Below the pieces are notes generated by a model. The model was not told the origin of the DNA. It worked only from the letters and a program-made list of their open reading frames with translations, and searched no databases. Of a stretch of 64,000 nt of DNA, positions 1 through 64,000 are shown one piece after another; the first letter of the stretch is position 1; each line of letters begins with the position of its first letter. The translations under genes and the position numbers were made by a program. The DNA comes from an uncultured Gemmatimonadales bacterium. GTDB taxonomy: Bacteria > Gemmatimonadota > Gemmatimonadetes > Gemmatimonadales > GWC2-71-9. The stretch spans positions 81,798-145,797 of the forward strand of contig CAWJMT010000009.1 of assembly GCA_963844035.1 (NCBI GenBank), in the 5' to 3' direction.

Positions 1-552
1 CTCGCCGCTACGACGGTGGCGGACGCACGCGAGGCGTATGCCGCGATCCGGCTGGCGTCCCCGGGTGGATTGGGCACCGCGCCGGAGCAGGACGTCGCCC
101 GTTCCCCCACGGTGTCACTGCTCGAGGCGATGGCGTTGGCGCAGGGGCGCGACGCCATCGCGCGTGAATATGTGTCGGGGTTCGAGACGATCTTCGACGC
201 CGGCGCACCGGCGCTGGACCGCGCCCGCGCTGCCGGGCTACCGTGGCGCGATGCGATCGTCCACACCTACCTCACATTGCTCGCCGGCGCCGCCGACACG
301 CACATCGCGCGCAGGGCGGGCGCCGCGGCCGCCCGCGACGTGCAGCGGAGGGCGCAGGCGGTGCTCGACGCGGGAGGGATGCACCAGCCGGCCGGCCGGG
401 AGGCGGTCGCCGAGCTGGACCGCGCCCTGCGCGACCCATGTAACACCAGAAACCCGGGCGCCACCGCCGACCTCACGGCCGCGGCGATATTCGTTACGCT
501 GCTCGAGGGCGGCTGGTCCGAACGGACGGAGGAGCACCATGCCGGGGCGTAG
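1..552 (+). CDS. citG: Triphosphoribosyl-dephospho-CoA synthase (CitG) family protein, H4MPT-cluster type; 5' end lies outside the window
   Basis: Frame open from base 1; motifs DTHIARRAG and C-terminal RNPGATADLTAAAIF typical of the CitG family; located in a methanopterin biosynthesis cluster. Confidence 0.8.
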   Translation, partial: LAATTVADAREAYAAIRLASPGGLGTAPEQDVARSPTVSLLEAMALAQGRDAIAREYVSGFETIFDAGAPALDRARAAGLPWRDAIVHTYLTLLAGAADTHIARRAGAAAARDVQRRAQAVLDAGGMHQPAGREAVAELDRALRDPCNTRNPGATADLTAAAIFVTLLEGGWSERTEEHHAGA

Positions 553-1049
553 CCAATTCAAGGTGTCGCTCACGAAGGACCACATCGTGTTCGCCTCCGC
601 GCATTTCATCACGTTTCGCGGCCACCGCTGCGAGACACTGCACGGCCACAACTACCGGACGCGTGTGTCGGTGGAAGGCGGGCTCGATCCCGAGACCGCC
701 TTCGTCATCGACTTCGCCGAGTTGAAGCAGCTGATGAAGCGGCTCGTGGACGAAATCGACCATCGCGTGCTGTTGCCGCTCGAGAACGCCAAGCTGCAAA
801 TCACGGAAGAGGGCGACTCGGTGATCGGTCGCCTACGAGGGCGTGCGGCGGTACGTGTTCCCGAAGCGGGACTGCGCGCTGTTGCCGATTCCGAACACAA
901 CCGTCGAGATGCTGGCGCAATATCTCGCGGTGCGCGCGCGGCGCGAGCTGGAGCAGGCCGGCGGCGACGCGGTCGAGCTGACGTCGATCGAGGTCGAGGT
1001 GGAGGAAAACTTCGGCCAGTCGGCCACCTACCGCGAATCACTCACGTGA
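539..1049 (+). CDS. 6-pyruvoyl-tetrahydropterin synthase (QueD/PTPS) family protein with CExxHGH motif; one apparent frameshift near 830
   Basis: ATG at 539 after GGAGG; FASAHFI..RCETLHGHNY and IDHRVLLP; continues in another frame as ..PIPNTTVEMLA..VEVEENFGQSATY, stop 1049. Confidence 0.85.
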
Positions 1050-2085
1050 CCGGCGTGCTCGGCTGGGACATCGGCGGCGTGAACACCAAAGTCGCGCGCG
1101 TCGCGCACGGCGAGGTCGTCGACGTGCAGGCCCGGCCGTTCGAGATTCAACGGCACCCGCATGCCTTGCGACCGCTGCTCGTAGAGCTGGGCCGTGCGGT
1201 GGGGATGCAGCCGGGCGACGTGCACGCGGTCACCATGACCGCCGAGTTGTCCCAGACCTTCCGCACCAAGCGGGAGGGCGTCGGGTTCGTCCTCGATCAC
1301 GTCCTCGCCGCCTTCCCGGACGAGGCACATCGGGGTCCACACGGTGGACGGTCGCTTCATCGACGCCGCCGCCGCACGCGAGGCGCCGCTCGCGGTGGCC
1401 GCCGCGAACTGGGCGGCCACGGCGCGTCTCGTGGCGCAGGAGTGGCCCGACGGTGTGCTGATCGATGTCGGATCCACGACGACGGACATCACGCCAATCG
1501 TCGCCGGTGCCATCGCCGCCCGGGGCCGCACCGACCCCGAACGGCTGCGCGAGGGTGAGCTGGTGTACACCGGGGCGCTGCGCACGCCCGTCGAGGCGAT
1601 TGCGCCGACCGTTCCGCTCTGGGGTGGGGCAGCCGGAGTCGCCGCGGATGGCTTCGCGCTGGCGGGGGACGTACACCTGTGGCGCGGGCAACTGGTCCCC
1701 GACGACTATTCCGTCCCCACGCCCGATGGACGCCCCGCCACGCGCGAGTTCGCCGGCGGGCGTCTGGCGCGGGTCGTGTGTGCCGACCGCGAAATGCTTG
1801 ACGAGAGTACCATCGATGCGATCGCCGACGGCTTGTGGGAAGCGCAGGTGGAGCGGATCGCGCGCGCGCTGGCGCGCATCGGTGGACCGCCACGCGACGC
1901 TGGCGCGCGGCATCGCCATCGTCACGGGACTCGGCGATTTCCTGGCGGCCGAAGCAGCCCGCCGGGCAGGCCTTCAGGTGACCAACCTGTCCGCACACTG
2001 GGGTCGTGGGGCGCGGCACGCTCCCGCAGCGGCCGTCGCGTTGCTGCTCGACGCCAAACTTGAGCTGGAGACCATAGCGCGATGA
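1046..2085 (+). CDS. mfnF: Hydantoinase/oxoprolinase-like methanofuran biosynthesis protein (MfnF-like); apparent frameshifts near 1330 and 1885
   Basis: GTG overlaps the upstream TGA; LGWDIGGVNTK, AVTMTAELSQ, AAANWAATA, LIDVGSTTTDITP, ELVYTGALRTP, VTGLGDFLA across three frames. Confidence 0.8.
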
Positions 2086-2678
2086 CGGCAGGGCGGAGCG
2101 GGGTTGAGACGATTGTGAAGGTGGGCGGCGGCCTGCTGAGCCGGGCCGGTGCGTTCGAGCTCGTCACCGGGGCGTTGGCGTCGTTCGGGAAAGGGCGTCG
2201 CCTGCTGGTGATCCCGGGCGGGGGACCGTTTGCCGAGGCGGTGCGCGAGCTCGTACGGCGCGTGAAAGTCGGCGACGAGGCGGCGCATTGGATGGCAGTG
2301 TTGGGCATGGACCAGTACGCCCACGCCCTGACAGAACGGACCGCCGGCGCGGTTTTGGTCGAGCAGCTGCCCGAGGTCCACGCGGCTCTCGACGCCGGCC
2401 TAATCCCGGTGCTCGCCCCGTACCGCTGGCTGCGTGCCGCCGATCCCCTTCCCCACTCCTGGAATGCCACGAGCGACAGCGTCGCCGCCTGGGTGGCCGG
2501 TGCGGTGAACGCCAAACGCATCGTGTTGATCAAGCCGGCCAAGGGCGAGACATCCAGGCTGGTCGACCCCCTGTTTCTCAAGACGCTGCCGCCGGGGGTC
2601 GATTGTGTGGTGCTCACGGCGCATGAGATGGAGAAACTCGGCGAGGTTCTAGACAGGCGCGCCGCAAGCAAGGTCTGA
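2082..2678 (+). CDS. mfnE: Amino-acid-kinase family protein (MfnE-like, methanofuran pathway)
   Basis: IVKVGGGL, VIPGGGPFAEAVR, AHWMAVLGMDQ, LPHSWNATSDSVAAWVA, LVDP. Confidence 0.75.
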   Translation: MTAGRSGVETIVKVGGGLLSRAGAFELVTGALASFGKGRRLLVIPGGGPFAEAVRELVRRVKVGDEAAHWMAVLGMDQYAHALTERTAGAVLVEQLPEVHAALDAGLIPVLAPYRWLRAADPLPHSWNATSDSVAAWVAGAVNAKRIVLIKPAKGETSRLVDPLFLKTLPPGVDCVVLTAHEMEKLGEVLDRRAASKV

Positions 2679-3344
2679 GAGCGCGGCCGCACGGGCCACC
2701 GAGCACCCGTCCGGTGCGCCCACCGTCGCACGCGGCACCACGCACCCCAACAATGTCGGCACCGGCCTCCCGGGCCGCAGGCAGGTCCGCCCCGCGGAGG
2801 CTTCCCGCCAGAGCGACGAGCAGTCCGGCTGCGTGCGCCGTCGCTGCCCACGTTGCGACGTGGTCCTGTGGGATGAGCTCGAACAGGGTCGCGTCCTTGA
2901 TGGCGGTGTCGAGCAGTACTCCGGTGGCGCCCACGGCAGCGGCGACTTCCAGGATCACGTCGGGCCGCGGTGCATGCCGACGCGGTCCCAGTCGGCATAG
3001 CCCACCAGGATCACGTGCCCGTCCGTCCCTGCCCCGCAGGCGTCGGCAAGCTCACGGACCCGAGCGGCCGACCCGGTGCCGCGGAATCCGATTTTCACAT
3101 AGGTGACGCCAGCGGCCACCGCCGCCCGGGTAGCGCGCCCGATGTGCGCGCTGTCGGTCGCATCACCCAATGCGGCGCTGACGGGCCGGTGAGCACCCAC
3201 GGCCCTGCAGATCGCGCGCAGGCGCTCAGGCGCGACGGCACCGAGGGCGCCACGACGCGGCTCTTTCGCGTCGATCAGGTCGGCACCGCCCGCGAGCGCC
3301 GCACGCGCATCACGTACATCCGCAACGCTCACCAGGAGTTGCAT
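2649..3344 (-). CDS. mfnB: (5-formylfuran-3-yl)methyl phosphate synthase (MfnB/DUF556); apparent frameshifts near 2960 and 2700
   Basis: MQLLVSVAD..AGGADLIDAKEPRRGALGA, VSAALGD, YVKIG, LLDTAIKD, ALAGSL, DIVGVRGAAC; after a second indel the frame closes at TAG 2649-2651 (ORF track end is 2614). Confidence 0.85.
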
Positions 3345-3405
3345 AGCTTGGGCGTCCCTTGTGGCTGCCGCGAAATCGCCGGTAGGTTAGGGTTTGGGAA
3401 ACCCG

Positions 3406-4233
3406 ATGCCAAAACCTAGCGCCGAAGGGCCGGTCGTGCGATCCACGCCGGCTGAATCTCCCCCGGTCGGGGAACTATCACTCGCCGGGAAAGTGGTGCT
3501 CGTCACCGGCGGCTCGACGGGGATTGGCCGCGCTACTGCCGTCGCGTGTGCGGCGGCCGGAGCGGACCTGGCGATCACGTATGCGTCGAACCAGGCGGGT
3601 GCCGCGAGCAGCGCCGAGGAGATCCGCGCCCTCGGACGGCGTGCCGAGGTATTCCATGTGGATCTGGCGAATGCCGCCGGGGTCACAGAGCTGGCGGCGA
3701 GTGCGCGCGCCGCGCTCGGGCGCGTGGACGTATGGATCAACAACGCCGGCGCGGACATTCTGACGGGCTCCGCGCGCAACCTCACCTGGACCGAGAAGCT
3801 CGACCGGCTGCTGAGCGTAGATCTCCGGGGCACCGTGCTGGCGTCGTGGGCGGCGGTGGAGCTGATGCGCGCGCAGCAGGCGGGGGGCGTGATCCTCAAC
3901 ATGGCCTGGGACCACGTGGCGGCGGGCGGGATGACGGGTGAGTACGCCCAGGTGTTCTGCGCCGCGAAGGGCGGCGTCCACAGCTTCAGCCGTGTCCTGG
4001 CGCGCTCGGTGGCGCCGCACATCCGGGTGAACGTGCTCGCCCCCGGCTGGGTCGAGACCGACTACGGGGCTGCGCTCGATCCCGCGGTCAAGCAGCGGAT
4101 CGCCGGAGGCATCCCCCTGCAGCGCTGGGCCCGTCCGGAGGAGGTCGCCGCCGCCGCGGTATTTCTCGCGTGCGACGCAGCTGGCTACATCACCGGACAG
4201 ATGCTGATGATCAACGGCGGCGACGTGATCTAG
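3406..4233 (+). CDS. Atypical short-chain dehydrogenase/reductase (FabG/pteridine-reductase-like)
   Basis: TGGSTGIG, WINNAG, IRVNVLAPGWVET, YITGQMLMINGG; catalytic YxxxK appears as FCAAK. Confidence 0.85.
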   Translation: MPKPSAEGPVVRSTPAESPPVGELSLAGKVVLVTGGSTGIGRATAVACAAAGADLAITYASNQAGAASSAEEIRALGRRAEVFHVDLANAAGVTELAASARAALGRVDVWINNAGADILTGSARNLTWTEKLDRLLSVDLRGTVLASWAAVELMRAQQAGGVILNMAWDHVAAGGMTGEYAQVFCAAKGGVHSFSRVLARSVAPHIRVNVLAPGWVETDYGAALDPAVKQRIAGGIPLQRWARPEEVAAAAVFLACDAAGYITGQMLMINGGDVI

Positions 4234-4254
4234 CCGCCTCACCAGGAGGTCCCG

Positions 4255-4614
4255 ATGGCGACGAAGGAACGCACCTACACCGAAGCGGAGATCGAGGGGA
4301 AGCTCAAGGACTTGCCCGGGTGGTGGGTCGAGAACGGCTGGATCCGCCGCATGTACAAGACCGACGGGTGGCCGATCACGCTGATGCTGGTGAACGCGAT
4401 CGGCTATGTCGCCGAGGCGGCCAATCACCATCCCGATCTCACCGTGACGTGGGCGAAGCTGACGGTCAAGCTGCAGAATCACGCCGCGGGCGGGATCACC
4501 GACAAGGATTTCGAGCTGGCCCGCAAGATCGAGGACGTGGTGCTGTGGCGGCCGCAGGGCGGCGCGCTCGAGGGGACACCCAACAAGTTCGTGCGCTCCG
4601 GCGACCCGCGGTGA
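4255..4614 (+). CDS. phhB: Pterin-4-alpha-carbinolamine dehydratase
   Basis: AEAANHHPDL catalytic motif and HAAGGITDKDFELA; RBS AGGAGG upstream. Confidence 0.9.
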   Translation: MATKERTYTEAEIEGKLKDLPGWWVENGWIRRMYKTDGWPITLMLVNAIGYVAEAANHHPDLTVTWAKLTVKLQNHAAGGITDKDFELARKIEDVVLWRPQGGALEGTPNKFVRSGDPR

Positions 4615-6021
4615 GCAGCGCGTCTCGCGCTCCGCGGCGGGTGCTGTTCGTCACCGGCAAACTCGCAGAGCCCGCGCTGCGCCGCACCCTCGAACAGCTC
4701 GCCCCGGAGTTCGTCTACGACGTCGCCGTTCTCAAGATCACGGTCGCCGCGCTCATGACGGCGTCCTGGATCGCGCGGTTTCTCGAAGTCCCGCCCGGCA
4801 CCGACCTGGTGCTGATTCCCGGCCTGTGCGAAGGCGACCCCGCGCTGATCACCGAGCAGGTAGGCGTTCCGGTGCGAGAAGGGGCCCAAGGATCTGCGCG
4901 AGATTCCCGAGTACTTCGGCCGGGAGAAGGTCGCCGGTACGTACGGCGCCTGGAACATCGAGATCGTCGCCGAAATCAACAACGCGCCGCGGCTGCCGCG
5001 CGAAGCGGTGCGCCGCGAAGCCGAAGCGTTCCGCGAGAGCGGGGCCGACCTCGTCGACATCGGATGCACGCCTGGGCGCGCGTATCCCGACTTGGGCGGG
5101 GTCGTCCAGGAGCTGGTGGGTGCCGGGATGCGCGTCAGCATCGACTCGTTCGATCCGGGAGAAATCCGGACGGCGGTCGCGGCGGGCGCAGAGCTGGTGC
5201 TGAGCGTGAACCGGTCGAACCTCGAGGTCGCGCGGGAGCTTGCCGGCACGAGCGCGCGCGTGGTGGTGGTGCCGGATTTCGGCGCGGGGCTCGAGACGCT
5301 CGAGCCCAGTATTGCCGCCCTCGACGCCTGGGGGGTGCGCTACCTGATCGACCCGGTCATCGAGCCGATCGGGTTCGGCTTCGTCGCGTCGCTCGAGCGC
5401 TTCATCGAGGTGCGCCGGCGCTACCCGAGTGCCCCGTTGTTCATGGGCGTGGGAAACATCACGGAGCTCACCGAGGCCGACTCGACGGGTATCAACGCCA
5501 TTCTCATGGCGATCTGCCAGGAGCTGGGCGTCGGTGCGGTGCTCACCACGGCGGTGATTCCCTGGGCCCGAGGAGCGGTGCGCGAGCTCGCCGTGGCGCG
5601 ACAGCTGATGTACCACGCCGTCACGCAGAAGACCTTGCCCAAGGGCATCGACGACCGCCTGCTCACGGTGCGAGACGCGAAGGTGCTCGCGTACCAGGAA
5701 GACGAGTTGCGCGCGATTCAGGCGACCGTGACCGATCCCAACTTCCGCATTTTCACCGACGCCGACACGATCACCGTCTTCAACGACGAGATCTTCGTGC
5801 GCGGCACGGATCTCGATGAGCTGTTTGCGCAGCTGCCCGTCACGGACCCCGCGCATGCCTTCTACCTCGGGCGCGAGCTCATGAAGGCGAAACTGGCGAT
5901 CACGCTCGGCAAGACGTACCGCCAGGAGGGCGCATTGCGGTGGGGCTATCTCACGCCGCCCGACGACCGCGCTCCCAAGCACGTGAAGCGCCGGCGGGCC
6001 CGGGCCAAGGGCGGCGTGTGA
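4611..6021 (+). CDS. Dihydropteroate-synthase-like H4MPT biosynthesis protein (Orf20/DUF6513-like); apparent frameshift near 4880
   Basis: GTGA overlap; LFVTGKLAEPAL, VAALMT, GPKDLREIPEYFG, GADLVDIGC, SIDSFD, MGVGNITELTEADS, HAFYLGRELMKA..TYRQE. Confidence 0.8.
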
Positions 6022-7498
6022 GTGGGTTCCCCCTGGTCGAGGAGCTGATCCCGGCTCCCGATCCGCTGGAAGCGTGCGCGCAGCTGGCCGACCTTCCGTA
6101 TCTCGTCTTGCTCGACAGCGCGACCACCGAGACACCCGTCGGGCAGCACTCATTTCTCACCGCCGATCCCCCAGCGCTGGTTCGCAGCAAGGGCGATCTG
6201 ACGCAACAGCGCACCCCGGCGAGCGAGGTGTGGACGCGCGTGGACGGCGATCCGCTCAGCGCCGCGCGGCAGCTGCTCGCGCCCTTCGCTGCGGCGCCCG
6301 TACCCGGGCTGCCCCCCTTTCAGGGAGGGGCAGCCGGTTACCTGGGCTACGATTGGGGCGCGATGCTCGAGCGTGTGCCCCGCGCCGCATACGACGACCT
6401 CGCCATCCCGGACGTCTTGCTCGGCATTTACGACTGGGTGATCGCCTGGGACCATCGGACGAACCGCGCCTGGCTCGTGTCGACGGGGATGCCCTGAGAC
6501 GGGACCGGCTCGGAGCGAGCGCGCGGCTGAGCCGCATGGCGTTCGTGAAGGAACGGCTGGCGGGCAGGCGGGCAGGCGGGCAGGCGGGCGGCGAAGGCAA
6601 AGCCCGCCCACCCGCCGACCCGCCCACCCGCCCCTCCGCCCCGACGTATCCCGTCCCCGACATCGCGGACGCCTCCCGTCTCGGGCTCCGCTCGACGTTC
6701 ACCCGCGCCGGCTACCAACACGCCGTGGCGCAGGTGATCGAGTACATCTGCGCCGGGGACATCTTTCAGGCCAACCTGTCGCAGCGGCTCGAAGCCCCGC
6801 TTGTGGGCACGCCGTTCGAGCTGTACCGCCGGCTCCGGTCCCGCAATCCCGCGCCGTTCGCGGCGTTTCTCGATTTCGGCGAGCTGGTGGTGGCGAGCTC
6901 ATCCCCCGAACGCTTCCTGCGCCTCGATGGCCGGCACGTGGAAGCCCGCCCCATCAAGGGAACGCGGCCCCGCGGGGTGGGACCGGAGCACGACGCGGCT
7001 CTGGCCATGGCGCTCGCCGAGAGCGACAAGGATCGCGCGGAGAACGTGATGATCGTCGATCTCCTGCGGAACGACCTGTCGCGCGTGTGCGAGCCGGGAT
7101 CGGTGCGGGTGCCCGAGCTGTTCGCGCTCGAGCACTACGCGACCGTGCACCACCTGGTCTCGACCGTCGTGGGCGACCTCATCCCGACGCACAATGCGGC
7201 AGACCTGGTGCGCGCCGCATTCCCCGGCGGGTCGATCACGGGCGCGCCCAAAGTCCGCGCGATGCAGATCATCGCCGAGCTCGAGCCGACGCGGCGCGGG
7301 GTGTATTGCGGCGCGATCGGCTACTGGAGCACGACTGGGGCATTCGACACGAGCATCGTCATCCGCACGTATCTCGTGCTCGGGGACGTCGTGTATTTCC
7401 AGGCGGGGGGCGGGATCGTCGCCGACTCCGATCCCGAGCAGGAGTACCGGGAAACGCTCGACAAGGCCGGAGGCCTCATCGCCGCCCTGGTGCCATGA
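6018..7498 (+). CDS. pabB: Aminodeoxychorismate synthase component I; apparent frameshift near 6495
   Basis: LLDSA, PPFQGGAAGYLGYD, GDIFQANLSQR, SSPERFL, PIKGTRPR, KDRAENVMIVDLLRNDL, FPGGSITGAPK. Confidence 0.9.
6559..6642. repeat. Intragenic inverted arrays of 8-mers within pabB
   Basis: (GGCGGGCA)3-GGCGGGCG at 6559-6590 and CCCGCCCA/CCCGCCGA/CCCGCCCA/CCCGCCCC/TCCGCCCC at 6603-6642. Confidence 0.8.
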
Positions 7499-8109
7499 TC
7501 CTGCTCATCGACAACTACGACTCCTTCGTCTACAACCTGGCGCGCTACACGCGCGAGCTGGGGCTCGAGCCGCACGTCGTGCGGCATGACGCGATTTCGG
7601 TAGCAGGCGTCGCGGCGCTCGCCCCGTCGCACATCGTGATCTCGCCCGGCCCGTGCTCGCCCACCGAAGCGGGGATCTCGACCGACGTGGTGCGCCGGCT
7701 GGGCGCCACGATCCCGATCTTGGGCGTATGCCTGGGCCACCAGTGCATCGGAGCGGCGTACGGCGCGCCGATCGTCCGCGCGGGACGACCGATGCACGGA
7801 AAGGCATCGTGTATCCACCACGATGGGCGCGGCATTTTCACCGGGCTCCCGAACCCGTTCCAGGCCGCCCGTTACCACTCGCTCGCCATCTCCCGCGCGG
7901 GGATGCCTCCCGAGCTGCGCATCACGGCCACGAGCGACGACGGTGAGATCATGGCGGTCGAGCACACGCACCATCCCGTGGTGGGACTGCAGTTCCATCC
8001 CGAGTCGGTGCTGACAGAGCACGGCTACCGCCTGCTCGATCGATTCTTCCGGGGCGCGGCGTCACGGGGAGATCAGCTGCCCGACCGCGCCGACGGCATG
8101 GCCCGATGA
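7495..8109 (+). CDS. pabA: Aminodeoxychorismate/anthranilate synthase component II (glutamine amidotransferase)
   Basis: MILLIDNYDSFVYNL, ISPGPC, LGVCLGHQ, RYHSL, GLQFHPES. Confidence 0.92.
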   Translation: MILLIDNYDSFVYNLARYTRELGLEPHVVRHDAISVAGVAALAPSHIVISPGPCSPTEAGISTDVVRRLGATIPILGVCLGHQCIGAAYGAPIVRAGRPMHGKASCIHHDGRGIFTGLPNPFQAARYHSLAISRAGMPPELRITATSDDGEIMAVEHTHHPVVGLQFHPESVLTEHGYRLLDRFFRGAASRGDQLPDRADGMAR

Positions 8110-8669
8110 TCCTCGAAACGATCCTCACCACTCAGGATTCCGCGGGCACGGTGCACTGCGCGCCGATGGGTGTGGAGTGGGGCGAGGAGGAAATCGTGAT
8201 CAAGCCGTTTCTCGAGACGACGACACTGCGGAACCTCCGCGCTACGGGCGTCGCGGTCGTGAGTCTCACCGACGATGTGATGCTGTTCGCCCAGGCGGCG
8301 ATCTCGGACGCGCGGTTTCCGACTTTCCCCGCGGCCGTGGTACCGGGCGTCGTACTCGAAGCCGCGTGCTCGTGGCGCGAGGTGCGGGTGCACGCCATCG
8401 ACACGACGCCGCCGCGCGCCCGCGTCGTCACCACCGTCGTCCATCGCGGTGTGCGCCGGGAGTTCATCGGCTTCAACCGGGCCCGGCACGCCGTGCTCGA
8501 GGCCGCGATCCTCGCGACGCGTACGCACCTGCTTCCCGTCGAACAGATCCGCGACGAGTTCGCACGGCTGCAGGTGATCGTCGACAAGACCGCGGGCCCA
8601 AGCGAGCGGGAGGCGATGGCGCTGCTCACCCAGCACGTGCGCACGGCCGTCCCGGTGGCGGCACGATGA
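8106..8669 (+). CDS. DUF447 family protein (H4MPT cluster Orf22-like)
   Basis: ETILTT..HCAPMGV, KPF..TTLRNL, GFNRARHAVLEAAILATR, DKTAGP. Confidence 0.8.
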   Translation: MILETILTTQDSAGTVHCAPMGVEWGEEEIVIKPFLETTTLRNLRATGVAVVSLTDDVMLFAQAAISDARFPTFPAAVVPGVVLEAACSWREVRVHAIDTTPPRARVVTTVVHRGVRREFIGFNRARHAVLEAAILATRTHLLPVEQIRDEFARLQVIVDKTAGPSEREAMALLTQHVRTAVPVAAR

Positions 8670-9649
8670 CGCGGACGGCGCCGGCGGTGTTTGTCGAGGC
8701 GCCGGCGCGGCTGCATTTCGGTATGCTCGACCTGCGCGGCACCCTCGGGCGCCGGTTCGGGGGCATCGGCGCCGCTGTGCCCGCGCCGTCGCTCCTGCTC
8801 GAGGCGCGCCCCGCCGCGGGCTTGAGCGCGGAGGGACCCCGGGACCACGTCGAGCGCGCGCTCGAGTTCGCGCGTCGCTTCCTGTCCCATCACCATCTCG
8901 TTGCGGGAACCGAGTTGTGTCTGCACCGCACGATCCCGGCGCATGCGGGCCTCGGCTCAGGAACCCAGCTGGCTCTGGCGGTCGCGCGGGCGCTCGCCGA
9001 GCAGCACGGGCTTCCCACGGACATCGCCGCCCTCGCGCACGCCGTGGGCCGGGGCCGCCGCTCGGGCGTCGGCACTTGGACCTTCGCGGGCGGCGGATTC
9101 GTGCTCGGAGGGCGGCCGGCGGCGCACGGACACCGGGATCGCTCCCTTGCTCGCGCGGCTGCCGATACCGGCGGCGTGGCGCTGCGTCATCGTCGTGCCT
9201 GAGGGCGCGCCCGGGCTGGCCGGAGACGAGGAAGCGGCGGCGTTCGCGCGGCTCCCCCCCCGGACCCGCACGCGGTCGAGCACGTGGCGCACGTCGTGGT
9301 GATGCAGCTGCTCCCGGCGCTCGCCGAGGCGGACCTGGCTGAATTCGGTGCGGCGTTGAGCGAGGTGCAACGGGTTACGGGCGGCTGGTTTGCCGAAGCT
9401 CAAGGGGGGGTGTTCGCGCCGGGCCAGAGCGCGGCGCTGGTGGAGCGCCTGCGCGAATGGGGAGCCACCGGCGTCGGGCAGAGCTCGTGGGGACCGGCGG
9501 TCTATGGGTTGGTCGCGGACGCGTTCACCGCCGGCATGATCGCTGACCGGGCGCGCGACGTGGTGGGAGCTCGGGGTGCCGTGTACGAGGGCCCGTTCAG
9601 CTCGGGCGGCGCACGGATCGCGCGGGGCGCGCCACCCGAGCCGCTGTAG
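8666..9649 (+). CDS. mptG: Beta-ribofuranosylaminobenzene 5'-phosphate (RFAP) synthase, GHMP family; apparent frameshifts near 9105 and 9260
   Basis: APARLHFGMLDL..RRFGGIG, PAHAGLGSGTQLALA, GRGRRSGVG..F..GGF, GVGQSSWGPAVY. Confidence 0.9.
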
Positions 9650-9652
9650 GCG

Positions 9653-11003
9653 CTACTTGCCTACGCAAAACGTCGCGAAGACGCGCTCGAGCACATCGTC
9701 AGGCGTCACGGCGCCGATCAGCTCGTCGAGCGCGCCCACGCTCGCCCGCAGGTGGGTGGCCGCGGCTACGGCATCCACTCCGTTCGCGCGCGCCGTGTGA
9801 AACGCCTCGATTTCGCCGAGCGCACGCTCGAGCGCCACGCGGTGGCGCGCGCGCGTCACCACCGGCTCCACGTCACCGAGGCGCAGCAGCTGGCCGAACG
9901 CGACTTCGGCGAGGCGACGCCGTAGGGCATCGAGACCTTCGCCGGTCATCGCCGAAACACGAGGGAAGGGGGAAGAGGGAAGAGGGAAGGGTAAATCTGC
10001 TTTCGTGTACACAGTAACGACCGGAGCTGTGCACTGCGCAAGGAACTCGTCACGCGCATCCCCTTCCCCCTTCCCCCTTCCCTCTTCCCCAATCGCTTCG
10101 CAGAACAAGATCAGGTCCGCCGCCGCGAGGTAGCGGCGACTCACTTCGATCCCGAGCCGCTCGACGTGATCCTCGCTGTCGCGCAGGCCCGCCGTATCGA
10201 CGAGCCGGAACGGGAAGCCTTCGATCACGGCGGTCGCCTCGATCGCGTCCCGTGTGGTGCCGGGGATCTCGGTGACGATGGCGCGCTCGCGCCCGAGCAG
10301 CGCGTTGAAGAGCGACGACTTGCCCGCGTTGGGCCGGCCGGCGATGACCAGCAGGGCGCCTTCGTGGAGTCGTTCCCCCTCGGGCGCAGTTTTGACGAGC
10401 TGCGCGAGCCGGTCCCGCACGACGCGCCAGGTACGCGCGACGCGCTCCGGACTCACAGGGCCTTCGTCCTCGTCGGGAAAGTCGATGTCGTACGCCAGCA
10501 GCGCCTCGAGCTGCGAGCAGATCGTCGCGCAGTGCCTCGAGCCGCTGGGACAGGCCCCGGTCGAGCTGCTGCAATGCGTGCCGGCGCTGGACGGGAGAGG
10601 CTGCGTCGATCAGGTCGGCGGTGGCTTCGGCCTGGAGCAGGTCGAGCTTGCCGTTCAGGAGCGCCCGGCGGGTGAACTCGCCGGGAGGCGCGGGGCGGGC
10701 ACCGGCGGCGACGAACGCCGCAACGGCGTCCGCCGGGACGAGCAACCCGCCGTGGGTGAACACTTCCACCATGTCCTCGCCGGTGTACGAGCGGGGCGCC
10801 GCATACCAGGCGACCAGCGGTTCGTCGATCAAGTCGCCGGCGGCGGTGACGAGGCTGGCTCGCCGCATGGTGCGCGCGGCGTCGGGGAACGGGCGCAGGC
10901 AGCGCGCCGCCACTTCGCGCACGCCGGTGCCCGACAACCGGATCACCGCGACCGCGGAGCGTCCCGGTGGGGTCGCGAGGGCCACGATCGGATCCGACAA
11001 CAC
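9653..11003 (-). CDS. mnmE: tRNA modification GTPase MnmE/TrmE; apparent frameshift near 10510
   Basis: IVALATPPG, PRSYTGED, GEFTRRALLNGKLDL, GRPNAGKSS, PGTTRD, DTAG, C-terminal FCVGK. Confidence 0.95.
9961..10091. repeat. Intragenic inverted arrays of 7-mers within mnmE
   Basis: GAGGGAA GGGGGAA GAGGGAA GAGGGAA (9961-9988) and TTCCCCC TTCCCCC TTCCCTC TTCCCCA (10064-10091). Confidence 0.8.
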
Positions 11004-11031
11004 CGCTCCCCCGACCCCCCTTCCCTCGTGA

Positions 11032-12685
11032 CTACGTGGTCTTGCCCTGCTGTCGCAGCCGCCGTTGCGCGATCAGCCACTGTTGCGGAATGCTGAAGAT
11101 GTTGGAGACCGCGTAGTACAGGTTCAACCCCGCCGCGAATCGGTAGAACAGCACGGTCATCATGATCGGCATGAAGTACAGCATCATCTTCGCCTGCGGG
11201 TTCGGCGGCACGCCCATCTGACCGACCTTGGAGAGCACAAACATCGACAAGCCCCATCATCACCGGGATGATGTAGTACGGGTCGTGACGCGAGAGATCC
11301 GGCAGCCAGAGGAAGGGGACGCCGCGGAACTCGATCGTGTTGGCGAACACGAAGAACAACGCGAACAGGACCGGCATCGGGATCAGCATCGGCAGACAGC
11401 CGCCGAACGGATTGACCTTATGCTCCTTGTATACCTTGAGCATCTCCCGTTGCAGCCGCTCGGGATCGTCTCGGTGTTTATCCTGCGTCGCTTTGATCAG
11501 CGGCGCGGCGGCCTGCATGCGGATGCTCGATTCCATCGCCTTCTGGTTCAACGGCCAGAGGACCAGACGGACCGCGATGCCGAAGATGACCAGCACCCAG
11601 CCGTAGGGAAGTTGGAGCCGCTCGTGCATCCACAACAACACCGTCTCGACGAGGCTCGTCACCGGCTGGATCAGGGGACGGAAAAATCCGCCGTAGGGGT
11701 TGGCGTTTTCGAGGTCGTGCCCGATGCGCTCCAGGCGCCGGTATTCGAGCGGGCCGATGTACATCTGATAGCGAAAGCCCCCCGCCGGCGCGACCGGCAA
11801 CGTGACGGCGACCGCCATGCGGGTGGCCGTCTTCCCCTGGCGCGGACCGCCCACCGCGATGCTGCCGGCAAGCTTGGGATGGTTCTCCTCGAGCGCGAGC
11901 GCGGCCAACAGGAAGTACTTCGACTTGAGGGCCACCCACTCGAACGGACCGTCGAGGATCCTCTGCTCGCCCGGCTTGAGCGACGAGAACGCCGTGCTCT
12001 GCGTTTTGGCCGCCTTGGTGACGACGGCGAAATGGCGGAAATCGTCGACGGTATCCGCCTCCACCGACCGCGGCCCTTCGCCGAGTCCGAGGACGAGGAC
12101 GGCCCCTGTCGGGCCCAGGCCGGTGACGCGGCCGAGCGCCGCGAAGCGGTACCCCTCGGGGTCGAACACGTATTCGAGGGTCACCGTCGCGCCCTGGCGT
12201 TCGCCCGAGAAGGTGAGCCGCGTATGTTCGCCGTCGACCTGCAGGGCACGAGTGCTCGGCTCGAACACCCAGTCACTCAACGCCACCGTGTCCCCGCCCA
12301 CGACCAGGCGAGTCGCCAGCACCGAGTGCCCGGCGGGCACGAGCTGTACGACCCCACCGCTGTCCGCAGGGGCAAACGACCGATAGCGAAGGAGTTCCGC
12401 GGCTACCAGCTGACCCCCGGCGGTGCTGAAGCCGAAGCGAGTGGTGGGGGAGGTGACCCACACCGTCTCCGCTGACGCGGAGACGGGGGCGGTCGGGCGG
12501 TCGGCCGGTCGGCCGGTCAATCGCGAGGTGCCTGCCGTTGAGTCGGGAGCCGGCGCCGGGTGCGACGTGTCTTCGACCGCCTGTCCGCCCGGCCGCCCGA
12601 CCGGCTTCTTCGGCGGAAACAGGATGCTCGGTATCACTGCCACGCCGAGCATGAGGACGATTGCTAAGATGAGCCGTCGGTCCAC
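11032..12685 (-). CDS. yidC: Membrane protein insertase YidC; apparent frameshift near 11250
   Basis: MDRRLILAI, YIGP, YGWVLVIFGIAVRLVLWPL, NPFGGCLPMLI, FLWLPDLS..DP, AGLNLYY..SN..QQW. Confidence 0.95.
12487..12606. repeat. Intragenic inverted arrays of 8-mers within the yidC N-terminal linker
   Basis: GGGCGGTC GGGCGGTC GGCCGGTC GGCCGGTC (12487-12518) and GACCGCCT GTCCGCCC GGCCGCCC GACCGGCT (12575-12606). Confidence 0.8.
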
Positions 12686-12691
12686 GAGTCC

Positions 12692-12919
12692 TCAGGGTAC
12701 CGGGTCGAACCCGCCGGGGTGAAAGGGGTGGCAGCGAAGAATCCGCTTCGCGCCGAGCCAGCTCCCTTTGAGTGCCCCGTAGCGTTCGACCGCCGCGAAG
12801 GTGTAGTGCGAGCACGTCGGAGTGAAGCGACACTGCGTCAACATGTACGGGGCCAGAGTGACCTGGTACGCGCGGATCATCCCCATCACGGCAAGGCGAG
12901 GCCAGCGTCGCGGGTTCAT
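12692..12919 (-). CDS. yidD: Membrane protein insertion efficiency factor YidD
   Basis: [41 protein letters not shown]. Confidence 0.95.
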
Positions 12920-13257
12920 ATGATGCGCCTCACACTGTCCATCAATTCTGCGCGGAGTGCTGGCGGTGGGGCGGAGTACGCGGAGCGTTTCGTGCGCACC
13001 ACGAGGTCGACCGACGGCAGTGTCGCGATGGCTTCGCGCCTCAGCACCTCCCGGAGGCGCCGGCGCAACCGATTGCGTGCCACGGCGGTGAACTGGAAGC
13101 GGGGAACGACGAACGCGATCCGTGGATGGCCCAACTGATTGACGCGCCACGCCAACTCGAGGTGCGGTGTACGCCACCGGCGCCCTTTTTCCCAACAGGC
13201 CGTGAGCTCCGCGCTGCGCGCCAATCGCACGCGGCGCGGAAAGCGCTCGCGCGTTAG
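12916..13257 (-). CDS. rnpA: Ribonuclease P protein component (start codon uncertain)
   Basis: [28 protein letters not shown] (RNR motif); conserved position between rpmH and yidD. Confidence 0.9.
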
Positions 13258-13415
13258 TGGCTCCGATGCTTGGACGGCAGTCGGACGGTGAGGCGCTTGC
13301 GCCCCTTCTTGCGCCGACGCGACAAGACCGCGCGGCCCCAAACGTCTTTCATCCGCGCCCGGAAGCCGTGCTTGTTGATCCGTCGCCGGTTGCGTGGACG
13401 ATAAGTCGGACCCAT
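13254..13415 (-). CDS. rpmH: 50S ribosomal protein L34 (53 aa, not in the ORF track)
   Basis: Manual translation [53 protein letters not shown]. Confidence 0.95.
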
Positions 13416-13475
13416 AAATTTCCTCTCGTGAGGCGGGAAACGTACACCGCGCCGCGCGCCGCGGTCAAGGTTGAC

Positions 13476-13484
13476 TTTTCCACA
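13476..13484 (+). promoter_or_regulatory. DnaA box upstream of dnaA
   Basis: TTTTCCACA, one mismatch to TTATCCACA, in the rpmH-dnaA intergenic region. Confidence 0.6.
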
Positions 13485-13539
13485 GGCGGGTCATAGCTTC
13501 GCGCTGCCCTTCGAAACTCCCACCCTTATTTCAGCATCG

Positions 13540-14926
13540 ATGGAGCAGTCCACAAAAGAAGCTTGGAAGCGCCTGCTCGACGAGGCGCGCCGTGAACTAC
13601 CCGACGCGACGGTGCGGACGTGGCTCGAGCCTATTGAGCCGATCGCACTGGACGACGGTCGACTGCTCGTCGGCGCGCCCGATCAGTTCGCCGTGGAGTG
13701 GAACGAGTCGAAACACGCCGGCGTGCTCGCGCGCGCCGCGGAGCGCGTTTTCGGCCGGCCCACCACCGTGGTGTTCCGCGTCCAGGAAGATCGCCAGCAG
13801 CGCCCGCAGATGGACTTCTTCGTCGCTCCGCGTGAAGCTGCCCGCGGGAACCGAGAAGCCATCCGCCGCCACGACGCCGCTCAACGAGCGCTACACGTTC
13901 CAGACGTTCGTGATCGGCAAATCGAACGAGCTGGCCGCGGCCGCGGCGCACGCCGTCGCGGAAGCGCCCGGCAAGACCTACAACCCCCTGTTCATCTACG
14001 GCGCCACCGGCCTGGGCAAGACGCACCTGATGCAGGCGATCGCCCACGCCGTCCTGCAGCACAATCCCGGGACGCGGTTGCAGTACTTCGGCGCCGAGCA
14101 GTTCATCAACGAAGTGATCGAATCGATTCACGCCCGCACGATGTCGGAGTTCCGGCGGCGCTATCGCAACGACGTGGACCTCTTCCTGGTGGACGATGTG
14201 CATTTCCTCGAAGGCAAGGAAATGACGCAGGAGGAATTCTTCCACACCTTCAACGCGCTGTTCGAAGCCCACAAGCAGATCGTCCTGACGTCCGATCGCC
14301 CACCGAAGGAGATCCCGGGCCTCGAGGACCGGCTGATTTCGCGGTTCGAGTGGGGCATGGTGGCGGACATCGGCCACCCGGATCTCGAGCACCGCATCGC
14401 GATCCTGCGGAAGAAGGCGGAGCAGGACCACCTCGAGCTGACCATTCCGGACGACGTGCTCCGCTTTATCGCCGAGCATGTGCGGTCGAGCGTGCGCGAG
14501 CTCGAGGGCTGCATCATCAAGCTGTTGCTGTTCGCCTCGCTCAGGAATCGCGAGGTCACGATCGAGCTCGCCCGCGAGGCGCTGTCGGACAAGATCCGGC
14601 AGGGGGAGGACAGCGCATCGTACGCCGACCAATCGACGCCCAGCATCGATCGTGTCCAGGAAGTGGTGGCGCGCCGCTGGGGCGTCACGCCGGAGGGGCT
14701 GCGCTCCAAGGTCCGCACCAAGACGCTGACGATTCCCCGTCAGGTGGCGATGTACCTGGCGCGCAACATGCTGGGGATGCAGCTCGTCGAGATCGGCCAG
14801 GCGTTCGGCGGGCGCGATCACTCCACCGTGATCCACTCAGTGGACAAGGTCGAGCGACAAATGATCCGGGATCGCATGTTCAAGGAGCGCGTGGAAATGG
14901 CGCGACAGGAGTTGTCCGCACTGTAG
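13540..14926 (+). CDS. dnaA: Chromosomal replication initiator DnaA; apparent frameshift near 13835
   Basis: LNERYTFQTFVIGKSN, YNPLFIYGATGLGKTHL, DDVHFL, QEEFFHTFN, SDRPP, RQVAMYL, FGGRDHSTV. Confidence 0.97.
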
Positions 14927-15160
14927 CGCACATGTGTGTAAGGGGATGTGAACGCTGTGGGCAGAGCGCGCATTCCTGTGGGGAACCGTCGAACGGCCAA
15001 CAGTCCCAACAGCGGGCCCACATGAGGTGGCGCATGTACGCAGCGTGGCAGTCGTCGCTTAGCGCGACTCAACACATTCCCCCAGTCTCTACTACTACTA
15101 CTATTATTTATATAGTATAGAAGTAGGTACTTCTTCCCTCATTCGAATGCAGCGGGATGG
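14927..15160. other. Replication origin oriC (dnaA-dnaN intergenic) with degenerate DnaA boxes, DnaA-trios and an AT-rich unwinding element
   Basis: Degenerate boxes (e.g. TGTGGGGAA 14977-14985, TGTGGGCAG, GGGCCCACA); (CTA)5TTA at 15089-15106 followed by TTTATATAGTATAGAAGTAG in a GC-rich background. Confidence 0.85.
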
Positions 15161-15161
15161 C

Positions 15162-16268
15162 ATGAAGTTCACGATCGCGCGCGAGCAGTTACAGGAAGGC
15201 ATGGCCGCTGTAGCAGCAGCCATCCCGGCGAAGACCACGCTCCCGGTCCTCGCCAATGTCCTGGTTGAGGCAGGTAAGCACGGGCTGCGCCTGTCCGGCA
15301 CCGACCTCGACATCGCCGTGAGCACCACCGTCCCCGCCGAGGTCGATGCCGAGGGCGCGGTGACCCTCCCCGCGAAAAAACTGATCGACATCGCTCGCGA
15401 GCTGCCGAGCGGACCTGTGCGCGTGACCGCCGCCGGCGAGTCGCGCGTCTCGATCGAGTGCGGGCGCTCGAAGTTCAAGCTGCTGGGCTTGCCCCGCGAG
15501 GAGTTCCCGTCCTTCCCCGCCGTGAAGTTCGACGGCGCCTGGAAAGCCGCGGCGGGAGTCGTGCAGAAGCTGGTGGGGCACGTCGCGTTCGCCGCGTCCA
15601 CCGAAGAGAGCCGGCCGATCCTGAACGGCGTGCTGTGGGAGCTGCGCGCCGACCGCATGCGGATGGTGGCGACGAACGGCCACCGCCTGGCCAAGATGGA
15701 CGTGCCGGCGAGCGGCGGCTCGACCGCCGACCTCATCGTCCCGCCCAAGGCGCTGGAGCAGATCCGTCGCTTGATGGCCGGCGATGCCGACATGGAAATT
15801 GCGCGCAGCGACAACCATATCGGCTTCCGGGCGGGCAGCACGCTCGTGTTCTCGCGGCTCATCGAAGGGCCCTATCCGAACTACGAGCAGGTGATTCCGA
15901 AGGAGAACGACAAGTCGGCGACGGTGGACCGCATGGCGATGGCGGCCGCGCTGCGGCGCATGAGCGTGGTCGCGAGCGACCAGACGCACCGCATCCGGCT
16001 CGCGTTCTCAGGCGGAGCAGTGAAGTTTTCGGTCCAGACGCCGGATCTCGGTGAGGCCCAGGACGAGCTCGCCGTGACCTACGAGGGCGAACCCCTCGAA
16101 ATCGGGTTCAACGCGATGTACCTGCTCGAGATCCTCAAGTTCATGCCGACCGACGAAGTGCGCCTCACGTTCAAGGCCCCCGAACGCGCGGCGACCATCG
16201 AGCCGGTCGGATGGGACGACCCGGCGAGCTACATGGCGCTGGTCATGCCGCTCCGTCTCGTGGATTGA
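15162..16268 (+). CDS. dnaN: DNA polymerase III beta sliding clamp
   Basis: KTTLPVLANVL, GTDLDI, ESRPILNGV, VATNGHRLA, SRLIEGPYPNYEQVIP, IGFN..YL, LVMPLRL. Confidence 0.97.
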   Translation: MKFTIAREQLQEGMAAVAAAIPAKTTLPVLANVLVEAGKHGLRLSGTDLDIAVSTTVPAEVDAEGAVTLPAKKLIDIARELPSGPVRVTAAGESRVSIECGRSKFKLLGLPREEFPSFPAVKFDGAWKAAAGVVQKLVGHVAFAASTEESRPILNGVLWELRADRMRMVATNGHRLAKMDVPASGGSTADLIVPPKALEQIRRLMAGDADMEIARSDNHIGFRAGSTLVFSRLIEGPYPNYEQVIPKENDKSATVDRMAMAAALRRMSVVASDQTHRIRLAFSGGAVKFSVQTPDLGEAQDELAVTYEGEPLEIGFNAMYLLEILKFMPTDEVRLTFKAPERAATIEPVGWDDPASYMALVMPLRLVD

Positions 16269-16353
16269 CGGCCGCGGGGCCGTCCTCGGCCCCACTTTGC
16301 CGTCCCGATCCGTCCCGCGTTATCATTCTGGCCCATTTCGAGCCGGAGTTCGT

Positions 16354-17652
16354 GTGCCCGTAACACCAGTCGCACTGGGAGAATTCGCGAGCGTCGGCTC
16401 GGAGCTCCGGCTCATGTCCCATCGAGTGACCGCCGTGGCCCTCGGCGCCGCCACCCGGTACGAGGGAGGGGCGCTCACGGTCTCGGCGGCCGAGCTGCGC
16501 GCGGTGCTCGCCAACAGCGCGATCGCGGACTTCCGCGTCTCATGGGTCTCGCCCGGAGACTCAGCCCGCATTGTGAAAGTGCTCGACGTGGTCGAGCCTC
16601 GCACCAAGGGGACCGGCGGCGCGGGAATCTTCCCGGGCTTTCTGGCGCTCCCGCCGCTCGAGGGCACAGGGGTGACTCACGTCCTCCGCGGGACCGCGGT
16701 GATCGCCGCGGGCTACCTGCCACGGGCCCAGGAAGCCGTCATCGACATGTCGGGGCCGGGCGCCGCGCTCACGCCGTTCGGTGCGACCCACAACCTCGTC
16801 GTCGAGTTCACGCCTGCCGAGGGAGCGTCGTGGGAAAGCGTCGACATCGCCGTGCGTCTCGGCGTATTGAAGGTCGCCGCGCTGCTCGCCGGGGCCGCGC
16901 TCGACGCGCCGCCGGACGAGGTGGTCACGCTTCCCGCGATCCCGCACGCCCGAGCGAGCGGCCTCCCGCGCGTCGGCGCCATCACCAATCTGCAAACGCA
17001 GGGCACGTTCAAGGACATCTTCGTGCACGGTAAGAGCTTCAGCCGCTCGGCGCCGACCCTGATCGATCCCAACGAGCTGCACGACGGCGCGGTCGTGAGC
17101 GGCCAATTCGGCCACCCGGCGCTCAAGAATCCGACGTACATGCATCAGAACCATCCCGTGGTGGCCGAGCTGCGGCGCCGGGACGGCAAGGATCTCGAGT
17201 TCGCCGGACTGATCCTGGCCCCGGAGCCGGTCGAGGCGGAGCAGAAAGAACGCGTGTCGAAGCAGGCGGCCGAGCTGTGCGCTGCCGCGAACTTCGCAGC
17301 CGTCGTGATCACCAAGGAAGGCGGCGGGAACGCGGACGCCGATATCTCCCTGAAGATGGACGCCCTGACCGAGTTCGGAATCGGATCGGTGGGGCTGTTC
17401 GCCGAGATGGCGGGCGCCGAAGGGACGGCGCCGTCGCTCGTCGTGCCTCCGGACAAGGGCACCGCGCTGATCAGCACGGGAAACTATGACGAGGTGGTGC
17501 GCCTGCCGGGTGTCGCGCGTGCGCTGGGGGGCGACACGATCGACGTGGCCAGCACGGCCGCGACCGCGGAGGTCGATCTGCCCACCGCGGTGCTGTACTG
17601 CTCGCTCTCGCCGATCGGCGCCGGGCGGCTCACCTGTCGCGAGGCGGCATGA
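16354..17652 (+). CDS. grdE: Glycine/sarcosine/betaine reductase component B alpha/beta subunit (GrdE/GrdI-like)
   Basis: GTG after GGAG; PGDSARI..V.DVVEPRTK..FPG, IDMSGPGA.LTPF, DGAVVSG..KNPTYMHQNHPVV, ITKEGGGNADAD, STGN. Confidence 0.85.
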   Translation: MPVTPVALGEFASVGSELRLMSHRVTAVALGAATRYEGGALTVSAAELRAVLANSAIADFRVSWVSPGDSARIVKVLDVVEPRTKGTGGAGIFPGFLALPPLEGTGVTHVLRGTAVIAAGYLPRAQEAVIDMSGPGAALTPFGATHNLVVEFTPAEGASWESVDIAVRLGVLKVAALLAGAALDAPPDEVVTLPAIPHARASGLPRVGAITNLQTQGTFKDIFVHGKSFSRSAPTLIDPNELHDGAVVSGQFGHPALKNPTYMHQNHPVVAELRRRDGKDLEFAGLILAPEPVEAEQKERVSKQAAELCAAANFAAVVITKEGGGNADADISLKMDALTEFGIGSVGLFAEMAGAEGTAPSLVVPPDKGTALISTGNYDEVVRLPGVARALGGDTIDVASTAATAEVDLPTAVLYCSLSPIGAGRLTCREAA

Positions 17653-18932
17653 GCCGGGTCGTCCACTACCTCAATCAGTTCTTCGCCGGGTTCGGCGGCG
17701 AGAATGCCGCGTCGACTCCTCCCGGCGTCAAGCCGGGATCGGTGGGCCCCGGCAAGAAGCTTCAGGAGTTTCTCGGGGCGGAGCACGAGATCGTCGCGAC
17801 CGTGTATTGCGGCGACGACCTCGCCGCGGCCAGCACCGACGCGATTGCAGCCGTGCTCGAGCTGGTGGTCCAGGCACGCCCCGACATCGTCATCGCCGGT
17901 CCCGCGTCGACGAGCGGCCGCTACGGTGTCGCGTGCGCACGCGTTGCGGCCGCAGCTGCGCGCGCCGGCATCCCGGCGATCGCGTCCATGCATCCCGAGA
18001 ACCCCGGCCTCGACGACGCCGGCACCGCCGCCGTGGTCGCGAGCGGCGCGTCGGTTCGCGAGATGGGCGCGAGCCTGGAGCGATTGGGCCGCGCGGCCCG
18101 CAAGCGCTTGGCCGGAGAGCCGCTTACCGAAGCGGACGGCAGAATCGGGAAGGTCCCGCGCAAGAACGTGCTGGTCGATCGCAACGCGGCGAGCCGTGCG
18201 GTGGACCTGCTGCTCGCGCGGTTGAACGGGCGCGACGAGCCTGCCGAGGTCCCGATCCCGCGCTTCGATCACGTAGCCCCTGCCCCACCGGTGGCGGACG
18301 CGGCTCAGGCGGTGGTCGCGCTGGTGACCGAGAGCGGCCTCGTCCCCGTCGGCAACCCGGACCGGCTCGAGTCCGCGCGCGCGACCCGTTGGCTGCACTA
18401 CTCGATCGCAGGGAAAGCGACGGCGCCGGCGGGAGAGTACATGTCGGTGCACGGCGGCTACTCCACGGTCTGGGCGAACCAGGACCCCAACCGTCTGTTG
18501 CCGCTCGACGTGGCACGCGAGCTCGAGAAGGAAGGCCTCATCGGCTCGCTGCACGGTGAGTACCTCGTGACCACGGGGAACGGCACCACCGTGCCGAATG
18601 CGCGCCGCTTCGGCGTCGAGTGGGCGGCGGAGCTGCGACGCGCGGGGATCACCGCCGCGATCCTGACCGCCACGTGAGGGACCGGAACGCGTTGCGGGTC
18701 AACGCTTGCGAAGGAGCTCGAGCGGGCCGGGATTCCGACGGCGGTGCTCTGCAACCTCGTATCGGTGGCGGAGCGCGTGGGGGCCGTGCGCATCGTTCCC
18801 ACCCGCGGCATCCCGTACCCGACGGGCGATCCGTCGCTGCCGCCCGCCGAGGAGCGCGCGTGGCGGCGCACGCTCATGCTCCGGGCGCTGAAGGCGATCG
18901 CGACGCCGGTCACCGGGCCGACGCAGTTCTGA
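17649..18932 (+). CDS. grdB: Glycine/betaine/sarcosine reductase selenoprotein B (Sec at TGA 18675-18677)
   Basis: RVVHYLNQFFAG.GGE, TVYCGDD, IAGPA..GRYG.AC, M..ENPG, ALVTESGLVP.GNPDRLES, HGGY, DPNR.LPLD, TTGNGT; read-through of the in-frame TGA gives ILTAT-U-GTGTRCGSTLAKELERAGIP..VGAVRIVPT..IPYPTGDP. Confidence 0.92.
18689..18705 (+). promoter_or_regulatory. Putative bacterial SECIS hairpin of grdB
   Basis: GCGTTG-CGGGT-CAACGC perfect 6-bp stem with G-rich loop, starting 11 nt after the Sec TGA. Confidence 0.65.
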
Positions 18933-18933
18933 C

Positions 18934-20355
18934 GTGAGCGGATTCCCCGTTATCTCCGCGGCGAGCCAGGTGCTCGCCCATACGCCCGGCCTCGCACGCC
19001 ACGGGTCGAAGCCAAGCCGCGAGCTGCCGAAGGACGCGGCCGTCGAGCGCGCCTTCCTCGCGGCGCTGCGCGATTTCGAGCACGCGGTGAGTTACCCGGC
19101 CCATCAGGCGTATCTCGGCGCGATCCACCCGCGCGACCTGCCGCCCCGGCCCTGGGCGAATTGCCTGTCGAGCGCTGCCTCGCGCTTTACCCCTGACGGC
19201 GAGATCATGCCCGAAGAGGAGTTCCTGGGCCTGCTCGCCGCGATCGACGAGTTCAGCCTGCTGACGCTCGAGCCCGCCGTCGCCGACCGCGCGGGCGCCG
19301 CGTTGGCGCAGCACCCCCTCGGCTCGCGGCTCAAGCTCGGCCGGCTCGAGCAGGCGCGCGGGAACGGCGGCGACGCGGGGGCGTTGCCGTTGTTCGTCGG
19401 GACGCACCCCGCCGGCGCAATGAAGCGGGCACACGACACGGATGAGGCGCTGACCGCCGGCGTGCTGCTCGAGAACCTCTGCGGCAAGGGCACCGCCACC
19501 CTGGCGTTGCTGCGGCTGCTGCACGCCAATGACATCGACCCGGCCTCCATCGACTACGTCCTGGGATGCGGCGAAGAAGCGATCGGCGATCGCTACCAGC
19601 GGGGGGGCGGCAATCTCGCCAAGGCGGTCGCGGAGTCCGCTGGGTTGACCGAGGCCTCGGGCGCCGACATCAAGGACTTCTGCGCCGCGCCGGTGCCGGC
19701 GCTCGTGATCGCGGCGAGTCTCGTATCGGCGGGCGTCTTCCGGCGGGTCGCGGTCGTGGCCGGCGGCTCGCTCGCCAAGCTCGGTATGAAGTTTCAAGGC
19801 CACCTGGCCAAGGGCCTGCCGGTGCTGGAGGACGTCCTGGGTGGAGCCGCGGCGCTGGTCGAGGCGGACAACGGAGCATCGCCGGTCATTCGACTCGACG
19901 CCGTCGGGCGGCACCGCGTCGCGGCGGGAGGATCGAATCAGCAGATCATGGAGGCGCTCGCGATCGAGCCGCTGGCTCGCATCGGGTTGTCGCTGACCGC
20001 CGTCGACGACTTTGCGACGGAGCTCCACAACCCTGAGGTCACGGAGAGCGCGGGTTCGGGGAACGTGCCCGACCGGAACTATCGCACCATTGCCGCACTC
20101 GGGGTCCGCCGGGGCGACATCCCCCGCGACCAGATGGACGCCTTCGTTCGGGACCGGGGCATGACGGGGTTCTCGCCGACCCAGGGTCACCTGGCATCCG
20201 CGCTCTGTTATCTTCCCCACGCGCTGCGCCGCATCAAGAGCGGGGCGGCCGAGCGAGCCATGCTGATCGCCAAGGGCAGCCTGTTCCTGGGTCGCATGTG
20301 CCAGTTGTCGGACGGAATGTCGGTCATACTCGAACGCAATCCACGAGGAGCGTGA
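18934..20355 (+). CDS. grdC: Glycine/sarcosine/betaine reductase component C beta subunit (GrdC, FabH-like fold)
   Basis: VLAHTPGL.RHGSKP, AVSYPAHQAYLG, AHDTDEALTA..LLENL..K, DYVLGCGEEAIGDRYQRGGGNLAKA, DIKDFCAAP, AKLGMK, TELHNPEVT..GSGNVP..NY, GFSPTQGH, KGSLFLGRM..LSDGMS. Confidence 0.92.
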   Translation: MSGFPVISAASQVLAHTPGLARHGSKPSRELPKDAAVERAFLAALRDFEHAVSYPAHQAYLGAIHPRDLPPRPWANCLSSAASRFTPDGEIMPEEEFLGLLAAIDEFSLLTLEPAVADRAGAALAQHPLGSRLKLGRLEQARGNGGDAGALPLFVGTHPAGAMKRAHDTDEALTAGVLLENLCGKGTATLALLRLLHANDIDPASIDYVLGCGEEAIGDRYQRGGGNLAKAVAESAGLTEASGADIKDFCAAPVPALVIAASLVSAGVFRRVAVVAGGSLAKLGMKFQGHLAKGLPVLEDVLGGAAALVEADNGASPVIRLDAVGRHRVAAGGSNQQIMEALAIEPLARIGLSLTAVDDFATELHNPEVTESAGSGNVPDRNYRTIAALGVRRGDIPRDQMDAFVRDRGMTGFSPTQGHLASALCYLPHALRRIKSGAAERAMLIAKGSLFLGRMCQLSDGMSVILERNPRGA

Positions 20356-20358
20356 ACG

Positions 20359-20703
20359 GTGGCTGGTGCGCTTGCCGAGGCGACGAAGGAGAACTTTCGG
20401 GATGTGGTTGCGAGCGGATGGGTCCTCGTGGACGTGTGGGGACCCCAGTGCGCGCCCTGCATCGCGTTGATGCCCGACGTCGAAGCGCTGGCGCAGGCGC
20501 GGCACGACGTGACATTCGTCAAGCTCGACAGCACGCAGGCCCGGCGGCTGTGCATGGAGCTGCGCGTGATGGGCTTGCCGGCCTTCCTGCTGTTTCAGGA
20601 CGGCCAGGAAGTGGGGCGTATCGGCGGACAGGATATCAATGCGGCGCGGTTGACGACGTGGCTGGATGAAACCCTCACGGCGAATCGAAAGGAGGGGAAC
20701 TAG
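20359..20703 (+). CDS. trxA: Thioredoxin (Grd-associated type)
   Basis: VDVWGPQCAPC, ARRLCMELRVMGLPAFLLF; lies inside the grd operon. Confidence 0.88.
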   Translation: MAGALAEATKENFRDVVASGWVLVDVWGPQCAPCIALMPDVEALAQARHDVTFVKLDSTQARRLCMELRVMGLPAFLLFQDGQEVGRIGGQDINAARLTTWLDETLTANRKEGN

Positions 20704-20707
20704 CGGC

Positions 20708-21172
20708 ATGCTCAAAGAACGACTGGTCATCGCCCTGGGAGAGCGGGACGGGCTCTCGGGTCCGGCGATCGCTGCGTGCGTGACGGCGGCGGGCGGAACC
20801 GTCGCGTTTGTCGCGACGGAGTGCTTCGTCTGAACGGCGTCGGGCGCCATGGACGTGCAGAGCCAGGACGCGATTAAGCGCCTGGCGGATCAGCACGGCA
20901 AAGACAAGCTGCTGGTTGTCCTCGGTTCACCAGATGCGGAAAGCGCCGAGATCGCAGCCGAAACTGTCGTGCTGGGAGATCCCTCGTATGCAGGTCCTCT
21001 GGCGGGAGCCCAGTTGGGGCTTATGGTGCATCACATGCTGGACCCGGAAATCCGCGCGCAGGTGCCGGCGGATGTCTGGGAGGAACAGATCGGAGTGATG
21101 GCCGACGTCTTGAACGCCGGGGCGTTGACTGCTGCCGTCGCAGCGATGCGGGCACGGGGGGCGGGCGCGTAG
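20708..21172 (+). CDS. grdA: Glycine/sarcosine/betaine reductase selenoprotein A (Sec at TGA 20831-20833)
   Basis: Manual translation MLKERLVIALGERDGLSGPAIAAC..TECFV-U-TASGAMD..Q..IKRL..VVLG..AEIAAETV..GDPSYAGPLAG..LGL..H; CxxU motif in frame with ORF 20849..21172. Confidence 0.93.
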
Positions 21173-21330
21173 ACACACTACGGCGCCCGCCGTTCGTGTC
21201 ACGGGGTCAGATCGACCGAATCGCCGACTGTGTATCACCCATGCTGTCCCTGAGCGCATCCGTCACCAGCGAGTCCGCCACGTTGTCCGTCATCTGTCCG
21301 CTACACTGTCTTCCACCGGAAGCACGACGT

Positions 21331-22128
21331 TCAGAGAATCGAGCGCGAGCGCGGGTTCAAGGGCACGATCGGCGTGGTGTCACTCTCCTCCACCTCCCGC
21401 GGCACGAGGACATCCACGCCGTGATAGCGGGCGAGGATCAGGGCGCGCCTGGCCAGCATCCGATCGGACTGGTAGCGGGGATTGGAGCTGCGTGGATGCG
21501 GCAACGTTGCGACGAGTGCGGCGGCCGCGCCCTCGCCGAGCCGGGACGGGGGCACGCCGAAGTAGCTCCGGCTCGCCGCCTGAACCCCCCAGATACCCGG
21601 GCCCCACTCCGCCACGTTCAGATAGAGCTCAAGGATTCGCGCCTTGGGGAGCGCCAGCTCGAGCCGGAACGCAGTCACCGCCTCCTTCACCTTGCGTAGC
21701 AGGCTCCGTGACGGCGAGAGGTAGAGATTCTTGGCGAGCTGTTGGGTGATGGTGCTCGCTCCCCGCATCCGGTCGCGCCGTCGCCACACCGTCCGCGCAA
21801 CGCTCCAGACGCCCCGGCCCTGCTCGATCCCCAACGCGTCCGCCATTTCCGCCGGGTCGAATCCGTGGTGCGTCCAGAAGCGTGAGTCTTCCCCGATAAC
21901 GACCATGCGTTGGAGCGCGGGGGAGATCTCGGCAAGGGGAGTTGGACGTACCCTGCCCGCCTGCCCGCCCACCCGCCTTCCCGCCGCCTCTCTCATCATC
22001 GCCGTCTCGCGCGGCCAATGATCGCGCCACCAAATCGGCGGCGGCCAGACGCCGAACAGCCACACGACGCACAGTGCGCCTATCCCTAGCGCCATCCGGC
22101 GCGCCTTCCTAGGTTTTCCGTCCGCCAT
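21331..22128 (-). CDS. mtgA: Monofunctional biosynthetic peptidoglycan transglycosylase (C-terminus may extend to about 21207 via indels; start 22128 or 22095)
   Basis: GEDSRFWTHHGFD, RGASTITQQLAKNLYL, RKVKE, KARILELYLNVAEWG..WGVQAAS..YFG, LP.P. Confidence 0.9.
   Translation of the reverse strand: MADGKPRKARRMALGIGALCVVWLFGVWPPPIWWRDHWPRETAMMREAAGRRVGGQAGRVRPTPLAEISPALQRMVVIGEDSRFWTHHGFDPAEMADALGIEQGRGVWSVARTVWRRRDRMRGASTITQQLAKNLYLSPSRSLLRKVKEAVTAFRLELALPKARILELYLNVAEWGPGIWGVQAASRSYFGVPPSRLGEGAAAALVATLPHPRSSNPRYQSDRMLARRALILARYHGVDVLVPREVEESDTTPIVPLNPRSRSIL
21953..21984. repeat. Intragenic tandem 8-mer array in mtgA
   Basis: CTGCCCGC CTGCCCGC CCACCCGC CTTCCCGC, encoding AGRRVGGQAGR. Confidence 0.65.
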
Positions 22129-23545
22129 GTCGCTGGATCTTCCCCGCCTCCGCGCCCGCCTGCAAGAGGCCCTCGGAGACCAATTTAAAGTCGGTGCGCT
22201 GCTCGGCGAAGGTGGATTCGCCGCAGTATTCCGCGTGCGCGACAAAGCCATGCGCCGCGAGGTCGCGGTGAAAGTGCTCGATCTCGGTCTGACGCCGTCA
22301 CCCGAGCTCGCGGAGCGGTTCGTGCGCGAGGCACGCACCGTGGCGAAGCTCGAGCACCAGCACATCGTACCCATCTACAAGGTGGGCGGCTACCAGAACG
22401 AGGTGCTGTACATCGTCATGCCGTGCGTCGACGGGCCGTCGCTGCGGCAGCTGCTCGACAAGCGCGGTCGCATGCCGATCGCCAAGGCGGTGACCATCGC
22501 CCGCCAGGCCGGCGCAGCGCTGGGGTACGCCCACCAGCAGGGCGTGGTGCATCGGGACGTCAAGCCGGACAACATCCTGCTCGACGGCGGCAGCGAGGTG
22601 CGGGTCACGGATTTCGGCATCGCGAAGGCCGCGGAAGCCGCATCCGGAGCGAACCTCACGACCGAAGGAATGGTCGTCGGCACGCCGCAGTACATGAGCC
22701 CCGAGCAAGCCACCGGGGACAAGATCGGGACCCGCTCGGACATCTACTCGCTCGGGATCGTGCTCTACGAAATGTTGGCGGGGAAGGTGCCGTTCGAAGG
22801 CGACTCAGTGCAGTCGATCCTGATGAAGCAAGCGACTGCCGACCCGGCGCCGATCCGCGAAATCCGCAGCGAAGTCCCGCCGGAGCTCGCCGCGGTGCTC
22901 GACCGGATGCTCTGCAAAGCCCCTGGTGAACGGTTCGGCACGCTTGCCGAGCTCGACGCGGCGCTGGTCGCGGCCGTACCGGCCGCGGCACGCAAGCGGA
23001 AGACCGGGCAGGCGGGCACGGTCACGGGGGCGGCGTCGTCTGTCGCCGCGGCCGGGGTCGCGGCCGCCCTCGGCGTCGGCGCGCTGGTGGCCGGAGGCAT
23101 GCTGGTGAGCTGGGTCGCGCTCGACCGCCCGCCGAGAGTGCTGATCACGCAGCCGGTCTCAGACAGCGTCAACACCTCGCTGCGGCGCCGCGGCATCCTG
23201 GCGGTGAACGACACCGCCGTGTTCGCGTTCAGTCCAGCTGGCAGGGAGGAGCTGACGCTGTTCATCATCGCCCGGCGGCGGGTGGTGGTGGCGGAGCCCC
23301 ATCGGTTGCGCGGGTACGCTCGGGACAGTGTCGCGTACACCTTCGTGCCCGGCTGGCGCGCCGGCCCGCGCTTCTTTTTCTTGTTGCTTCCCGCGCGGGC
23401 GCGGCCCGACACGGTGTTTGCGACGCTGTCACCGCGCGGGCTGTGGGCGATCGGGCGCGGCGTTGACGGTCTGCTCCCCGGCGGAATCCGGTTGCGGCCC
23501 CGCCCCGGCGCTCAGCGCCCGGCGGTGCGGGAGATCAGTCCGTAG
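22127..23545 (+). CDS. Hanks-type Ser/Thr protein kinase with a transmembrane segment
   Basis: LGEGGFAAV, VAVK, HRDVKPDNIL, DFG, GTPQYMSPEQ, SDIYSLG; hydrophobic segment after the kinase domain. Confidence 0.92.
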   Translation: MSLDLPRLRARLQEALGDQFKVGALLGEGGFAAVFRVRDKAMRREVAVKVLDLGLTPSPELAERFVREARTVAKLEHQHIVPIYKVGGYQNEVLYIVMPCVDGPSLRQLLDKRGRMPIAKAVTIARQAGAALGYAHQQGVVHRDVKPDNILLDGGSEVRVTDFGIAKAAEAASGANLTTEGMVVGTPQYMSPEQATGDKIGTRSDIYSLGIVLYEMLAGKVPFEGDSVQSILMKQATADPAPIREIRSEVPPELAAVLDRMLCKAPGERFGTLAELDAALVAAVPAAARKRKTGQAGTVTGAASSVAAAGVAAALGVGALVAGGMLVSWVALDRPPRVLITQPVSDSVNTSLRRRGILAVNDTAVFAFSPAGREELTLFIIARRRVVVAEPHRLRGYARDSVAYTFVPGWRAGPRFFFLLLPARARPDTVFATLSPRGLWAIGRGVDGLLPGGIRLRPRPGAQRPAVREISP

Positions 23546-24279
23546 AGGTTGGCTTGGTCCACGCGATTGGTGTTCTGGGGAATGCCGACCGTGGACCCGA
23601 CTCGCTCGCGGCCGCCGATCGAAATGCCGAACACCCAGGCGGTGCGGTGGAATGACGGGTCCGCATCGAGCCGTGCCAGCAAGGCCACCGCGAAGCGGCC
23701 ACCGGTCGCGACCCGTGCATCGAGTGCGTACCCGACCACCGAATCCTTGGTGAAGCGCCCCTCGGAGGAGATCGTGAGGAGCGGTCCGAACGGTTGCAAC
23801 GCGATGCTCGGGACGACGGTGGCGAGCTGAACCTCACCGCGGACCACGGGCTGCATCACGTTCGTAACGACGGTCGCGAGCGACACCCACCGCATGGGTT
23901 CGTACCCCACGCCGAAATCCCACCCTGTGCCTTTGGTGTCACCGCGATACATCGAAGCCGCGAGCCCGGCGGAGAGCCCCTTGCGGGCGGCTCCCAGCCC
24001 GAAGCGATACGTGTGACCGGTTACGCCGCCCTCGAACATGTCCCGCTGATACCCGAACGACAGCCCGCGTGAGTTGAACCCGAGCGTGAGCTGACGCAGC
24101 TGAATGTCGCTCCCCGGGTCTTCGACCGTCAGGTCCGCGTGGATCGATGCCTCATGTTCCTTGCCCAGGCCCGCCGGGTTGACCCACAGGGCGCGCGCGT
24201 CGCTCACGGTGGCGGGGGACAGGTACGCGAGGGTCCGGTTGGGGGAAACCTGGGCGTCGACGGGGCGCGCGACGCTCAC
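23512..24279 (-). CDS. Hypothetical exported protein, probable beta-barrel (start probably slightly upstream)
   Basis: In-frame signal-peptide-like IVALAIVALLVSVA..AQ; DARALWVNPAGL; alternating aromatic/Gly beta-strand pattern. Confidence 0.6.
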   Translation of the reverse strand: MSVARPVDAQVSPNRTLAYLSPATVSDARALWVNPAGLGKEHEASIHADLTVEDPGSDIQLRQLTLGFNSRGLSFGYQRDMFEGGVTGHTYRFGLGAARKGLSAGLAASMYRGDTKGTGWDFGVGYEPMRWVSLATVVTNVMQPVVRGEVQLATVVPSIALQPFGPLLTISSEGRFTKDSVVGYALDARVATGGRFAVALLARLDADPSFHRTAWVFGISIGGRERVGSTVGIPQNTNRVDQANLYGLISRTAGR

Positions 24280-24323
24280 GAGGAGCGCGACGATCGCGAG
24301 TGCGACGATGCAGCGCGGCGCGA

Positions 24324-25242
24324 TTACGGGCGCACCGAAACGGAGGACTGAAGCACCTGCGTGCGGGGAATCGTGAGACCCTGGGCAGGGAGTGAGACGG
24401 TGAGACTTGTCGAGTCGCGCGATTCACCGCCCAGGTACCGGCCGTCCTCCGCGATGAACGCCCGCGCCGTGGTCGTGCCGGTGCCGTTGAACTCGAACAC
24501 TTGCCCGCCATTTTCGCTCGAGCCCACCAGGCTGTAGGTCGCGGTGCTTTCGATTCGCAGGCTCCGGGTCCCGCCATGGACTTCCCACGCGCCCGTTGTC
24601 GAGTGCGTGGTGGTGCGCCGGGTGACCGAGCCGCCATTGGCCCGCTGCGTGACCGCTGCGGTATCGGTCCACGTCGCTCCCACGCTCACGCCTTCCAGGG
24701 GAACACGCGGGAGGAAGTCCCGGAACGTTCCCGCCAGCTGGGCGATGTTCTGCGCGCTCACACTGTCGGAGGTGGTCGTAGCCTGAAAATCACCGCGCGG
24801 CGCGAGCCGGCCCGCGAGGATCAGCGCGCGGACGCGGGCCATGTTACCGGCGATCGGTTGCAGGGTCCCGGAATCGGACAGCACCGAGTCAACCGTAATG
24901 GTCGTCGGGTAGCCGTTCGCGTCCGCCGGACCGGTGATCACAACGCCCACGAACAGGCGGGCACCAAGATCCTGGGGGTGTTGCTGCCCGCCGATCAACT
25001 GGTCGACGTGCAGCTTGCGGTCCACCACATACCGCATGGCGCTCGGTCCGTATCGGATTGCGCCGTGGGCCGGTGGCCGCACTGGGGTTGTGATCGGTGG
25101 TGGTGTGGGGGGAGGCGGTGGCGGGGCCGGCGCTGCGGCCGGAGGTTGCGGTGCCGGGGCGTCGGCGGCGGGCGGGGCGCCGGACCCTCGCGACGCAACT
25201 GGCCAGCACCAGGACCGCGGCCGCGCGGCTCCAGGCGGTCAT
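24324..25242 (-). CDS. Hypothetical lipoprotein with Pro/Thr-rich linker; apparent frameshift(s) near 25100-25190
   Basis: MTAWSRAAAVLVLASC lipobox at ATG 25242; C-terminal globular part in ORF 24324..25082. Confidence 0.6.
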
Positions 25243-25487
25243 GAGTGCGGCTCGGACGCAGGCGTTGTGGCGCGGTCGGACTTGGTGCGCCCGAACACCG
25301 CGATCAATTCCGGGCCATCGCTCGAAACCCGCAGCAGCTTCCAACCGCGTTTCCCCATGTCGGCACGCCACCCGATGAGCTTTTCCCATTCCTCGCTCGT
25401 GGTGCGGAAAACGCGTAAGTCGGCTACGGTTTCCCACTGGGGTGGGTACGGCTTCGGCGTCGGGGACGAAGGTGGGGGCAGGGCCAT
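25239..25487 (-). CDS. Small hypothetical protein downstream of rnpB
   Basis: 82-aa ORF with protein-like composition (WETVADLRVFRT..WEKLIGW..GWKLLRV); stop overlaps the next ATG. Confidence 0.6.
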   Translation of the reverse strand: MALPPPSSPTPKPYPPQWETVADLRVFRTTSEEWEKLIGWRADMGKRGWKLLRVSSDGPELIAVFGRTKSDRATTPASEPHS

Positions 25488-25846
25488 AAGCCGAGTTCTG
25501 TTTGTCCACCCGAAAGCGGACAGATGGTCATCTCTCTGGGATGGCTGTCGCCAGCCACCTCGACGCGGCCTACCCGCAGCTCAAGCGACCCGGGTCGAGT
25601 CTCGCTGCTTATTTGGCCTTGCTCCGACTGGGGGTTACCGTGCCACGCCTGTTGCCAGGCGCGCGGTGGGCTCTTACCCCACCGTTTCACCCTTACCCCT
25701 GCATCAGGGGCGGTTTGTTTTCTGTGGCCCTGTCCGTCGCCTTGCGGCGCCCAGGCGTTACCTGGCAGTCTACCCTTTGGAGCTCGGACTTTCCTCAGCG
25801 CACCATGCCTGCCGGCGCACCGCGACCATCGCGCCCTACCACCACC
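25471..25846 (-). ncRNA. rnpB: Ribonuclease P RNA (bacterial type A)
   Basis: Minus strand has GAGGAAAGTCCGAGCTCC, GGGTGAAACGGTGGGGTAAGAGCCCACC, GGTAACCCC..CGGAGCAAGGCCAAATA, AGAGAGATGACC and ACAGAACTCGGCTTAT; terminal P1 pairing GGTGGTGGTAGGGC / GCCCTGCCCCCACC. Confidence 0.97.
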
Positions 25847-25892
25847 AGCGAACAAACTTACCGGCGTCAGGACGCGCGATGCAAGGCTCGCG

Positions 25893-27920
25893 CTACCGCG
25901 CCAGGCGCCGCAGCACGAGCGCGAGGCTGTCGCTCCCGCTCCGCCCCCGCCCTTTCGCGGATCGCGCGCGGACCGACGTTCCCTCACTCGAAGACAGCCA
26001 GAAGCCGTCATTCTCGCCGAAGGCTAGGCGTTTCAGCCCTGCCAGGCTGCCGGAACGGACCAGCGTGAGCGGCAACTCGACGGCGTGGACCGCGTAGAGA
26101 CCGCGCGCCCGGTAGGCGTTGAGTACCGTGCGGATCTCCGCTTCCGGCGTAAACAGCAGTGCGGGGCGGTCGGGAAGCGAGAATCCACGAAACAGTCCCA
26201 ATGTGAACCAGTCCGCCGGAGCCTGCTGAAGGCGGAACGCGAAATAGAGGCTGCCGCTCTCCCGCAGCGCTCGATCTCGCAGCCCGCGCGCGCGCTCCGC
26301 CACCAGGTCTTCGAGCGCTCCAAGGTACGCGGCGAGCAGGCCCGCCTCGCGCAGCGTGCGGTAACGGTTCGGAGCCGCCACCGTGTCGAGCGTGCCCCGT
26401 TGCCCGATGCGCCTCAGGCCCTGGCGCCAGGCCGCGTCGCAAAACTCCTGGCCCATGGAGTATCCGCTCCAGCCACCTTTGCGGGATCCGCTGAGATCGA
26501 GAGCCAGTGCCGGGACGAGCTGGCGCGTCTGGTTGGCGAGCCGTGCGAGCGCCATGAAGGCGGGCGCGATCCCGGCGTCCCAGAGGGTTGAGTCGAGCGC
26601 GCACGGCATGCCGATGGCCTCGCCGCGCGACCCGCGCGACGAATCGCTCCACGCACCGGGTGGCCGATAGGCCGCATAGTCGAACGCCGGGATCCAGGCC
26701 ACGCTGGTGGGCTGTAGTTGACTCACGACCCCTTTCCAGGCGCGGCGGACCGCGTCTCGGTCGGCCCACAGGTGATGCAACGAGTCGACCACCGTCTCGG
26801 GGCGGGCATCGCCCGCCAGCAGATTCAGGCCGGCGGCATCGAGGGAACCGACCAGCGAGTCGAGCGACGCGGCGGACCTCGGCACCTCGTGCCCCTGCTC
26901 CAAAACAAGGAGTGGCGTCCAGAGCGTCCGAATCCCGACCTGACGGATCCAGCTCGGGACCTCGGGCGCGCGTCCCGCCTGTGAGCTGGTGGGTGGCTCG
27001 AGCGGCACGGTGGTGGCGCCCGGCGGGGCGGTTTTGGGGGCGGGCTGCAGATCCACCGGCACGGGCGCACCCACCAGGGTCAGCGGCTGGCGCTGGTCTC
27101 CCGGCGGGACGTGAGCCCACTCCGCCGGCCGGCGCGTCCAGCGCGCCAACGCGGTGAGGAAGTCCTTCGTGTCGCTCAACGCTCCCAGCTGGAGCAGCGG
27201 CATGGTGGTCGCGCGATTTTGTGGACCGAGCGCACCCAGGGCGTGCCGGCTGATCACGACGACCAACCCGTCACCGAGACGGCTGGCGGCAACAACGGGC
27301 GAACCGAGGCGGACTGGGGCATCCTTGGCGCCGCGTGCCGGTGGACCGAGGCTCGAGACGGCCACCACCTGTGCCGTTCGCTTGACGCTCAGCGGATGGT
27401 TGCGATCCAGCGGGAACGGCTCGTACGATGCCCCGAGCGGGTCGCTCCCAACCGGTCGGCCCACCGCCCACGGCTGAGCGCGAGCGAACAGCACCCGGGC
27501 GGCGGAGTCCTGCAGCGCTCGATCGCCGATGGCGATACCACTTCCCTGCGCCGCCAGCCATTGGTTCGCCGTCCAGCGATCGAGCGACCCTTCACCGTCG
27601 CCGGCGTAGGCCAGGACCGCGACCCGGCCACCCCTCACCCAATCACCCAGCGTGCCCAGGTCGCCGGCCGTGAGCGCGTCCGAGGGAACCTCGGGCCCAC
27701 GTCCGAGGAGCAGCAGCAACACGTGGTAGCGCCGCAGATCGGCCTTGGTCAAGTGAGGATAGAACCGGCGGTACTCCACCGCGTATCCGGCGGCGCGCCA
27801 TGGCCCCGCGGTCCCCTCAAGCAACGCGGGATCCGTGAGGGCGAGGTCCAACACCAGCGCGCGGCGACCCGACGACTGGCAGGCGGCGAGCAGCACCAGC
27901 AACAGCAGGGCGCGCGGCAT
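25893..27920 (-). CDS. Large hypothetical lipoprotein
   Basis: MPRALLLLVLLAAC lipobox at 27920, overlapping the kinase stop; about 675 aa open frame. Confidence 0.7.
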   Translation of the reverse strand: MPRALLLLVLLAACQSSGRRALVLDLALTDPALLEGTAGPWRAAGYAVEYRRFYPHLTKADLRRYHVLLLLLGRGPEVPSDALTAGDLGTLGDWVRGGRVAVLAYAGDGEGSLDRWTANQWLAAQGSGIAIGDRALQDSAARVLFARAQPWAVGRPVGSDPLGASYEPFPLDRNHPLSVKRTAQVVAVSSLGPPARGAKDAPVRLGSPVVAASRLGDGLVVVISRHALGALGPQNRATTMPLLQLGALSDTKDFLTALARWTRRPAEWAHVPPGDQRQPLTLVGAPVPVDLQPAPKTAPPGATTVPLEPPTSSQAGRAPEVPSWIRQVGIRTLWTPLLVLEQGHEVPRSAASLDSLVGSLDAAGLNLLAGDARPETVVDSLHHLWADRDAVRRAWKGVVSQLQPTSVAWIPAFDYAAYRPPGAWSDSSRGSRGEAIGMPCALDSTLWDAGIAPAFMALARLANQTRQLVPALALDLSGSRKGGWSGYSMGQEFCDAAWRQGLRRIGQRGTLDTVAAPNRYRTLREAGLLAAYLGALEDLVAERARGLRDRALRESGSLYFAFRLQQAPADWFTLGLFRGFSLPDRPALLFTPEAEIRTVLNAYRARGLYAVHAVELPLTLVRSGSLAGLKRLAFGENDGFWLSSSEGTSVRARSAKGRGRSGSDSLALVLRRLAR

Positions 27921-30298
27921 CAGTCGGGCCGCGACTGCTCGATCAGGTGCCGAAATCGCGGAGTCTCCCGTAAGGGGTCGAAGTCCGGCGCCCGGAGGTA
28001 AAACCACAGGCGTGCGCCGCGGGGGCGGACGCGTTCCAACAGGGCCAGGGCCGCAGCGGAATCTTGCAGGGCGACCAGCGCCCGCGCGACCCACGCTGCA
28101 TCCGCCACGGTCGGGCGTTCCAGGCCAGTGCCATCGCGCAGGATTTCCCGCACCCGCGTGCGAGCGGCGGACGTATCGCCCGCGCGGAGGTCCACCAGGG
28201 CGAGTACGGCTTCGCCGGGACGCTGATACCCGGCGTGAAATCGCACGGCGGTTTCGGCATCGGTGCGCGCTTCGGCCAGATCGCCGGCGCCGAGGCGGAT
28301 CACCGCCCGGAGGACGTATGCGTAGTCGGCGGCTGGATCGAGGGCAAGCGTGCTGTCGAGCCAGCGGCTCGCCGCATGCTCCCGGTTCGTCCGCAGACTC
28401 AGTCGCGCCATGTTGAAGAGCGTGATGGGCCGCGCCGGCTCGATGCCGAGCGCTTGGGCGTACATGCCCTCGGCTGCGGAATCGGCCCCGAGCCAGAGGA
28501 GGGCCATCCCGTACTGGTGATACGCCTCCGCGTTCCGGGGGTCGAGCTCGACGGCGCGCGCCAACGCGGCGCGTACACCGTCGAACGTGCGCGGGTTGCG
28601 GAAACTGAACAGGAACCCCTTGGCCATCCAGGCGTCGGCGCTGCTCGAGTCCGTCGCGAGGGCCCGATCGGCGGCCGCGAAGCCTTCGGAGAGCACCCAC
28701 TCGGACGATCGCGAAGGGAAGGACCATCCCCAGTCCAGAAACAGCGCGTAGCCGAGTGCGATCCGCGCCGAGGCGGCAGCAAACCCGGGGTCGAACCGCA
28801 ACGCCGCTTGATACTCGCCGATGGCGCGTGCGACAGCGCGCGGCGTCCGCTCCGCCAGATAGTAGTTGCCGTGCAGGAAGTGATCGTAGGCGGCCGGCTG
28901 CTGCGTGGGGCGTTGCGCCAGTGCCGAGCGCTCCGCCGGCACGAGCTGGCCGGCGACCGCTCCAGCAACGGCCCGGGTGATGTCGTCCGCGATCGCGAGG
29001 AGGTCTGTCGTCGGTTCGTCGTACTCCTCGCCCCAGTGCCGGATCCCGTCGGATGCACGGACGAGTTCGACGGCGACCCGCAGGCGCGTGCCGGTGCGCC
29101 GCATGCTGCCCGCGACCAGATACGCCACGCCGAGCGCGCGCCCTATGCCTGCGGGGTCGGGGGTCGCGACGCCGCGAAAGCGGCGCACCGCCACGCGCGA
29201 GGTGACCGCCAGACGCGAGATGCGGCCCAGCCGCCCGATGATGTCCTCGGTGAGGCCGTCTGCAAGGTATGAGTCCGCGGTGTCGGCCGACTGGCTTTCG
29301 AAGTACAACACCGCGACGCTGTTGGCGTTCGGCGCGCTCCCCGGCGGTTTCGGCCCTCGCTCGAGTATCCAGCGGACCCCGACCGCGAGCCCCAGCGCTG
29401 CGGCGACGATGGCGATGGTGATGCCGAGCCGCCGGGGCCGCGCTGCCTGCGGTCGCTCGTCGGTCAGCATCCGCACGAACGCTTGAATGGAAGCAGGCCG
29501 GTCCGCCGGGAGCTTGGCGAGTCCCGCTGCCACGGCGCGCTCGACATGCGGCGGCAAGTCGGGCCGCACGGTGCGGATCGGGCGGGGCGGATCGGCGAGC
29601 AAGCGGGCCACCGTAGCCTGGAGATTGGGGCCGGTAAACGGCGGCTCCCCGGCGAGCATTTCGTACAACATCGCCGCCAGGGCGTAGACGTCGCTCCGCG
29701 CATCGATGTCCCGCGCGCCCATGGCCTGCTCGGGGCTCATGTACTCTGCCGTGCCCAATGTCTCGCCGGACCCGGTGGACGATTGGTCGGCCTGCGATTC
29801 GGCGAGGAGCTTGGCGATCCCGAAGTCCGCCACCATCGCGTGACCGTGGGACAGCAGGATGTTGGCGGGCTTCACGTCCCGGTGGAGGATCCCGGAGTCG
29901 TGGGCGTATTGGAGCGCTTCGCCGACCTCAGCCGTGATGCGGATGGCCTGTTCGAGCGAGAGCGGGCCGCCGCGCTCCAGCAGCTGGTGCAGCGACTCGC
30001 CCTCGACGAGCTCCATGACGTAGAACAGCAGTCCGTCCGCTTCGTCGGCTTCGAACAGCGATACGATATTCGGATGGGAGAGCTGCGCCGCGAGCAGGAC
30101 TTCCCGCTGGAAGCGCTCGCTCCCGACGTAGGCCCGCAGTTCGGGCGGCAGCACCTTGATGGCCACCTGGCGTCCGAGCCTGACGTCCGTGGCGCGATAC
30201 ACCGTGGCCATGCCGCCGGCCCCGAGCTCAGGTCCCAGGATGTAGCGGCCCGCCAGCGCGCGGCCCAAGCGGTCGTGCAACAAGGGGTCAGCTGGCAT
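27920..30298 (-). CDS. Ser/Thr protein kinase with TM, TolB-N/FlgO-like and TPR domains
   Basis: LGAGGMATVY, VAIK, HRDVKPANIL, DFG, GTAEYMSPEQ; SVAVLYF..YLADGLTEDII; TPR-like helices (RAVELDPRNAEAY). Confidence 0.92.
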   Translation of the reverse strand: MPADPLLHDRLGRALAGRYILGPELGAGGMATVYRATDVRLGRQVAIKVLPPELRAYVGSERFQREVLLAAQLSHPNIVSLFEADEADGLLFYVMELVEGESLHQLLERGGPLSLEQAIRITAEVGEALQYAHDSGILHRDVKPANILLSHGHAMVADFGIAKLLAESQADQSSTGSGETLGTAEYMSPEQAMGARDIDARSDVYALAAMLYEMLAGEPPFTGPNLQATVARLLADPPRPIRTVRPDLPPHVERAVAAGLAKLPADRPASIQAFVRMLTDERPQAARPRRLGITIAIVAAALGLAVGVRWILERGPKPPGSAPNANSVAVLYFESQSADTADSYLADGLTEDIIGRLGRISRLAVTSRVAVRRFRGVATPDPAGIGRALGVAYLVAGSMRRTGTRLRVAVELVRASDGIRHWGEEYDEPTTDLLAIADDITRAVAGAVAGQLVPAERSALAQRPTQQPAAYDHFLHGNYYLAERTPRAVARAIGEYQAALRFDPGFAAASARIALGYALFLDWGWSFPSRSSEWVLSEGFAAADRALATDSSSADAWMAKGFLFSFRNPRTFDGVRAALARAVELDPRNAEAYHQYGMALLWLGADSAAEGMYAQALGIEPARPITLFNMARLSLRTNREHAASRWLDSTLALDPAADYAYVLRAVIRLGAGDLAEARTDAETAVRFHAGYQRPGEAVLALVDLRAGDTSAARTRVREILRDGTGLERPTVADAAWVARALVALQDSAAALALLERVRPRGARLWFYLRAPDFDPLRETPRFRHLIEQSRPD

Positions 30299-30357
30299 GC
30301 GCCCGACTGTTTCGATCGATCAGCTCGCGTTCTCGCATGCCTTCCCGCCCCGTCGGA

Positions 30358-30702
30358 CTACGGCCGCGGCTCGACTCCCAGGCGCGTCAGCCCCCGGCGC
30401 GCCGCGGCAATATAGGGCTCGAGCTCCTTGTTCGTCCCTGCGCCGACCGCGACGATGAACTTGTAGGCCACGATCGCCGAACCGGCGTCCCCATCTCGCT
30501 CGGCCTGATCGCCGCGCGCCAGCACTTTGTCGAGCGCCTCGGGCGTGCGATAGCTGAGCCCGGGGTCGGCCCGGACCTTCTTGGCGGTATGGTGGAACGT
30601 GGTCGCCCCCCACAATCCCAGGCCCAAGGCGACGATGGCCAAGGCGATCCCGAGTCGCGCCGCGCGCTTCCGGTCGGCCGGCGGCTGGATCACAGGCTCC
30701 AC
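30358..30702 (-). CDS. Hypothetical membrane-anchored protein
   Basis: 114 aa, one hydrophobic segment LGIALAIVALGLGLWG, short helical C-terminus. Confidence 0.55.
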   Translation of the reverse strand: MEPVIQPPADRKRAARLGIALAIVALGLGLWGATTFHHTAKKVRADPGLSYRTPEALDKVLARGDQAERDGDAGSAIVAYKFIVAVGAGTNKELEPYIAAARRGLTRLGVEPRP

Positions 30703-30797
30703 ACGGCCCCCGGAGTTTTCGGGTAGGGTCGAAGCGTCGAAGGACGCGGGGCTGGGTTGAGCCCGGGTTGATGGTGCATCGCTATCGTCTCCTTACC

Positions 30798-31661
30798 ATG
30801 GTAACCGTCTGCACAGTGCTGCCACCACCGGAACGGGCGCGGTTGGACGCGGCTGGGAACGGGTGTTTTACCGCTGTGCATGCCGATTCGTTTCACGACG
30901 TTTTGAGTACCGCGCGGCGGCAGCGGGTGGATGCCTTGGTCATTTCCGTGCACCGCTGCGACGGCATCGAGCTGCCTGCCGTCGCGCGGTTTGTGCATGA
31001 GTTCCCGGCGATCCCGGCCGTCGCCCTGGTATCGCGTCACGATAGCATCGCCACCGAAGCGCTGCTCCGGCTCGGAGCCACCGGCGTGCGAGCCGCGGTG
31101 GACTGCACCGAGCCGGGGGGCTGGCGACGGTTGCGCGAGCTGGTGGGGCATCCGGTTTCGCCGGCAGCGGCGCAGATTCTCGGCCGCGTGCTCCCCGCTC
31201 TCGATCCCGCCTCTGGTGACGCGCGGCTGTTCTTCGAGGCGCTCGCCCGGCTTGCTCCCGTCTTGACCACGGTGCGGGGACTCGCCCGGCATCTGCGCCT
31301 GGGGTCGAGCACGCTGATGTCGAGATTCTACCGCGCCCGGCTGCCGTCGCCGAAGAGCTACCTCGCCGGCATGCGGCTGCTGCATGCGGCCCACCTGTTT
31401 CAGAACCCCGGGCTGTCGGTGGCGGACGTCGCGTATCGGCTGGACTACTCGTCGCCGCAGAGCTTCAGCCGTCACCTCAAAGCCATGCTGGGAGTCACCG
31501 CCGGGGAGTTTCGGCACCGATTTCCCTTTGATCTCGCACTCGCCCGCTTCGTCGACTTGCTCATCATCCCGTACCGGGAGGCCCTGCGCGCGTTACACCC
31601 CCTGAACGCGGGGATTGGGGACCAAGGACCCAACGCGGCTCGCGTCTCCCGGACGGGATAA
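30798..31661 (+). CDS. AraC/XylS family transcriptional regulator
   Basis: TVRGLARHL..S..TL..F, SPKSYL..RL..A..L, SVADVAYRLDYSSPQSFSRHLK..GVT..EFR. Confidence 0.85.
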   Translation: MVTVCTVLPPPERARLDAAGNGCFTAVHADSFHDVLSTARRQRVDALVISVHRCDGIELPAVARFVHEFPAIPAVALVSRHDSIATEALLRLGATGVRAAVDCTEPGGWRRLRELVGHPVSPAAAQILGRVLPALDPASGDARLFFEALARLAPVLTTVRGLARHLRLGSSTLMSRFYRARLPSPKSYLAGMRLLHAAHLFQNPGLSVADVAYRLDYSSPQSFSRHLKAMLGVTAGEFRHRFPFDLALARFVDLLIIPYREALRALHPLNAGIGDQGPNAARVSRTG

Positions 31662-33365
31662 TCAATCAGCGGCCGCCGGGAGTGGGGGCGCTTTGGTCTG
31701 GCCGTCGCGCGACAATACCGAGAACCGTGCAATGCTGGCGCGGAGACGCTCCGCGAGCTGTGCCAGCTGCTGCGACGTCGCCGTGAGGTCGCCCATGGCC
31801 GTGATCTGGGTCTGCGTCGCCGCGGCTGCCCCGTCGGCGCTCTGCGACGACGCCGTCGAGATTGTCGCCACCTGCTGCAGTGACTGCGCCAGCTGGGCGA
31901 GACGCTGGGCCTGGTCGCGCGATACCTCGGCAGTGGCGTTCACCAGCTCGCCGATCAGCTCGACGCCCTGGTGGAGCTCCTGCAGGGCGCCGTCCGCCTC
32001 AGCCGAGACGGCCCCGATGTCGCGCACTTTGGCCTCCCCGGACTGCATGGCGCGGGCGGCGGCATCGATCCCGGTGCGCAACTCCGACACCAGCTCCGCC
32101 ACGTCTCGCGCCGACTTGCCGGCCTGCGCGGCGAGGGCGCGCACTTCGTCCGCTACGACCGCAAACCCCTCGCCGTGCTCCTCGGCACGCGCTGCTTCAA
32201 TGGCGGCGTTGAGGGCCAGCAGGTGTGTCTGGCGCGCGATCCGCGCGATGGTTTGGGCGAACACGCCAATGCGCTCTGACATGCCCGACAGGCCGGCGAC
32301 CGTCGCAGCCGTGGCGCGCACTTCCTCCCCCACCGAGCGCAGAGTCTGGCTGGCCCGAGCCACCCGCTCGCGCCCGCGCTCGGCCGCGGCGACCAGCCGC
32401 GCGGCATCGACCTGCATCAGCTCGGCACGGACGCGCAGCGATTCGGCTTGATCGGCAGTCTTTGCACTTTCGCCCCGCGCAGCGTCCGCCAGGGCCCGCT
32501 GGTTTCCGAGATCGGTGGCGAGATCTTGCGCGGTGTGCGTCACCGCCTCGGACGTGGCGTGCAGCTCTTCGGCTGACGCGGCGAGCTGCTCCGCGAACGC
32601 TGCGACTTCATCCGCTTCGCGCTGCACCGTCGAGATCGTCGTCCCGATCTCCCCGAGCATGCGATTGAAGCTCTTGGCAAGGAATCCCAGCTCGTCCGAC
32701 TCCACGGCGGGCGCCCGGACCGCCAAGTAACCCTGCTCGGCTTCGCCCATGATGCCCCGCGCCTCGCGGATCCGGTCGATCAGCGCCGCGGGAATGCGCT
32801 TCAACCCCATCGCCACCGCGACGAACACCACAGTTTCGAGATACGTCGCCGTCGCGAGTCCCGGATCGCCGCCGTAGAGCAGGTAGTGAAGCTGGCTTGC
32901 CGCCAGATAGGCCAGTGCGGAAATCAGGACGAGGAAGTCGCCCACCGCGTGGCCTTGGTCGAATGCGTAGGGAAGCACGGCGATGAAGAACGCCGCCACC
33001 AGGCCGCCGTGGCCGAACCACACCACCAGGACGCTGACGAGCACCGCGTCGAGCATGGCGAGGGCGTAGACCAGCCACCAGCGATACCAGCCCCGCTCGT
33101 TGACCATGCCGACCAGAGCGTTGAGCAGCGCCGCGCCCCCGCCGACGAGGACCATCGTGCCTGGGCGCGCTTTGACCATGCCGCCGATCCAGCCGAGCAT
33201 TCCGATCAGCACACCCACCACGACCATGACCCAGCGACGGCGGTGCGCCCGGGCGAACGTCTCGAGGTCCTTGAGGCGCTGTTCGACCGCCGCCGTGTCG
33301 TCCGTCCATCCTCGGATGCGGGCGGCGAGCGAGCTACGGGCAGGAAGGGTGCCCGGCCGTGTCAC
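31662..33365 (-). CDS. Methyl-accepting chemotaxis protein with multi-TM N-terminus and HAMP domain
   Basis: [13 protein letters not shown] (HAMP); [37 protein letters not shown] signalling hairpin. Confidence 0.92.
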
Positions 33366-33445
33366 GGGCGCACCCCAGTCAGCACGTCATGTGGCATCGA
33401 GTCTCTCACGACCATCATACTAGCGTGGCACCCTGCCACAAGCCG

Positions 33446-33997
33446 TCACCCGAGTCCTAAATCCCGGGCGGTCACCATGGACTCGACCTCAAAGCCCGCC
33501 TGCTCGAGGGTCGCGCGGCCTCCCTCTTGGCGGTCGACCACGGTGAGAACGCCGAGGACACGCCCGCCCTCTCCCTCAACCGCGGCAAGTGCCTCTAACG
33601 CCGAGCGCCCCGTCGTGAGCACGTCCTCCACCACGACTACACGGGCGCCACCTGCAAAGCACCCCTCGATGCGCCGTCCCGTGCCATGGTCCTTTGCCTG
33701 CTTGCGAACCGTGAATGCGTTGAGCGCGACCCCCTGTGCGTGAGCCGCCGCCGCGATTGCGTACGCGACGGGATCGGCACCCAGGGTGAGTCCCCCGACT
33801 GCCTCAGGTCGCCAGCCGCGGGCCCCGAGGCACTCCAGTCCGACCCGCCCGATCACGCTGAGTCCCTCCCCCGACATCGTGGTCAGCCGTGCGTCCACGT
33901 AGAAAGCGGACCGTCGTCCTGAGGCCAGAACGAAATCGCCGTGGCGTACGGAGCGCTCGCGGAGTAGCTCGATAAGTCGGTCGCGGCTGCTTTGCAT
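33446..33997 (-). CDS. pyrE: Orotate phosphoribosyltransferase
   Basis: GDFVLASGRRS.FYVD, VRKQAKDHGTGR.IEG, VVVEDVLTTGRS, VVDRQEGG. Confidence 0.95.
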   Translation of the reverse strand: MQSSRDRLIELLRERSVRHGDFVLASGRRSAFYVDARLTTMSGEGLSVIGRVGLECLGARGWRPEAVGGLTLGADPVAYAIAAAAHAQGVALNAFTVRKQAKDHGTGRRIEGCFAGGARVVVVEDVLTTGRSALEALAAVEGEGGRVLGVLTVVDRQEGGRATLEQAGFEVESMVTARDLGLG

Positions 33998-34004
33998 ATC
34001 GTTA

Positions 34005-34027
34005 GTAGTAGTAATAGCTACTACTAC
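34005..34027. repeat. AT-rich trinucleotide palindrome between the kinase stop and the pyrE start
   Basis: GTAGTAGTA-ATAGC-TACTACTAC perfect 9-bp inverted repeat. Confidence 0.7.
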
Positions 34028-34932
34028 ATGATCCCTCGACGGCGACCAAGCTGCTTGAGGCGGTCCAGCAGGCCGGGCTCGGTGGGTGGTGCGGCATCAA
34101 TGGCGGCCACAAACTCGGCGGCGAATTCGGTCACGGTCGGTTGCCGCCGGGCTGGGTCGCGCTCCAGGCCCCGCATCACGGCGGCCTCGAGCGCGGCTGG
34201 GAATTTGAGATCGAGCACCGCCTTCCCGAGCGGCGTCGGGGTTCCCGTAAGCAGCTGGTTGAAGAGGTCGCGCGGTCGCAGGCCGGTGAAGGGGTGCCGC
34301 CCGGTCAACAGGTAGTACGCGATCGTGGCCAGACTGTAGAGATCGGCGCGACCGTCCACCAGCTCTCCTGACAGCGTCTCCGGCGCGACGTACTGCAGCG
34401 TGCCGACGAAGAAGCCGGAGCGCGTCAGCCGGGTTTCGGCCGACAGCTCATCGCGCGCGATCCCGAAGTCGAGCAGTTTGAGCGTGCTGCTGGCCTCGTC
34501 GTACATGATGTTCTCGGGTTTCAGATCGCGATGGATAATACTGACTCGGTGGGCTGCGCCCAGGGCGTCGCCCAGCTGGCGCACGAGGGAGCCGACCAGC
34601 GGCAGCGCCAGGCGTCCCTTTCGCGCCACCACCTCGGCCAGAGACGTCCCTGCCGCCCACTCCAGCGCGAGGTAGTGCTGGCCCTCTTCTTCGCCGTACG
34701 CATACGTGCGCACCACATTCGGATGTTCCACCCGCGCACCGTATCCTGCCTCGCGCAGGAAGCGCGTCACCGCGTTGGGGTCGCTCTTCAGTCGTGGCCG
34801 CAATACCTTGAACGCGCAGACACCGCGTTCGCCATGCTCGGCGCGGTATACCTCGGCCGTTCCCCCCTCACCGATGCGTTCGAGGAGGCGGTACCCGGCG
34901 ATGGTGCGGCCGGTGAGATTCTCGGTTGGCAT
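34024..34932 (-). CDS. Cytoplasmic Ser/Thr protein kinase (catalytic domain only)
   Basis: IGEGGTAEVY, AFKVL, HRDLKPENIM, DFG, GTLQYVAPE, ADLYSL. Confidence 0.9.
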   Translation of the reverse strand: MPTENLTGRTIAGYRLLERIGEGGTAEVYRAEHGERGVCAFKVLRPRLKSDPNAVTRFLREAGYGARVEHPNVVRTYAYGEEEGQHYLALEWAAGTSLAEVVARKGRLALPLVGSLVRQLGDALGAAHRVSIIHRDLKPENIMYDEASSTLKLLDFGIARDELSAETRLTRSGFFVGTLQYVAPETLSGELVDGRADLYSLATIAYYLLTGRHPFTGLRPRDLFNQLLTGTPTPLGKAVLDLKFPAALEAAVMRGLERDPARRQPTVTEFAAEFVAAIDAAPPTEPGLLDRLKQLGRRRGIM

Positions 34933-34948
34933 GGGAATGCGCGAAGCT

Positions 34949-36328
34949 ATGCCTGGACTTCGGGTTGAGCAAGTGAGAGTGCGGTTCGCTCCGGCGATCG
35001 TGGCAGCTGGCATGCTCGCGGCATGCGGTCCGTGGCAACGCGTCGGCAAGGAGGCCCCTCCTCCCACCGCGGTGCCGAAGATCTCTGAGCGGTTCGACGT
35101 GAACGCGATCTACCGCGGGATGGGGTTCGCGGTCGGGGGCCCGCCGCTCCCGTTCGTCGCGTCGCTCCACTTTTTCGCCGGGATGAAAGCGGACTCGACG
35201 CCGGGCGTGTTCGCCCTGTCACTTGCCAACCACGCGCTCAGTTTTCGGCGGGTCGACAGCAGCTTCGCCGCGGTGTACCACGTCGAGCTGGTGGTACGTG
35301 CCGACACCACGGTGGTGTTCCGGAGGGTGGGGGACGAAACCGTGCGCGTGGGGACCTTCCAGGAGACGCTGCGCGTCGACGAAAGCATTGTTTTCCAGCA
35401 GTTCCTCGTGCTGCGTCCTGGGATCTACTCCGCCAGCGTGGTCGTTCGGGACCGCAACGGTCCGGCGTCCTCCGAGTCTCGGATCGTCGACACCGTACCC
35501 CAATTCGTGGGGCCGGGCCTGAGCGAGCCGATCGCGACCTATCAGGGGTCGGGGCGCGCCAGGCTCGACACGGTACCCAATATCGTGGTCAATCCGCGCG
35601 CCACACTTCCTTACGGGGCCGACTCGTTGCGCTTTTACGTCGAGGCCTACGGCCTCCCCGCAGGGACCGTCCTCGCGGCCAAGGTGCTCGATCCCGACTC
35701 CGTGGTGGTGTGGACTGGGACGGCGACCGTCAGCCGATTCGGATTGGCGCTCGCCCGGTTCGTCGTCAGTCCCTCCGACCTGCCGGTCGGCCGGTCGGTC
35801 TTTGAAGTCGAAGCGGTCGGGACCGAGGCGCGCACGGCGACTCCGTTCCTCGTCACCTTCTCGGAGCAGTGGGCGATCGCGAACTTTTCGGAGATGGTGG
35901 ACGTGCTGCGATTTTTCGAGCGGCAGGACCTGGTGGCCAAGTTAAAAGCGGCGCCGCGCGAGCAGCGCGCGGCGGCGTGGCGGGACTTCTACCGCGCGAG
36001 CGATCCGGTCCCCATCACCCCCGAGAACGAGGCGTTGGATCAGTATTTCCATCGGGTCGGGATTGCCAACGTGCGCTTTCCCGAGCCCGGGATTCCGGGC
36101 TGGCGGACCGAGCGCGGTGAGGTGTACATCGCGCTGGGCGAGCCCGAGACGATCAGCGACCTGGCCAACCAGGTCGGAGCGGGTCCGCGCCTGATTGAGT
36201 GGGAGTATATGAGCCTCCGGGTGACGCTCGTCTTTGAAGACGATACGGGCTTTGGGGAGTTTCGCCTCACCCCGCTGTCACGCTCCGAATTTCAACGCGT
36301 GGTCGCGCGCATACGCCGCGGCCAGTGA
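34949..36328 (+). CDS. GWxTD-domain lipoprotein (start uncertain)
   Basis: LAAC lipobox; DPVPITPENE..YF.RV..AN..F..PGWRTERGEVYI.LGEP. Confidence 0.8.
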   Translation: MPGLRVEQVRVRFAPAIVAAGMLAACGPWQRVGKEAPPPTAVPKISERFDVNAIYRGMGFAVGGPPLPFVASLHFFAGMKADSTPGVFALSLANHALSFRRVDSSFAAVYHVELVVRADTTVVFRRVGDETVRVGTFQETLRVDESIVFQQFLVLRPGIYSASVVVRDRNGPASSESRIVDTVPQFVGPGLSEPIATYQGSGRARLDTVPNIVVNPRATLPYGADSLRFYVEAYGLPAGTVLAAKVLDPDSVVVWTGTATVSRFGLALARFVVSPSDLPVGRSVFEVEAVGTEARTATPFLVTFSEQWAIANFSEMVDVLRFFERQDLVAKLKAAPREQRAAAWRDFYRASDPVPITPENEALDQYFHRVGIANVRFPEPGIPGWRTERGEVYIALGEPETISDLANQVGAGPRLIEWEYMSLRVTLVFEDDTGFGEFRLTPLSRSEFQRVVARIRRGQ

Positions 36329-38564
36329 GGGTCGTTCCCGCCGCGCTGTTCCTGGTGGCAGCCGGAGCAGCCGCCGCCGTATGCCCAGACCCCCGTCCGC
36401 GTCAATGACCGCGAGAGTGTTGCCGCGGCCGACTCGCTGCGGCGAGCGGGGCGTCCCTGGCACGCGGCGGAGCTGCTCCTGGCGGCGACGGCGCACGACC
36501 CCAACCCGAACGCGCAGTTCATCGTCGAGGGCGCGGCTGCCGAGCTTGGCGCGAAGCGCTATGAGCGCGCCCGCCGTTTCCTGGTCGGGCGTTCGTGGCT
36601 GGAGGACTACGAGGGCGGAGTGGCGTTGGCGGTGCTGGGTGCCGCGGAAGCCAAGCTCGGAATGTTCGAGCAGGCGGCGACCCATTTTGCCGCGGCGCGC
36701 AGGCGCGCGATCGGATCCAACGCCGCGCTCTGGGCCGTGCATGAAGGCCTCGCGTGGGAGCGGCTCGGCCAGCGGGATTCGGCGGCGAGCGCGTTTGCGG
36801 CAGCGCAGCGCGCGGGGTTGCCGACCATCGCCCCGTGGCTCCGGCTCCGCGAGGCGCGGGTCGTCAGCGATACGGCGCGAGCGGCACGGCTGCTCGCGGA
36901 CCTGCCCGCCGCCCGCGACGCGGGACGCTCCGGCCGCGTGGGCGCTGGTGCTGCTCGCGACGGGGGACTCGCTCGCCGCGCTCGAGCGCTTGGTACAAGG
37001 CGGCCGGTCGCTCGATGAGGGTCGCCTCGCGTTGCAGCTGCGCGACTCGGCCCGGGCGCGGAGTGCCATCTACGCGCTGATGGCCCGGGCACCCGAGTCC
37101 GACGATGCGGCGGCGGCGGTCGGGGTGGCGCTGGCGGCCCTCCCGCCGCGCGTGCCCGCCGAGCGGGTCGCCCTGGCCCGGGCGATGAAGTCCCACGGAG
37201 CCGCGGTCGACGCCAGCACGCAGGTGGCGCGGGCGGTGCAGGGGGGAGATTCGAGCGCCGCGACGCTACTCCTGCTTGGCGAGCTGCTCACGACTGCGGG
37301 CCGCTACCGTGAAGCCGCGCAGGCCTATCAGGCCGCGGCGCGCGACTCCGCGCTCGGCGCGCTCGCGACCTATCGCCGGGCACGCGTGCTGTCGCGGTCG
37401 GGTGCCCCCGGCGCCGCTGACGCGCTCTCGGCATTTGCGAAAGGCTACCCCGGCGACAGCGCCGCGCCGACCGCGCTCTACGTGTTGGGCGATGGTGCGG
37501 CCGACCGCGCCGATTGGGTCGGCGCAGCGCGCTGGTTCGGCGCGCTGGTCGAGCGCTATCCGGCCGACCCAAGGTCCTCGCAAGCCCGGTTTCGCCTGGC
37601 CGCCCATGCCACGGACCAGGGACAGGTCGACAGCGCCGTCGCGCTGTATCGGGCTGAAGTTGCTGCCGGCGCCCCGCAGCGACTCGCGGCGCGGTTCTGG
37701 CTGGGGAAGATCGCGCGCGCGCGCGCCGATACGGCGACGGCGCAGACGCTCTGGACCGCGTTGGCGCAGGACGATTCGATCGGGTATTACGGCCTGCGAG
37801 CCCGCGGTGCGGCGCGGCTTGGCGCCGTTGGCCATCGCGGTACCGCCGGACCCGCCGGCGGTGCCGGCCGTCGCTCAGGGCCTCGCGCGCATCGACACGC
37901 TCGTCCTGGCGGGCCTGGACTCAGCGGCTCAGTCGGAAGTGCGGTACCTGCTGGGGCACCCACCCGCAGACCTCGAGTCGCTGCTCAGCTGGAGCGAGGG
38001 GCTCGCCGCGCGAGGCTGGGGTCCGGCCGGCGTTCGGCTGGCCTGGCTCGCCGCGATCCGCTCACCCAACGATCCGCGCGTGCTGCGCGCCATCTTCCCC
38101 TGGCCGAACCGCAGCGCGGTGGAAGCCGAGGCGAAGGAATTCGGCATCGATCGGCTGCTCCTGGTCGCGATCGTGCGGCAGGAAAGCACCTTCGATCCGC
38201 AGGCGCTCTCCCCCGCGGGCGCGCGCGGCCTGGCGCAGCTGCTACCGGGAACCGCCGCGTTCACGGCCCGGGGGCTCGACGTTTCCTTCGATGCCGATTG
38301 GATCACGGTTCCGGACTTGAACCTGCATCTCGGCGCGGCGCACTTCGCCGAGCTGCTGCGCCGCTACAACGGTCGCGTGGAGCCGGCGGTCGCGGCCTAC
38401 AACGCCGGCTCGCGGCCCGTGACGCGCTGGCTCAGCCGCGCCGGAGCCGACGACCCGGACCAGTTCATCGAGCGGATCCCCTACGCGGAGACGCGCGGCT
38501 ACGTCCGATCGGTGTTGCGCAACCGCGACCTGTATCGGGCGATGTACGAAGCCCCGGGCGATTG

Positions 38565-38565
<1 letters not shown>
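36325..38565 (+). CDS. Soluble lytic murein transglycosylase with TPR repeats; several apparent frameshifts
   Basis: GTGA overlap; TPR-like helices; AIVRQESTFDPQALSPAGARGLAQL, AAYNAG, IPYAETRGYV. Confidence 0.85.
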
Positions 38566-41393
<2,828 letters not shown>

Positions 41394-41467
41394 GCACGGC
41401 TCTTGCTCGAACTACCCCTGGTACCCACTATTGGGGCACCGCCCTTTCGCGCGTTGGAGGTTCTAAG

Positions 41468-41848
41468 GTGAAGTCACGCAGCGGCTTTACCCTGATCGAG
41501 GTGCTGGTGGTGGCGGTGATCATCGGGCTGCTGGCGGCCATCGCCATCCCGAAGTTCACCAACACCAAAGAAAAAGCGTACGTCGCCGCAATGAAAACCG
41601 ACCTGCGCAACCTCGCCACCGCCGAGGAGGCCTTCTTCTATGACAGCGCGAAGTACAGCGTGAGCTTCGTGCAGATGAACGGCTACGTGCCGACCATCGG
41701 GGTGTCCGTCACCGTCAATGAGGCAACGACCAAAGGCTGGTCGGCGACCGCCATCAGCGTCAACACGCCGCGGCGCTGCTACGTCTTTTCCGGCACGGCC
41801 GTGCCGATCGGAACCGCAACCCTCGAGGGCAATATTTCCTGCTCGTAG
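41468..41848 (+). CDS. Type IV pilin (prepilin N-terminal methylation motif)
   Basis: KSRSG/FTLIEVLVVAVIIGLLAAIAIPKF; C-terminal cysteine pair; GGAGG upstream. Confidence 0.92.
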   Translation: MKSRSGFTLIEVLVVAVIIGLLAAIAIPKFTNTKEKAYVAAMKTDLRNLATAEEAFFYDSAKYSVSFVQMNGYVPTIGVSVTVNEATTKGWSATAISVNTPRRCYVFSGTAVPIGTATLEGNISCS

Positions 41849-41886
41849 ACCGGCCCTACCGTGAATTCACACGCCGCCGCGAGGGG

Positions 41887-42114
41887 ATGTGTTTCGCCCT
41901 CGACGGCGGCGTGTGGCTTCACCGCCATCGGATCAACGACGAACCGATGGTGCACCTGGTGAGCGCCGACAGCGAGCGCCTCCTCGCGTTGGCACCCACG
42001 CTGGGCCTCCGTCCCGAATGGCTGCAATACAAACCGCTGAAGGATCCCCGGACAGGAGTGCGGGTTCCGGCCTGGCACTGGGATGTGTGGGGGAGCCGCC
42101 TGAACCAGCTGTGA
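41887..42114 (+). CDS. Small hypothetical protein, DUF4031-like (start may be upstream)
   Basis: HLVSAD..L....LGLRPEWLQ..HWD pattern reminiscent of DUF4031. Confidence 0.5.
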   Translation: MCFALDGGVWLHRHRINDEPMVHLVSADSERLLALAPTLGLRPEWLQYKPLKDPRTGVRVPAWHWDVWGSRLNQL

Positions 42115-42133
42115 AGGAGGGCGTGGGCGCCCG

Positions 42134-44411
42134 CTAAGCGTCCGGATCCCGTTCGATCTTCGGCGCACGCACCCCCGGCCACCAGTTCCACCGTCCCGCG
42201 ATGTGCATGATCGCGGGGACCAGGACCATCCGGATCAAGGTCGCGTCGAGCAGCACGGCCGCGGCCAGGCCGAACCCGATCAGCTGGACCGCGAGCACGC
42301 GCGCGAAGGCGAACGTGCCGAACACCAGGATCATGATGAGGGCGGCGCTGGTAATCGTGGACGCGGTGGCCGAGAGGCCTTCCATCGTGGCGTGATCGTT
42401 GCGCCCGGTCTTGTCGAAGACTTCCTTGATCCGCGTCAGAAGGAACACCTCGTAGTCCATCGACAGCCCGAACACGGTCGCGAACACCAGCACCGGCACG
42501 ACCCCCCAAATCGCTTCCGTCGGGCCCTCGAGCCCGAACAGCCGGCCGCCGTAGCCGTGCTGAAACACGAGAACGGTCAGGCCAAACGCCGCGCCGACGG
42601 AAAGGCAGTTGAGCAGCACGGCCTTGAGCGGCACGAGCAGCGAGCGGAACGCCACGAACAGCATGATGGCGGTGATGCTGAGAATGAAGCCGACGGTGAC
42701 CCGGCAAGCGCCGCAGCAGCTCGATCTGCGCGTCGAGACTTGCCGCCGCAAAGCCGCCGACCAGCATTTCGGCGCCGCCCAGCCCGCGGACGCCGTGCCC
42801 GGCAATGGCGCGGACGCGCTTCGCGATCTCCATCATGCCGGTGAGCGAAACGGTATCGCCCGGGATGATGTCGATGAGTGTGGTGCGGCTGTCGGCGCTC
42901 AGGTACGCGTCGAAGAACTTGCGGTTCCGCGCCCGCGCCGCGGGCGCGTCGCTGTAGTAGATCGCCAGCTGCAGGGTGGATAGATCCGGATGCAGGCTCG
43001 CGACCCCGCGGACTTCCTTTACGCGCGGGCTCTTCGCGAGGGAATCGGTCAGGACCTTGAGCCCCGCGACCCGGCGCGCCGCCAGCGCCGACTCGCCCTC
43101 GGGGAACTGCACCACGAGGCGGATGGGGTAGATCACGCCGCTCGCACCCATGGCCTTAAGGGCGGCGAGCCCCTGTCCCGACTCAGATTGCGGCGGGAAC
43201 CAGTTGGTCGCCGGCAAGCCCAGGCGCAGCTGCGTCAGCGGCGCGGTGAGAAGGGCGATCCCGGTGCTGCCGAGCGCGACCGCGCGCCACGGCCGGTGGC
43301 CGAGCCACCGCGCCCACCGCTCCCAGCCTGTGGGCGCGTGAAACCGCGCGAGCGGCCGTGCGAGCCGCCGGGGACGGTCGATGTTCCGGCCCAGGATCGC
43401 CAGCACCGCCGGGAGGAACGTCGTGGAGAGCAGCACCGCCACGGCGACCACCAGCAGCCCGCCCGTCCCTACCGAGCGGGTGTCGGTCATCGACGTCGTG
43501 ATCACCAAGCCGAGGAATCCGACGAGCACCGTGAGTCCCGAGGTGATGACCGCGGAGCCGGCCGTCTCGATCGTGCGCACCGCCGCGTCCGTGGGAATGA
43601 GCCCGCGGTTCAGCTCTTCGCGAAACCGCGTGACGATGAACAGCGAATAGTCGATGCCCACACCCAGTCCGACCATCGTCGTGATGTTGAGCACGAACAC
43701 CGACATGGGCTGGAAACGGGCCGCGATCGTCACGAGGCCGAGCGCGATCGTGATCGCCAGAAACCCCACGACCACCGGCAGCATCGCCGCCACGAGTGCC
43801 CCAAACGCCACCACCAGGACCACCAGCGTCAGCGGCAAGATCCGCCATTCGCTCCGCTCGGTGTCTTCGGTGCTGATCGTCCGCACGTCGTAGTCGAGCG
43901 CCGGGTTGCCGGTGACCTTGATGTCGAAGCCCGACCCGCCTGGTACCCGGCCCACCGCCTCCCGCAGGGTGGTGCGGAACTCAGGGACGAAGTTGTTCGT
44001 GATGTCTTCCGCGTGCGCCGGCGTGAGTGCGGCGATCAGGAACGTCGTGTGCCGATCCTTGCTCACGAACGTGGACTCGCCGATGCTGCGCAGCGACACC
44101 ACCTGGCTGATGTATGGCTGGCGCTCGGCCGCCGCCGTGACCGAGTCCAGGACCGCCGCGAACCGGGGGTTCTTGAAGGGCACGGGTCCGTGCACCACGA
44201 TGGCGACGTACTCGGCGATCGGCATGGGGAAGGCATGCCGCAGGAGGTCGGATGACCGGTTCGACTCGGTGAGCGCGCTCGCACGTCCGCGGACGTCCAG
44301 GAAGCGCTGGACGTGCGCCGCGCGCGGCGCGAATACGATTGCGAGCGCCGCCCACGCCGCGATCACCCAGGCCCGCCAGCGAATCAGGGCGTTTGCGGGT
44401 AACGCGATCAC
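42134..44411 (-). CDS. MMPL/RND family transporter; apparent frameshift near 42700
   Basis: VTGNPAL, GLGVGIDYSLFIVTRFREEL, FRSLLVPLKA, FGLSMDYEVFLLTRIKE, LDATLIRMVLVPA..WNWW. Confidence 0.92.
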
Positions 44412-44501
44412 CTACTGTCCAAGCATAAGCAGGCCACAATCATAGAGACGTCACGATGGCAAAGCTAGCGGCCGGCGCACAGCATTTGACATATTGCGCG
44501 C

Positions 44502-45332
44502 GTGGTCGACCGCCGACTCTCCACAATGATTGCTGCAGTGACGGTTGTACTCGTCACTCTCGTGCTATGGAGCGTGTTCTCCCCGCGAACGCTGCCGTCA
44601 GGCCGCCGCGCCGGGAGCCGGGAAGCCTCGAGGAGGCCCGGCCTGGAGCCCGATCCCGTAGGTCGGGGAACAGTGCCCCGTGCACAGCCCCAACCATATG
44701 TCGCGCCCGTGATACCACCGGAGACCCAGTCCGACGGCCAGCTGAGCTACATCGACCAGCTCGCGCGGGCGGAGAGCCGGCGCCGGATCCGCGCGAGCGC
44801 CGGGTACACCTACCTGGACGAGGTGCTGGCCGCGAGCGGGGACTCTTCACTGCGCCGCTGGGATGACCGCAACGGACGTCCCATTCGCGTGTACGTCCCG
44901 CCCGGAACGGTCGAGCATTTCGAGCCCGATTTCCTGGATGCCGTGCGTGGCGCGTTTGATACCTGGGTGCAGGCAGGCGTCCCCCTGACGTTCAACGCGT
45001 ACGCCGATTCAGTGAGCGCGGAAATCGTGGTCCGCTGGACACTCCAGTTCAACATCGATCGCACCGGACAGACCGACCTCGTTTGGGACCAGGGGGGGCG
45101 CATCGTCTCGGGCGTGATCACCATCGCGACGCTCGACCCGAACAGCAAACCGCTCGCGACTGGAGACGTTCGGGTCGTAGCGCTCCACGAGGTCGGCCAT
45201 GTCCTCGGGCTCGACCACTCGGCCGACTCGAGTGACATCATGTTCGCGCGAGCGCGCGTCCGCGGTCTGTCCGACCGCGACATCCGCACCGTGATGTTGC
45301 TGTACCAGTTGGCGCCGGGATCGATCCGGTAG
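44502..45332 (+). CDS. Matrixin (M10-like) zinc metalloprotease, membrane-anchored
   Basis: HEVGHVLGLDHS (HExxHxxGxxH) and Met-turn DIMF; N-terminal hydrophobic segment. Confidence 0.88.
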   Translation: MVDRRLSTMIAAVTVVLVTLVLWSVFSPRTLPSGRRAGSREASRRPGLEPDPVGRGTVPRAQPQPYVAPVIPPETQSDGQLSYIDQLARAESRRRIRASAGYTYLDEVLAASGDSSLRRWDDRNGRPIRVYVPPGTVEHFEPDFLDAVRGAFDTWVQAGVPLTFNAYADSVSAEIVVRWTLQFNIDRTGQTDLVWDQGGRIVSGVITIATLDPNSKPLATGDVRVVALHEVGHVLGLDHSADSSDIMFARARVRGLSDRDIRTVMLLYQLAPGSIR

Positions 45333-45344
45333 ACCGGTGGGCGC

Positions 45345-46448
45345 ATGGCGGGCCGCGGTATCGTTTCCTTCTTGACTCACACTGCCCCCGACGGGGGCGC
45401 CGCCACGCTCGCTCAGGTGCTGGACGGGCGGACCCGCCCGGCGCAGCTCAGCGCCGCGCTTCCCGACGGGGCGGTGCGTTGCTTCGCCTGCGGGCATCGC
45501 TGTTTGGTGCGGCCGGGGCGGCGCGGCATCTGCAAGGTACGGTTCAACCGGGACGGGACGCTCTATGTTCCGGCGGGGTACGTGGCGGCGCTGCAGTGCG
45601 ATCCCACAGAGAAGAAACCGTTCTTCCATTGTCTCCCCGGCAGCAACACGCTGACGTTCGGGATGCTCGGCTGTGACTTCCACTGCGGCTATTGCCAGAA
45701 CTGGCTCACGTCGCAGGCGCTCCGGGACGACGCGGCCGGGGTCGATCCCACGGACGTCACTCCCGACGCGCTCGTGGCGCTGGCGCGCCGGCAGGGCGCG
45801 GCCATGGTCGGCTCGTCCTACAATGAGCCGCTCATCACGGCGGAATGGGCGGTGGAGGTCTTCACCGTCGCCCGGGCCCACGGGCTCAAGACGGCGTTCA
45901 TTTCCAACGGCAATGCCACGCCGGAAGTGTTGGAGTACATCCGCCCGTGGACGGACTGCTACAAGATCGATCTCAAGGCGATGGACGATCGGCGCTACCG
46001 CGAGCTGGGTGGTGTGTTGCAGCACGTGCTTGACGCCATCCGCATGGTCCACGACCAGGGGTTCTGGCTCGAAGTCGTGACGCTGGTGGTGCCGGGGTTC
46101 AACGACGACGATGCGCAGCTCGCGCGTGCGGCCGAGTACATCGCATCCGTTTCGCCCGAGATCCCCTGGCACGTCACGGCATTCCACAAGGACTACCGCA
46201 TGACCGATCCGGACGACACGCCTCCCGAGACCCTGCTGCGCGCGTGCGCGATCGGCGCCGCGGCGGGCCTCAAGTTCGTGTACGCCGGCAATCTCCCCGG
46301 ACGGGTGGGTCGATGGGAGCACACCTATTGCCCGGACTGCGGCGACACACTCATTGAGCGCCAGGGCTACGTGATCCGCCGGCAGCGGATTGGTGCGGAC
46401 GGTCGCTGCCCGGGATGCGGACGCACGATTCCGGGGGTGTGGTGCTAA
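45345..46448 (+). CDS. amrS: AmmeMemoRadiSam-system radical SAM enzyme (PflA-like)
   Basis: VRCFACGHRC..GICKVR, DPTEKKPFFH, GCDFHCGYCQNW, YNEP, IDLK, PWHVTAFH.DY, TYCPDC. Confidence 0.88.
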   Translation: MAGRGIVSFLTHTAPDGGAATLAQVLDGRTRPAQLSAALPDGAVRCFACGHRCLVRPGRRGICKVRFNRDGTLYVPAGYVAALQCDPTEKKPFFHCLPGSNTLTFGMLGCDFHCGYCQNWLTSQALRDDAAGVDPTDVTPDALVALARRQGAAMVGSSYNEPLITAEWAVEVFTVARAHGLKTAFISNGNATPEVLEYIRPWTDCYKIDLKAMDDRRYRELGGVLQHVLDAIRMVHDQGFWLEVVTLVVPGFNDDDAQLARAAEYIASVSPEIPWHVTAFHKDYRMTDPDDTPPETLLRACAIGAAAGLKFVYAGNLPGRVGRWEHTYCPDCGDTLIERQGYVIRRQRIGADGRCPGCGRTIPGVWC

Positions 46449-47599
46449 CGCTGCTGTTCGCGCTGCAGGTCGGCGCGCCGAGCGCTCCGGCTCCTCCGGC
46501 GCCCGCGCACTTCGATCGCGCGACGTTCGATCCGCTGGTGCAAATGGGCATTGAGCGGGGCGCGTTCCCTGGGGCGGCGCTGGTGGTGGGACGGCACGAC
46601 GCCCTCCTGTTCGCCAAGGGGTACGGTCATTTCACGTGGTCTCGATCCAGCCCGGTGCCCGATCCCGACAGCACGTTCTACGACCTGGCGTCCGTGACCA
46701 AGGTCGTGGCGACCACCACCGCGCTGATGATCCTCGTCGATCGGGGGCGCGTGCTGCTGGACGAGCCCGTCGCGCGTTACATCCCCGAGTTTCACGGGGC
46801 GGGCACAGCCGCCATCACGGTGCGGCGGCTCTTGACGCACACCTCCGGTCTCCGCGCCACCCTGCCCCTGTATCGCGATGCGCCGGACAGCGCGGGCGCG
46901 CTCCGCTTGGTGTTCGCGGCGACCCCCATCACGCCGCCGGGAGGGCGCGTCATCTACAGCGACCTGAACGCGATCCTGCTCGGCGAAATCGTGCGACGCG
47001 TCGCCGGCCAGCCGCTCGATGTGGTCGCGGCGCGGGAGATCTTTCAGCCCCTCGGCTTGCACGGCACGGTGTTCCGGCCCGGCCGGGCATTGTTACCGCG
47101 CATCGCACCGACCGGACTGTGGCACGGGCATGCCATCGCGGGCGTCGTGAACGACCAGAACGCCGCCCGGCTGGGCGGCGTCGCCGGCCACGCGGGACTG
47201 TTTGCCACCGCCGGCGACATCGCGCGCTTTGCGCAGTTCATGTTGCGCGAGGGGATGGCGCCCCACGGCCGGCTGGTGCGCGCCGAAACGGTGCGGGCCT
47301 TCACGACGCGCGCGACGCCGGCGCGGCCGGGAACCACACACGAGGCCCGCGCGCTTGGGTGGCAGGCGCTGCCCACGGGGGAGAAGGTGAGCAGTGCCGG
47401 CACGCTGTTCGGTCCCCGCAGCTTCGGCCACACCGGGTGGACAGGAACGTCACTCTGGATCGACCCCGACCGGGACGTGTTCGTGGTGCTGTTGACCAAT
47501 CGCGCGTATGCGCCGCGCGCCCAGCGTTCGTTCACGGTGCTTCACGAGGTGCGTGGCGCTATCGCCGACGCCGCCGCGCGCGCGTCCGATGGGCGTTGA
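46442..47599 (+). CDS. Serine hydrolase, beta-lactamase class C/AmpC-like family
   Basis: DLASVTK (SxxK), LLTHTSG, YSD, GHAGLF, GHTGWTG. Confidence 0.88.
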   Translation: MLTLLFALQVGAPSAPAPPAPAHFDRATFDPLVQMGIERGAFPGAALVVGRHDALLFAKGYGHFTWSRSSPVPDPDSTFYDLASVTKVVATTTALMILVDRGRVLLDEPVARYIPEFHGAGTAAITVRRLLTHTSGLRATLPLYRDAPDSAGALRLVFAATPITPPGGRVIYSDLNAILLGEIVRRVAGQPLDVVAAREIFQPLGLHGTVFRPGRALLPRIAPTGLWHGHAIAGVVNDQNAARLGGVAGHAGLFATAGDIARFAQFMLREGMAPHGRLVRAETVRAFTTRATPARPGTTHEARALGWQALPTGEKVSSAGTLFGPRSFGHTGWTGTSLWIDPDRDVFVVLLTNRAYAPRAQRSFTVLHEVRGAIADAAARASDGR

Positions 47600-47954
47600 A
47601 GGGGCGACGCTGATCTACGACGGTGAGTGCGGCTTCTGCCGCGAGGCGGTCGCGCTGGTCACGAGGTGGGACCGGGAGCGTCGCGTGACCCTGATTCCGT
47701 TTCAGGAGCAGGCGCGCGTGGCGGCATTTCGGATTCCGCTCCCCGCGCTGGCGGCGGCGATGCATCTCGTGTTGCCGGACGGGCGCGTCCTGGCTGGGGC
47801 CGACGCGGTGCCTGACCTGTTGCGGCTGCTGCCCGGGAAACGGTGGCTGGCGCCGTTGTTCGCCGTGCCCGGGGTGCTGCCCGTCGCGCGACGTGTGTAC
47901 AGCTGGATCGCGCGGCAACGACGTTGCCTGGTGCGTGGAGTAGCTGCCGAGTAA
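47589..47954 (+). CDS. DCC1-like (DUF393) thiol-disulfide oxidoreductase
   Basis: LIYDGECGFC, G.DA, Y.WIAR.R. Confidence 0.85.
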   Translation: MGVEGATLIYDGECGFCREAVALVTRWDRERRVTLIPFQEQARVAAFRIPLPALAAAMHLVLPDGRVLAGADAVPDLLRLLPGKRWLAPLFAVPGVLPVARRVYSWIARQRRCLVRGVAAE

Positions 47955-47977
47955 GTTCGCGTGAGAGGAGGTCCTGC

Positions 47978-48286
47978 GTGACCACAGCGGTACTGAACGA
48001 AGAGATCGCGCGCAGCGCGTTGCGCCAGGTCAAGGATCCGGAGCTCGACATGAACATTGTCGAGCTCGGGCTCGTCTACGACGTGGAGATCGAGGACGGC
48101 GCGGTGCGCGTGCGGATGACGCTCACCTCGCCGGGGTGTCCCGCGGGACCGATGATCACGAACGACGTGTACCGCGTGCTGCGGGCTCTGGACGGCGTGA
48201 AGGACGTGAATGTCGAGATCGTGTGGGAGCCATACTGGACTCCGGAGCGAATCGATCCGAAGGTGCGCGCGCTGCTGGGCCTCTAG
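47978..48286 (+). CDS. Metal-sulfur cluster assembly factor (DUF59/SufT-like)
   Basis: LRQVKDPELDMNIVELGLVY, MTLTSPGCP, VWEPYWTPE; RBS GAGGAGG. Confidence 0.9.
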   Translation: MTTAVLNEEIARSALRQVKDPELDMNIVELGLVYDVEIEDGAVRVRMTLTSPGCPAGPMITNDVYRVLRALDGVKDVNVEIVWEPYWTPERIDPKVRALLGL

Positions 48287-49404
48287 TCGAGCGTTGCGAG
48301 TAGTGCGTCGCCGAGCACACCGAGTTGCCAGCGCCGGAGCTCGCCGACCTGGGCGAGCCCGGCGCGGTCTTTTGGACGAGCGCGCGCCACGGCTTCGAGG
48401 GTGCCGCGCCCGCACAACACACCGGGATCGAGGCCGATCTCCGCTGCAACCCGGTTCCGCACCGCCTTCATCCGGTCGACCCGAGCGTCGAACGTGGGGT
48501 CCTTGCGGGTCCGAGGGGATCGCTCGATGTGGGGCAGCGCGTCCTCATCCAAAGCGAGTGCGCGCTGGACGCATGCGAGCAAGTCGGTCCCGTAGCGTGC
48601 GGCGAGCACCGGCGGAAGGTCGGGGGTCTGCGCCAGGTCGGCAGTTGTGCGGGGTAACTGGCGGCTCACGGCGAGCAGTGCGTCGTTTCCGATGATCCTG
48701 AACGTGGCCCGGTCTTGTTGCGCGCCCAGGTCCTCCCGCCAGCGGTGCAGCTCGCGTAGCGCGGCGAGCTGCCGGCCCTTCAACGTCCCGGCGCCCTTGA
48801 GCCGCAGATACCCGTCCTCGGGAGTGGCTGCCCCGGTCCAGCGGAGCGACTCGAGTGGGCCGAATTCTTCTTCGGCCCATTCCAGGCGGCCGAGCTCGCG
48901 CAGGCGGGCGCGCAGTGCCTCGCGCAACGGCGGCAGGTGACGGGTATCGTCGGCGGCGTACGCCAGCATCTCGGGAGGGAGGGGACGTTGAGACCAGTCG
49001 GCGCGTTGATGAGCCTTCGAGAGTTTCACCCCGAGGTACTTCTCGAGCAGCGCGGCCAGCCCGATCGCCGGCTCGCCCGCCAGCTGGGCGGCGATGCGCG
49101 TGTCGAACACGACCGCGGCGCGAAAGCTGTAGTCGCGGTCGAGAATGCGCAGGTCGTAATCGGCATCGTGGAAGATCTTCTCGACCCCCCGATCGGCCAA
49201 CAGCGCGCCCAAGGGGCTCAAGTCGGTCACGGCCACCGGGTCGACCACCGCGGTCTCGGTCGTCGTCGACAGTTGCACCAGATAGATGCGGTCCCGGTAC
49301 TTGTGGAAACTCGCGGCCTCTGTGTCGACCGCCACGACGGGGGCGGCTCGAAAGGCAGCGATCACTTGGCTCAGGGCCTCGTGGGTGCGTATGTAGCTAT
49401 CCAC
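48283..49404 (-). CDS. rnd: Ribonuclease D with HRDC domains
   Basis: VAVDTEA, KIFHDADYD, FDTRIAA, QRADWSQRPL, YAADDT (DEDDy). Confidence 0.92.
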   Translation of the reverse strand: MDSYIRTHEALSQVIAAFRAAPVVAVDTEAASFHKYRDRIYLVQLSTTTETAVVDPVAVTDLSPLGALLADRGVEKIFHDADYDLRILDRDYSFRAAVVFDTRIAAQLAGEPAIGLAALLEKYLGVKLSKAHQRADWSQRPLPPEMLAYAADDTRHLPPLREALRARLRELGRLEWAEEEFGPLESLRWTGAATPEDGYLRLKGAGTLKGRQLAALRELHRWREDLGAQQDRATFRIIGNDALLAVSRQLPRTTADLAQTPDLPPVLAARYGTDLLACVQRALALDEDALPHIERSPRTRKDPTFDARVDRMKAVRNRVAAEIGLDPGVLCGRGTLEAVARARPKDRAGLAQVGELRRWQLGVLGDALLATLD

Positions 49405-49478
49405 AATGATGTCGCGTCGGTGTGGAAATCCTGGCGTTTGGCGTCACGCTGTCGTGACAGTAGCGCAATGTGTCCTCT

Positions 49479-49649
49479 TCATTCTTCCTTGCCCAGACTC
49501 TCCAACCCGGCGGCGATTTCCTCGAGGGCTTTGGCCAGCGTGCGATAGAAGTCGGGGTCTGGCGGTTGCGGCGGCCCGCCCAAAGGATCGCCGGCACACT
49601 TCCGCGCGGCTCGCGCCGCGTGGCGGATGTAATCCGTGGCAACCCGCAT
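49479..49649 (-). CDS. Small hypothetical protein
   Basis: 56-aa ORF MRVATDYIRHAA..FYRTLAKALEEIAAGLE with an amphipathic helix; fills the intergenic gap. Confidence 0.35.
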   Translation of the reverse strand: MRVATDYIRHAARAARKCAGDPLGGPPQPPDPDFYRTLAKALEEIAAGLESLGKEE

Positions 49650-49678
49650 GAGTCCTCGCGCGTGAAAGGGATGGCGTC

Positions 49679-50652
49679 GTGCATCCTTCCGACCTGACCG
49701 GAAAGATACGCGCGGCCCTTGCACCGCGTAGCCTCGGCTCGTGGCCTACGCCGCTCGACCTGGCCCCCCAGCTGGGCGAGCGGAGCGGGCTCGAGGCGCT
49801 GTGGATCAAGCGGGAAGACCTCTCGTCGACCTTGTACGGCGGGAGCAAGGTGCGCGCATTGGAATTCCTCCTTACGGGCGCGCATCCCGCAACTGTGTAT
49901 GTGACGGTCGGCGGCACGGGCTCGACGCATTGCCTCGCCACCGCGGTGCACGCCGCCGCACTCTCGCAGCGAACCGTGCTGGCCCAGTTCCCTCAACCGG
50001 CGACCGATGTGACTCGCTTCATCGCGGCGGCGTGCGAGCGTGCGGCAACCCGGGTGGTGCGAACGCGCTGGCGGGGTGCGCTGCCGATCGCTGTTGGGTC
50101 GCGCGTGGCTCACGGCGCGCCGGCTCGGTCCGGCCCGGTGGATCGCCGGCGGCGGCGCGAGCCCGCGGGGGGTGATCGGGCACTTTCTCGCCGGGTTGGA
50201 GTTGGCATCCCAACTTCCCGATCCTCCCGATGGGATTGTTGTACCGCTCGGTTCAGGAGGCACGACCGCGGGGGTGGCACTCGCCGTCGCCACGCTGCGG
50301 TGGCCGACGCGGGTGATCGCGGTGCGGGTCGCGCCGGTGGTGGTGGCGAATCGGTGGCGTGTCCGCGCCCTGGCGCGCGATGGCCGCGCGACTGCTCGCG
50401 CCGCTCGGCGTAACATTGCAGCAGTCGAGTCTTCCGCTGGTGGTGATAAACGGAATCGGAGCCGGCTACGGTCATCCGAGCGCTGGCGGTGAGGCGGCGC
50501 GCGCGTTGGCAGGGGCGCACGGATTGATGCTCGAGCCGACATACGGCGCGAAGGCATTCGCGGTGCTCGACGCGGCCAAACTCGGGTTTCGACGCGTCGT
50601 GTTTTGGCATACGTTTGCCGTACCGCCTCACACTCCGGAACGCTCTGCATGA
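49679..50652 (+). CDS. PLP-dependent enzyme, D-cysteine desulfhydrase/ACC deaminase family; apparent frameshifts near 50100 and 50390
   Basis: PTPL, LWIKREDLS..YGGSKVRALEFLL, GGTGSTH, VVPLGSGGTTAG, LEPTYGAKAF, VFWHT. Confidence 0.85.
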
Positions 50653-51857
50653 CTGTACTGCCGACTGTCCAGGTCACCGTCTTTCCGAACGACTGCGACG
50701 CGTTCGGGCATCTGAATCATGCGACGGTCCTCGGACTGCTCGAGCGGGCGCGGTGGGAAAGTCTGGCGCTGGGACCGGGGATGGATCTGTTTCACCGCAA
50801 CGGCGTTGTCCCGGTCGTTCGCAAGGTGACGGTGGAGTATCGCGCGGCCGCGTATTCCAGCGACGTGCTGCGCGTCGAGTCGGCGGTGGTGCATCGGGGC
50901 ACGACCAGCTGGACCATCCGGCACACCGTGACACGCGTCGCGGACAACGTGCTGATCGCCGACGCGGACGTGGTGCTGGTCTCCCTCGACCGAACGGGGC
51001 GTCCGACACCGTTGCCGGAAGAGTTGACCCGACTGCTCGGTCCGCGCACTGGGAGCGGTCACGCCGCGCGCCCGATCGCGGTGGACGGCGGAGCGGTGGC
51101 GGTGGAAGTACGGGGAGAGGGCGCTCCGGTGTTGTTCGTCCACGGGTTTCCGTTCGATCGCACAATGTGGCGCCATCAGCTCGCCGGCCTGGCCAGATGG
51201 AAGAGGATCGCCGTCGACCTGCGGGGCGTGGGCGAGTCGAGTGCCGCGAACGGAGACTATTCCATGGCGCGGTATGCGGACGATCTGGTCGCGGTGCTCG
51301 ATGCGCTGGGCGTGGGGCAGGCCGTCGTGTGCGGACTGTCGATGGGGGGCTACATCCTGTTCGAGTTATTGCGTCGCTATCCCGACCGCGTGCGCGGCGC
51401 AGTGCTGTGTGATACCCGAGCCGAATCCGACTCAGGCGAGGCACGGCGCAACCGCGACGCGCTGATGGCACTGGCGACGGAGCACGGCCCCGAAGCGGTG
51501 GCCGAGCGGTTGCTGCCCGGGCTGCTCGCGCCAGCGACGCTGGCGGATCAACCGGAGGTGATGACGCAGTGCACGGAGATGGCTCGGCGTTATTCGGTAC
51601 CCGGAATCGTGGGAGCGCTGCGGGCGATGCGGGAGCGTCCGGACTCAACGCCGATGCTTGCGACGATCCGCGTGCCGACACTGGTCATGGTCGGGGCCGA
51701 GGACCGGCCGTCGCCGCCCGCGCTGGCGCGGGCGATGGCGGAGGCGATTCCGGGGTCGCGCTGCGCGGTGATTCCGGGAGCGGGGCACGTGGCGCCGCTC
51801 GAGCAGCCGTTGGCGACCAGCCGGGTGTTGGCGGAGTTTCTCGAGACGGTGGGGTGA
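50649..51857 (+). CDS. Fusion of a 4HBT-like hotdog acyl-CoA thioesterase and an alpha/beta hydrolase
   Basis: NDCDAFGHLNHA..LERAR (thioesterase); FVHGFP, DLRGVG, GLSMGG, GAEDR, GAGHVAPLEQP (hydrolase triad). Confidence 0.85.
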   Translation: MTVLPTVQVTVFPNDCDAFGHLNHATVLGLLERARWESLALGPGMDLFHRNGVVPVVRKVTVEYRAAAYSSDVLRVESAVVHRGTTSWTIRHTVTRVADNVLIADADVVLVSLDRTGRPTPLPEELTRLLGPRTGSGHAARPIAVDGGAVAVEVRGEGAPVLFVHGFPFDRTMWRHQLAGLARWKRIAVDLRGVGESSAANGDYSMARYADDLVAVLDALGVGQAVVCGLSMGGYILFELLRRYPDRVRGAVLCDTRAESDSGEARRNRDALMALATEHGPEAVAERLLPGLLAPATLADQPEVMTQCTEMARRYSVPGIVGALRAMRERPDSTPMLATIRVPTLVMVGAEDRPSPPALARAMAEAIPGSRCAVIPGAGHVAPLEQPLATSRVLAEFLETVG

Positions 51858-51869
51858 GGGCGAAGCGAA

Positions 51870-51895
51870 GAGGCCCCGGCGTTTGCCGGGGCCTC
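51870..51895. terminator. Probable intrinsic terminator hairpin between convergent genes
   Basis: GAGGCCCCGGC-GTTT-GCCGGGGCCTC perfect 11-bp stem; TTCGCTT follows on the minus strand. Confidence 0.7.
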
Positions 51896-51902
51896 GCGTT
51901 GC

Positions 51903-52175
51903 TCAGGAGCCTTTCCGCTGGGGCTTGCCCGGCGGCGTCTCACCCTGGAATACGTCCTTATTCTTGGCGATGAAGGACTTCCATTCCGGAGGGGTGTCTT
52001 CCTCCGGGAAGATGGCCGTGACAGGGCACTCGGGCTCGCACGCACCGCAGTCGATGCACTCGTCGGGGTGGATGTAGAGCTGGTCCTCTCCCTCGTAAAT
52101 GCAGTCCACCGGGCAGACATCCACGCACGAACGGTCCTTCAAGCCAATGCATGGCTCGGCAATGATATACGGCAT
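51903..52175 (-). CDS. Dicluster (7Fe-type) ferredoxin
   Basis: [34 protein letters not shown]. Confidence 0.93.
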
Positions 52176-52451
52176 CTCGGCTCCGTTAGATCGTGCTGGA
52201 AAACCTGGTGGCTCGAACGGCGAAACATAGATTCGCTCGCACCAAGGTCAAGGCCCGGGCGCGCAAAATGCGCGCGCAGCCTCTACATCCATCGCAATGC
52301 CCACGCATTCCTAGAGCGTTGTCATTCGGCTGGCCACTCGCGTTGCCGGTCGAAGTTGATCCCGGCCACGATTGCTTGCGTGTGGCCTCGGCACGCCTCG
52401 AGCCGAGACGTTAGGAAGCGTCGCATGGTGGCGTCGGCGAAACTTGGCTGC

Positions 52452-52534
52452 TAAGATACGCACGAGTATCTTATCGCCGCGTTTCGGACCCCTCCTGGTG
52501 GCGACAAACAGCACCGATCAGTATCATTGATACT
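52452..52534. promoter_or_regulatory. Two palindromic operator-like sites upstream of the TetR gene
   Basis: TAAGATAC-N6-GTATCTTA (52452-52473) and AGTATCA-T-TGATACT (52520-52534). Confidence 0.55.
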
Positions 52535-52535
52535 T

Positions 52536-52943
52536 ATGGGTATCGTTCAACGCAGGCGCAAAGCCGAAACGCGGTCCCTCCTCTTGGAGGCTGGCCTGAA
52601 TGTATTCGCTGAACGTGGGATTGAGGCCGCGACCCTGGATGACGTGGCCGAGGCGGCCGGGTTCACCAAGGGGGCGATCTACCGGCAGTTCCGCTCGAAG
52701 GGCGCGTTTCTCCTGGGGCTGTTTGAGCAGTACGCTGCCGTGGCCCGCGCTGGCTCGGGGGCGCGGCAGGCGAGCTGGTTCGTCCCGCTCACCATCCAGT
52801 TCGCGGCGCAGGCAATCCGGGACCCGCTGCTGCGCCGGCGGTTCGCAATTGTCCTGGCTGAAGCGCCCGATGGACGCTCGGTCGAAGGAGACCTACTGAA
52901 GGCCCTGGCGCGCGTGCTGGGTGCACCGCCCCTGCCCTCTTGA
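52536..52943 (+). CDS. TetR/AcrR family regulator with a short C-terminal domain
   Basis: TRSLLLEAGLNVFAERG..ATLDDVAEAAGFTKGAIYRQFRSK. Confidence 0.88.
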   Translation: MGIVQRRRKAETRSLLLEAGLNVFAERGIEAATLDDVAEAAGFTKGAIYRQFRSKGAFLLGLFEQYAAVARAGSGARQASWFVPLTIQFAAQAIRDPLLRRRFAIVLAEAPDGRSVEGDLLKALARVLGAPPLPS

Positions 52944-53000
52944 AAAAGGCTTGATGGGCGCGTGGTACGCTGGACCCAACCCAATGTTGGGAGGGCAGCG

Positions 53001-53498
53001 ATGCGCAGGTTCATCAGCCGCAGTAAGACCGTTCTTCTCGCGCTCGGCCTGGTCGTCTCCGCGCGGGCGGGTGCCGCCCAAGTCGCGACCTCGTATCAAA
53101 TCGGCCTCCCGGCCGTGCCGCCCGAGCAACTGAGTATGGACCTGCTCATGGTCGGCGTCCGGGTCGCGTCCATCAAGCCACTCGTCCCGGGCATTGACTT
53201 CGAGTTCCTGCTGCTGCCCGCCGTCTTGGCCCAAGGCGCCCTAGTTTTCGGGTCGGGTCTCGACGCCACGTGCCCGCTGCCGATCAGTCGATCGGTCCTT
53301 ATCGCGCCGCGAGCGGGGGCCAGTGTACTTGTAGCTGCTGCGCCAGGTGGCCTCTACACCGAGCCGGGCTATAACGTCGGCGTCGGACTGGTGGGGCACA
53401 CGGGCGCGAAGACGGCGGTCCGGGTGGACATCGGTCGCCACTGGTTTGACGAGTACGGAGTCACCGTGGTTACGATCGGAGTGGTCACGGTGCCCTAA
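53001..53498 (+). CDS. Hypothetical exported protein, probable small beta-barrel
   Basis: Signal peptide (..ARAGAAQ), beta-strand pattern GYNVGVGL, VRVDIGRHWF; GGAGG upstream. Confidence 0.6.
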   Translation: MRRFISRSKTVLLALGLVVSARAGAAQVATSYQIGLPAVPPEQLSMDLLMVGVRVASIKPLVPGIDFEFLLLPAVLAQGALVFGSGLDATCPLPISRSVLIAPRAGASVLVAAAPGGLYTEPGYNVGVGLVGHTGAKTAVRVDIGRHWFDEYGVTVVTIGVVTVP

Positions 53499-53513
53499 GT
53501 GGGGTCGAGCCTC

Positions 53514-55527
<2,014 letters not shown>

Positions 55528-55613
55528 GGGCGGCAAATGTGGGGGTTTCGCTCCCCAATGCAAACGCCGCGTTCGGCATCGCTCGTGCGACGGGGGGCCC
55601 GTTTCTCGTTTGG

Positions 55614-55643
55614 TTGACAATCCCGAGTAAATCGCTTAGGATT
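55614..55643 (+). promoter_or_regulatory. Sigma70-type promoter of the suf operon overlapped by an Rrf2/IscR-like palindrome
   Basis: TTGACA (55614-55619), 17-bp spacer, TAGGAT (55637-55642); AATCCCGAG-N7-CTTAGGATT (55619-55643). Confidence 0.7.
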
Positions 55644-55746
55644 TCGACCAGGTACCTGCCCAAACCATGCAACTGCAGTCCTGTAAATGACTTCGGGCTG
55701 GTACATGGCTCGAAGTAGCACCTGCATCGTCTCATCGGGAGTCGTC

Positions 55747-57183
55747 ATGAGCAGCGGTATCGAAGCCCAAGTCCTGCAGCCATACAAATACGGATTCGTG
55801 ACCGACATCGAGGCGGATGTCGTCCGGCCCGGCTTGAGCGAGGACATCATTCGATTCATTTCGGCAAAGAAGGGTGAGCCGGAGTGGATGCTCGACTGGC
55901 GGCTCCGGGCCTACCGCAACTGGCTGAAGATGCCCGAGCCGCACTGGTCCCACGTGAACTATGGCCCGATCGACTATCAAGCGATCAGCTACTACGCGGC
56001 TCCCAAAACGATGCCGAAGCTCGACAGCTTGGACCAGGTGGATCCCAAGCTGCTCGAGACGTTCGAGAAGCTGGGGATCCCGCTCGGGGAGCAGAAGCGG
56101 CTCACCGGGGTGGCGGTGGACGCCGTGTTCGACAGCGTGTCGGTCGGCACCACGTTCCGGGAGACGCTCGCCAAGCAGGGGATCATCTTCTGCGCGATCT
56201 CCGATGCGATCCGCGAGCACCCGGAGCTGGTCCGGAAGTACATCGGATCGGTGGTGCCTCCCAATGACAACTACTTCGCTGCGCTGAACTCCGCGGTATT
56301 CACCGACGGGTCGTTCGCATACATCCCCAAGGGCGTGCGCTGCCCCCTGGAGCTCTCGACCTATTTCCGGATCAACGCCGGATCCACGGGCCAGTTCGAG
56401 CGCACGCTGATCATCGCCGAGGAGGGGAGCTACGTCAGCTACCTCGAGGGCTGCTCGGCGCCGATCCGGGATGAGCACCAGCTGCACGCGGCGGTGGTGG
56501 AGCTGGTCACGCTCGACGACGCGGAGATCAAGTACTCGACCATCCAGAACTGGTATCCCGGTGACGAGGAAGGTCGAGGCGGCATCTACAATTTCGTGAC
56601 CAAGCGCGGGAAGTGCATCGGCCGGAACTCGAAGATTTCCTGGACGCAGGTCGAGACCGGATCGGCGATCACCTGGAAGTATCCCGGGTGCATCCTGCAG
56701 GGCGACAACTCGATCGGCGAGTTCTACTCGGTGGCGGTGACCAACAATCGCCAGCAGGCCGATACGGGCACAAAAATGATCCACCTGGGCAAGAACACGC
56801 GCTCGACGATCGTGTCGAAGGGGATCTCGGCAGGCCGGGGGCAGAACACGTATCGCGGGCTCGTGAAGATCATGAAAGGCGCCGAGGGCGCGCGCAACTA
56901 CTCGCAGTGCGATTCGATGCTGATCGGTGACCAGTGCGGTGCCCACACGTTCCCGTACATCGACGTGCGAAACAGCACGGCGATCATGGAGCACGAAGCG
57001 TCCACATCGAAGATCGGAGAGGACCAGATCTTCTATTGCAAACAGCGCGGCCTTTCCGCGGAGGACGCCGTGAGCATGATCGTGAACGGGTTCTGCAAGG
57101 AGGTGTTCAAGGAGCTGCCGATGGAGTTCGCGATCGAGGCGCAGCGGCTCCTGGGCATCAGCCTGGAAGGCAGCGTCGGATGA
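55747..57183 (+). CDS. sufB: Fe-S cluster assembly protein SufB
   Basis: [64 protein letters not shown]. Confidence 0.97.
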
Positions 57184-57956
57184 GCCCACGCACGCCCTTG
57201 CTGCAGATTGAGAACCTCCACGTCGCGGTGGAGAGCAAAGAGATCCTGCGCGGCATCGACCTGACGGTCGAAGCGGGCGAAGTGCACGCGATCATGGGGC
57301 CGAATGGCTCGGGCAAGAGCACGCTCGCCCAGGTACTTGCCGGCCATCCGGCGTTTACCGTGACCGAGGGAAGCGTCCGCTACCGCGGCGCCGACCTGCT
57401 CGCCCTCAAGCCCGAAGAGCGGGCCCGCGAAGGCGTGTTCCTCGCGTTCCAGTATCCCGTGTCGATCCGGGGCATCACCAACGCCTACTTCCTGCGCGCG
57501 GCGCTCAATGCGATCCGCAAGCAGCGGGGTGACGAGGAGCTCGGACCGGTCGAATTCATGGACCTGCTCGAGGCGAAGCTCAAGGTCATCGGCTGGGACG
57601 ACAGCTTCCTGGACCGGCCGGTGAACGAAGGCCTGTCGGGGGGTGAGAAAAAGCGCAACGAAATTCTCCAGCTGGCCGTGCTCGAGCCCAAGTTCGCCAT
57701 TCTGGACGAGACGGACTCCGGGCTCGATATCGACGCGCTCAAGACGGTGGCTCACGCGGTGACGCTGTTGCGGCGCCCCGACAACGCCGTCGTGCTCGTC
57801 ACCCACTACAACCGGATTCTGACGCACATCGCGCCGGACTTCGTGCACGTGCTGTCGGGTGGGCGGATCGTCAAATCCGGTGGGAAGGATCTTGCGCTCG
57901 AGCTCGAAGCGAAGGGCTACAACGAGTGGGCGCGGGACGAGGCACCCGTGGCATGA
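57180..57956 (+). CDS. sufC: Fe-S cluster assembly ATPase SufC
   Basis: [42 protein letters not shown]. Confidence 0.97.
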
Positions 57957-59294
57957 CGCAACCGGTGGACGTCACCGGCCGCTACGTCGCGGACTTCAGG
58001 AAATTCGCGGGCAATGGCGCCGCCGGCGCTCCCGGGTGGCTGAGGGAGATTCGCGAGGCGGCGATCGCCCGGTTCGCGGCGCTCGGATTCCCCACCATGA
58101 AACAGGAAGCGTGGCGATTCACGAGCACCGCGCCGATCGCGGAGACGCCGTTCGCGCTCGCTGGACGGGCAGGCGGCGCGCCCTCGGCCGAGCTCCAGGT
58201 GCTCTTTCTTGCCGGCCCGCGCGCGGCCCGCGCTGTGTTCGTGGACGGCCGCTTCGCGCCCGACCTCTCGAGCCTGACCGGTCTGCCTCCCGGGGTTCGC
58301 GCGGGGAGTCTCGCTGCGGCGCTCACCGCGGCTCCCGACCTGACGCGTGCCCACCTGGCGCACTACGCCCCTTACGAGACGAACGCATTCGCCGCGCTCA
58401 ATACCGCGTTTCTCGCCGATGGAGCGGTGATTCACGTGCCCGCGGGCGTGACCGTCGATCGGCCGATCGAGCTCGTCTTCGCCGCGTCGGGCAGCGGCGA
58501 CCCGACGGTGTCGCATCCGCGCAGCCTCGTGGTCGTGGAGCGCGGCGCCCGGGTGACGGTGGTCGAACGTCACGTCGCGCTCACGGACGGCGTCTATTGG
58601 ACGAATGCCGTCACCGAAGTCGCGGTGGGTGAGGGGGCACGAGTCGACTATTACCGTATCCAGAGCGACAGCCGCGTGGCGTACCACGTCGCGACCACGC
58701 ACACGACGCAGGGTCGGGACAGTACGCTGGCCTTGCACCCGATCACGCTCGGCGCCGGGTTGTCGCGGCACGACATTGCCACAACACTCGCCGGGAGCGG
58801 CGCCCAGCTGGTGCTGAACGGGTTCTACCTGCTGCGAGGCAAGCAGCACGCCGATCATCACACCGTGATCGAGCACGCGCAGCCGCATTGCACGAGCCAT
58901 GAGTTCTTCAACGGCATCCTGGGCGAACAGGCGCATGGCGTCTTCACCGGACGCATCATCGTGCGTCCCGGCGCGCAGCGCACCGATTCGAAGCAGACCA
59001 ACAACAACCTGCTGCTCTCGGGCGGAAGCCCGGGCCGACAGCCAGCCACAGCTCGAGATCTATGCGGACGACGTGAAGTGCACGCACGGCTCGACCATGG
59101 GTCCGCTCGATGAGACCGCGCTCTACTACCTGCGGAGCCGCGGCCTGTCGCCCGACATGGCGGCCGGCCTGTTGACCTACGGCTTTGCCGCCGAGATCCT
59201 CGGGCGCATGGAGCATCCGGAGCTGCGCAACGAGCTCGATCTCGTGATCCGCGCGCGCCTCGCGGACCGCTCCTCGGGCGGGCGGCGGGTCTGA
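57953..59294 (+). CDS. sufD: Fe-S cluster assembly protein SufD; apparent frameshift near 59025
   Basis: GFPTMKQEAWRFT, FAALNTAF, VFTGRIIV..AQRTDSKQ..NNLLLS, PQLEIYADDVKCTHGST. Confidence 0.93.
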
Positions 59295-60525
59295 GTGCTC
59301 GACACCGCCCGTATCCGGGCCGACTTCCCCCTGCTGCGCGAGCTGGAAAACGGACACCGGCTCGGTCTATCTCGACAACGCGGCGACCACGCAGAAGCCC
59401 GAGTCGGTGCTGCGGGCGATCGCCGAGTACTATCGCACCACCAACGCCAACGTCCATCGCGGCGCCTACGACCTCGCCGTACGGGCGACGGAGGCGTATG
59501 AGGCCGCGCGGGCAAGCGTTGCACGGTTCGTGAACGCCTGGGCGCCGGAAGGCGTGGTGTTCACGCGCGGCACGACCGAGGCGATCAACCTGGTGGCCAA
59601 CGCGTACGGCCGGGCCAACGTGCGCGCCGGGGACACGGTCGTGGTGACCGCCATGGACCATCATTCGAACCTGGTGCCCTGGCAGATCCTCTGTGAAGAA
59701 AAAGGCGCCACCATCTCGATGGTGGAGATCACGGAGGATGGCCGCCTCGACTTGTCCGATTTCGGGCGGGCGCTCGAGCGCCGGCCGAAGATCGTCGCGT
59801 TCCCGTACGTCTCCAATGCGCTGGGAACCGTGAACCCGGTGGCACAGCTCGTCCGGCTGGCGCACGCCGCCGGGGCGGTCGTGGTGGTCGACGGTGCGCA
59901 GTCCACGCCGCACCTGCGGGTGGACGTCCAGGCGCTCGATTGCGATTTCTACGCGCTGTCCGGCCACAAGATGCTCGGGCCGATGGGGTCGGGCGCGCTC
60001 ATCGCCAAGCCCGCGCTGCTCGAGGCCATGCCGCCGTATCAGGGCGGCGGCGAAATGATTTCGCGCGTGTGGGACGATCATTCGACCTACAACGCGATCC
60101 CGCACAAGTTCGAGGCGGGCACGCCCAACGTGGAAGGCGCGGTCGGGCTCGCGGCGGGCATCGCGTACCTCGAGGCCGTCGGCCTGGAGCGGATCGCCGA
60201 GCACGAGGTCGCGTTGGCGCGCGCCGCCATGGAGCGGCTGAGCCAGGTGGAGGGCATCACCTTGTATGGGCCCCGCGAGCATCGCGCCGGGGTGGTCTCG
60301 TTCACCTACGGGGACATTCATCCCCACGACCTGGCGACGATCGTCGATCAGGACGGCGTGTGCATTCGGGCCGGCCATCACTGCACCCAGCCCTTGATGC
60401 GACGCCTCAACGTCGCGGCGACGGCGCGGGCGTCCTTCTACCTCTACAACGACCACGACGACATCGACGCCCTGGTGGGCTCGCTGGTCAAAGCTGGAGC
60501 GCTGTTTGGATACGTCCCGGCCTGA
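59295..60525 (+). CDS. sufS: Cysteine desulfurase SufS; apparent frameshift near 59365
   Basis: IRADFP, YLDNAATTQKP, NVHRG, HHSNLVPWQ, DGAQS, SGHKM, IRAGHHC. Confidence 0.95.
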
Positions 60526-60950
60526 GCCGAGGCTCAGCGCGCTCTACCAGGAGTTGATCCTCGATCACTACCGGCGGCCCCGCAACAAAGGGGTGCTCGA
60601 GCAGCCGACCCACGCGATCGTCTTGAACAACCCCCTGTGTGGCGACGAGATCGAGTTGCAGCTGCGCATGGACGGGGATGTGATCAAAGAGGTGCGATTC
60701 ATCGGTCGCGGCTGCTCGATCAGCCAGGCTGCCGCTTCGATGATGACGCAGATCGTGAAGGACAAGCGGCTGGCCGACGCGCTCGCGTTGGCGGACCGGA
60801 TGAGCGCCATGATGCGCGGCGATGAGTCGGCCGCCGCCGACAAGGGGCTGGGCGATCTCCGGGCGCTCGCCGGGGTCGCGAAATTCCCGGTCCGCGATCA
60901 AGTGTGCGTTACTTCCCTGGAACGCGCTCAAGGACGCCGTGAAGTCCTGA
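60506..60950 (+). CDS. sufU: SUF system NifU-family protein SufU; apparent frameshift near 60895
   Basis: LYQELILDHY..PRN.G, NPLCGDEI, GCSISQAAAS; corrected end KFPVRIKCALLPWNALKDAVKS*. Confidence 0.92.
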
Positions 60951-61930
60951 CGGACGCCTCCGCGGCCGGCCTGCCCCGCCCCGCGCCCCTCCCGCCTGCC
61001 CTTGTGTTGGACCATATCACCAAACGGTTCGCGGGTCACACGGTGGTGGACGACCTGTCGCTCACAGTCCCGACGGGCGTCATCTACGGATTGCTGGGTC
61101 CCAACGGAGCGGGGAAAACCAGCACCATCCGGATGATGCTGGACATCCTCCTCCCGGACGCAGGTCGCGTGCGGTTGTTCGGGGGATCCGGCACGGCGCG
61201 GGATCACTCGGATCGGATCGGGTACCTCCCCGAGGAGCGGGGGTTGTACCGCCGGATGCGGGTGCTCGATGTCCTGGTGTTCCTCGGCGAGATGAAGGGG
61301 GTCGACCGCCGGGCTGCACGCGCCCGCGCGCTTGCCTGGCTCGAACGCCTGGGACTGGGCGGGTGGCACGCCCGTCGCGTTGACGACCTCTCCAAAGGGA
61401 TGCAGCAGAAAGTCCAGTTCATCTCGACCCTGCTCCACGACCCCGCGCTGGTGATTCTGGACGAGCCGTTCGCCGGCCTCGATCCCGTGAACGCCCAGGT
61501 TCTCAAGGATGTCGTCCTGGATCTCCGCAACAACGGGGTCACGGTATTGCTGTCCACGCACGTCATGGAGCAGGCCGAGAAATTGTGCGACCAACTGTGC
61601 ATCGTCGCGCACGGCCGTAAGCTCGTGGACGGTCCCCTGGCGGAGATCAAGCGCATGCATGGTGGCCAGCATCTGACCATCGGCTTCGACGGGCGCACGG
61701 ATACGGCCGCCCTGCGGATCTTCGCCGACCGGCGGCTCGTGTCCAAAGTCGACGACTACGGGCAATACGCTGAAGTCGAGCTCCCATCCGGCACCGATCC
61801 ACAGGAGCTGCTGCGAGAGCTGGTGCAATCGGGCGTGCGGCTCGCGCGCTTCGAGCTGGTGGAGCCGTCGCTGCACAAAGTTTTCATAGACTTGGTGGGC
61901 GCCGAACGCGGGGAGACGCCGCGTGCGTAA
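60947..61930 (+). CDS. ABC transporter ATP-binding protein (NatA/YhaQ-like; start uncertain)
   Basis: GPNGAGKT, GYLPEERGLY, LSKGMQQK, ILDEPFAGLDP, STH. Confidence 0.9.
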   Translation: MTDASAAGLPRPAPLPPALVLDHITKRFAGHTVVDDLSLTVPTGVIYGLLGPNGAGKTSTIRMMLDILLPDAGRVRLFGGSGTARDHSDRIGYLPEERGLYRRMRVLDVLVFLGEMKGVDRRAARARALAWLERLGLGGWHARRVDDLSKGMQQKVQFISTLLHDPALVILDEPFAGLDPVNAQVLKDVVLDLRNNGVTVLLSTHVMEQAEKLCDQLCIVAHGRKLVDGPLAEIKRMHGGQHLTIGFDGRTDTAALRIFADRRLVSKVDDYGQYAEVELPSGTDPQELLRELVQSGVRLARFELVEPSLHKVFIDLVGAERGETPRA

Positions 61931-63184
61931 GGTTTGGGCGGTGATCCGGCGCGAGTTTCTCGAGCGGGTGCGCCGCAAGTGGTTCTGGGTCTCGGCTCTG
62001 CTCGGTCCGATTTTCTTTGCCGCGGTGTTTCTGTTGCCGGTCGTGTTCGCGTCCGCCGGCGGAACCAAGCGAATCGCCGTCGTGGACGGCACGAACGCGG
62101 ACTTCGGCGCGCGGGTCATCGCCGCTCTGAACGCCGGCACCACGCTCCGCGGTGTCCTCGTAAGCGCAGGCACCAGCGTGCTCGATTCGCTCATGGGAGA
62201 GGTCGGTGCCAAGCGCCTCGACGGTGTGCTGATTCTCTCGGAGGATGTGGTGGCGACCGGGGTGGCGGAGTACCGGGCATCGAGAACGTGTCGGCGCTGC
62301 GCGATATCAAGGAGCTCGAGACCATACTGTCGAGCGTGGTCACGGCGGCCCGGCTCGAGCGTGCGGGTGTCGATCCGGACGTCCTGACGCGGGCACGGCA
62401 AGGGATCACCCTCATCACGACCAAAGTCTCCGGGTCGCATGCGACGGGAGAAAGCGCGGCGCAATCGTTCTCGCTGGCGTACTTCATGGCGGTCATCCTG
62501 TACATGGCGATCGTGATGTACGGCGTGAACGTGAAGAGCGCGGTGCTCGAAGAGAAAACGACGCGGATCGTCGAGGTGCTGGTGTCGTCGATCCGGCCGT
62601 TTCAGCTGCTGCTTGGTAAGGTCCTCGGTGTCGGAGCGGTGTCGCTGTTTCAATTCCTGCTCTGGGGGATTGCCGCGAAGGCCCTGCTCGGCGTGGGGTC
62701 GGCGCTCGGGGGGCATTGGGGCGGTCTCGACACGCCGGAGCCCCTGTTTCGGATCCCGCAGGTGTCGGGCGCAACGGTCTTCATCTTTCTCGCCTACTTC
62801 ATCGGCGGGTTTTTCCTGTACGCCGCGATGTTCGCCGCTGTAGGCGCAATGTCTTCGAACGAGCAGGAGGCCCAGCAGGCACAACAGCCGATTGTGTACC
62901 TCCTGGTGGTCGCGTTCCTCTCCATGTTCGCGCTCCTCAACAATCCCGAGTCTGCCCTCGCCGTGACATTGTCACTCATTCCCTTCACCTCCCCGATCGC
63001 AATGCCGGTGCGCTGGGCGGCGGGCGACCTGCCCGCGCTGGAGCTCGCGGCTTCACTCGTTTTGCTCGCGGTGGGGATCGTCGGCGCCACGTGGGTGGCG
63101 GCGCGGATCTACCGCGTGGGGATTCTGATGACGGGAAAGCGGCCCAGCGTGAGGGAATTGGTTCGTTGGGTCAAGGAGGCGTAA
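61923..63184 (+). CDS. ABC-2 type transporter permease (NatB/YhaP-like); apparent frameshift near 62280
   Basis: RREFLERVR, VLEEKTTRIVEVLVSS, LLGKVLG, FFLYAAMFAAVGA, SLIPFTSP..MPVR, RIYRVGILM.GK. Confidence 0.9.
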
Positions 63185-63198
63185 GGAAATGCACACAC

Positions 63199-63740
63199 CT
63201 AGACGTACAGGCGCATAGACGCACAGCGGTGAACAGTTGTGAGTGAGTAGGAATGGTTCGCAGTGCGGGCCAATGGTTGGGTCCCCAGTGCTCCTCGAGC
63301 GATTGTGCAGAACCATGCCGATCCATCACACACTCAAAGCCTGGCAGCACGCGGAGCGACTAGCGGTAGAGTGTTCCAAGGCCGCCCAGTTATTCCCTGA
63401 CTGCGAGCAGAGCGTACTCGCCGACCAGCTACGACGAGCTGCCTACAGCATCCCCCTCAACATTGCTGAAGGGTGCGCCAGGAAGGGGACCCGGGAGTAT
63501 CGCCGCTACCTCGACATCGCGTGGGGCTCATTGGCGGAAGTTGAATCCGCCTTGGCCATCGCGCGCGATGTCGGGTACTTGCGTCCCGCGGAATTCGGAC
63601 GACTCGAGGCCCTTGCGACCGAGACGGGCAAGACCCTGTTCGGTCTCTTGCGGAAGATCAGCGGGACCGCAGGGAAGCCCATGCAATCCCGTTGACTCCC
63701 GCCTGTTGACCGCTGCGCGTCTATGCGACTATGCGTCTAG
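63199..63740. repeat. 38-bp imperfect inverted repeats flanking the four-helix-bundle gene
   Basis: Left arm CTAGACGTACAGGCGCATAGACGCACAGCGGTGAACAG (63199-63236) vs reverse complement of 63703-63740 CTAGACGCATAGTCGCATAGACGCGCAGCGGTCAACAG: 33/38 identical. Confidence 0.85.
63315..63695 (+). CDS. Four helix bundle protein (23S rRNA IVS protein/Avd-like family)
   Basis: LKAWQ.A, FP..E...L.DQLRRAAYSIPLNIAEG, EY.RYL.IA.GSLAEV. Confidence 0.92.
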   Translation: MPIHHTLKAWQHAERLAVECSKAAQLFPDCEQSVLADQLRRAAYSIPLNIAEGCARKGTREYRRYLDIAWGSLAEVESALAIARDVGYLRPAEFGRLEALATETGKTLFGLLRKISGTAGKPMQSR

Positions 63741-63758
63741 TTGTGTAGCTTCCTCCCC

Positions 63759-64000
63759 ATGCCTGTTGACTATGACGTAATTGTTGTCGGCGCCGGCCAT
63801 GCCGGCTCCGAGGCCGCCGTCATGGCTGCGCGATTGGGTGCCCGCGTCCTGCTCCTGACGTCGAACCTCGATACCATCGGCCAAATGAGTTGCAATCCCG
63901 CGATCGGCGGAATTGCCAAGGGGACCGTGGTGCGCGAGGTCGATGCGCTCGGCGGCGTGATGGGGCGGGCCGGTTGACCGGGCCACGATCCATTTTCGTA
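63759..64000 (+). CDS. mnmG: tRNA uridine 5-carboxymethylaminomethyl modification enzyme MnmG/GidA (partial; indel near 63970)
   Basis: [50 protein letters not shown]. Confidence 0.93.

Follow-up and report, generated by a model that had tools for sequence, protein, structure and literature searches.

A four-helix-bundle gene between mirror-image repeat arrays behaves as a cassette at the permease-mnmG junction of a Gemmatimonadales bacterium and may be transposase-free mobile DNA

Why should a small gene between an ABC permease gene and mnmG be enclosed by long inverted arrays of 8-mer repeats? The question is raised by the far end of a 64,000-nt stretch of an uncultured Gemmatimonadales genome (contig CAWJMT010000009.1 of assembly GCA_963844035.1), hereafter referred to as the window. 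An earlier note, made from the letters alone, had offered two readings, an RNA-excised cassette or the ends of an uncharacterised mobile element. The left arm (63185-63255, plus strand) begins directly behind the stop (63182-63184) that ends the ABC2 permease gene upstream and consists of an outer block GGAAATGCACACAC, an 8-mer array at 63200-63231, an inner block reaching 63236 and weaker pairing to 63255, with its purine-rich strand facing inward. Its reverse complement, the right arm (63684-63746, minus strand), has a core at 63703-63740 that is pyrimidine-rich on the plus strand; a repeat finder delimits the two arms as 63193-63255 and 63684-63746 (63 nt, 78%). On recomputation, the segments 63199-63236 and 63703-63740 around the gene were reverse complements at 33/38 positions, exactly as noted before, and the weaker pairing further out was recovered as an AGGAA outer pairing. 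The description of the arms as about four degenerate 8-mers fits three good left units (TAGACGTA, CAGGCGCA, TAGACGCA) plus one degenerate unit, but not the inner block CGGTGAACAG, which is non-repetitive. Profile matches confirm the placement between an ABC2 permease (PF12698) and mnmG/GidA (PF01134), and no transposase was seen by eye in the ORF list for 56000-64000, in line with the original remark that none lies nearby. Apparent frameshifts at 57926-59294, 60506-61930, 61923-63184 and 63973 split or fuse sufD, sufU with the ABC ATPase gene, the permease gene and mnmG; these are probably sequencing errors, as one base at 63973-63974 is missing from contigs of three runs.

The enclosed ORF (63315-63695, plus strand, 126 aa) matches PF05635 (E 5e-31; 107.5 bits against a cut-off of 33.8) as well as TIGR02436 (E 8e-29; 100.1 bits against 24), so that its assignment to the four-helix-bundle family stands above both curated cut-offs. 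PF05635 was its sole Pfam match, leaving no transposase domain in the cassette and no tyrosine (HUH) transposase. Four helices are present in the AlphaFold (AF2) model of the protein (pLDDT 89.4), and a Foldseek search with it returned Xcc0516 (2GSC; TM 0.78-0.84, E 9e-8) and BT0352 (2RLD) as the closest solved structures, each with five chains in its entry, followed by a weaker match to Avd (8UB7/4DWL; E 0.013, TM 0.73-0.76, identity 14-15%). The proposed kinship with IVS and Avd proteins is thereby upheld. A literature search found no connection of Xcc0516 or BT0352 with repeats. Avd is described, in the accessible part of 10.1101/2023.10.23.563531, as a pentamer binding an RNA stem-loop via all five protomers; by analogy with it and with the five-chain homolog entries, the window's protein would form a pentamer as well. 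A partnership in a diversity-generating retroelement was considered and rejected, there being no RVT_1 (PF00078) match in the window's own genome (G000, a 3.47 Mb assembly, 84% complete). The differences seen in run X2 (see below) have no adenine-specific change pattern. The protein evolves under purifying selection, with a median dN/dS of 0.044 over 174 pairs, and its ORF is free of internal stops in 101/102 subfamily loci. Two further loci, L034 (G037:C55) and G002:C114:25805-26116, have PF05635 in long frames (395 and 657 aa, respectively) and are possible fusions.

With an ORF inside inverted arms of short tandem repeats, the cassette has the layout of a 23S rRNA intervening sequence (IVS), and the earlier note had accordingly favoured an IVS-like cassette in an mRNA, where the arms of a read-through transcript would pair into a stem cut by RNase III and this processing would be the selected function. 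The stem itself is strongly predicted, as the note had expected: for 63150-63800 a fold of -303 kcal/mol (z -7.3) is obtained, and 0/20 shuffles are as good. Further to that, arms match better within a locus than between loci (mean score 46 vs 30), and Coxiella has a 23S IVS with heptameric repeats that is cut by RNase III (PMC4990558, available portion). A selected RNA helix, however, should tolerate G-U over A-C mismatches, and no such excess is found in the arms, with G-U vs A-C counts of 115 vs 122 for the gene strand in 93 loci, 162 vs 160 for the operon strand in 96/106 ortholog junctions, and 50/80 in a cross-phylum set that is biased by its search pattern; as a control, the same genome's tRNA stems gave 17 vs 1. 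Rfam, including the Gut-1 RNA motif, gave 0 matches at E<=5 in 62900-64000, and contigs from RNA runs (X19, X20) consist of flank pieces only, outside the cassette.

The predicted promoters bear on the same reading. A -10 box of a weak variant, GATTGT (63301-63306, plus strand; it fits.A...T only), is predicted 8 nt 5' of the start codon of the window's gene, with no Shine-Dalgarno sequence, and a [TC]A...T hexamer occurs 5-9 nt before the start in 104/109 orthologs (shifted control 0.10), while an SD-like sequence upstream of the gene occurs in 0/109. For mnmG, a -10 box TAGCTT is predicted at 63746-63751 (plus strand), 7 nt before the ATG at 63759; it is overlapped by the outer right arm and is host sequence, unmoved by a flip of the cassette. 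TA...T is found upstream of mnmG in 98/101 regions and an SD-like sequence in 0, and similar mnmG -10 boxes are kept at gene-less junctions. On this pattern the gene and mnmG are likely to be leaderless, each with its own predicted -10 box, so that the stem would exist only in read-through RNA and the mRNA of the gene, devoid of the left arm, would carry only a single-stranded right arm. In addition, the right arm abuts the stop of a convergent gene in 58/76 paralog loci (control 17%), which means that these cassettes do not lie inside a co-oriented operon. We consider it improbable that the cassette is maintained for RNA excision; cleavage of the stem by RNase III may take place as a by-product. 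Further upstream, an AATGGTT motif is present twice, 20 nt apart (63252-63258 and 63272-63278, plus strand), as a predicted promoter-proximal or activator element. Across loci, G[GA]T[TAG] occurs at -38/-39 in 75/109 orthologs and 45/83 paralogs, and at -58/-59 in 55/109 orthologs; upstream of most family members, in different clades, an AAnnGGT-like motif is conserved at -38/-39, frequently with a second copy 20 nt further out, and may be bound by a shared host activator.

At the permease-mnmG junction the unit could be compared across relatives. All 132/132 loci of the window's subfamily touch the permease gene and/or mnmG, and no second site of this subfamily turned up; the window and 2 strain copies of it are counted in this set, along with a few near-duplicates. 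The gene is forward in 123 and inverted in 9, and it is inverted too in a soil DNA contig (run X2) that has 22 differences in 772 nt of the permease gene. To explain the inverted orientation, a flank tree of 102/132 loci requires no fewer than 4 changes; bootstrap trees give 4-5, and 0% of them manage with 1. In the closest inverted locus, L171 (92% aa identity), the outer parts of the arms stay in place and the inner parts and promoter-like motifs flip together with the gene; unit numbers shift, which points to an out-of-register crossover within the arrays. The AATGGTT motifs are inverted along with the ORF in both L171 and L186. Short-read metagenome contigs can be chimeric; mis-assembly is nevertheless unlikely for 7/8 inverted loci, because their arms share no more than 16 exact nt, while in L158, with a 40-nt perfect repeat, the inversion could be one. 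Longer perfect repeats were not associated with the inverted loci (p 0.26). Another inversion, between convergent genes, was found in L276/L325.

Such flipping could be taken for a phase-variable switch, in which the arms would be recombinase sites and a promoter would be turned to face mnmG or to oppose the permease gene, and both the co-inversion of the promoter-like motifs and the intact ORFs in 8/8 inverted loci agree with this. Both orientations occur among strains. Against a switch, the crossover changes the unit numbers, unlike a precise site, only 9/132 loci are inverted with one whole clade fixed in that state, mnmG has a predicted -10 box of its own, and many paralogs are located between convergent genes. 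We see scarcely any likelihood in a switch of this kind.

The cassette is also swapped for divergent alleles within near-identical flanks. The G000 assembly mixes strains: its contig C30 repeats the end of C9, the contig of the window, at 96.6% over 8.8 kb, and C1 does so at 87.6% (C17, in turn, repeats C1:6717-23606 at 81-91%). The near-copies in C9, C30 and C1 are thus co-binned strain copies of one locus, and recent transposition inside G000, which they might have suggested, was rejected. Between C9 and C30 a tract at 63149-63756 has been exchanged and is ~22-25% different inside: C30 differs from the window at 7/772 permease and 5/206 mnmG positions, compared to 82/365 positions of the gene, and C1 has the reverse pattern. 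Among 87/132 loci, nearest neighbours by permease and by mnmG agree in 38-44, whereas those by cassette and either flank agree in 14-19. In the pair L143/L168 the flanks differ by 0.054 and 0.031 and the cassette by 0.333, and several clean swaps involve reference-genome pairs. A rank-correlation test of the independence of the cassette was not significant, with intervals spanning 0. The cassette may raise the rate of allele swap; many tracts terminate at conserved coding motifs in the flanks or within the cassette itself, so that ordinary homologous recombination would be sufficient to produce them. Deeply divergent alleles with sharp borders in near-identical backgrounds could also mark a balanced self/non-self or defence locus, where protein-repeat pairs would counter a phage or a competing element and divergent alleles would be kept and exchanged. 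However, allele divergence is mostly synonymous (dN 0.10 and dS 1.31 for the gene in C9 vs C30) and the repeat class is common to the alleles, and we attach very little probability to such a role.

Loss of the gene is evident from the same junction, which is filled in G000, G001, G006, G016 and G020 (in G017 the gene adjoins the permease gene only); within the genus, 3/7 genomes are filled. In 13 related genomes the junction is gene-less, with gaps of 10-221 nt, and a right-arm remnant persists in G004 and G005. Single arrays of other classes (TTCCCCGC, CTCCCTT and GGGAGAAC) were observed at the gene-less junctions L049 (G022), L055 (G008) and L064 (G021), which indicates that the site acquires arrays repeatedly. 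Spread to new sites was detected in another clade, not in the window's subfamily: genome G207 has three copies of a sister heptamer-class cassette, 91.5-93.2% identical, in unrelated loci, and homology among these copies stops at the arms. No target-site duplication, of the kind looked for in IS elements and MITEs, was apparent by eye at the three copies. We conclude that cassette behaviour, comprising flip, swap, loss and spread, is well supported by these sequence comparisons. With the gene not fixed at the junction and inverted arrays around its paralogs (see below), it was the mobile-element reading of the arms, and not RNA excision as the selected function, that held up among the two originally offered.

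In G000 itself there are seven PF05635 loci, three of them the strain copies of the permease-mnmG locus and the other four each with its own inverted array (TAAGACGC, GGCGGGAA, CAGGTGT and GGCGGTTA). The stronger statement that all seven have clear arms had to be dropped, as the arms of C30 are non-significant (score 17, p 0.75); the same applies to G006 and G001. Arrays of period 7/8 number 192 in G000 and fall into approximately nine main classes; 144 have at least 3 units (reversed control 6). For 61 of these 144, an inverted partner lies on the inward side at no more than 200 nt, compared to 0 on the outward side, and 74 start -12 to +60 nt after a stop codon, against 19% at random and 58 for the opposite strand. 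Modelling the arm class of the window gave 17 matches in G000 (reversed control 0), and gene-less pairs share the non-repetitive outer or inner blocks of the window's arm. The genome has scattered inverted doublets that belong to the repeat class of the gene itself, a feature of RAYT/REPIN systems. Several array classes occur without any four-helix gene in this 84% complete assembly. Two gene-less doublets, C12:38060-38195 and C37:167292-167404, enclose related inner hairpins (GGGGACAG...CTGTCCCC), which suggests a small replicating subfamily.

Repeat arms are a general property of the family. Inverted arms were significant in 79/93 family loci of related genomes (direct-repeat control 4/93; the 93 are those tested out of 99, leaving out 3 duplicate or fused and 3 short ones) and in 48/54 further loci, so that paralogs do not generally lack them, and they were significant in 68/77 cross-phylum loci, which were chosen on the right arm only; the shuffles in our own scripts permuted 2-base blocks. 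The purine fraction of the left arm exceeds 0.5 in 70/79 loci, and the left arm lies -12 to +40 nt from a stop in 47/76 paralog loci. Clear periods among 54 loci were 7 (30 loci), 8 (19) and 9-10 (5). An arm period of 8 or more clusters in one protein clade (6 changes vs 31.8 in shuffled data, 100 proteins), within which columns F109, D67 and G58 of the protein track the period; shared descent is therefore as good an explanation of the period as binding is. Of genomes with an ortholog, 47/55 have the 8-mer doublet, vs 61/246 of those without, in counts that include the cassette's own arms and draw on non-independent kin. One genome, G225, has 115 8-mer doublet matches, far more than the others, and its cassette belongs to the inverted clade. 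The out-of-sample prediction that an array-rich genome should have a matching four-helix gene is weak: among array-rich genomes without the ortholog, the strict arm class was present at a four-helix gene in 2/10 (3 loci were too short), and looser RGACGG-type 8-mers were seen by eye in ~7/10. Homologs from four Xanthomonas species (L378, L387, L404 and L405) have GGGAATC-type arrays on both sides. In Xanthomonas and other Xanthomonadales loci the left arm extends into the gene start, so the layout varies. Judging from flanking peptides, the neighbours of the Xanthomonas Xcc0516-like gene are presumably accB and accC.

How might such a unit move? Most likely, at about an even chance, it is a transposase-free DNA cassette, whose protein binds its own repeats and whose arms fold into hairpins and offer host enzymes a substrate for recombination. 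Each subunit of the putative pentamer would take up roughly one 7-8-nt unit of a single-stranded nucleic acid, with the arms acting as DNA; the four-helix (Xcc0516/Avd) fold is not known to have a catalytic function, so the strand chemistry would be left to host recombination and repair. The outcome would be RAYT/REPIN-like, with insertion favoured just after stop codons and gene-less doublets spreading. What the comparison itself yields is inversion with the crossover inside the arrays, replacement of alleles, gene loss that leaves half an arm behind, sister copies elsewhere, doublets and purifying selection. ORF-bearing 23S rRNA IVSs would then be copies that landed in rRNA, in which RNase III would cleave the stem. 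Neither binding nor excision was observed in our comparative sequence data, nor were circles or transposition intermediates. More tentatively, and at somewhat less than even likelihood, PF05635 as a whole may represent a new class of cross-phylum transposase-free mobile DNA, in which every pentamer reads its own repeats, moves its cassette and, with the help of host enzymes, places gene-less doublets behind stop codons; this would explain the 23S IVSs, the Xanthomonas and cyanobacterial repeats and possibly the origin of Avd.

The main rival to the mobile-DNA reading is a role for the protein in host RNA regulation. A domesticated RNA-binding pentamer, analogous to TRAP- or Hfq-like rings, would bind 3' UTR arrays genome-wide and tune termination or decay, its own arms would provide feedback, and the rearrangements would be passive. 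Long persistence at one site and the strong constraint on the protein (dN/dS 0.04) fit a host function as well, as do the occurrence of the ortholog in 19/78 genera searched and the position of array starts close after stop codons. Recognition of RNA by all five Avd protomers (10.1101/2023.10.23.563531) and the predominantly transcribed state of the Xanthomonas repeats (PMC4692102), both according to the accessible portions of these sources, point the same way, together with the single-stranded right arm that would be the only arm in the predicted leaderless mRNA. At the same time, the gene is patchy even within the genus, there are several paralogs per genome, each with a class of its own, there are recent copies at new sites, and the frequent replacement of cassette alleles would be left without a reason. 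We therefore regard the regulator as possible but unlikely.

The cassette resembles several known systems without coinciding with any of them. It is similar to the ORF-bearing 23S IVSs of Coxiella and Leptospira in protein family, tandem-repeat inverted arms, sporadic occurrence and horizontal exchange at a fixed site (PMC4990558, where, in the part available, the Coxiella ORF is described as decaying). It differs from them in lying between protein-coding genes and not in rRNA, in its 8-mer units and predicted leaderless promoter, in having a protein under purifying selection, in being invertible and in lacking the G-U signature of a selected stem. With RAYT/REPIN it shares a gene with its own repeat class, dispersed inverted gene-less doublets and several classes per genome (PMC3116915, accessible part), but its protein is a four-helix bundle instead of a tyrosine transposase and its arms are tandem non-palindromic 7/8-mers. 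The GGGAATC heptamers of Xanthomonas and Nostoc likewise form convergent inverted pairs of ~4 units with the G-rich strand after stops; in the available portion of PMC4692102 they are described without a known origin, no link to a mobile element is reported, and 'four helix', 'S23' and 'intervening' have 0 occurrences. No link between PF05635 and repeat arrays is made in the accessible parts of PMC4679880 and 10.1101/2024.02.27.582315. A search of the open-access literature, with supplements and most subscription journals outside its scope, returned no description of PF05635 genes with flanking arrays outside rRNA. What appears to be new is the behaviour of the unit at its junction (flip, swap and loss) and the copying of a sister cassette to new sites.

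Units of this kind, a small gene between mirror-image arrays, may be where the 7-8-base repeat hairpins scattered through bacterial genomes come from, and the comparable cyanobacterial STRRs can be counted among these. If this is true, the function of PF05635, the origin of 23S IVSs and the abundant intergenic 7-8-base repeats become one testable system. The flanking repeat class provides a concrete candidate ligand for an orphan family with solved structures, and the loci constitute a natural series of protein-repeat pairs with measurable events, namely inversion, loss, swap and new doublets. Should the protein mobilise DNA without a catalytic transposase, it would define a new kind of mobile element; should it instead regulate RNA, it would be a regulator specific to its repeats and acting at many sites in each genome.
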